Assembly: GCA_030614005.1 (NCBI GenBank)
Contig: JAUWKS010000045.1
Coordinates: 1 to 26,377 of the forward strand
Source: Candidatus Heimdallarchaeota archaeon
GTDB lineage: Archaea > Asgardarchaeota > Heimdallarchaeia > JABLTI01
Length of the DNA stretch: 26,377 nucleotides
Direction: 5' to 3'
Both the position numbers and the translations under genes were made by a program. The notes under the pieces are model-generated. The model was given only the letters and a program-made list of their open reading frames with translations. It ran no database searches and had not been told where the DNA came from. Below are positions 1 to 26,377 of the stretch, one piece after another (position 1 is the stretch's first letter; every line of letters begins with the position of its first letter).

Positions 1-81
1 CTTCCTTGTTTAAAGTCCTTTTCTCTGGAGATTGCTGAAAGTATTCCTCGTGCTACACAAAATTACTTGATCTTCAAGCGT

Positions 82-1176
82 TTATTCTTCTCCATGTCCT
101 ATTTGTCCATATTTCATGACAGCAGTTGAAGCCCTTACTAGCTTCTTTTCTGGATCCAGATGTTCCAAACATTCTAAAATAGCTTCTTTTGGAGAAACAA
201 TGTATTTGAAACCAATTTTTTGGATTTTCTCAGAGCTATATACGTAACTCTTTCCAATGTAATTTACTGTAACAGGTGAAGTTGCATTCTTAATTACTTT
301 CACATTCGGTAAAATAGTTTTTAGCATTTTCAGAAAAGGCAACGTAAATTTGAAAAACCAATATTTCATAGAAAAACTCGGAGGTTTTCGATGATAATAA
401 CTAGCTACAACATCCATCATTTGGCGATAATTCGTTGGATCCCTTGCAACATTGTATGCTTGCCCTGAAACAGATTTAGCTCTTAAAGCCAGAAAAACTT
501 GAGCTCGAGCAACATCATAAGGAGATGTAATTGAAAATAAATCTTTACCACCGTTAATTAATTTTGGTAAAAATCTATATGACATAATATCTACTAAAGC
601 AGGAATAGTTTGCCTATCTCCTTTACCTATAATAGGTCCTAATCTAGTGGTAATGAAATATTTTCCAGGATTTCTTTCTGAATAGTAAGAAACAAGGTTT
701 TCAGCAATTCTTTTTGTAACTGAATATGGATCTCCTTTTAAGGAACCTATTGGATAATTTTCATCAACATAATAGATTTTTTTTCGACCTAAAAAAGAAG
801 AGTAAACAGCAATTGAACTAGTATGAATAAAACATTTTGCTTTTGATTTAATAAAAGCATCTAACAAAATTCTTGTTCCAAGGACATTTGGAATATACAT
901 TTCCATATACGATTGATTGAGTAAGCAATTTGCTGCTACATGAAAAACAAACTCTACACCATTATCCATTATTGAGGAAATTGTATCACTGTCTTGTAAA
1001 TCACCTTTGATGATGGTTACACCAAGCTCTTTCAAAAAACTAGCTTTGTCTGGATTTCGTACTAAACAGATAACATCTTTTCCCCTTGTTATACCTAACA
1101 GCTTTTCTTTAACTATATATTCCGCAACCCGGCTACCTACTTGACCTGTAGCTCCTGTTACAAAGATTTTTGCCAT
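82..1176 (-). CDS. NAD(P)-dependent epimerase/dehydratase, extended SDR (3-beta-HSD/NSDHL-like subgroup)
   Basis: 364 aa ORF. N-terminal Rossmann motif TGATGQVG, HVAA, HTSSIAVY, catalytic YxxxK (YSVTK), and a C-terminal hydrophobic patch (YWFFKFTLPFL). Confidence 0.85.
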   Translation of the reverse strand: MAKIFVTGATGQVGSRVAEYIVKEKLLGITRGKDVICLVRNPDKASFLKELGVTIIKGDLQDSDTISSIMDNGVEFVFHVAANCLLNQSYMEMYIPNVLGTRILLDAFIKSKAKCFIHTSSIAVYSSFLGRKKIYYVDENYPIGSLKGDPYSVTKRIAENLVSYYSERNPGKYFITTRLGPIIGKGDRQTIPALVDIMSYRFLPKLINGGKDLFSITSPYDVARAQVFLALRAKSVSGQAYNVARDPTNYRQMMDVVASYYHRKPPSFSMKYWFFKFTLPFLKMLKTILPNVKVIKNATSPVTVNYIGKSYVYSSEKIQKIGFKYIVSPKEAILECLEHLDPEKKLVRASTAVMKYGQIGHGEE

Positions 1177-1264
1177 TGACTATTCCCAACGATGTTATTT
1201 TTGGTGCGATGTCTATTCATCACATAGATGATATTGCTTTGATTATTGACTTTGATTTAATCAG

Positions 1265-1281
1265 ACCAACTTTTAGTTGGT
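1265..1281. promoter_or_regulatory. Perfect 17-bp palindrome ACCAACT-TTT-AGTTGGT (operator or terminator hairpin)
   Basis: 7-bp perfect arms with a 3-nt spacer, in the gap between the ltaE stop and the SDR start. Confidence 0.35.
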
Positions 1282-1330
1282 TAGTTACTATTTAATTCTT
1301 TTCTGAGTAGATTTTTAATATAATTAATGA

Positions 1331-2365
1331 TTATTTCTTACTGTATAAGTTAGCAATAGTTTCTATAATAAATTCTACATCTTCTTTTTCTATACCATAA
1401 TGAGTTACAAAACGAAATACGGAATCCCATCTGCTACTAACAATTATACCTTTTTTTGCTAAATCTTTTTTGAATTGCTGTCCAGTTATACCCAAACCAC
1501 TGATATCAATAAATAGTAAATTTGTTTGTGTTTCACGAGTAGTAATTCCCTCAATTGCTGACAAACCCTTAGCTAGAGTCTTTGAATTTGCATGATCATC
1601 TGCTAGACGATCAATCATAGTATCTAAAGCAACTATCCCTGGTGCAGCAATAATACCTACTTGTCGCATTCCTCCACCGACTAATTTTCTTACACGAAAA
1701 GCTTGATCAATAAAATCTTGACTTCCTGCAACAATAGAACCTATAGGGCACGCTAATCCTTTACTTAAACAAAACATAACACTGTCTGCCCCTTTTACTA
1801 ACTCATGTGCAGGAACACCCAAACCTACTGCGGCATTGAAAATTCTTGCACCATCAATATGAACTTTTAAATGGTGTTTTTTTGCTGTTTTGATTAAATC
1901 TTGTGTTTGTTGTATCGTCCAAATTTTCCCCCCAGCTAGATTATGAGTATTTTCTAAAGATACAAGAGAAGAAATCGGATGATGAGAATCAGGAGATCTA
2001 ATTGCTTCTTCCAACATTTCTGGAGTAATCAGATATCCTTCTTTTCCTGGAACAGTCTTCGTATGAACTCCACCTATCACTGCAGAAGAACCTTGCTCAA
2101 ATTGAAATATATGTGAATTCTGTTCAAGAATTATTTCGTCTCCACGCTTTGTTTGTCCAACAACACCACAAATATTTCCCATTGTTCCAGAGCTAACAAA
2201 GAGAGCTGCTTCCTTTCCCAGAATTTTTGCTGCTTTTTCTTGTAATTCTATGACCGTTGGATCTTCTCTATAAACATCATCACCAAGATTAGCAGTTCTT
2301 ATGGCCTCATACATTTCTTCAGTAGGCAGAGTAACAGTATCACTACGAAGGTCAAGTTTTTTCAA
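1331..2365 (-). CDS. ltaE: Low-specificity L-threonine aldolase (PLP-dependent)
   Basis: Motifs DLRSDTVT, LFVSSGTMGN, ENTHN, HIDGARIFNAA and PLP-lysine region FCLSKGL, then GGGMRQ. TTG start with GAGATGA upstream. Confidence 0.95.
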   Translation of the reverse strand: MKKLDLRSDTVTLPTEEMYEAIRTANLGDDVYREDPTVIELQEKAAKILGKEAALFVSSGTMGNICGVVGQTKRGDEIILEQNSHIFQFEQGSSAVIGGVHTKTVPGKEGYLITPEMLEEAIRSPDSHHPISSLVSLENTHNLAGGKIWTIQQTQDLIKTAKKHHLKVHIDGARIFNAAVGLGVPAHELVKGADSVMFCLSKGLACPIGSIVAGSQDFIDQAFRVRKLVGGGMRQVGIIAAPGIVALDTMIDRLADDHANSKTLAKGLSAIEGITTRETQTNLLFIDISGLGITGQQFKKDLAKKGIIVSSRWDSVFRFVTHYGIEKEDVEFIIETIANLYSKK

Positions 2366-2546
2366 ATAATGTCATCTCAGAATTATCTAATTTATCAAAC
2401 ACCCTTTAATTGAATTAATTATAATACTTTTGATAAAAATTGGTAATATTTAAACTATTTTCAATAAAGTATTAATAATCATGAGGAGTTCTATCCAAAG
2501 GGTTAATAAAAAACTGAAGCAATACTATTTTCTAGAGGGCAATTAT

Positions 2547-3203
2547 ATGCACAAATTGGACAAAACAGACTTACGAATATTAACAACATTGATAGAGGAT
2601 TCGAGGACAAGCTATGCAGCCCTTGCAAGAGAAACAAATTTAACGATTCCATCAATTAAAACACGAATTCAAAAGTACATCGATACTGGGCTGATCGAGA
2701 AATTCACCATTATTCTTGATGAAAATATGATTATGAAAGGGACATCGATGACTTTTCTATTAAAAATCAAACCAAGTCATTTAGATGAAGTTGCCAAAAA
2801 GCTATACAAAAGCCCATTTATTGCTAATATGACAATTACTTCAGGTCATTATAACCTAATTGTTGTCACACACAATATGCATGATAAGGATAAATTAGAT
2901 TTTATCAAACATATTAATTTATTACCAGGGGAATCAGTTATTGAACTTGTTTCATCTATTAATCTCGAGACATTTTTGTGTAAAACAATAGAACTGCCAA
3001 GTTCACCCATAAATTTAGTTATTCGTTGTGATTATTGTCATCGAGAATTTTCCGGAGAAGTATTTTCAAAAGCAATCCTTGGCAGAAAACGATACTTTGA
3101 CAACCCAATTTGTCAAGAAAAATACGAGGAACGAGCTAGAAAATATATTAAAGGTGAGCTTTTTAGACACCCAGATGAAGAAGATGCTGCCAAAAAGAAA
3201 TAA
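2547..3203 (+). CDS. Lrp/AsnC family transcriptional regulator with C-terminal TRASH-like domain
   Basis: HTH (LDKTDLRILTTLIEDSRTSYAALARETNLT), RAM-like domain (ITSGHYNLIV), C-terminal CDYC...YFDNPIC. Start moved from the track's 2481 to ATG 2547, which follows AGAGGG. Confidence 0.85.
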   Translation: MHKLDKTDLRILTTLIEDSRTSYAALARETNLTIPSIKTRIQKYIDTGLIEKFTIILDENMIMKGTSMTFLLKIKPSHLDEVAKKLYKSPFIANMTITSGHYNLIVVTHNMHDKDKLDFIKHINLLPGESVIELVSSINLETFLCKTIELPSSPINLVIRCDYCHREFSGEVFSKAILGRKRYFDNPICQEKYEERARKYIKGELFRHPDEEDAAKKK

Positions 3204-3280
3204 CCTTCTTCTACTAACTTTCTTTCTTCAGTACAATTATTATAGGTCAGTTTAAGTATAATAACTAAAGGTGCTACTGT

Positions 3281-3973
3281 TTGTCTGAACTCAAAAAATT
3301 CGATGCAATATTATTTGATATCGATGATACTTTATTCAATAGTACATTGATGTCTCAAACAGCGAGAATGAATGCTATTAGAGCTTTACGAGAAGCAGGA
3401 TTAGAAATCAACCGAAAAGAAGCTTTCAATCATTTATTGGAGATTGTTAAAAAATATGGTTCCAATTATCCTAATCATTTTGATCGCTTAATTGAGGAAC
3501 TTGGATTCGAAACCCACCCGAAATTGATTGCAGCAGCTGTAGTTGCATATCACAAAACAAAGACCTCATTATTACTTCCATTCCCTGATGTTGTACTCAC
3601 ATTACTTACTTTGATGAAAAATTACCGAATAGGTATTATTTCAGATGGGATAAAGGAGAAACAATGGGAGAAATTAATCTACTTAGGCCTTCAACATTTT
3701 TTTGAAACAGTTGTAATTAATGAAAATCCTAAATCATGGAAACCATCAAATATTGGGTTCAAACGCGCTATGAAAAAATTAACTTTAAAAGATCCTACGA
3801 GAATTATGTATATTGGAAATAAAATTGAATCTGATATTTTAGGTGCAAATCAAATGAAAATGGTTAGTGTTTTATTTGATCCCGAACAGAAGGTAAATAT
3901 TGATCAGTTGCAAAATGATCATAAACCAAATTATGCTATCAAAAGAATAAGCAAAATTATTGACATTATTTAG
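3281..3973 (+). CDS. HAD-superfamily hydrolase (archaeal TIGR02253-like phosphatase)
   Basis: Motif I FDIDDTLF, motif II ISDG, motif III KP, motif IV IGNKIESDILGA. Confidence 0.9.
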   Translation: MSELKKFDAILFDIDDTLFNSTLMSQTARMNAIRALREAGLEINRKEAFNHLLEIVKKYGSNYPNHFDRLIEELGFETHPKLIAAAVVAYHKTKTSLLLPFPDVVLTLLTLMKNYRIGIISDGIKEKQWEKLIYLGLQHFFETVVINENPKSWKPSNIGFKRAMKKLTLKDPTRIMYIGNKIESDILGANQMKMVSVLFDPEQKVNIDQLQNDHKPNYAIKRISKIIDII

Positions 3974-4030
3974 AAGTTTAAACAAAAAAAATGTATTTAA
4001 TGGTCGATAAAACCGTTAGAATAAAAATTT

Positions 4031-4066
4031 AAAGGTGGGGAGAAAAAAGTTCCCCAGATTTCCTTT
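4031..4066. terminator. Hairpin between convergent genes (putative terminator)
   Basis: TGGGGA (4036-4041) pairs with TCCCCA (4051-4056), extended by AAAGG/CCTTT; T-tract downstream at 4081-4087. Confidence 0.4.
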
Positions 4067-4111
4067 TAACGAATAGTGTGTTTTTTTGCGAATTAGATAA
4101 AAATAATACAG

Positions 4112-4378
4112 TTATGTTTTTGCAATAAATGGTTTACATTTATGCCCATCGCATTCAGGTACAGGAATGGATTTTCCACAACCTTCTACTTTACAAACCA
4201 GATTATCGCCGTCTAATTCCATTATTTCACCGCAACATAAAGGCCAGTCATATGTCTTACTACAGTCATCACACTTGAACATTAATTTCATATCTGATTC
4301 TTGTGCTTTGGTTTGTGTTTCCTTTAGGTTCACGCCTTTCAAATCTGCTTCTGAAACTTGCATTTCTTTATCTGACAT
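4112..4378 (-). CDS. Small Cys-rich putative metal-binding protein (88 aa)
   Basis: CDDC-x8-CCGEIM and CKVEGC-x8-CDGHKC. ATG 4378 follows the SD-like GGTGAT, so it is preferred over 4393. Confidence 0.75.
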   Translation of the reverse strand: MSDKEMQVSEADLKGVNLKETQTKAQESDMKLMFKCDDCSKTYDWPLCCGEIMELDGDNLVCKVEGCGKSIPVPECDGHKCKPFIAKT

Positions 4379-4518
4379 AGTTGATATCACCATCTTTTTC
4401 TTTGGAAGTTTTGATGATTATTTAATATTACTGTATTAGCATTCCACATATAAATTTGATTAATGAGGACATTTCGCAAAAAAAATAAAATCTTCGAAAG
4501 GAGACTCTAACTGCTAAG

Positions 4519-5709
4519 TTATTTGTTTAGATATTTTATTGCTGTTAATGCTAATATAGTACTTCCAATTGTCAGTGCATCTTCATCAATATCGAATTTC
4601 GGATTATGACAAACAGCAATTATGCCTTTTTCTTTATTACCTGATCCAAGCCAAAACATGGTTACTGGCAAGCGATAGTTATCACTGAAATCAAAGAAAT
4701 CCTCTGCACCCATTCCAGGATATTCTTCCTCTATTACATTCTCTGTACCAATCAATTCACTTGCAGCATCATTTAAGATAATGTTTAGACCTGCATCATT
4801 TATTCCAGGTGCATAACCTCTTTTTATTTCAAGAGTTATTTTAACATCAAACATTTTTTCGGTTCCCTTGACAATCCTTTGAAGATATTTGTGAGTTTCA
4901 TCTCTAACAGTTGGTAATAGAGCTCGGATTGTTCCTGTTAAGCGAGCAGTTTCGGGAATAATATTGAACGCTGATCCAGCATGAAATGTTCCAACAGTAA
5001 CAACGACGGGATATACGGGGTTAGTATTTCTTGAAGCGATTGTCTGTATAGAGTTAACCAAATGAGAACCGATAAAAATCGAATCTTTAGTTTCATGAGG
5101 ATAAGCTGCATGTCCACCTTTTCCAACAATGTCAATCCAGAATTCATCTGCACTTGCAGTCAAACTTCCATCTTTAAATTTAATTTGACCAACTTGAGTT
5201 TCTGTATCAACGTGTAAAGCAATAACAGCTGAAACGTCAGGATTTTTTAGTGCACCAGCTTCAACCATAGGTTTTGCTCCACCTAAACCTTCCTCAGCAG
5301 GTTGGAAAAATAGTTTTATGTTGCCTTTAATCTTGTCTTGTAATTTTACTAGAATTTTTGCTACACCAATGAGTATCGCTGTATGCGCGTCATGACCACA
5401 AGCATGCATTTTTCCATCAATGGTAGATTTATAGGGAACGTCATTTTCTTCTTGTAATGCTAAAGCATCCATATCAGCTCGAATTCCAATAGTTGGACCA
5501 TCACCTGCGCCACCTTTAATTAGTCCGATAACACCAGTTTTTGCTACATTTGCTTTTATGTCAATTCCAAGCTCTTTTAGTTTCTTTACCACAAGCTCAG
5601 ATGTTTCTTTTTCTTCGAAACCTAGCTCTGGGTTCATATGGATTTGACGTCTAATATCGATTATTTCAGATTTAATTTCTTGCGCTATTTTCAAAACTTC
5701 ATCTTTCAT
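4519..5709 (-). CDS. M20 family amidohydrolase (N-acyl-amino acid hydrolase/carboxypeptidase type)
   Basis: PELGFEE, RADMDAL, MHACGHDAH, FQPAEEG, GKGGHAAYPH, GAEDF, HNPKF; SD-like AGAGGA. Confidence 0.93.
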   Translation of the reverse strand: MKDEVLKIAQEIKSEIIDIRRQIHMNPELGFEEKETSELVVKKLKELGIDIKANVAKTGVIGLIKGGAGDGPTIGIRADMDALALQEENDVPYKSTIDGKMHACGHDAHTAILIGVAKILVKLQDKIKGNIKLFFQPAEEGLGGAKPMVEAGALKNPDVSAVIALHVDTETQVGQIKFKDGSLTASADEFWIDIVGKGGHAAYPHETKDSIFIGSHLVNSIQTIASRNTNPVYPVVVTVGTFHAGSAFNIIPETARLTGTIRALLPTVRDETHKYLQRIVKGTEKMFDVKITLEIKRGYAPGINDAGLNIILNDAASELIGTENVIEEEYPGMGAEDFFDFSDNYRLPVTMFWLGSGNKEKGIIAVCHNPKFDIDEDALTIGSTILALTAIKYLNK

Positions 5710-5805
5710 AGTACAATTCCTCTTATCATTCGAAATTTAACAACTATTTCTAACAAATGACAATACTTAACTCAATTTTAAAGTTATTTGATTACAAGTC
5801 AATAG

Positions 5806-6096
5806 CTATTTTCTTTGAGTATATTTTGAAATGGTATTCAACAACGATTTCTCAACTTTAATATTTAATCCCCTACCCAATGCAATTACTGCAAAAAGCA
5901 AATCACCATATTCTTCCATTATTTTTTCAGGTGATGTGGTTTTACCAGGATGCAAACCTGCACTAATCTGTAGTTCTTTAGAGAATTCACCTAGCTCCTC
6001 TATAACAGGTTCAATTAACCATTCTTTGGACCAGTAACCACCTAAAGAGTTGATTAACTCATCTACTTTTTGACAAATTATTTCGAAATCAGTCAT
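5806..6096 (-). CDS. MazG-like all-alpha NTP pyrophosphohydrolase (YpjD-like)
   Basis: 96 aa with paired metal-binding motifs EELGEFSKEL and EEYGDLLF. Confidence 0.8.
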   Translation of the reverse strand: MTDFEIICQKVDELINSLGGYWSKEWLIEPVIEELGEFSKELQISAGLHPGKTTSPEKIMEEYGDLLFAVIALGRGLNIKVEKSLLNTISKYTQRK

Positions 6097-6172
6097 AGTA
6101 ATTCAAATGATTCTATAGAGAAAAACAATCAAAAAACTTTCTGGTATCCAGAATCAATTTCTAATAATTATT

Positions 6173-8212
6173 TCAAATTTGTTGATGTTCTGATGCACTT
6201 ACTAGCCAGAAAGTTTGTGTTAATATTGCAAAAACATCTGTTAAATATGATTGACGTTTTTCTTCGAGTGCTTTCTCACTCATTGAATCTATCTTTTTCA
6301 TATTCTTTTTCAAATCATCTTGATCTGCTTTCATTGTTTCAGCAAATTTCTCCATTCCCAATTGTTCTGCTAATTCACAAGCTTCATCTATTTCTTCAAT
6401 ACCTTCTTGGTATTTATTTCCATATGCAAGAGCTTTTGCTAGTGCACGTTTAGCATACATTGTTAGTGGTAAGAACTCCAAATCTAATGAGATAAAAACC
6501 ATATCTTCCATCTTCCCCATAGCTTCTTCAAAAAGACTTTCATCTGCTTTTTCTTGATACTGGAGTAATAAAACATTGGTCTTCTCAACTATTGCTAAAG
6601 CCATTGTTAATGCAGATGGAAACTCTAATGCTTTCTCAAAAACACTTTCTAAATAACTATCAGCTTTTGTAATTTCTCTTTTTTGAATTAAGAATCTTAT
6701 TCGAGATATTAAAGCTTGAACATTTTCCTCTTCGGAATTATGAATTGAAGCAAAAAGGTCAGCTCTGCTAACATAGGTTTCTGCTAATGACAAATTTCCG
6801 AGTGCAGTAGAAATTTCAAATAACCAATTAAGAAGATCAAAATATAAATCATCTTTTTTACCAAGTTTCATACAGAAATTTAACGCTTGTTCGAACTCGT
6901 CAAATGCCGCATCCAAATTTCCAACAATTGCATTCAATTGCCCTAATTTCATATGTTCGAGTAGCAATTCTTCTTCACTTGCATTCATCTTTTCTTTGAA
7001 AATAACAACTTTGCTTCTGTTCTCCACTGCTGACCAGAAATCACCTGAAATAAAATTAACAAAAGCCAAACCACTATAAATAGAGGGAAGAAGCACCTCA
7101 AAGGAATTCTCTTTTGCTATTTCTAATGCACGTTTGTATGTTGCTAACGACTCAGCATATTGCCCTTTTATTGAAGCAAATCTAGCAAGCGCATTTAGAG
7201 AAACAGTCATAGCATAGAAGTCACTTGTTTTTTCAGAGATAGCATATGATTCAGTATAATATTGTTCAGCTTTATCTTGTTGATTTTGATTGAAAGCAAG
7301 ATTTGCTAATTTCGAGACGCAAGTAGACACACCAATCTGATCTTTCAATTTTGTGTATGCTATTTTAGCTTTCAAGTAATTTTTTTCAGCTAATTCAGTC
7401 TTGTTTTGTTTCTCAAATAGTTCGCCTTGAATTCTAATTGCTTTTGCTTCTAGTGCTAAAAATCTCTTTTCTTTAAGTGTTTCAAATACCAACTTAAGAT
7501 AGTTGTTGGCTTCAGATGCATCATTGAGACTTAAATAACCCATTGTAAGATCTAATTGAAGCTGAGCCATCCAATATGCATTATCTATTTCTTCAGCAAT
7601 TTTATATGTAATTTGAATTTCTTCAATTAATTCTTTGGGTGAAAGTTGAAGAGTCATAAATCTTCCTTTAAGTAAATATGCAGGCATAAAAATATGATTA
7701 AAATCTGGTAAAGAGTGTTTATATTTCTCTTCGAATTTATCAATGCTCTCCATTATCTTATCTAAATGAGCTTGATCTTTTGAACCACGAACAATCAATA
7801 TTTGACCAAGAACGCCGAGAGTTTCTATGTATTGAAGGATATCACCTGAATTTTCAGTTATTTTTTTGATGTCTTCTAACATTTTTATTGATTCATCAAT
7901 ATCTCCTTGAGCGGCTTTTGCTAAAGCTTGCCAAATTCGAGCACCATCATTTCCCATTTCTTTTTCCTTAAATCCCTCTGATTCAAAATAAGCATAATCT
8001 GAAAGCATATAAGCAATTTTAGCAGCTAAATACACAATCTCATAATCATCAGAAGGTAATGCTGTTGATTTTGATATTCGAGTAAACTTTTTCAGAAAAA
8101 CATTGATATCGCTGGAGTCTTTCCCTAAACGATCGAATTGAAATTCTATGCTTTCCAAAGATTCTTTGGAGAGACGATTTTCATGCAAATTGAAATCTTT
8201 TGGGAGCACCAA
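6173..8212 (-). CDS. Tetratricopeptide-repeat protein (MalT-type ~40-aa repeats)
   Basis: 679 aa, all-helical. Repeats such as LANLAFNQNQQDKAEQYYTESYAISEK, LARFASIKGQYAESLATYKRALEIAKE, LGQLNAIVGNLDAAFDEFEQALNF. TTG start after GAGGGT. Confidence 0.8.
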   Translation of the reverse strand: MVLPKDFNLHENRLSKESLESIEFQFDRLGKDSSDINVFLKKFTRISKSTALPSDDYEIVYLAAKIAYMLSDYAYFESEGFKEKEMGNDGARIWQALAKAAQGDIDESIKMLEDIKKITENSGDILQYIETLGVLGQILIVRGSKDQAHLDKIMESIDKFEEKYKHSLPDFNHIFMPAYLLKGRFMTLQLSPKELIEEIQITYKIAEEIDNAYWMAQLQLDLTMGYLSLNDASEANNYLKLVFETLKEKRFLALEAKAIRIQGELFEKQNKTELAEKNYLKAKIAYTKLKDQIGVSTCVSKLANLAFNQNQQDKAEQYYTESYAISEKTSDFYAMTVSLNALARFASIKGQYAESLATYKRALEIAKENSFEVLLPSIYSGLAFVNFISGDFWSAVENRSKVVIFKEKMNASEEELLLEHMKLGQLNAIVGNLDAAFDEFEQALNFCMKLGKKDDLYFDLLNWLFEISTALGNLSLAETYVSRADLFASIHNSEEENVQALISRIRFLIQKREITKADSYLESVFEKALEFPSALTMALAIVEKTNVLLLQYQEKADESLFEEAMGKMEDMVFISLDLEFLPLTMYAKRALAKALAYGNKYQEGIEEIDEACELAEQLGMEKFAETMKADQDDLKKNMKKIDSMSEKALEEKRQSYLTDVFAILTQTFWLVSASEHQQI

Positions 8213-8499
8213 ATAATAACCCTCAATTTATTTATAAGAATAATAATAACGATTAGTTATTAAACTTTAATGAAAGGACAAAATAGTTTTAACTTTACAG
8301 ATAAACACAATTGTTGTCTTAATCTTTTAAATGTTTTTTAGGAAAATTCTCTACCATATTTAAATGTATAAGTATGAGACTAAATTAAAGAGAAAATAGC
8401 ACAATCCGAAAGGTAATAAAGAAGTTCGGTAGATTTTTTATCAAGAAAAGCTTTTTCAATTATTAGAATAACGTTCTTTCCTAATGCGTGGTGAAAAAA

Positions 8500-9906
8500 A
8501 TGAGCGAAGAATCTTCCTCCCTCAACCAAAAACAACTGGCTAAATTGGAGAAAAAGGCAAAACAATTCGGGTACGAAAATTTGAGCTTCTTCATTGAAGA
8601 TATTGATGTACTACTTCGACCTTCCAATCTCCTTAAAGAAAAGGATATGAAATATTTTGAATTAGAGAATTTAATCTCATTACTTGATAGTAAAAAAATC
8701 AGTTTAGGTATGGCTCCTAGAATGATTTCTATGGTATCAAAATATTCAGAAAGAAATGAAGAATTGGAAGAAGAAACTGCCACTCTTAAACAGGAAAACA
8801 TTACTCTAAAGAGTAAACATCAGACAGCTGCAGCTCAAGCAAAAGAATTACAAAATCAGTTACAGAATCTATCCGCAGCTCCTCAAGCTGATGCAAAAAT
8901 TAGAGAAACAAACATCAAGTTGACTGAAGAAAGTAAATATCTCAAAATAACTAATGAATCGCTTTCAACTGATCTAAAGAAGATTAAAGTGAAATATGAT
9001 GAAAAACTCGAAGAAGCAAATGATTTAGAAGTCGAGAATAGTCAATTAGAAATGCGTATGAAAGATCTTCAAAGAGAACTTAAAGAAGTTGCTCTAGAGT
9101 TTGAAGAAGAAAAGAGAAAAGGGTCAGGTTCAGATAAAACACTCAAGAATATTGAAAAAATTATTGAAGAATTAGATGAGATTTATGGAACAGTAGATGA
9201 TCCTTTCAAGAAGGAATTTCTAGCTTTTCTTGGTGTAGAGCTTAGTGAAATCATTGACAATAGGCATATCACTAAACAAAAAATACTGAATCAAATTGCT
9301 ATTCATGCTCATGAAATTGAGAAGATATTTGAACCTCAAATAGCTTCAATGGCAAGAAGACAATTTGTGAGTGAAGCACCAGTTCAACAAGCTACAAAAT
9401 CACGTGAAACTATTCCAGAACCAGCAAAAAGAAAACCCGTTGAAACTTCAACAAAAGAAACTACTCCCACAACTGAAGAAATAGATCAAGATCCTGACGA
9501 GCGCTCTGTAAAACCAAGTGATTTTCTTAAAGGCAAAGGTGTTCAAAAAGCTAAACCAAAAGATGATGATGGTGAGAAAGAACAACCCGAACTTGAAGAA
9601 GAAGTAAAAACTCCAAAACCAGCATATACAAAGAGAAAATCAAGAAGTAAAAAACCAGTTAAAATTGATCGAACTCCAAGCCCAGAGCTTGTGAAAGTTA
9701 TCGATGTTTTCATTAAATATATTGAGGCGATCAATGATACAAGTTCGTTTAATGACATATGTGATAAATTCATAGAACAAATGTATGAACATGTGGGTTC
9801 TCCCGGTATGACCAAAGTCTATAAAATAAAAAGTGGTGGAGTAAAAAGAAAACAAATGCTTATTGATCTCCTAACTGCTTGGAAGAAAGAATTACCAGAA
9901 ATGTAA
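8500..9906 (+). CDS. Hypothetical long coiled-coil protein with charged linker and small C-terminal helical domain
   Basis: Heptad-rich E/K/L segment from about residue 75 to 225, a P/E/K/T-rich linker, and a ~75-aa C-terminal domain. ATG 8500 follows GGTGA. No NTPase motifs. Confidence 0.75.
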   Translation: MSEESSSLNQKQLAKLEKKAKQFGYENLSFFIEDIDVLLRPSNLLKEKDMKYFELENLISLLDSKKISLGMAPRMISMVSKYSERNEELEEETATLKQENITLKSKHQTAAAQAKELQNQLQNLSAAPQADAKIRETNIKLTEESKYLKITNESLSTDLKKIKVKYDEKLEEANDLEVENSQLEMRMKDLQRELKEVALEFEEEKRKGSGSDKTLKNIEKIIEELDEIYGTVDDPFKKEFLAFLGVELSEIIDNRHITKQKILNQIAIHAHEIEKIFEPQIASMARRQFVSEAPVQQATKSRETIPEPAKRKPVETSTKETTPTTEEIDQDPDERSVKPSDFLKGKGVQKAKPKDDDGEKEQPELEEEVKTPKPAYTKRKSRSKKPVKIDRTPSPELVKVIDVFIKYIEAINDTSSFNDICDKFIEQMYEHVGSPGMTKVYKIKSGGVKRKQMLIDLLTAWKKELPEM

Positions 9907-9941
9907 TAATAAATTGTTTAAAATAAATAAAATTAATCTCG

Positions 9942-9967
9942 GAGAGAAGAGATGATCTCTTCCTCTC
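9942..9967. terminator. Bidirectional terminator-like hairpin between convergent genes
   Basis: GAGAGAAGAGA-TGA-TCTCTTCCTCTC: 11-bp stem with one bulge, followed by a T-rich tract on the + strand. Confidence 0.5.
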
Positions 9968-9978
9968 AAGAATTTTTT

Positions 9979-10428
9979 CTAAATATGAATTTCAGCTATC
10001 TGATTAATTGCTATTCCTGCCATGCCACCTTTCTCAAATCGAAGTCTAACCCGCTTGTTTCTAATTTGACCATGGGTTGCAGAAACAATTCCTTTAGCAA
10101 TAGCATCGCTACCTTCAAAGTTAAGAGTGAATTTTCTACCCACTAATGCTTTATGATTAACGTCATCTAAAATCAATGCAATTGCTTGATTGGTGACTTG
10201 TAATCGGTTGCTTCTTCTATAACTCACTATTTTAGCTTTTACCGTTGTTGCTTTTTTGGAAGTTTTTTTAGTTGCAACAGGTTTCTTGACAGCAGATTTC
10301 TTAGTAGTTGAAGTTTTAGCTTTTGAAGCAGTCTTTGGTTTAGTTGATGTTTTCTTAGGAGTAGCTTTTACACTACTTTTTTTGGATGTGGTTTTCTTTG
10401 TAGAAGTTGTTTTCTTTTTTTCTGACAT
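9979..10428 (-). CDS. rpl35ae: 50S ribosomal protein L35Ae (eL33) with Lys/Thr/Ser-rich N-terminal extension
   Basis: Core KIVSYRRS...LVGRK...KGIVSATHG...VRLRFEKG matches the archaeal L35Ae pattern as I recall it. About 62 extra low-complexity residues at the N-terminus. Confidence 0.85.
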   Translation of the reverse strand: MSEKKKTTSTKKTTSKKSSVKATPKKTSTKPKTASKAKTSTTKKSAVKKPVATKKTSKKATTVKAKIVSYRRSNRLQVTNQAIALILDDVNHKALVGRKFTLNFEGSDAIAKGIVSATHGQIRNKRVRLRFEKGGMAGIAINQIAEIHI

Positions 10429-10474
10429 AATATCACATTCTTTTGTTCTCTAATGAAAAGTGGAGCAAAGTCTA

Positions 10475-10490
10475 TTCAAAAAGTTTTTCG
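10475..10490 (-). promoter_or_regulatory. Putative BRE-TATA promoter of rpl35ae
   Basis: Minus strand CGAAAAAC-TTTTTGAA, about 50 nt upstream of the ATG. The TATA element is non-canonical. Confidence 0.3.
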
Positions 10491-10522
10491 CTAGAACTGA
10501 ATTTTATTGTTAAAACTTGGTC

Positions 10523-11938
10523 CTAGCTATTACTCTCGGCTTTTTTGAATCGTTTTTCAACTTTTAATAGAACACTTTCAAGACTTTGGAGAAAGTTTTC
10601 AATTTCACTCTTTTTGATTGACACTAAACGACCAGATTGGTGAACTAAAGTATTTCTTTTCTTTCTTATTTTATTAAATGATTGTTCTTCTTTTTCACTT
10701 ACCAAAGCTTTGTCTTTAAGAAATTGGAGCATAACTGAAAAATTTGTATGAACTTCAATTGGGGCATCAAATCTATCTAAAATACCTTTGAAAAGCTGTT
10801 CAGTCGATCTAAAGAGAAAAACTAGCGAAGTTGCTCTTTCTTCCTCAGAAATCTCATCCCACATATTCAATCTATTCTTTACGTACTCAATATCTGTTTT
10901 GAGGGAATTAAGTTCATGATCATAACTAAAAACATCTCGAGCAATGTCATAGAAAGGACTATCAAAGAATCGATTTTTGATTATAGCCGTTTGTTCAGCA
11001 GTTACCTCTAATTCATCTAATATTGGTTTATATATTCTCCAAGCTTGTTGTTTAGCAACTTGATTGCGAGCATATACACGCAATGCTTCTGAGAGATGCT
11101 CAGAAAACTCTTGTTCATAGATTCCATCAATTCGTCGCGAATGCTTGCGTAATAATCGGTCTCCTACTAAGCTTTCAGTAGGAAATTGGCTTAGCGCTCT
11201 AATGTAATTATTTCTTTTAATTTGTTCTTCTTCATCAACAAAAATAACAATTGGAAGAGTTTCAAGCATTAATTGTCTTAAACGGTTAAGAGAATAAATC
11301 GCTAGCAAGTCACTTAGAATAGTCAAAGAACCAAAAAGCAAAGCAAAGATTGCTACATTTATACTATTGGTTATTTGATCAATATAAATGAAATCTAAAG
11401 AGATTGGTGTGTAATGAAGAATAATTATTCCAATAAAGTCTACTAAGGATAAAATAGACCAAAGAATGGAAAACAGAAATAACGTTTCAAAACTGCTCAA
11501 TAAATTATTTTTCTTATCACTACGAGACCGACTTATATACGAATCAATATACAAACCTTTGACGTCATTTACCAATTGAGGGATTAACTTACCATTAATT
11601 TCTTCTCTAATCTTCATTTTTTGTTTATCAGCTAAATGATCTTCATCACCTGAAAAAATAAATAGGGAATCTAAGTTTTCTTTTAGGTTTTTCTCATAGT
11701 ATTTTGCTGTTCCACTTACAAAGTAGATTAACATTGGTGATGCCATATATAAAAATAAAGCAGGAGCAATAAGCAAAAATGCCCATAAAATAAGTGTTCT
11801 AAAATCGAACTCTATACCTTTTACTGTTAAATAAATTGCATATACAATAAACTCAAGGATTATAGGTGCATAAGCGCCTAAAAAGAACCGTTGATTAAAG
11901 AGAGCATTTGTTGTTCTACTTTGAAATCTGCTTGAAAT
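10523..11938 (-). CDS. Multi-pass membrane protein with C-terminal HEPN-like (RxxxxH) domain; probable ATT start
   Basis: The frame stays open 57 codons upstream of the track's TTG (11776) and encodes a further hydrophobic helix. About four TM segments. C-terminal KIRKKRNTLVH. SD-like GGGGT lies 9 nt before ATT 11938. Confidence 0.7.
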   Translation of the reverse strand: MSSRFQSRTTNALFNQRFFLGAYAPIILEFIVYAIYLTVKGIEFDFRTLILWAFLLIAPALFLYMASPMLIYFVSGTAKYYEKNLKENLDSLFIFSGDEDHLADKQKMKIREEINGKLIPQLVNDVKGLYIDSYISRSRSDKKNNLLSSFETLFLFSILWSILSLVDFIGIIILHYTPISLDFIYIDQITNSINVAIFALLFGSLTILSDLLAIYSLNRLRQLMLETLPIVIFVDEEEQIKRNNYIRALSQFPTESLVGDRLLRKHSRRIDGIYEQEFSEHLSEALRVYARNQVAKQQAWRIYKPILDELEVTAEQTAIIKNRFFDSPFYDIARDVFSYDHELNSLKTDIEYVKNRLNMWDEISEEERATSLVFLFRSTEQLFKGILDRFDAPIEVHTNFSVMLQFLKDKALVSEKEEQSFNKIRKKRNTLVHQSGRLVSIKKSEIENFLQSLESVLLKVEKRFKKAESNS

Positions 11939-12057
11939 TGTTTGTCAACCCCATCAATAATATATAATCAATAATAAATAACTGAAAGAGTAATTAATGA
12001 ATCTTCTCTTAATTTAAAATAGAAGTTAATAATGAAGAAATATACGAGGGGAAAAAT

Positions 12058-13443
12058 ATTCGGAAAAAACATCAATATATAAAAAATAGAGGGATTTTAC
12101 TATCAGATTGTTGTGAGGAAAAGATACTCAAAGCAAGAAAAATCGTTTTAGATATTCTTGAGGAAGGAATTGAAGCAGCAAACCCTGAGAAAGTAGTAAG
12201 AGAATTTCTAACTGTCAAAGATGATAAATTGATATTACCTGATTATTCTAAAATAAATCTAAAAGAAAACAAAAGAATCATTGTAATTGGAACTGGAAAA
12301 GCTTCTGCTTTAATGGCTTTAGCTGTAGAAAATCTTTTGGGAAAATACATTACTCAAGGTTTGGTTTGTGTACCAGAAGAAGAAATTGAGAAAAAGTATC
12401 CATTAAAGAAAATAATTCTGCAAACAGCAGGACATCCTTACGTAAATGAAGGAAGCATTGCTGGTGCGAAAAAGATTTTAGCATTAGTTGAAAATTTGAA
12501 TGAAAATGATATTGTTCTCGCTTTGATAAGTGGAGGAGGTTCAGCTCTATCAGAATTACCTCTCGAGACAATAAGTCTAGCAGATTTACAAGAAATGTTT
12601 AACCTCTTGACAAAAGTGGGTGCTACAATTCATGAATTAAACACCATTAGAAAGCATTTGTCAAAAATTAAAGGAGGGAAACTAGCAAAAATAGCTCAAC
12701 CGGCAAAAGTAATTTCACTAATCATCAGTGATGTTATTGGTGATGATTTAGATACTATTGCATCAGGCCCAACGGCTCCAGATAATACAATTTGGCAAGA
12801 CGTAGAAACAATAGTACAAAAATATAATCTAAAAGGAAAAATACCAGCATCAATAGCTCAGATAATTGACAAAGGAATGAAAAATGAAATTGAGGAAACT
12901 CCAAAGAAAACACAACCATTTTTTAAGAAAGTAAAAAATTTCATTATTGCGTCGAATGCAGTTTCATGTATCGCTATGAAAGAAGCAGCACTCGATATTG
13001 ACTTAAATTGTAAAATTCTTTCTACAGAAATAAATGGAGAGGCGAAAGATGTAGGTGCTAAAATAACTACTGCAATTAACAATGCGGAGAAGAATACTTT
13101 GCTTATTGCCAGTGGTGAAACAACAGTAAAAATAACTGGTCAAGGTCATGGGGGAAGAAATCAAGAATTAGCATTAGCTTCAGGAATTCTACTAAAGAAA
13201 TCTGAAACAATAGTAATAGCTTCTATAGGATCTGATGGAAAAGATGGTCCAACTGAAGCAGCAGGAGCACTCATGGATAAATGCATTATCAAAACAGCAA
13301 AACGAGATAATTTAGATTTACAAGAATACCTTACTAACAATGATTCATATAATTTCTACAAAAAGGTTAATGGTTTAATAATTACTGGATTCACAGGAAC
13401 AAATGTTATGGATCTAATTCTCGCGTTGAAAATGAAAGAATAA
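12058..13443 (+). CDS. gck: Glycerate 2-kinase, MOFRL family; probable ATT start
   Basis: IGTGKA, SGGGSAL, GGKLA, DVIGDDLDTIASGPT, GETTV, GGRNQELAL, DGKDGPT, TGFTGTNVMD. The family-typical N-terminus (IKNR...KARKIVLDILEEGIEAANPEKVV) lies upstream of the track's TTG 12229. The start position is uncertain. Confidence 0.9.
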   Translation: MRKKHQYIKNRGILLSDCCEEKILKARKIVLDILEEGIEAANPEKVVREFLTVKDDKLILPDYSKINLKENKRIIVIGTGKASALMALAVENLLGKYITQGLVCVPEEEIEKKYPLKKIILQTAGHPYVNEGSIAGAKKILALVENLNENDIVLALISGGGSALSELPLETISLADLQEMFNLLTKVGATIHELNTIRKHLSKIKGGKLAKIAQPAKVISLIISDVIGDDLDTIASGPTAPDNTIWQDVETIVQKYNLKGKIPASIAQIIDKGMKNEIEETPKKTQPFFKKVKNFIIASNAVSCIAMKEAALDIDLNCKILSTEINGEAKDVGAKITTAINNAEKNTLLIASGETTVKITGQGHGGRNQELALASGILLKKSETIVIASIGSDGKDGPTEAAGALMDKCIIKTAKRDNLDLQEYLTNNDSYNFYKKVNGLIITGFTGTNVMDLILALKMKE

Positions 13444-13607
13444 TCACTATCTAGAATAAACGATGTAAAATAATATATTTTAATAGGAGAAACACTAGGA
13501 TATCTTAGTTACAAAGAGTTTTTGAATAGTTAGAGAAAAGAGAAAAATGTCTATATTGGTAAATATATAAGATAGAAGGTTCTATGAAATAACGAGCGTG
13601 AACAAAA

Positions 13608-14789
13608 GTGGCTAATTCATCATTGTATCAATATGCATCAAAATATGCACAGAAAGCATATGACCAAGATCAAGCTGGAAATTATAAATCAGCTTTTCAA
13701 AATTATCTGAAAGCTGCAGAAATTCTACAGCAACTTATAAGCTTCACGAGTAATCCCCAGCTAAAAAATATGTACTATATAAAATCAAAAGAATATCTTG
13801 CTCGAGCAAAGGAATTGAAAGATCAAGGTATGCAACCAGCGGATACGAGTAGAAAGAGAAGGAGTTCAAGGAAGAGTAGCGGAGGGGATTCATCTGATTC
13901 AGATGAAGAAAAAGATGAATTAGAAGAGGCAATTGATGAAATCATTATTGTGGAAAAACCAAATGTCAAGATGAGCAATGTCGCAGGTTTGGAAGAGGCA
14001 AAAAGAGCTCTAAGAGAAGCGATTATTTTACCTATGAAAAGACCCGATTTATTTACTGGCGCAAGGAATCCTTGGAGAGGCATTCTATTATTTGGTCCCC
14101 CAGGAACTGGAAAAACATTACTTGCTAGAGCTGTAGCTACTGAAGTTGATGCAACGTTTTTCAATGTCAGTGCTTCAAGCATTATTTCGAAATGGTTGGG
14201 TGAATCAGAAAAGCTAGTTACACAGTTATTTGAATCTGCACAAGAAAAACAACCATCTCTAATATTCATTGACGAAATAGATAGTATAGCCTCCACGAGA
14301 GGCGGAGAACATGATGCTATGCGAAGAGTGAAAACAACGCTCATGACTCAAATGAGTGGTGTGACTTCCAAGAAAGAAGACCGAGTAGTTGTTATTGGTG
14401 CAACAAATCTTCCTTGGGAAATTGACCCAGCCTTTAGAAGCAGATTTGAAAAGAGAATTTACATTAATTTACCAGATTTACCTGCAAGATCGAAAATCTT
14501 TGAGATTCATTCCAAAGGAATAGAAATTGAGGACACAGTAGATTTCCAACTTATTGGTGAAATGAGTGATGGATACTCTGGAAGAGATATTCAATTAATT
14601 TGTCGTGAAGCAGTAATGATGCCTGTTAGAGAACTCGATATTTCAGGTGCCCTAGATGACCCAGATATAAAAGCTCGAGCTGTAACAGTGCAGGATTACA
14701 TGTTAGCATTTGAGAAGATTAAACCAAGTGTTGCCCCTGAAGAATTACTTAGATATAGAGATTGGGCTGAAGAATTCGGAAGTATTTGA
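13608..14789 (+). CDS. vps4: Vps4-like AAA+ ATPase with N-terminal MIT domain (ESCRT-III disassembly)
   Basis: MIT three-helix region (AQKAYDQDQAGNYKSAFQNYLKAAE), Walker A GPPGTGKT, pore loop SKWLGESEKL, Walker B IFIDEID, GATNLPWEID, RFEKRIYI, C-terminal helix WAEEFGS. No eukaryotic beta-domain insert. Confidence 0.93.
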   Translation: MANSSLYQYASKYAQKAYDQDQAGNYKSAFQNYLKAAEILQQLISFTSNPQLKNMYYIKSKEYLARAKELKDQGMQPADTSRKRRSSRKSSGGDSSDSDEEKDELEEAIDEIIIVEKPNVKMSNVAGLEEAKRALREAIILPMKRPDLFTGARNPWRGILLFGPPGTGKTLLARAVATEVDATFFNVSASSIISKWLGESEKLVTQLFESAQEKQPSLIFIDEIDSIASTRGGEHDAMRRVKTTLMTQMSGVTSKKEDRVVVIGATNLPWEIDPAFRSRFEKRIYINLPDLPARSKIFEIHSKGIEIEDTVDFQLIGEMSDGYSGRDIQLICREAVMMPVRELDISGALDDPDIKARAVTVQDYMLAFEKIKPSVAPEELLRYRDWAEEFGSI

Positions 14790-15112
14790 AACAATCATTC
14801 GAACAAATTCCATTATCTTCATCTAGCAATTAGCTAAAGATTTTTCTTTGGAAATTGTTAGACACCATTCTAATGATTTCTAAATTTTTCAACAGGAGCG
14901 CAGATAAATTGCCTATTATTAAACATTAAAATATGTCTTAAAAATAATATACTTAATATTCAATCAAAATGTAAAAAAATATTATTACAATTAAAACAAA
15001 ATGAATAAAGTATTAACACAGTGTAAATAAACACAGTATGAGGAAAATAGTTTAAAATGAATTGTTTACACTATTATTCTGTTATTTAGAGAAAATGCAG
15101 CGGGAATGCGTT

Positions 15113-15937
15113 ATGTCAGTAAAAGAGAAGAAAAGTAAAGAAAAAACTAAGTCCAAAGGCAACAAGACAAAGCAAGTTGCAGTGAAGGAGAAAGTGAAAA
15201 AAGAAAAAACTGTAGAAAAGAAACCCGCTGAGAAACCTAAAACTAAAATTAAACCACCAAAAGAAGCAACAATTACTATTTCTTTAATTGAGAACCCAGT
15301 AACAACAGAGGAAAAGATATTCAATGCAATGCTTCGAATTGAACAATTAATTGAATCTGATGTGGCAATATCTCGAGAAGATCTTTTTGATCTTGGACAA
15401 GACATCGAAAGACAGCTAGAAGAGATACTACCGGAATGGATTAATAAACCCTGGATGTATGTCACACCAGAGCATCAAAAGCAACTTGATTCCTGGTGTT
15501 CTGATTGGTCTAACTTTATTATGGAATATGCTAGAATAAATATCAAACACATTATCCATGTCGAAGAAGAAAGCTCAAACTATCCTTTCAATAATAAAAC
15601 AGCAAAGAAAAGATTAGATAGAGAACAACTTCAAGAAATAGGCGATTACATTGTTGCTCAAGAGATGGGAATCTGGTGGGATAAGAAGAAAATACGATTA
15701 CGTTTGTATTGGCGAACCCTTGATGAATGGGGAGATATCATCTATGAGTGGAGTATTAAAACAGGGAGAGCTGCAAGTGCAGATAGAGTAATGACATTAT
15801 TTGACATTCAAGATGCAGGACAACCTTGGAGTTCTATACCTCAACAAGATCTCAAAAGGATTTTCAAACTCATGCATGAAAAAGGATATATTGAATGGGC
15901 AGATAAAAAGAAAAAGTCCATTGCTTTCTTATTCTAA
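15113..15937 (+). CDS. vps25: ESCRT-II subunit Vps25/EAP20 homologue with N-terminal basic extension
   Basis: KQLDSWCSDW, PFNNKTAKKRL, WRTLDEWGDIIYEW and TLFDI match the tandem winged-helix pattern of Vps25 (QLAAW, LFNN, WRRPEEWGKLIYQW, TLYEL as recalled for human). ATG 15113 is preferred over TTG 15062. Confidence 0.85.
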   Translation: MSVKEKKSKEKTKSKGNKTKQVAVKEKVKKEKTVEKKPAEKPKTKIKPPKEATITISLIENPVTTEEKIFNAMLRIEQLIESDVAISREDLFDLGQDIERQLEEILPEWINKPWMYVTPEHQKQLDSWCSDWSNFIMEYARINIKHIIHVEEESSNYPFNNKTAKKRLDREQLQEIGDYIVAQEMGIWWDKKKIRLRLYWRTLDEWGDIIYEWSIKTGRAASADRVMTLFDIQDAGQPWSSIPQQDLKRIFKLMHEKGYIEWADKKKKSIAFLF

Positions 15938-15944
15938 AAAAATA

Positions 15945-18149
15945 TTAGAAAGAAAAGAATTTCTTTTTCTTTTCTTCAGCTAGTGCTATTACATTCAAAG
16001 TGATTCCAAAATTCAATATACTTATTGACTGAACACTATTTATTATTGTAACAGTGTTTATTCCGAGTTGTTTTGGTGAATTTTTATAGATAGTAAAAAC
16101 ATCACTTTGAGATGGGTTACTTGAGATATGCAAGTCAAATGTTGTATTTGTTATCCATGAAATAGCATTGTACAGAAATTCTAGATTTTCTGTCGCTTCG
16201 TATTTATTATTTATGCCCCAATTATCGATCATGAAATTTGATCCAGAAATTAATACTCTTCCGGAACTGTAGAGAGAAGTATTAAATCCCGCTAATACTG
16301 GTCGTAAAGTACTGAATGCGTCATTACCCCAAGCAATTTCCTGTGCATTATCTCCAGTAATATTCAATATTGCTCCATAATAGTCAATACTTGTAATTCC
16401 TGCTGTGACAGGGTGATTTTGCAAAAAGTTTGTTATTTCAACTACATCATAGTTCCCATCACTAGGATCTACTTCTAATGAAGGAATACTAAATTCAGTT
16501 GCAGTAATATTGAAATTTTGTAATAAGCGGTTAGTTTCAGTGAGGTTGGATGAGTCATCATCTGTTGTTAATACAAATAAGCCATTTCCATCGTTAACAA
16601 AGTCCACTAATGCAGTAATAGTATCATTAGAAAATGGTCTATAGAAATTTTCGATTTGATTGGTTGAATTAAAGCGTAAACCATAGGAATTTGGATCAGG
16701 TAATATCACAGCATCATAGCTACTTAAATCAGTATAATTTTCAGGAGATCCAAGTTCAATTAATGCTATTGATTCATCAGCGAGATAATCTCTCATTTCA
16801 AGGAATTGACCTAATAGATGATCTATACTCCATAAGGAATGGTAAACATCAAATCCGATACGCACTACTGGTTCCAGTACTTCTACGGAAATGTTTAGAT
16901 GTATAATTTCATCATATTGACTTTCAAATCTTATTTGCTCAAAATAATTGTCAGTTGGAGTGAAATCGGAAGGGACGTCAATATAACAATCTAGAATACC
17001 AGATTGATTATTTGTAAAAGTGCTTGCAATCGATAATATTGATTCACTGGGTGTGATAATATTAGAAGTAATTGTGTAAACCATTTCTTGTGAGGAAATT
17101 ACTGTTAATGGGAAAGACCAGATGTCTTCTTGAAAAACTTTAGAGATACCAAAGGGTAACTCCCCAGGTAAAATGTATGAAAGAATAGGTACATCATTTA
17201 CTTTCGTTGCATCAGTAATTAATTTTTTAGCTCCCTCAACACTTGGAAAACCCGCGCCACCATATTGTGCGAGATACTCAGCATTAGCATCAGCACTTCG
17301 CATTAAAGCAGCTTTAAGTAATCCTGGTGATGAAACATATCCTTGCTCCCTACACCAAGAAAGTAGCAGGGCGGCTTTAGCAGCAATTTTTGGTGCTGCA
17401 AAACTTGTTCCAAGAACATTCAAAGCAAAACCGGAATCAAGCAAATCGGGTTTTATTCGGTGATCTTTTAGAGGTCCTAAACTACTGTAATAAGAAACAC
17501 CAAGATAATCAACAGCACCAACGGATATAGCTTGTAACGCATCTGCTGGACCATTAATCGAAGAGAGTGAGTACCGTAAATCATCTCCACTGTTCCCAGC
17601 TGAAACAACTGTTAATACACCTTTTTCTAGGGTTGCTCGATTAATAGCTTCAACAATAGTATCATTGTACAATATCTCTCCACCAAGAGAAATATTAACG
17701 ATATCAGCTTCAGCTTCATCTACAGCCCACAGAAAAGCAGCTAATAATGCTTCATAGCTTGCGGAGCCATCGGAATCTACACATCTACCAATGATTAACT
17801 CCGATTCTGGTGCAATTCCATCTGCTTTGCCTGCAATTGTTAATGCAATAACGGTTCCATGTTGAACATCTGTATCATCAACAATAGTGTAATTTTTATC
17901 AAAACCATATTCCGTTGTTGCGAAATTCTTCGTTAAAATTACCCTATCACCTAAATGGTTTGAGATTTTATAGCCAGCTATTTTTGCATCCATATTTATA
18001 CCTGTATCTAAAATAGCTATTTTAACACCTTTTCCTCCGGATCCTTGTGGAATATAAAACGTTAGAAACAATATCCCGCTTGCTGAGATCACCAAAAAGA
18101 TAATTACAATTGTCCATAAAGTAGTATTATATCGTTGCTTGCTTGCCAT
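15945..18149 (-). CDS. Membrane-anchored S8 (subtilisin-like) serine protease with C-terminal GATase-like/DUF4350-type domain; Site-1-protease-like architecture
   Basis: Triad D48 (ILDTG), H97 (QHGT), S249 (GTSFAAP), oxyanion N186 (SAGNSG). N-terminal TM helix at about residues 11-32. C-terminal domain begins RIGFDVYH. SD GAGGT. Confidence 0.9.
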   Translation of the reverse strand: MASKQRYNTTLWTIVIIFLVISASGILFLTFYIPQGSGGKGVKIAILDTGINMDAKIAGYKISNHLGDRVILTKNFATTEYGFDKNYTIVDDTDVQHGTVIALTIAGKADGIAPESELIIGRCVDSDGSASYEALLAAFLWAVDEAEADIVNISLGGEILYNDTIVEAINRATLEKGVLTVVSAGNSGDDLRYSLSSINGPADALQAISVGAVDYLGVSYYSSLGPLKDHRIKPDLLDSGFALNVLGTSFAAPKIAAKAALLLSWCREQGYVSSPGLLKAALMRSADANAEYLAQYGGAGFPSVEGAKKLITDATKVNDVPILSYILPGELPFGISKVFQEDIWSFPLTVISSQEMVYTITSNIITPSESILSIASTFTNNQSGILDCYIDVPSDFTPTDNYFEQIRFESQYDEIIHLNISVEVLEPVVRIGFDVYHSLWSIDHLLGQFLEMRDYLADESIALIELGSPENYTDLSSYDAVILPDPNSYGLRFNSTNQIENFYRPFSNDTITALVDFVNDGNGLFVLTTDDDSSNLTETNRLLQNFNITATEFSIPSLEVDPSDGNYDVVEITNFLQNHPVTAGITSIDYYGAILNITGDNAQEIAWGNDAFSTLRPVLAGFNTSLYSSGRVLISGSNFMIDNWGINNKYEATENLEFLYNAISWITNTTFDLHISSNPSQSDVFTIYKNSPKQLGINTVTIINSVQSISILNFGITLNVIALAEEKKKKFFSF

Positions 18150-18270
18150 AGAATTACAACCTCAGATTAAAGCAATAATAGCTTTTGTGCTTTAAAAGAT
18201 TTAATATTAAGATGATGTACGAACTATCATTAAAAACTATTGAAAGAATCACAAATTCGAGGAGAAAACT

Positions 18271-18717
18271 ATGAAAAATGAATTTAAAGTGAATCCTATT
18301 GGTTATATACGGAAAAGTGAAACTAAAACTTGGATTGAAATTACCAAAGAATATCAACCTGGTTTGCTAAATCTGAGTAAATTTTCACATTTAATTACTA
18401 TCTGGTGGATAGAAGGGAAGGATACAAAAGAAGACAGAGCTAGACTTCAAGTTCACCCTTGCGTTGATGGAAATAGAGAGAACTCACCTCTTACTGGAGT
18501 TTTTGCTTGTCGAGCACCAATGCGACCTAATCCTATTGGTTTGACCATAGTGAAAATTTTAGCGGTGGAAGAAAATAAAGTCTACATTGATAGGTCAGAC
18601 GCATTCCACAATACTCCAGTTATCGATCTTAAGCCTTACATACCAAAATCTGATTGTATTCTCAATGCAATATTACCCGATTTTATGGAGGCAATTGCTT
18701 ATCCAAAAAAGCAGTGA
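18271..18717 (+). CDS. trmO: tRNA (N6-threonylcarbamoyladenosine(37)-N6)-methyltransferase TrmO/TsaA, single-domain archaeal form
   Basis: PIGYI, GLLNLSKFSHL, GVFACRAPMRPNPIGLT, DAFHNTPVIDLKPY. Confidence 0.9.
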   Translation: MKNEFKVNPIGYIRKSETKTWIEITKEYQPGLLNLSKFSHLITIWWIEGKDTKEDRARLQVHPCVDGNRENSPLTGVFACRAPMRPNPIGLTIVKILAVEENKVYIDRSDAFHNTPVIDLKPYIPKSDCILNAILPDFMEAIAYPKKQ

Positions 18718-18733
18718 AAAGAAAAGAATTTTT

Positions 18734-18755
18734 TGCTTCCTGAAATAGGGAAGCA
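18734..18755. terminator. Hairpin between convergent trmO and leuS
   Basis: TGCTTCC-TGAAATAG-GGAAGCA. On the minus strand it is followed by TTCTTTTCTTTT. Confidence 0.45.
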
Positions 18756-18768
18756 GTTGGATTCTTCC

Positions 18769-21621
18769 TTAGGAAAAGTCAATAGCAATACCAGGACGAC
18801 CTGGTTCTGCCACATTTGCCTTAGGATGAGTTGATTTCGATGAGTAAGTAACTTGGAATTCCTTAATCTTGTATTCATTCTTAAAGTAATCAATAGCATC
18901 TGTGATAGCAGCAAATTCTGATTTGGTGTTCAATGTTGAATCGATTCCAGGATGTTTAGTTAATTTTTGAGCATATTTGACAGCTTTGTTACCGTTTTTC
19001 TTAATGTCATCATGTTCCATAATTGCTTTGATTAAATTTTCTGGTTTTCCACGTCGGATTTTCAATATTTTATTCATCCATTCTGGAGCAATGAATATTT
19101 CAATCTTTGATGGATTCTTCTGCTCTTGTTTCTTGATTGCGCTAAAGATGCCTTCGATATCTTCTTTGACATTTTTAACCAATTGCTCCTCTTGCTCCAA
19201 TTTGTTTTTGATGCGCTTTTTATCTGCTTTGGGGAAAGGTCGAAATGATGCAAAACCAGACTTTTGTTTCCTAACAATTTCATTCACTTCTTCTGCAAAA
19301 TGAGGTATAATAGGAGTCATTAAATCAACTAATGTCAATAATGCTTCTCTATAACCAGGACCTTTAACATTTACAGATCTCGCCTCATACCATTTCAAAT
19401 CGTTTAGTATATCGAAGAATCCTGAACCAACAGCACTTCTTGTGCGAACGTTTTGATAGTGTTCTGTTGTTTCAAGTATTTTCTTTTGCAAGCGGCTGAT
19501 AATCCATTGATCAATTTTCTTTTCTTCATCAGAGAAATTTGTCGAAGAAATTTCGTTGAACAATGTCTTCATTTTTCGACCAGCTGCTTCTGCATCTGCA
19601 AATCGGAAACTTGCATCAGCATATCCTTCACCACAATAAGCCAAACCAAATCGTGTTGCATCTGCACCAAATTTCTCTATTAGTGCTTTGAGGGTTACAG
19701 AGTTACCTCCACTTTTACTCATTTTGTCGCCTTCAATCAATATCATCCCATTTGCTTCAATTTCTAATGGATAGTGATTCTTGGGGAATAATGCCAAATG
19801 TTGAAAGATATAGAAAGTGAAATGATTAAAGATCAATTCTTTTGCACTTGCACGGAAATCAGGAGGATAGAAATAATCAAACTCTTCTTTCATTTCTTCA
19901 ATCATTTCTTTGGCTAAACCAGAGCTCTCGATTGCTTCTTCAATCGTTGCTTTATTTCTGAAAAGATAATCAAACAATTCGTTTGGCAATTGTTCTGGTT
20001 TGATATCATTTTCATTAATAATTCTTGCAATTGTATAATATGCCATATACACTGTACTATCTGATAATGTTTCCACTAACCATTCTTTATCCCATGGTAA
20101 AGGAGTACCCAGGCCACTTTTACGTGCACATGCTTTATCTCGCAACCAATTGATCGTATATACAAAAGCTTGCTTTGCTTCTGGAGGATAAATAGTCATC
20201 TTTTTGTTCAGATGATTCATAGCTATCTTTTTCCACTTCTGGTCTCCATAGGTAATAAACCACTGATCTTTCAAGATTTTAACATGGTTTTTGGTTGAAC
20301 ATCGACAGATAACAGGTTCAGCTGGTTCTAACAATAAAGAAGTAATTTTATCAGCTTTGAGATCTTTTATTAGAATATCTTTGATATCGCTAACTTTGGT
20401 TTTGGCATATTTACCGCAATTTTCACGCATTGCTCCTTTATGGAATTCTTCTTTGTAAATTGTTTGAGTGGCTTCTTCGGTTTTAGGATCATCTTGTGAT
20501 TCAATGCCCATTGCTTCGATAATATCTTTTGCAGGATGATCGCCTAAACCATCTGTTTTTATCATTGAAATTAAATCAATATCATCTGCAAAATCATCAG
20601 GTAAGCCATATTTTGTTAACATATCAGAATTGTTTTTCAAATCTCTCAAGGCAACAAAATCAAAAGGCGCATGGCTTGGAACACTCATAACCACACCAGT
20701 GGTATGGTCAACTGCCACGAAAGTAGCGGGTAATATTTTCACATCTTCTTCTCGTACAGGAGTGTGACAAGATTTACCAATGATTTCAATACCTTTGAAT
20801 TTACGAATTACTTTGACATTGTGTAGTTGATCCTTTAATTTGATGATTGCAGGTTCACTTACAAACCATTTTTCCCCATCTACTTCAGCTTCTACATAGT
20901 CACCATCAGGATGAATCCACATATTTGTGACACCAAAAATGGTCTCAGGACGTAAGGTTGCTGGTACTAAATATCCACCTTCAAATGGGAATTTTATAAC
21001 AATAAATTCTGTAGGAGATACTCCTTCACCTTTTAATCGATCATGATCTCCAGTTGGGCTCTGACAATGAGGGCACCAAATAACAGGGTGAGTGCCTTTC
21101 TTAACGTAACCCAAGTCTTTCAAAGTTTCATATTGCCATTCAATAAACCTACTAAATGGCGGGCAGAGAGGAGTGGTAACAAATTCTCTACGCCAATCTA
21201 CGCTTGCCCCTAAAAGAATGAAATCTCTTTTAGCATGCTTTTTATAATAATTAGATATGTGTAGTGGATCAGTGAATTTATCTAATTCTTTATCTGTAAT
21301 ACCACTTTGACGCAAGATTCGTTTTTGGACTTCATCGCCTTTTTTCAATCGTTCGGCTACGCCCTGGATTGGTTGACCAGTTGCATGCCAACCTTGTGGA
21401 AAGACTACATTGAAACCAAGCATACGTTTGAAGCGTGCATAAGAATCGACTTTCATTGTAGTATATCCATGTCCAGCATGGATGCTACCATTAAGATAAG
21501 CGATCGGAAATGTAGTCATAAATTTCTTCTTAGAATGATCAACATTTGATTCGAAAGCTTTTGCATCTGCCCATCGTTGTTGCCATTTTGGCTCCACTTT
21601 GCTTGGATCGTATTCACTCAT
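18769..21621 (-). CDS. leuS: Leucyl-tRNA synthetase, archaeal/eukaryal type
   Basis: HIGH-like YLNGSIHAGH, KMSKS, editing domain ATLRPET and TGVVMSVPSHAPFD, SLSDSTIY-like TLSDSTVYMAYY. ATG 21621 follows GGAGG. Confidence 0.97.
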   Translation of the reverse strand: MSEYDPSKVEPKWQQRWADAKAFESNVDHSKKKFMTTFPIAYLNGSIHAGHGYTTMKVDSYARFKRMLGFNVVFPQGWHATGQPIQGVAERLKKGDEVQKRILRQSGITDKELDKFTDPLHISNYYKKHAKRDFILLGASVDWRREFVTTPLCPPFSRFIEWQYETLKDLGYVKKGTHPVIWCPHCQSPTGDHDRLKGEGVSPTEFIVIKFPFEGGYLVPATLRPETIFGVTNMWIHPDGDYVEAEVDGEKWFVSEPAIIKLKDQLHNVKVIRKFKGIEIIGKSCHTPVREEDVKILPATFVAVDHTTGVVMSVPSHAPFDFVALRDLKNNSDMLTKYGLPDDFADDIDLISMIKTDGLGDHPAKDIIEAMGIESQDDPKTEEATQTIYKEEFHKGAMRENCGKYAKTKVSDIKDILIKDLKADKITSLLLEPAEPVICRCSTKNHVKILKDQWFITYGDQKWKKIAMNHLNKKMTIYPPEAKQAFVYTINWLRDKACARKSGLGTPLPWDKEWLVETLSDSTVYMAYYTIARIINENDIKPEQLPNELFDYLFRNKATIEEAIESSGLAKEMIEEMKEEFDYFYPPDFRASAKELIFNHFTFYIFQHLALFPKNHYPLEIEANGMILIEGDKMSKSGGNSVTLKALIEKFGADATRFGLAYCGEGYADASFRFADAEAAGRKMKTLFNEISSTNFSDEEKKIDQWIISRLQKKILETTEHYQNVRTRSAVGSGFFDILNDLKWYEARSVNVKGPGYREALLTLVDLMTPIIPHFAEEVNEIVRKQKSGFASFRPFPKADKKRIKNKLEQEEQLVKNVKEDIEGIFSAIKKQEQKNPSKIEIFIAPEWMNKILKIRRGKPENLIKAIMEHDDIKKNGNKAVKYAQKLTKHPGIDSTLNTKSEFAAITDAIDYFKNEYKIKEFQVTYSSKSTHPKANVAEPGRPGIAIDFS

Positions 21622-21919
21622 TGTTCTTTTTGCCTCCAACAATAATTATTTCACAAACGCCTATATTTGTGATACATTCTGAGACACCAATGCCAGAACA
21701 GCATTTAGATAGTTTAAAACTCTTATTATTATTAGAGCTAACTGCATAGCTAAAAATAGCTTTGACTATTTCTCTGCACTGGTCGCTACCACTGATTCTC
21801 ATAATAATTCTTTCAGTGTTATACTTCATAAAAGAGTAAGAAATTCTTCGAGCAAAATTGCCTTCTTTCCAGTGAGAACTCATTTGAGAAGTAAAATCTC
21901 TACCAGTTAAGAAGAACAC
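21614..21919 (-). CDS. Small hypothetical protein (101 aa), possible Alba/SpoVS-like alpha/beta fold
   Basis: Fills the gap between the leuS promoter and leuS. Its stop overlaps the leuS start (ATGAGTGA). Start codon uncertain. Confidence 0.45.
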   Translation of the reverse strand: MFFLTGRDFTSQMSSHWKEGNFARRISYSFMKYNTERIIMRISGSDQCREIVKAIFSYAVSSNNNKSFKLSKCCSGIGVSECITNIGVCEIIIVGGKKNNE

Positions 21920-21929
21920 TATTCCTCAT
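21900..21929 (-). other. Micro-ORF MRNSVLLNW* (possible leader peptide, or frameshifted 5' end of the 101-aa gene)
   Basis: ATG AGG AAT AGT GTT CTT CTT AAC TGG TAG, preceded by SD-like GAGGA. It lies in the -1 frame relative to the 101-aa ORF. Confidence 0.3.
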
Positions 21930-21960
21930 TGTAATTCCTCTACTATTTTTGTATAACTGA

Positions 21961-21978
21961 CCTTTAAAAATATTTTTC
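21961..21978 (-). promoter_or_regulatory. Putative BRE-TATA promoter of the leuS transcription unit
   Basis: Minus strand GAAAAATA-TTTTTAAAGG, about 30-40 nt upstream of ATG 21929. Confidence 0.45.
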
Positions 21979-22034
21979 TAGTATGAATTTAATCAATTCT
22001 TAAACAGTGTAACGAATTTGTCGGTGAAGAAAAC

Positions 22035-23144
22035 GTGACTCAAGAACTCAAACAAGCAGGAGAAATAGCAAAAAGGTTAGCAAAAGAGGTCTCTGGTATT
22101 GATTTAATACTTGTCTATGGTGGCATTGCTCAAGGAAGATTTAGTAAATATTCTGACTATGATATGATTGCAATAAGCGATAAGAAGTGGGTTGTTTGGG
22201 AATTCGTTCAGGATAATCAACCAATTTGTCTTTGGCCAATGACTTGGAAGAAAGCTGAAGAGGTAGCTATGGGCAAAACAAGTTATTGGAGTGTTGCAGC
22301 AGCAGCAATCTTCGCATCCAAAGTTGTTTGGTGTAAATCAGATAAAATTTTGAAGAAATTTGAGGATTTGAAAAGATTTCTTTCTGAGGGAGGACCTCGA
22401 ACACTCAAAAAAGCTATAACAGATTATGACAAATTATACGGAAAATTATGGCGAATGCAGAAAGCTATCGAGGAAAAAAATGATTTAGACATCTCGTTTC
22501 TTAAGAATGACATTGTAAATGAACTTGCTCATATTCTTTCAGCTTTAAACAATCACTATTATCTGAATAATTTTGGCAAACAATTACTCGAGATTGAAAT
22601 ATTTGAACTTTTACCAAATGATTTTGTTGAAAATTATAAAAAATTTCTGATAGCAAAACCAGAAGATGCTTTAGTTATTGGAAGCACAATTGTTGATGAA
22701 GTAAAAATTCTCATCAGAAATTGGTTAAACGAACAAGAATTGGAACCTAACGAAAATGCTGCAGGAATTGCCAAAGAATGGCCAGGAATAATTGAATGGT
22801 TAAATAAAACTCTTTCAGCAAATGAAGAAGAAGATTTAATCGGAGGATTAATGGCTGCTAATGAAAACGCTGAATTTTACCTTTGGGCATTTCTATTATT
22901 ACAAAACAAAAAATGGCTTAGAAATGGTTTCTACTCTGTAGAAGAAGAGATGTTAAAATTATCAAAGAATATCTCAAACAATATTAGCACATTATTACAA
23001 TCACAAAATCTTGCTGAAATTAAGGATGCAGCCCAACAATTAACTGCAACATTGGAAGAAGAGTTGAGACTTAGAGGAGCAACACTCCCTATTGCAGAGT
23101 CATTAGATGAAGCTATTCAATTTATACAACAGAAGGAACTGTAA
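22035..23144 (+). CDS. Pol-beta superfamily nucleotidyltransferase, kanamycin-nucleotidyltransferase (KNTase)-like
   Basis: LVYGGIAQG...YSDYDM signature followed by two helical-bundle repeats. GTG start after GGTGA. Confidence 0.8.
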   Translation: MTQELKQAGEIAKRLAKEVSGIDLILVYGGIAQGRFSKYSDYDMIAISDKKWVVWEFVQDNQPICLWPMTWKKAEEVAMGKTSYWSVAAAAIFASKVVWCKSDKILKKFEDLKRFLSEGGPRTLKKAITDYDKLYGKLWRMQKAIEEKNDLDISFLKNDIVNELAHILSALNNHYYLNNFGKQLLEIEIFELLPNDFVENYKKFLIAKPEDALVIGSTIVDEVKILIRNWLNEQELEPNENAAGIAKEWPGIIEWLNKTLSANEEEDLIGGLMAANENAEFYLWAFLLLQNKKWLRNGFYSVEEEMLKLSKNISNNISTLLQSQNLAEIKDAAQQLTATLEEELRLRGATLPIAESLDEAIQFIQQKEL

Positions 23145-23169
23145 AAAGAGGTTCTTTCTCTCTTTTTTT
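23143..23169 (+). terminator. Putative terminator (short hairpin plus T-tract)
   Basis: AAAAAGAG...CTCTTTTT and a T7 run directly after the stop codon. Confidence 0.45.
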
Positions 23170-23256
23170 GCCTCTAAACTAGATGTTATTAAGTAAAAGT
23201 GCCTACTAAATTCTGAGCATCATTCCACTGCATCGAAAGAGGAGTCTTTATGGAAT

Positions 23257-23985
23257 ATGATTCTAGACCTGCATGTACATTCGAATACAAGTTTCGATTC
23301 TAAAATCAAAATAGGTATTCTCCTTAAAAAACTGAAAGAAATAGGTCTAGATGGCATTGCAATTACTGATCATGATTCAGTAGCAGCGATTTCAAAAGCT
23401 AAAGAATTAGCAAAAAAATACAAAGTGAAGGTTTTTACTGGAGTAGAAATTTCTACTAATAGAGGGCATTTACTGGCTTATGGTGTTGATGAAAAACCAA
23501 TCTATCGAAAATCTATTGCTGAGACCATTGATTGGATCAAGGATAGAGACGGGGCAGCAATATGTGCTCATCCATTTAGAGCTTCAGCTCCAAGTATAGG
23601 AGACCTTGTTTATGAACATCATTTTGATGGCATTGAATTAAATGGTAGAACTAAATCTACACAAAATAGGGCTGCAGAAGTAGCAGCAAAATTGATGAAA
23701 ATAACTTTAGTGGGAGGAAGTGACGCACATATTATTCAAAGAGTAGGTAAAATCAGCACTCAATTCCACAACGAATTAACAAATGATGGAGATTTAGTTT
23801 CTGCAATAAAAAAGGGCCAATGTGATGTGAAATTCAAAATACCGATTACAATTAAAGCTGAACTAATACCCGCAATTTCACCCAAGGACATCAGTATACT
23901 TGAAAAATATAAAGCAGAGAGAAAACCACTAACACCTATCATTAAAGTATCAAACGAAAAAGTAAAGTTTATTGATTCAAAATAG
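23257..23985 (+). CDS. PHP-domain metal-dependent phosphoesterase
   Basis: DLHVHS, AITDHD, GVEIST..GHLL, AHPFR, GIELNG, GGSDAH. Confidence 0.9.
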   Translation: MILDLHVHSNTSFDSKIKIGILLKKLKEIGLDGIAITDHDSVAAISKAKELAKKYKVKVFTGVEISTNRGHLLAYGVDEKPIYRKSIAETIDWIKDRDGAAICAHPFRASAPSIGDLVYEHHFDGIELNGRTKSTQNRAAEVAAKLMKITLVGGSDAHIIQRVGKISTQFHNELTNDGDLVSAIKKGQCDVKFKIPITIKAELIPAISPKDISILEKYKAERKPLTPIIKVSNEKVKFIDSK

Positions 23986-24061
23986 GATTACTATTAAACA
24001 CAAAGTACTCACTATTAAATTGTAGAAATAAAATAACACTTCGAATTAAAAATCACTTTTT

Positions 24062-24077
24062 GCGAAAGCTTTAAAGG
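24062..24077 (+). promoter_or_regulatory. Orphan canonical BRE-TATA element
   Basis: GCGAAAGC-TTTAAAGG, with no supported + strand gene downstream. Confidence 0.4.
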
Positions 24078-24169
24078 TAAAAAATCTCGAAAAAGATAAG
24101 TGTGCAACAAAGCACCGATAGTCTTATTTCTACTTTTATCAAGATAATTTTCTTTAACATAGAAATAGA

Positions 24170-25780
24170 TTATTCTGAATCTTTCTCTTCTATAGTTTTT
24201 TTCCTTTTAATGATTTTCGGAATAGTGGCAATAGATATACCTGCAGTAATTATTGGAATGCTTACCAATCCCAATATAACAAAAGGATTCATACCTTTGT
24301 CGGAATTTGAAGCTGGTTCCTTAATAAGTGACATCTCAAAAGTTAAGGAACAATTATAGTACTCCAAATCAATATAATATTCTTGAGTAGCAATAACAGG
24401 AGCTTTAAGGGAGAGAGAAATAGTCATTGTTTTATTCAGAAAAGCATCTAATGAAGCAGAAGTCTTATTCTCTATTGTAAATGGTATGTCAACATATTCT
24501 TTAGGGTTTAACTGAAAATTATTTGTAGAAAAATTAGTAATCGACAAATAATCAGCAATTGCTCCTTGGATGGTTAGAGACTGGGTTGAAATAGCATACC
24601 ATAAAGGACCAGTGTTGTTAACACGAAGAATAAATGGTTGTTGTTTATTAGTAACAATAAAACCACCAGAAGAAATATGACATTCAATTCTGGGATTACT
24701 TCTACCCAGTCTTGCCATAATAAGTGGAAATCGAGTTTTCGACCTATCCGCTCCAGGAGGAATATGGAGCCACTCGGAATCATCTGGGAGTGTTTCATGA
24801 AGGGACAAAGCAAGAGGTTTAAACGTAGCACAAACCTCAGCATATTTTTCAGGGAAAATATAAGACCATTTCATTAAACCATATATTCCACCAATCTGAT
24901 CATCAACACTCAAAGAGGAGTAATTTGCTAAAAAGCTGGAATAAAGACTGTTAAATTGAAGTAATAATTTATCAGAGTTATTGAGAGGGAAATCCAATAT
25001 GCGAAAAATAGTTCCTGCTCGAACGGTCTCAAAATTAGAAACACCAACTGTTGTATGTTCATGAGGAAGAAAATTATAACTTAAACTTTCTTGTATATGT
25101 TCTCCAACTTGCAATCGGTCAACAAAAGATTTAACAGCAGAAGTGTTTAAAGGTCGCTCACCAACAGCATTAAGAGCAAAAACTGCGTATAAAGTGCTTT
25201 CCAAATCAGAATAACTACTATCAGTAAGACTAGGAAAACCACCATCAGGCAATTGTTTATTCTTAATATTAGTGATCATTCGAGAAGAATTTACATCATC
25301 TAAACGACCAAGCAGTTTCAATGTAACCAAACCCCAACAATGAGCCCAAAGATTAGCATTATTAATTCGTTCTGTGGAAAAAATAGTTATCATTTTCTCG
25401 GTTGAGTCATTAATATAATCAAAACGAATGCCTTGAGGAACATCATCAAAGAACTTATTTTGACCACAAGCACTCAGCCAACGCAAATAAGTAGTAAAAG
25501 TTGCAATGCCAGCACGATAAGTTACAGGATCATTTAGTTGTAACAAATTTGAGTTAAAACCATGGGGTCCATACCAGAACCTAAGGTTCGTTTGACCGAA
25601 AATAGCATCTTGTAAGTCAAACTCTTGAGTATTTAGTTTTCTATCCATTGAAATAACAACCTCCGTTTCAGTTTTCCTCATTAAATTAATGGTTTTTACA
25701 CTATAAAAAGAACTAGCAATAACTAAGGTAATAGTAATTATTGCTGCTAATTTCTTAATAGGTAATTGATAATTGAACAT
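24170..25780 (-). CDS. Membrane-anchored surface protein with prenyltransferase-beta/squalene-cyclase-like repeats
   Basis: N-terminal signal/TM (LAAIITITLVIASSFYSV), repeat KNKQLPDGGF...DLESTLYAVFALNAVG, beta-rich C-terminal domain, C-terminal TM followed by KIIKRKK. Confidence 0.7.
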   Translation of the reverse strand: MFNYQLPIKKLAAIITITLVIASSFYSVKTINLMRKTETEVVISMDRKLNTQEFDLQDAIFGQTNLRFWYGPHGFNSNLLQLNDPVTYRAGIATFTTYLRWLSACGQNKFFDDVPQGIRFDYINDSTEKMITIFSTERINNANLWAHCWGLVTLKLLGRLDDVNSSRMITNIKNKQLPDGGFPSLTDSSYSDLESTLYAVFALNAVGERPLNTSAVKSFVDRLQVGEHIQESLSYNFLPHEHTTVGVSNFETVRAGTIFRILDFPLNNSDKLLLQFNSLYSSFLANYSSLSVDDQIGGIYGLMKWSYIFPEKYAEVCATFKPLALSLHETLPDDSEWLHIPPGADRSKTRFPLIMARLGRSNPRIECHISSGGFIVTNKQQPFILRVNNTGPLWYAISTQSLTIQGAIADYLSITNFSTNNFQLNPKEYVDIPFTIENKTSASLDAFLNKTMTISLSLKAPVIATQEYYIDLEYYNCSLTFEMSLIKEPASNSDKGMNPFVILGLVSIPIITAGISIATIPKIIKRKKTIEEKDSE

Positions 25781-25865
25781 ATTGATTCCTTGTAATTAGT
25801 TATCATACTTTTTAATGAATATTTTTCCCTCAAAAAGGGGAAAAAGTAATCCTAATGGTAACTTT

Positions 25866-26377
25866 CTAGTCACCATTTGTAGGATTACTATTTTGAATTT
25901 CATCTACAATGTCTTGCTCAGTTGAAGTCCATTTCTTTATGCCAATAATAATCAGATAGATCACAATAGCATAAATCATTACCGTAATGGTAATAGCAAA
26001 GGCAAGTATTAAGGATACTAGTGTACCAACACCAGGGCAGATAATTGTTCCACAAAGAATTAATGCGCCTATCCAAGTTAGATAGCCCATTATAATCCAA
26101 CCAAGTAAACTATCAAAAGGACCTGCAAAGTAACCTTTGGGTTCGAAATAATTACTGCTCCAGAACCAATTGAATGTTTGTGGACGAAGAGCATTATGGG
26201 CAAAATAATCAATATTAGCCCTAATATAGAAAAATTGGATGGCAATATCTCGATCACCGATGTCTGCTTCTAACCAAGGTTGTTCCATACTAGTTCGCCA
26301 GGTCGCTTCTGCACTACTTTCCCACCAGCAATCATAAGTTGCTTGTACACCTAAGCCAGCTACTAAGCTTTGGGCAA
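25866..26377 (-). CDS. C-terminal part of a membrane protein, 5'-truncated by the window edge
   Basis: The frame is open from ATG 26288 to the window end (AQSLVAGLGVQATYDCWWESSAEATWRTS-M). Long hydrophobic C-terminal region with 2-3 TM helices. Confidence 0.7.
   Translation of the reverse strand, partial: AQSLVAGLGVQATYDCWWESSAEATWRTSMEQPWLEADIGDRDIAIQFFYIRANIDYFAHNALRPQTFNWFWSSNYFEPKGYFAGPFDSLLGWIIMGYLTWIGALILCGTIICPGVGTLVSLILAFAITITVMIYAIVIYLIIIGIKKWTSTEQDIVDEIQNSNPTNGD

Follow-up and report, generated by a model that had tools for sequence, protein, structure and literature searches.

A membrane protein of Heimdallarchaeia with a C-terminal HEPN domain, predicted to be a membrane-tethered endoribonuclease

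The TM-HEPN gene and its start codon

The window, i.e. the whole stretch of DNA that was analysed, spans 26,377 nucleotides of a Candidatus Heimdallarchaeota archaeon genome (GCA_030614005.1 JAUWKS010000045.1:1-26377). It carries genes for LeuRS, TrmO, an S8 peptidase, an ESCRT-II protein, Vps4, a DUF4147/MOFRL glycerate kinase, an M20 peptidase, a HAD hydrolase and an AsnC-type regulator, and among these lies a gene on the minus strand for a membrane protein that ends in a HEPN domain, in the following referred to as TM-HEPN (Table 1). The reading frame is not a chance ORF: it has 39 close homologues, and a HMMER scan of 1.84 billion representative proteins returned 55 representatives of the family, about 25 of them full length, with a single copy of the gene in the host genome.

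Table 1. Features of TM-HEPN and of other genes in the window. Residues are numbered along the 473-aa open frame (window 10526-11944, minus strand); subtracting 2 gives the numbering from the ATT start.
Feature	Position	Strand	Residues	Basis and remarks
TM-HEPN coding sequence	10523..11938	minus		471 aa from ATT 11938-11936; stop 10523-10525
Probable non-canonical start	11936..11952	minus		GGGGT (11952-11948), TGA, CAA, ACA, ATT (11938-11936)
TM helix 1	11819..11887	minus	~20-42	hydropathy and AF2 helix
TM helix 2	11714..11803	minus	~48-77	hydropathy and AF2 helix 48-77
Helical insert TM2-TM3, predicted cytoplasmic	11504..11713	minus	~78-147	70 aa, charged; AF2 helices 79-142; invariant Y132
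TM helix 3	11411..11503	minus	~148-178	hydropathy; invariant E153 at the predicted cytoplasmic end
Short loop TM3-TM4, predicted outside	11366..11410	minus	~179-193	conserved LDF..(I/L)DQI.N motif
TM helix 4	11279..11365	minus	~194-222	hydropathy and AF2 model
Helical middle region, predicted cytoplasmic	10931..11278	minus	~223-338	~115 aa; AF2 helices 238-338, pLDDT 47-80; invariant Y305
HEPN domain	10526..10930	minus	339-473	135 aa; structure searches and AF2
Second conserved HEPN element, R379 and E382	10799..10810	minus	379-382	LYRxxE, helix 2; invariant in 25 members, nearly so in 27 sequences
Catalytic-type motif R427-x2-R430-N431-x3-H435	10640..10666	minus	427-435	invariant in alignments of 22, 25 and 27 sequences
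Coiled-coil protein	8488-9906	plus		472 aa; no family match
L35Ae/eL33-like protein	9979-10428	minus		downstream of TM-HEPN
Glycerate kinase ORF	12229-13443	plus		404 aa from the first TTG
ESCRT-II (Vps25-like) and Vps4 genes	13608-15937			adjoining; Vps4 with MIT, AAA and Vps4_C
ORF	22035-23144	plus		369 aa; no Pfam family at E<=0.001
ORF	25866-26288	minus		140 aa; no Pfam family at E<=0.001

The TM-HEPN frame is open from its stop codon up to a TGA at 11945-11947. In a table-11 ORF list the gene begins at the first TTG (11776), which gives a protein of 417 aa only. The 54 codons ahead of this TTG align with the conserved N-terminus of ATG-started homologues of 465-475 aa and encode ..TNALFNQRFFLG.YAPIILEF.., which comprises the conserved N-terminus and the first membrane helix. 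Between the upstream stop and this conserved N-terminus, no in-frame ATG, GTG or TTG is present in the host genome or in two congeners. The string GGGGT-TGA-CAA-ACA-ATT is kept in three species of the genus, with the codons after ATT differing non-synonymously, and other congeners carry ATG, GTG or TTG at the position of the ATT. No indel was seen in the start region in contigs from three independent metagenome studies. Since there is no canonical in-frame start, since the string is kept and since the independent contigs are free of an indel, the ATT at 11938 is most likely the initiator of TM-HEPN. Two out-of-frame ATG codons were rejected as real starts: the frame opened by ATG 11908, which would require a frameshift, ends after 9 codons, and ATG 11954 is not conserved in the congener L008, the independent contigs again lacking an indel. 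The public runs that contain the locus are DNA contigs from marine sediment and cold-seep metagenomes, and no RNA runs are listed among them.

Membrane module and C-terminal HEPN domain

A hydropathy scan of TM-HEPN revealed four hydrophobic stretches, the limits of which are those of the four TM helices in Table 1, and AF2 models the protein over its whole length as helical throughout, with a mean pLDDT of 71. The distribution of charged residues across 25 full-length members points to the orientation of the protein in the membrane. Lysine and arginine together amount to 1.7 residues per member in the N-terminal tail, to 12.4 in the insert between TM2 and TM3 and to 2.4 in the first 20 residues past TM4, as compared to 0.5 in the TM1-TM2 loop and 0.56 in the TM3-TM4 loop, both of which are acidic. 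With 2.6 aspartate and glutamate residues per member against 0.56 lysine and arginine residues, the TM3-TM4 loop is likely to be located outside. Thus, the positive-inside rule, applied to the 25 members as a rule and not through a dedicated predictor, predicts that both termini and the HEPN domain reside in the cytoplasm. Within the TM3-TM4 loop, I191 does not vary among the 25 members and D189 hardly does, and RDxI, the counterpart of the loop motif, is invariant in an alignment of the paralogues described below. Fold searches with the membrane and middle part against AFDB clusters, the ESM Atlas and the wide VIA set, in which the query was the 473-aa model and not this part folded alone, identified no known fold; they returned one family member, A0A523XIT0 (30% identity), and generic helical hairpins. 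Similarly, a language-model look-up of residues 1-338 gave no usable match.

The C-terminal part is far better defined by structure comparison. Folded alone with the family alignment, the domain reached an AF2 pLDDT of 90.3 and a pTM of 0.84. In VIA-align it superimposed on the HEPN structures of HepT, YutE and HI0074 over 113-133 residues with an rmsd of 2.4-3.1 A and Z scores of 13.8-11.9; the top 18 rows were all HEPN proteins, and unrelated bundles appeared from a Z of about 9.5 downwards. For helical bundles a Z of about 13 is borderline, being close to the limit that common helix packing can reach, and the fold assignment therefore relies on the motif and on how consistent the match list is. 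A Foldseek-independent search of 48,161 representative chains likewise placed HEPN first, over residues 340-473. Foldseek against the PDB gave HEPN-type proteins in 30 of the 31 top rows (HepT toxins, YutE, HI0074, AF_0298, TM0613 and TTHA proteins) with probabilities of 0.9-1.0, TM scores of 0.5-0.7 and modest E values of 0.02-0.6, and against the Swiss-Prot models the same list of HepT and YutE proteins with probabilities of about 1.0. Matches to the C-terminal part among the AlphaFold DB clusters are mostly named DUF4145, HEPN or DUF86.

Sequence profiles point in the same direction at lower scores. Four Pfam HEPN families matched the TM-HEPN query on one and the same stretch with 12.8-21.5 bits, the cut-offs being 23-28. 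At E<0.05, seven of 25 members matched the HepT-like family (PF01934) and six DUF4145; member P0047 lies above the gathering cut-off of DUF4145 (29.4 versus 23.1 bits), and member P0054 reached 21.9 bits against HepT-like, for which the cut-off is 23.5. Profile searches of PDB sequences, run with the domain alignment and with an alignment of 27 sequences, yielded non-significant rows only, with YutE at E 0.059 and HepT at E ~0.3. Taking structure models and match lists together, the last 135 aa of TM-HEPN are a HEPN helical bundle.

The 25 full-length members, which share 22-66% identity with the query, agree in no more than 12 invariant columns, and four of these are R427, R430, N431 and H435. 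The complete R-x2-RN-x3-H pattern is invariant in an alignment of 22 sequences, in the 25 members, i.e. down to 22% identity, and in 27 sequences including two paralogues. Its RNTLVH part, which corresponds to residues 430-435, resides at the end of helix 79-97 in the model of the separate domain. A functional catalytic site would be expected to show such invariance. D351 and W362 in HEPN helix 1 are also invariant columns in the 25 members, and for R379 and E382 in helix 2 we infer a role in the active site.

These results bear out what the first-pass annotation, made from the DNA sequence, had observed, and support its interpretation in part: that the RNase would be membrane-gated and would couple an envelope signal to cleavage is purely conjectural. 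The protein-coding gene proposed at 10523-11938 is borne out, and the ATT start at 11938 is favoured as well; the four or so N-terminal TM helices followed by a helical middle region are recovered by hydropathy and AF2. The C-terminal helical HEPN domain, at that time estimated at about 100 aa, is found again at a length of 135 aa with matches to HepT and YutE in both VIA-align and Foldseek, and the HEPN fold emerged from all three structure searches. The RNTLVH sequence is located exactly at 10640-10657, its arginine and histidine are invariant throughout the family, and the loop charges of the 25 members place the domain in the cytoplasm and not outside the cell. The three checks by which that annotation could have been refuted, on the fold, on the two motif residues and on the orientation, thus all came out in its favour.

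Distribution, genomic context and paralogues

The members of the family carry the source labels Heimdallarchaeota, Hodarchaeales, Kariarchaeaceae or 'Asgard group', with two rows among the close homologues labelled otherwise (Zixibacteria and Thorarchaeota). TM-HEPN was detected in 62 of the 82 species-representative genomes of the host's class, covering 14 of its 18 genera, and in about 60 of these 62 genomes it is full-length or cut by a contig end and nearly always present in one copy. It was not found in the remaining ~20 of the 82 class genomes, including two single-contig genomes that are 92-93% complete, and TM-HEPN is therefore not indispensable. In 223 other sampled Asgard genomes no whole TM-HEPN was found, and eight weak matches with E values of 4e-6 or worse concerned the HEPN part. 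The family is thus almost confined to Heimdallarchaeia.

The gene is part of a block of the order LeuRS-TrmO-S8 peptidase-ESCRT-II-Vps4-glycerate kinase-[TM-HEPN]-eL33-like-coiled coil-TPR, which is kept in two relatives (57% and 67% identity). In these two relatives TM-HEPN is 57.6 and 66.9% identical to the query, LeuRS 64 and 70%, TrmO 57.5 and 57.3% and the glycerate kinase 52 and 54%, and for the M20 peptidase there is no hit in the first and 64% identity in the second. Thus, the divergence of TM-HEPN is similar to that of its neighbours, and its conservation matches that of LeuRS or TrmO. In three distant members the gene is surrounded by other metabolic, translation and housekeeping genes, with a different downstream gene in each. 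Neither MNT nor cas, restriction or other defence genes are present in the window or in the five homologue neighbourhoods, i.e. those of the two relatives and the three distant members, and the query, three members and three paralogues gave no match at E<=0.01 to the models of PADLOC-DB 2.0 (2023 library). The gene immediately downstream of TM-HEPN has the same direction at a distance of 94 nt. Its product aligns end to end with Pyrococcus L35Ae/eL33 at E 8e-4, below the cut-offs of Pfam and NCBIfam, and no better L35Ae candidate above the cut-off occurs elsewhere in the genome. This protein carries a lysine-rich N-terminal extension of about 60 aa. The setting among core genes rather than in a defence island, as first described from the sequence, is accordingly supported by synteny, the nature of the neighbours, the rate of divergence and the PADLOC search. 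Of the further statement that the gene lies directly upstream of a ribosomal protein gene, the L35Ae/eL33-like neighbour holds, and its assignment to a ribosomal protein family stays below the curated cut-offs.

Seven of the representatives recovered in the HMMER scan match the TM-HEPN profile at positions 8-290 only and hence share the membrane module. In P0078 the module is joined to a HEPN domain and a helix-hairpin-helix C-terminus, in P0081 to a trypsin-like peptidase, in P0079 and P0089 to extra TM helices, and in P0083 to a HEPN domain with its own RN-x3-H. The N-terminal profile of the paralogues matches the N-terminal part of the main family with E values of 1e-29 to 1e-12 and finds nothing outside the host's class. 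The four-helix module itself appears to be new, and its recurrence with other C-terminal domains in rare paralogues suggests that it might serve as a reusable membrane sensor or anchor. P0083 adjoins a NACHT-LRR gene among small unknown ORFs (locus L018), a context that may be mobile or of the conflict type, and P0081 also lies among small ORFs, which hints that the wider superfamily of the four-helix module includes conflict-type systems. Paralogues of the module are located at L018:7001-8410, L019:1578-3398 and G063:C182:4234-5085 (HEPN, trypsin-like peptidase, 621-aa open frame).

Candidate function and comparison with known systems

Most of what is known of HEPN RNases concerns toxins and defence effectors, and membrane-anchored forms have been predicted for bacteria and have hardly been studied. 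Heimdallarchaeia are, in most phylogenies, the archaeal class nearest to eukaryotes. TM-HEPN behaves as a cellular gene: it is single-copy, syntenic, conserved like tRNA-related enzymes and confined to this class. Its slow evolution, the single copy and the near-restriction to the Heimdall group point to a function that is probably cellular and not that of a toxin or of virus defence. We consider it rather probable that TM-HEPN is a membrane-tethered HEPN endoribonuclease with a role in the cell, the activity being predicted. Such an enzyme would cleave RNA on the cytoplasmic side of the cell membrane in a metal-independent fashion and would, like other HEPN RNases, most likely act as a dimer, in which two R..H motifs would form one active site; keeping the two HEPN domains in place or letting them go would be the task of the membrane and linker module. 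On this view TM-HEPN would be passed on vertically within Heimdallarchaeia as a gene of the cell itself, serving housekeeping or the regulation of stress responses, and would be neither a mobile toxin nor a defence gene. The putative RNase activity, dimerisation, regulation by the membrane module and RNA target of TM-HEPN are transferred from established knowledge on HEPN RNases (PMC3710099). Against this reading stand the Pfam matches of the query, which are below the gathering cut-offs, and the non-significant profile search of PDB sequences. If TM-HEPN is active, membrane RNA cleavage would be a regular cellular function in Heimdallarchaeia, and the protein would offer a defined object for testing with a clear pair of catalytic residues for mutation.

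A membrane-bound HEPN protein as such is not without precedent. In 2013, Anantharaman et al. described three bacterial groups in which a HEPN domain is joined to one or two TM helices, and by analogy with Ire1 and C6orf70 a stimulus-dependent degradation of RNA at the inner membrane was proposed for them (PMC3710099). TM-HEPN shares with these proteins the N-terminal anchor, the C-terminal cytoplasmic HEPN domain with RN-x3-H and the same proposed logic (PMC3710099). In contrast to the one or two TM helices of the bacterial groups, it possesses four, together with the 70-aa insert and the 115-aa linker, and is archaeal, limited to one class and syntenic; the 'WP' of the bacterial single-TM DUF4145 group is absent from the TM-HEPN consensus, which has four TM helices instead. 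Membrane-bound HEPN proteins are thus a kind already predicted in bacteria, and what is new here is the four-TM archaeal form, so that TM-HEPN represents a variant and not the first of its kind. The first-pass annotation had called the protein undescribed, and this applies to the family, for which neither Pfam nor NCBIfam nor PADLOC provides a model and whose members are named 'hypothetical protein', but not to the kind, given the bacterial membrane HEPN proteins of 2013 (PMC3710099).

A comparable design is found in eukaryotes, where the KEN domain of Ire1 and RNase L and C6orf70 (DUF4209) represent membrane-anchored, cytosol-facing HEPN-type RNases with a cellular role (PMC3710099). Unlike these, TM-HEPN has neither a kinase nor a lumenal or outside sensor domain and is anchored by four N-terminal helices. 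No sequence match to KEN, DUF4209 or a kinase was obtained in searches with the query and the members, and the HEPN domain is preceded by a helical linker. The likeness is one of design only, with no homology shown beyond the HEPN superfamily. It might be speculated, albeit with a low expectation, that Heimdallarchaeia possess a dedicated membrane enzyme for RNA decay or processing, which would cut mRNAs or the RNA of membrane-engaged ribosomes under membrane or secretory stress and would be a functional counterpart of the Ire1 and C6orf70 RNases of the ER membrane, built on a module not seen elsewhere.

Alternatively, TM-HEPN might be a fixed abortive-infection or stress toxin, in which the membrane module senses envelope damage, caused by a virus or otherwise, and frees the HEPN RNase, so that translation stops and dormancy or death ensues. 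Most prokaryotic HEPN families serve conflict systems, and a role of this type has been proposed for many prokaryotic HEPN proteins (PMC3710099). The membrane module with swapped C-terminal domains in rare paralogues is a typical pattern of conflict systems, to which the surroundings of P0083 (NACHT-LRR gene, small unknown ORFs) and P0081 (small ORFs) can be added, as can the patchy absence of TM-HEPN within the class. Defence genes are, however, usually mobile and fast-evolving, whereas the main family is single-copy, syntenic at 57-67% protein identity and conserved like LeuRS and TrmO, and the five neighbourhoods contain neither defence nor antitoxin genes, with no match to a PADLOC model. 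We therefore regard a fixed toxin as rather unlikely.

It is distinctly improbable that the HEPN domain is non-catalytic and binds RNA or a nucleotide, or oligomerises, to control a membrane function in the manner of the Csx28 pore. Non-catalytic HEPN domains do exist, Csx28 and proteins of the kanamycin nucleotidyltransferase type being examples (10.1101/2021.11.02.466367; PMC3710099), and in TM-HEPN the working part could lie in the four TM helices together with the acidic outside loop and the invariant motif of this loop. The full R-x2-RN-x3-H is, however, invariant at about 22% identity and kept in two paralogues, which is the pattern of catalytic HEPN families. Csx28, which likewise combines a TM segment with a HEPN-like domain, spans the membrane with a single TM helix, has a divergent HEPN motif, forms a membrane pore and is encoded next to cas13b in type VI-B2 systems (10.1101/2021.11.02.466367; 10.1101/092577). 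TM-HEPN, in contrast to this single-TM protein tied to cas13b, combines four TM helices with an invariant motif of the canonical form, and cas genes are absent both from the window and from the loci of the relatives.

That TM-HEPN is a toxin paired with a neighbouring antitoxin, such as the lysine-rich eL33-like protein encoded downstream, is hardly credible, since, although the two genes run in the same direction with 94 nt between them and the pairing is kept in two relatives, the antitoxin of HepT-type toxins is an MNT nucleotidyltransferase, none of which is encoded nearby, the eL33-like protein aligns end to end with archaeal L35Ae, and distant members each have a different downstream gene. 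The best structural matches to the whole HEPN domain of TM-HEPN are HepT toxins (DUF86, PF01934) and B. subtilis YutE (PDB 8xdj, 8yuf, 7ae6, 5yep, 6m6w, 1ylm), which carry R-x4-H in the corresponding helix, with R430 set on the arginine of YutE in the HMMER alignment. HepT is a soluble protein of about 130 aa paired with an MNT antitoxin gene, whereas in TM-HEPN the domain forms the end of a 471-aa membrane protein with no MNT gene nearby. Furthermore, the tyrosine of the HepT RX4HXY motif is missing in TM-HEPN, which reads H-Q-S-G, the position being Ser or Gly in the family. An assignment of TM-HEPN to the HepT-MntA type VII toxins was rejected accordingly, as there is no MNT gene, the domain does not stand alone and no tyrosine follows the histidine.

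Some further observations concern the neighbouring genes. The vps4 and ESCRT-II genes are 1.7-4.5 kb away from TM-HEPN, and no ESCRT-III gene is present in the window. A functional link between TM-HEPN and ESCRT was considered and is not inferred, as the glycerate kinase gene intervenes and distant members have no ESCRT neighbours; in the accessible part of a survey of ESCRT proteins, HEPN appears only in the abbreviation list of a figure legend (PMC11188069). The coiled-coil protein occupies the same position in the two relatives with 54-58% identity. The Pfam match of the glycerate kinase ORF starts at profile position 34 and the orthologues of the two relatives comprise 459 and 466 aa; its true start is probably non-canonical and located upstream of 12229 (12010-12229).

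What the first reader, a model, noticed from the sequence alone, without database searches (positions are those of the whole stretch)
15945..18149. Site-1 protease (SKI-1/MBTPS1)-like subtilase convergent on the ESCRT genes
Seen: an intact S8 triad, a beta-rich middle region, then RIGFDVYHSL...DHLLGQFLEMRDYL...IELGSP...YDAVILPD...ITALVDFVNDGNGLFVL...NLTETNRLLQNFNI...GRVLISGSNFMIDN. From memory, human S1P has, in the same order, VLWDQYHNL...DHIHTNFRDMYQHL...EVLGAP...YGTLLMVD...IAKLRRDVDNGLSLVIF...NIPALNELLSVWNM...GRIVLYGDSNCLDD. Known: S1P primes regulated intramembrane proteolysis of SREBP and ATF6. Inference: an archaeal relative of S1P and a candidate eukaryotic signature protein. Its stop is only 7 nt from the vps25 stop.
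Basis: partly seen in the sequence, partly recalled or inferred. Interest (0 to 1): 0.7.

Follow-up and report, generated by a model that had tools for sequence, protein, structure and literature searches.

The report
Short Asgard subtilase built like S1P
This Heimdall-type Asgard archaeon encodes an intact, membrane-anchored surface protease whose three-domain core matches the eukaryotic site-1 protease, but it is a trimmed side-branch of a larger Asgard gene family, not the closest relative of S1P, and nothing ties it to S1P-style signalling.

Summary
The ORF at 15945-18149(-) is real: 734 aa with an intact, conserved Asp48/His97/Asn186/Ser249 subtilase site. Profile-profile comparison with eukaryotic S1P is colinear over residues 34-673 (99.9%, E 1.6e-34). 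The GIFT domain alone gives E 8e-10. Human S1P is the only solved structure matching all three domains (Z 38.1, 556 residues).

The S1P reading holds only at family level. The protein belongs to an Asgard-wide S8 + beta-sandwich + GIFT family, found in 178 of 399 Asgard genomes; every named relative is Asgard or a probable mis-binned Asgard contig. The window's copy sits in a short subfamily with an N-terminal anchor, no prodomain and no C-terminal helix.

The same genome has two ~1000-aa paralogues with the full S1P topology. In all trees eukaryotic S1P attaches near long forms, not this clade, but an AU test does not exclude the alternative (p 0.10). Reciprocal best hits fail. S1P's Arg-binding S4 pocket is not conserved.

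M50 proteases are universal, so their presence is uninformative. The convergent Vps25/Vps4 neighbourhood is conserved only among Heimdall-type relatives. This scan had already flagged the family 14 times on other DNA, including both long paralogues. Most likely function: a glycosylated cell-surface endoprotease.

The parts
15945..18149 (-). Whole gene: 734-aa short-form S8 + P-like + GIFT subtilase (P0001), stop codon included
   Evidence: 34 full-length homologues at 30-88% identity
18054..18149 (-). Residues 1-32: short basic cytoplasmic stub (MASKQR) and one N-terminal membrane helix acting as a signal anchor. There is no prodomain: the S8 fold starts about 10 residues after the helix.
   Evidence: Kyte-Doolittle peak 2.63 at residues 11-29. 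AF2 helix 2-31. Summed net flank charge over 34 homologues is +85 on the N side versus +11 on the C side.
17214..18044 (-). Residues 36-312: subtilisin (S8) catalytic domain. Catalytic codons: D48 at 18006-18008, H97 at 17859-17861, oxyanion N186 at 17592-17594, S249 at 17403-17405.
   Evidence: Pfam PF00082 E 2.4e-31. Invariant columns. Aligned to S1P D218/H249/N338/S414. hhalign of S8 alone E 2.4e-32.
16872..17198 (-). Residues 318-426: Ig/PapD-like beta-sandwich in the position of the S1P 'P-like' subdomain
   Evidence: AF2 strands 324-425. The isolated domain model (pLDDT 90) matches S1P 474-618 with Z 10.2 over 114 residues, but PapD/ASH domains score Z 10.6-12.1. No sequence-profile signal on its own.
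16140..16868 (-).
   Evidence: Weak Pfam IFT52_GIFT (8e-6), DUF4350 and GATase1_like hits. hhalign against the S1P GIFT domain 96.5%, E 8.1e-10, 166 columns. Included in the global superposition on 8uw8_A.
15948..16139 (-). Residues 671-734: Asn/Ser/Thr-rich tail predicted disordered, ending in a basic patch (EEKKKKFFSF). No conserved transmembrane helix.
   Evidence: pLDDT <30. A borderline hydrophobic stretch at 706-724 (KD 1.63) occurs only in this sequence, while relatives share only the basic end.
15062..15937 (+). Context only: convergent Vps25-like (ESCRT-II) gene whose stop lies 7 nt from the subtilase stop. Vps4 lies upstream of it at 13608-14789(+).
   Evidence: Pfam calls. Sequence. 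Same arrangement in four relatives of 48-53% identity but not in Thor-type relatives.

Best explanation
The gene encodes an apparently active, membrane-tethered cell-surface subtilase. A short basic N-terminus stays in the cytoplasm and one N-terminal helix anchors the protein (type II). The rest faces outward: S8 catalytic domain, Ig-like beta-sandwich, GIFT domain and a disordered basic-ended tail. The outer part is probably N-glycosylated.

The three-domain core is homologous to the ectodomain of eukaryotic site-1 protease and is predicted to pack the same way. The GIFT domain therefore most likely buttresses the S8 loops that carry the oxyanion Asn, as described for S1P (PMC11231238).

The gene is one of three paralogues in this genome from an Asgard-wide family. 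It belongs to a short subfamily that has lost, or never had, the prodomain and the C-terminal anchor.

Inferred, not shown: it makes limited cuts in surface or secreted proteins close to the membrane (processing or shedding). Its specificity should differ from S1P's R-x-(L/I/V)-(L/K), because the acidic S4 pocket is absent. It is not the S1P orthologue, and there is no evidence that it primes intramembrane proteolysis.
For: - Intact, conserved triad and oxyanion Asn.
- Colinear profile-profile match to S1P over residues 34-673 versus 204-883: 99.9%, E 1.6e-34. GIFT alone E 8.1e-10.
- Foldseek top hits 9csd_A and 8uw8_A: E 1.6e-32, TM 0.63. All other hits cover S8 only.
- VIA-align Z 38.1, rmsd 3.6 A, 556 residues, 37-670 versus 207-874.
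- ESM-Atlas best structural match is a eukaryotic S1P cluster, TM 0.68.
- Family: all of the best 150 hits have E <= 6e-49 and nearly all have three domains. 178 of 399 Asgard genomes match.
- Own-genome paralogues P0373 and P0374 have signal peptide, ~220-aa pro-region, core, C-terminal helix and basic tail.
- Outside-facing topology: flank charge +85 versus +11. Seven N-x-S/T sequons are conserved in >=80% of homologues, against 0-1 for control motifs.
- The short clade is monophyletic (SH-aLRT 96-99) and not adjacent to eukaryotes in any tree.
- S4/S1 residues are not conserved (residue list from PMC12067269).
Against: - No biochemical or expression data exist; the function is inferred from homology and topology.
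- Subtilases normally need a prodomain to fold, and none is present.
- The middle domain has no sequence similarity to the S1P P-like domain by itself, and its fold is a common one.
- The Pfam S1P-specific models PF23090 and PF23094 do not hit this protein.
- The S8-only tree with bacterial outgroups does not recover the family as one group.
- The AU test does not reject a tree joining the short clade with eukaryotic S1P (p 0.10).
- Distribution outside Asgard could not be searched systematically.
Confidence: 0.72

Rival explanations
1. One reading: this gene is the archaeal counterpart (orthologue or ancestor type) of S1P and primes regulated intramembrane proteolysis of a membrane-tethered factor together with an S2P/M50 protease.
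For: Shared three-domain core and 3D arrangement with S1P. Three M50 genes in the genome. The AU test does not reject short clade + eukaryotes (p 0.10).
Against: Best relatives are long Asgard paralogues, not S1P. The S1P profile ranks it 148th of 237 non-eukaryotic sequences, below generic bacterial S8s. All trees place eukaryotes next to long forms. It has no prodomain and the opposite membrane topology. The S4 pocket residues T286/D312/D315/N348 and S1 residue D339 are replaced by Y/I/N/G/S. M50 is present in 14 of 14 control genomes and is not linked to this locus.
Confidence: 0.06
2. It is a bulk degradative surface protease that feeds peptide uptake, with no specific processing role. The extra domains only stabilise or position it.
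For: Several subtilase genes in the genome, with seven profile matches. No conserved specificity pocket shared with S1P. No substrate or partner gene is linked. Other peptidases lie in the neighbourhood: M20 in the window and another S8 in syntenic contigs.
Against: The catalytic domain is tethered about 10 residues from the membrane. Sequence (mean column identity 56%) and gene position are conserved across the Heimdall-type clade, which fits a dedicated role better. No transporter genes are adjacent.
Confidence: 0.2
3. The likeness to S1P is convergent. Asgard archaea and eukaryotes independently fused an S8 domain, an Ig-like sandwich and a GIFT domain, so the architecture is not inherited.
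For: The S8-only tree interleaves bacterial S8s with the family. The middle domain has no sequence signal and a common fold. GIFT/DUF4350 domains are widespread, and this one also hits IFT52_GIFT and DUF4350.
Against: Same domain order and same inter-domain packing: one rigid superposition over 556 residues at rmsd 3.6 A. GIFT profile match E 8e-10. Some long forms pass Pfam's S1P-specific PF23090 cut-off, in 19 of 399 Asgard genomes and 0 of 14 controls. No third lineage with this architecture turned up.
Confidence: 0.12
4. The catalytic part faces the cytoplasm and works with the adjacent ESCRT machinery (Vps25, Vps4), like a membrane-tethered intracellular subtilisin.
For: No prodomain. The best sequence hits in the PDB are intracellular subtilisins. 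Convergent Vps25-like + Vps4 neighbours in 5 of 5 Heimdall-type loci.
Against: The positive-inside rule puts the N-terminus inside: +85 versus +11. Seven conserved N-glycosylation sequons. The genes are convergent, so not co-transcribed. The whole block, including LeuRS and TrmO, is syntenic, so the adjacency is not specific. Thor-type relatives have other neighbours.
Confidence: 0.04

Closest known systems
Eukaryotic site-1 protease (S1P / SKI-1 / MBTPS1; PDB 8UW8, 8UWC, 9CSD; Pfam PF00082 + PF23094 + PF23090)
   Same: S8 catalytic domain, then a beta-sandwich, then a GIFT domain, in the same order and predicted packing (Z 38.1 over 556 residues). Intact D/H/N/S active site. Membrane-tethered with the protease on the non-cytoplasmic side. 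GIFT motifs align.
   Different: - No A/B prodomain.
- Anchored by an N-terminal helix rather than a C-terminal one.
- About 300 residues shorter.
- S4 pocket (T286, D312, D315, N348) and S1 D339 not conserved.
- Only about 22% identity.
- Pfam's S1P-specific models do not match.
- Not a reciprocal best hit; no SPRING, SREBP or ATF6 context.
Long-form Asgard S8 + P-like + GIFT subtilases. These include this genome's paralogues P0373 and P0374, Lokiarchaeum ossiferum WP_371801978.1, and Odin-, Ran- and Hodarchaeales proteins. The group is unnamed in the literature searched.
   Same: Same three-domain core. They score 183-355 bits with this protein's family profile. Asgard-restricted as far as source names go.
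   Different: The long forms have a signal peptide, a 130-225-aa pro-region, a 120-490-aa C-terminal extension, a C-terminal helix and a basic tail, which in the ~1270-aa clade is a zinc ribbon. The window's protein has none of these.
Intracellular subtilisin proteases (ISP; PDB 7XR8, 7Y6M, 2XRM)
   Same: Highest single-sequence similarity in the PDB for the S8 domain (E about 1e-14). No classical prodomain.
   Different: ISPs are soluble cytoplasmic single-domain enzymes. This protein has a membrane anchor, two extra domains and an outward-facing topology.

Membership tests
Eukaryotic S1P / MBTPS1 | S8 domain with Asp-His-Ser triad and oxyanion Asn | tested here: met
   D48/H97/N186/S249 are conserved and align to D218/H249/N338/S414.
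Eukaryotic S1P / MBTPS1 | P-like beta-sandwich directly after S8 (Pfam PF23094 MBTPS1_3rd) | tested here: inconclusive
   A beta-sandwich sits in the right place and superposes on S1P 474-618 (Z 10.2, 114 residues), but PapD/ASH domains score as well or better. hhalign is not significant. PF23094 has no hit.
Eukaryotic S1P / MBTPS1 | GIFT / GATase-like fourth domain packed against S8 (Pfam PF23090 MBTPS1_4th) | tested here: inconclusive
   Profile-profile match to the S1P GIFT domain is 96.5%, E 8.1e-10, and the domain is part of the global superposition. Pfam's own HMM does not match this protein or any gene of this genome.
Eukaryotic S1P / MBTPS1 | N-terminal A/B prodomain removed by autocatalysis | tested here: not met
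   The S8 fold starts at about residue 36, directly after the membrane helix. All short-clade members have only 35-60 residues before S8.
Eukaryotic S1P / MBTPS1 | Type-I topology: signal peptide, C-terminal transmembrane helix, short basic cytoplasmic tail | tested here: not met
   N-terminal signal anchor and no conserved C-terminal helix. The paralogues P0373 and P0374 do have this topology.
Eukaryotic S1P / MBTPS1 | Acidic S4 pocket (T286, D312, D315, N348) and S1 D339 that give R-x-(L/I/V)-(L/K) specificity (PMC12067269) | tested here: not met
   These residues are invariant in 10 eukaryotic S1Ps. The aligned residues in P0001 are Y132, I159, N162, G200 and S187, and no Asgard clade conserves them. 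The loop alignment carries some uncertainty.
Eukaryotic S1P / MBTPS1 | Orthology: reciprocal best hits and sister position in a tree | tested here: not met
   The A1 profile gives long Asgard forms 183-355 bits and S1P <=124 bits. The S1P profile gives P0001 70.6 bits, rank 148 of 237. Trees place eukaryotes by the ~1270-aa clade. Caveat: AU p 0.10.
Eukaryotic S1P / MBTPS1 | Works upstream of an S2P (M50) protease on membrane-tethered transcription factors; needs SPRING | not testable with these tools
   Three M50 genes are present, but M50 rings in 14 of 14 control genomes and none is linked to this locus. SPRING1 (PF10218) was not found, but that search had no positive control.
Asgard S8 + P-like + GIFT subtilase family (unnamed), short subfamily | Three-domain core, N-terminal anchor, no prodomain, 630-750 aa, Asgard host | tested here: met
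   34 homologues at 30-88% identity. Clade support 96-99. The closest copies are confined to the same genus and family of genomes.
Intracellular subtilisin proteases | Soluble, cytoplasmic, single S8 domain | tested here: not met
   Membrane helix, two extra domains, N-in topology and conserved sequons.

The most novel reading that the evidence does not exclude
The S8 + P-like + GIFT body plan arose in Asgard archaea and eukaryotic S1P descends from a long-form paralogue. The window's prodomain-less short form would then be an archaeal 'site-1-type' sheddase. It would cut membrane proteins at the cell surface as the first step of a two-step cascade completed by an intramembrane protease (M50 or CPBP/Rce1-like). 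It would also be functionally tied to the trafficking genes it always faces: Vps25/Vps4 in Heimdall-type genomes and Roadblock in Thor-type genomes.
Probability: 0.08. Interest if true: 0.85.

Novelty: new variant of a known kind. Interest (0 to 1): 0.5.

Why it matters
S1P is a central processing protease of the eukaryotic secretory pathway, acting on SREBP, ATF6 and viral glycoproteins. According to the structural paper, its GIFT domain makes it unique among proprotein convertases (PMC11231238). Six literature searches found no paper linking S1P or subtilases to Asgard archaea.

An Asgard-wide family with the same three-domain core suggests that the S1P body plan predates eukaryotes. That would add a secretory-pathway protease to the candidate eukaryotic signature proteins.

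This particular gene adds a natural minimal version: no prodomain, the opposite anchor and a different S4 pocket. It could show what the sandwich and GIFT domains do for the catalytic domain without SPRING or prodomain regulation.

Its own weight is limited. It is a derived paralogue, its function is unknown, and this scan had already seen the family 14 times.

Tried and rejected
The family's range outside Asgard therefore rests on source names and Atlas clusters only.
- A word-based search with residues 320-700 alone found only the Asgard short family.
- The S8-only tree rooted with 16 bacterial S8s was unresolved (deep supports 20-38), with outgroups interleaved.
- The middle domain alone gave hhalign probability 0.2%. 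Foldseek's top 50 were PapD/ASH/Ig domains without S1P. In the wide VIA search S1P ranked 9th.
- Pfam PF23090 and PF23094 found nothing in this genome. SPRING1 (PF10218) found nothing, but the search had no positive control.
- An AU test of 'eukaryotes + short clade' gave delta lnL 16.95, p 0.10, so it is not rejected.
- The P-like+GIFT-only tree has a weak backbone (58-74).
- The idea of a cytoplasmic, ESCRT-linked ISP-like enzyme was rejected on flank charges and conserved sequons.
- The idea of a second, C-terminal membrane helix was rejected. Only this sequence reaches the threshold (1.63); relatives do not.
- The N-terminus of the Vps25-like neighbour was read for a Roadblock-like part; it is a Lys-rich low-complexity stretch.
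- Literature searches for Asgard with site-1 protease, MBTPS1, subtilase, subtilisin or GIFT found no relevant paper.
Full report
OBSERVATION. The window holds an ATG-started ORF at 15945..18149 on the minus strand, encoding 734 aa (P0001). Pfam finds Peptidase_S8 at residues 39-290 (E 2.4e-31). It gives only weak, below-threshold hits to IFT52_GIFT, DUF4350 and GATase1_like at about 470-670. In an alignment of 34 full-length homologues (A1), D48, N186 and S249 are invariant and H97 is at least 90% conserved. An AlphaFold2 model built from that alignment (mean pLDDT 82, pTM 0.80) shows four parts. These are an N-terminal helix (2-31), the subtilisin fold, an all-beta region (strands 324-425) and an alpha/beta domain (429-667). 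The last ~60 residues are unstructured. The Vps25-like ORF (PF05871, E 1.5e-19) ends at 15937, so 7 nt separate the two convergent stops.

IS THE S1P RESEMBLANCE REAL? Yes.
- An 18-sequence alignment of eukaryotic S1Ps from animals, plants, a green alga and oomycetes (A2) aligns with A1 in one colinear stretch. It covers residues 34-673 against 204-883, with probability 99.9% and E 1.6e-34.
- Split by domain, S8 gives E 2.4e-32 and the GIFT domain E 8.1e-10 (96.5%). The middle domain gives nothing on its own.
- Foldseek against the PDB puts human S1P first (9csd_A and 8uw8_A; E 1.6e-32, TM 0.63, about 755 columns). All other hits cover only the catalytic domain.
- VIA-align gives Z 38.1, rmsd 3.6 A and 556 aligned residues, model 37-670 on S1P 207-874. 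S8-only hits reach about Z 31 over about 236 residues.
- The best ESM-Atlas structural match is a eukaryotic S1P cluster (TM 0.68, 564 residues).
- The S1P structure paper describes the same layout: S8, a non-canonical 'P-like' sandwich (479-616) and a GIFT subdomain (617-998) that stabilises the loops carrying the oxyanion Asn. It calls the GIFT subdomain distinctive of S1P among proprotein convertases (PMC11231238).
- Folded alone (pLDDT 90), the middle domain is an Ig/PapD-like sandwich. It matches S1P 474-618 over 114 residues (Z 10.2), but PapD/ASH domains score Z 10.6-12.1. This domain is consistent with S1P but does not discriminate.

WHAT FAMILY IS IT? A profile search of 1.84 billion representative proteins returned 150 best hits, all with E <= 6e-49. 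Nearly all contain the three domains in order. They fall into several groups:
- short forms of 630-750 aa with about 35-60 residues before S8;
- forms with a long N-terminal extension;
- long forms of 800-1360 aa with 130-225 residues before S8 and 40-520 after GIFT.
None is a eukaryotic S1P: identity to an oomycete S1P is 24-35% and Pfam reports only S8.

Every relative that carries a source name is Asgard: Heimdall-, Hod-, Thor-, Odin- and Ranarchaeia and the cultured Lokiarchaeum ossiferum. Three labels differ (Zixibacteria, Bathyarchaeia, Korarchaeota). At least one of these is plainly an Asgard contig, because Vps25 and Vps4 lie next door.

Within the phylum, 178 of 399 genomes have a match at E <= 1e-40. 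Near-identical short forms occur only in the window's own genus and family.

The window's genome (3.6 Mb, 90% complete) has three members: this gene and two long paralogues, P0373 (1005 aa) and P0374 (982 aa). Both long paralogues have a signal peptide, a ~220-aa pro-region, the core, a Thr/Pro-rich stalk or extra domain, a C-terminal helix and a short basic tail. That is the full S1P topology.

WHERE DOES THIS COPY SIT? The family profile scores long Asgard forms at 183-355 bits and eukaryotic S1Ps at no more than 124 bits, almost all of it from S8. The S1P profile gives P0001 70.6 bits, rank 148 of 237 non-eukaryotic sequences in hand and below generic bacterial S8s. Reciprocal best hits therefore fail.

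Trees of the three-domain core were built with FastTree (130 sequences) and with IQ-TREE LG+C20 PMSF (62 and 63 sequences). All give the same unrooted order: eukaryotes, the ~1270-aa clade (Loki/Odin/Ran), the ~1000-aa clade holding this genome's paralogues, a ~1050-aa clade, then an ~830-aa clade joined to the short clade. Backbone SH-aLRT is 89-95 in the two IQ-TREE runs and 85-99 in FastTree. A Hodarchaeales/Heimdall protein (P0385) joins the eukaryotic stem, but both are long branches.

A tree of the two C-terminal domains alone again puts eukaryotes next to the ~1270-aa clade, with weak support of 58. The short clade itself is solid (96-99). An AU test of a tree forcing eukaryotes and the short clade together costs 16.95 log-likelihood units but is not rejected (p 0.10). 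An S8-only tree with bacterial outgroups is unresolved. The most one can say is that this copy is a derived side branch and the long forms are the better candidates for S1P's nearest kin. Descent itself is not proven.

TOPOLOGY AND LIKELY MECHANISM. A strong hydrophobic helix (residues 11-29, Kyte-Doolittle 2.63) follows a basic stub. S8 begins about 10 residues later, so there is no prodomain. This holds for the whole short clade. Over 34 homologues the summed net charge is +85 on the N-terminal flank and +11 on the C-terminal flank, which places the N-terminus inside.

Seven N-x-S/T sequons are conserved in at least 80% of homologues: N86, N152, N162, N381, N471, N547 and N668. Control motifs give 0-1. 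N152 lies in the N-x-S-x-G-G motif; that this motif is generic to subtilases rests on prior knowledge and was not tested here. This pattern argues for an outward-facing, glycosylated ectodomain.

The tail (671-734) is disordered and Asn/Ser/Thr-rich and ends in a basic patch. A borderline hydrophobic stretch is not conserved.

S1P's specificity residues are the S4 pocket (T286, D312, D315, N348) and S1 D339 (PMC12067269). They are invariant in eukaryotes. In P0001 the aligned residues are Y132, I159, N162, G200 and S187, and no Asgard clade conserves them.

What is shown: an intact active site, an S1P-type core and an N-in topology. What is inferred: a surface endoprotease held close to the membrane, with the GIFT domain supporting the oxyanion loops as in S1P, making limited cuts in surface or secreted proteins with a specificity unlike R-x-x-L.

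CONTEXT. The block LeuRS - TrmO - subtilase - (convergent) Vps25-like - Vps4 - glycerate kinase recurs in four relatives of 48-53% identity. The genes are convergent and the whole housekeeping block is syntenic. The adjacency is therefore conserved but not specific evidence of a shared function.

Thor-type short forms instead face a convergent Roadblock/LC7 gene (3 of 3). In 2 of 3 they also follow a divergent Rce1-like intramembrane protease.

The genome has three M50 genes, none near this locus, and M50 is found in 14 of 14 control genomes. SPRING1 was not found, but that search had no positive control.

KNOWN OR NEW. Pfam's S1P-specific GIFT model passes its cut-off in 19 of 399 Asgard genomes, always in long forms, and in 0 of 14 controls. 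It does not match this genome. Six literature searches found no paper connecting Asgard archaea with S1P, subtilases or GIFT domains.

This scan's earlier notes hold 14 findings of 'Asgard membrane subtilase built like S1P' in at least 12 genomes, including both long paralogues of this genome. I had found and characterised those paralogues independently. The family-level observation is therefore a repeat within the scan. What is specific here is the short, prodomain-less, N-anchored variant and its placement away from S1P.

VERDICT. The protein is a true member of the S1P-type three-domain lineage. It is not the S1P counterpart, and nothing indicates a role in regulated intramembrane proteolysis. 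It is a new variant of a known kind, of moderate interest.

Noticed in passing
L002:823-3837 (+) and L003:826-3771 (+), same genome, contigs C69 and C57: Two long paralogues (1005 and 982 aa) with signal peptide, ~220-aa pro-region, S8 + P-like + GIFT core, C-terminal transmembrane helix and basic tail. This is the full S1P topology, and they branch closer to eukaryotic S1P than the window's gene does.
   Followed up: yes
L015:8007-8390, L016:6037-6435, L017:5999-6400 (Thor-type loci): Every Thor-type short S8-GIFT gene examined is followed by a convergent Roadblock/LC7 gene (3 of 3). Two of three are preceded by a divergent Rce1-like (CPBP) intramembrane protease. Heimdall-type genes face Vps25-like instead. 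A small trafficking-type gene tail-to-tail in both lineages is unexplained.
   Followed up: partly
P0385 (1007 aa, Heimdall/Hodarchaeales MAGs; partial form P0234): This long-form protein joins the eukaryotic S1P stem in FastTree and in the C20 mixture tree (split support 89). Both branches are long, so the join may be an artefact.
   Followed up: partly
P0187 and P0190 (~1270-1310 aa; P0187 is Odinarchaeia, P0190 has no source name): Members of the ~1270-aa clade carry a zinc-ribbon domain after the C-terminal transmembrane helix, so presumably cytoplasmic. P0190's GIFT domain passes Pfam's S1P-specific PF23090 cut-off (31.2 bits).
   Followed up: no
L005 = G000:C54:34340-37831 (match at C54:35840-36331): A 342-aa open frame in the same genome matches only the second half of the GIFT region of the family profile (positions 504-669, E 4e-15). 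It is a stand-alone GIFT-like protein.
   Followed up: no
window 15062-15937 (+): The Vps25-like ORF as listed starts at TTG and has a Lys-rich low-complexity N-terminal ~70 residues before the ESCRT-II winged-helix part (133-251). The true start is probably an internal Met (M12 or M18).
   Followed up: partly
window 8488-9906 (+), 10523-11776 (-), 22035-23144 (+): Three ORFs of 369-472 aa have no Pfam family. ORFs without a Pfam family and of roughly similar size (about 465-490 aa) recur at the same side of the block in relatives' contigs (L011, L013, L014).
   Followed up: no
P0008, P0027, P0376 (public MAG records): Homologues are labelled Zixibacteria, Bathyarchaeia and Korarchaeota. The 'Bathyarchaeia' contig carries Vps25 and Vps4 beside the gene, so it is an Asgard contig. 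The other two labels were not checked and may also be binning or naming errors.
   Followed up: partly
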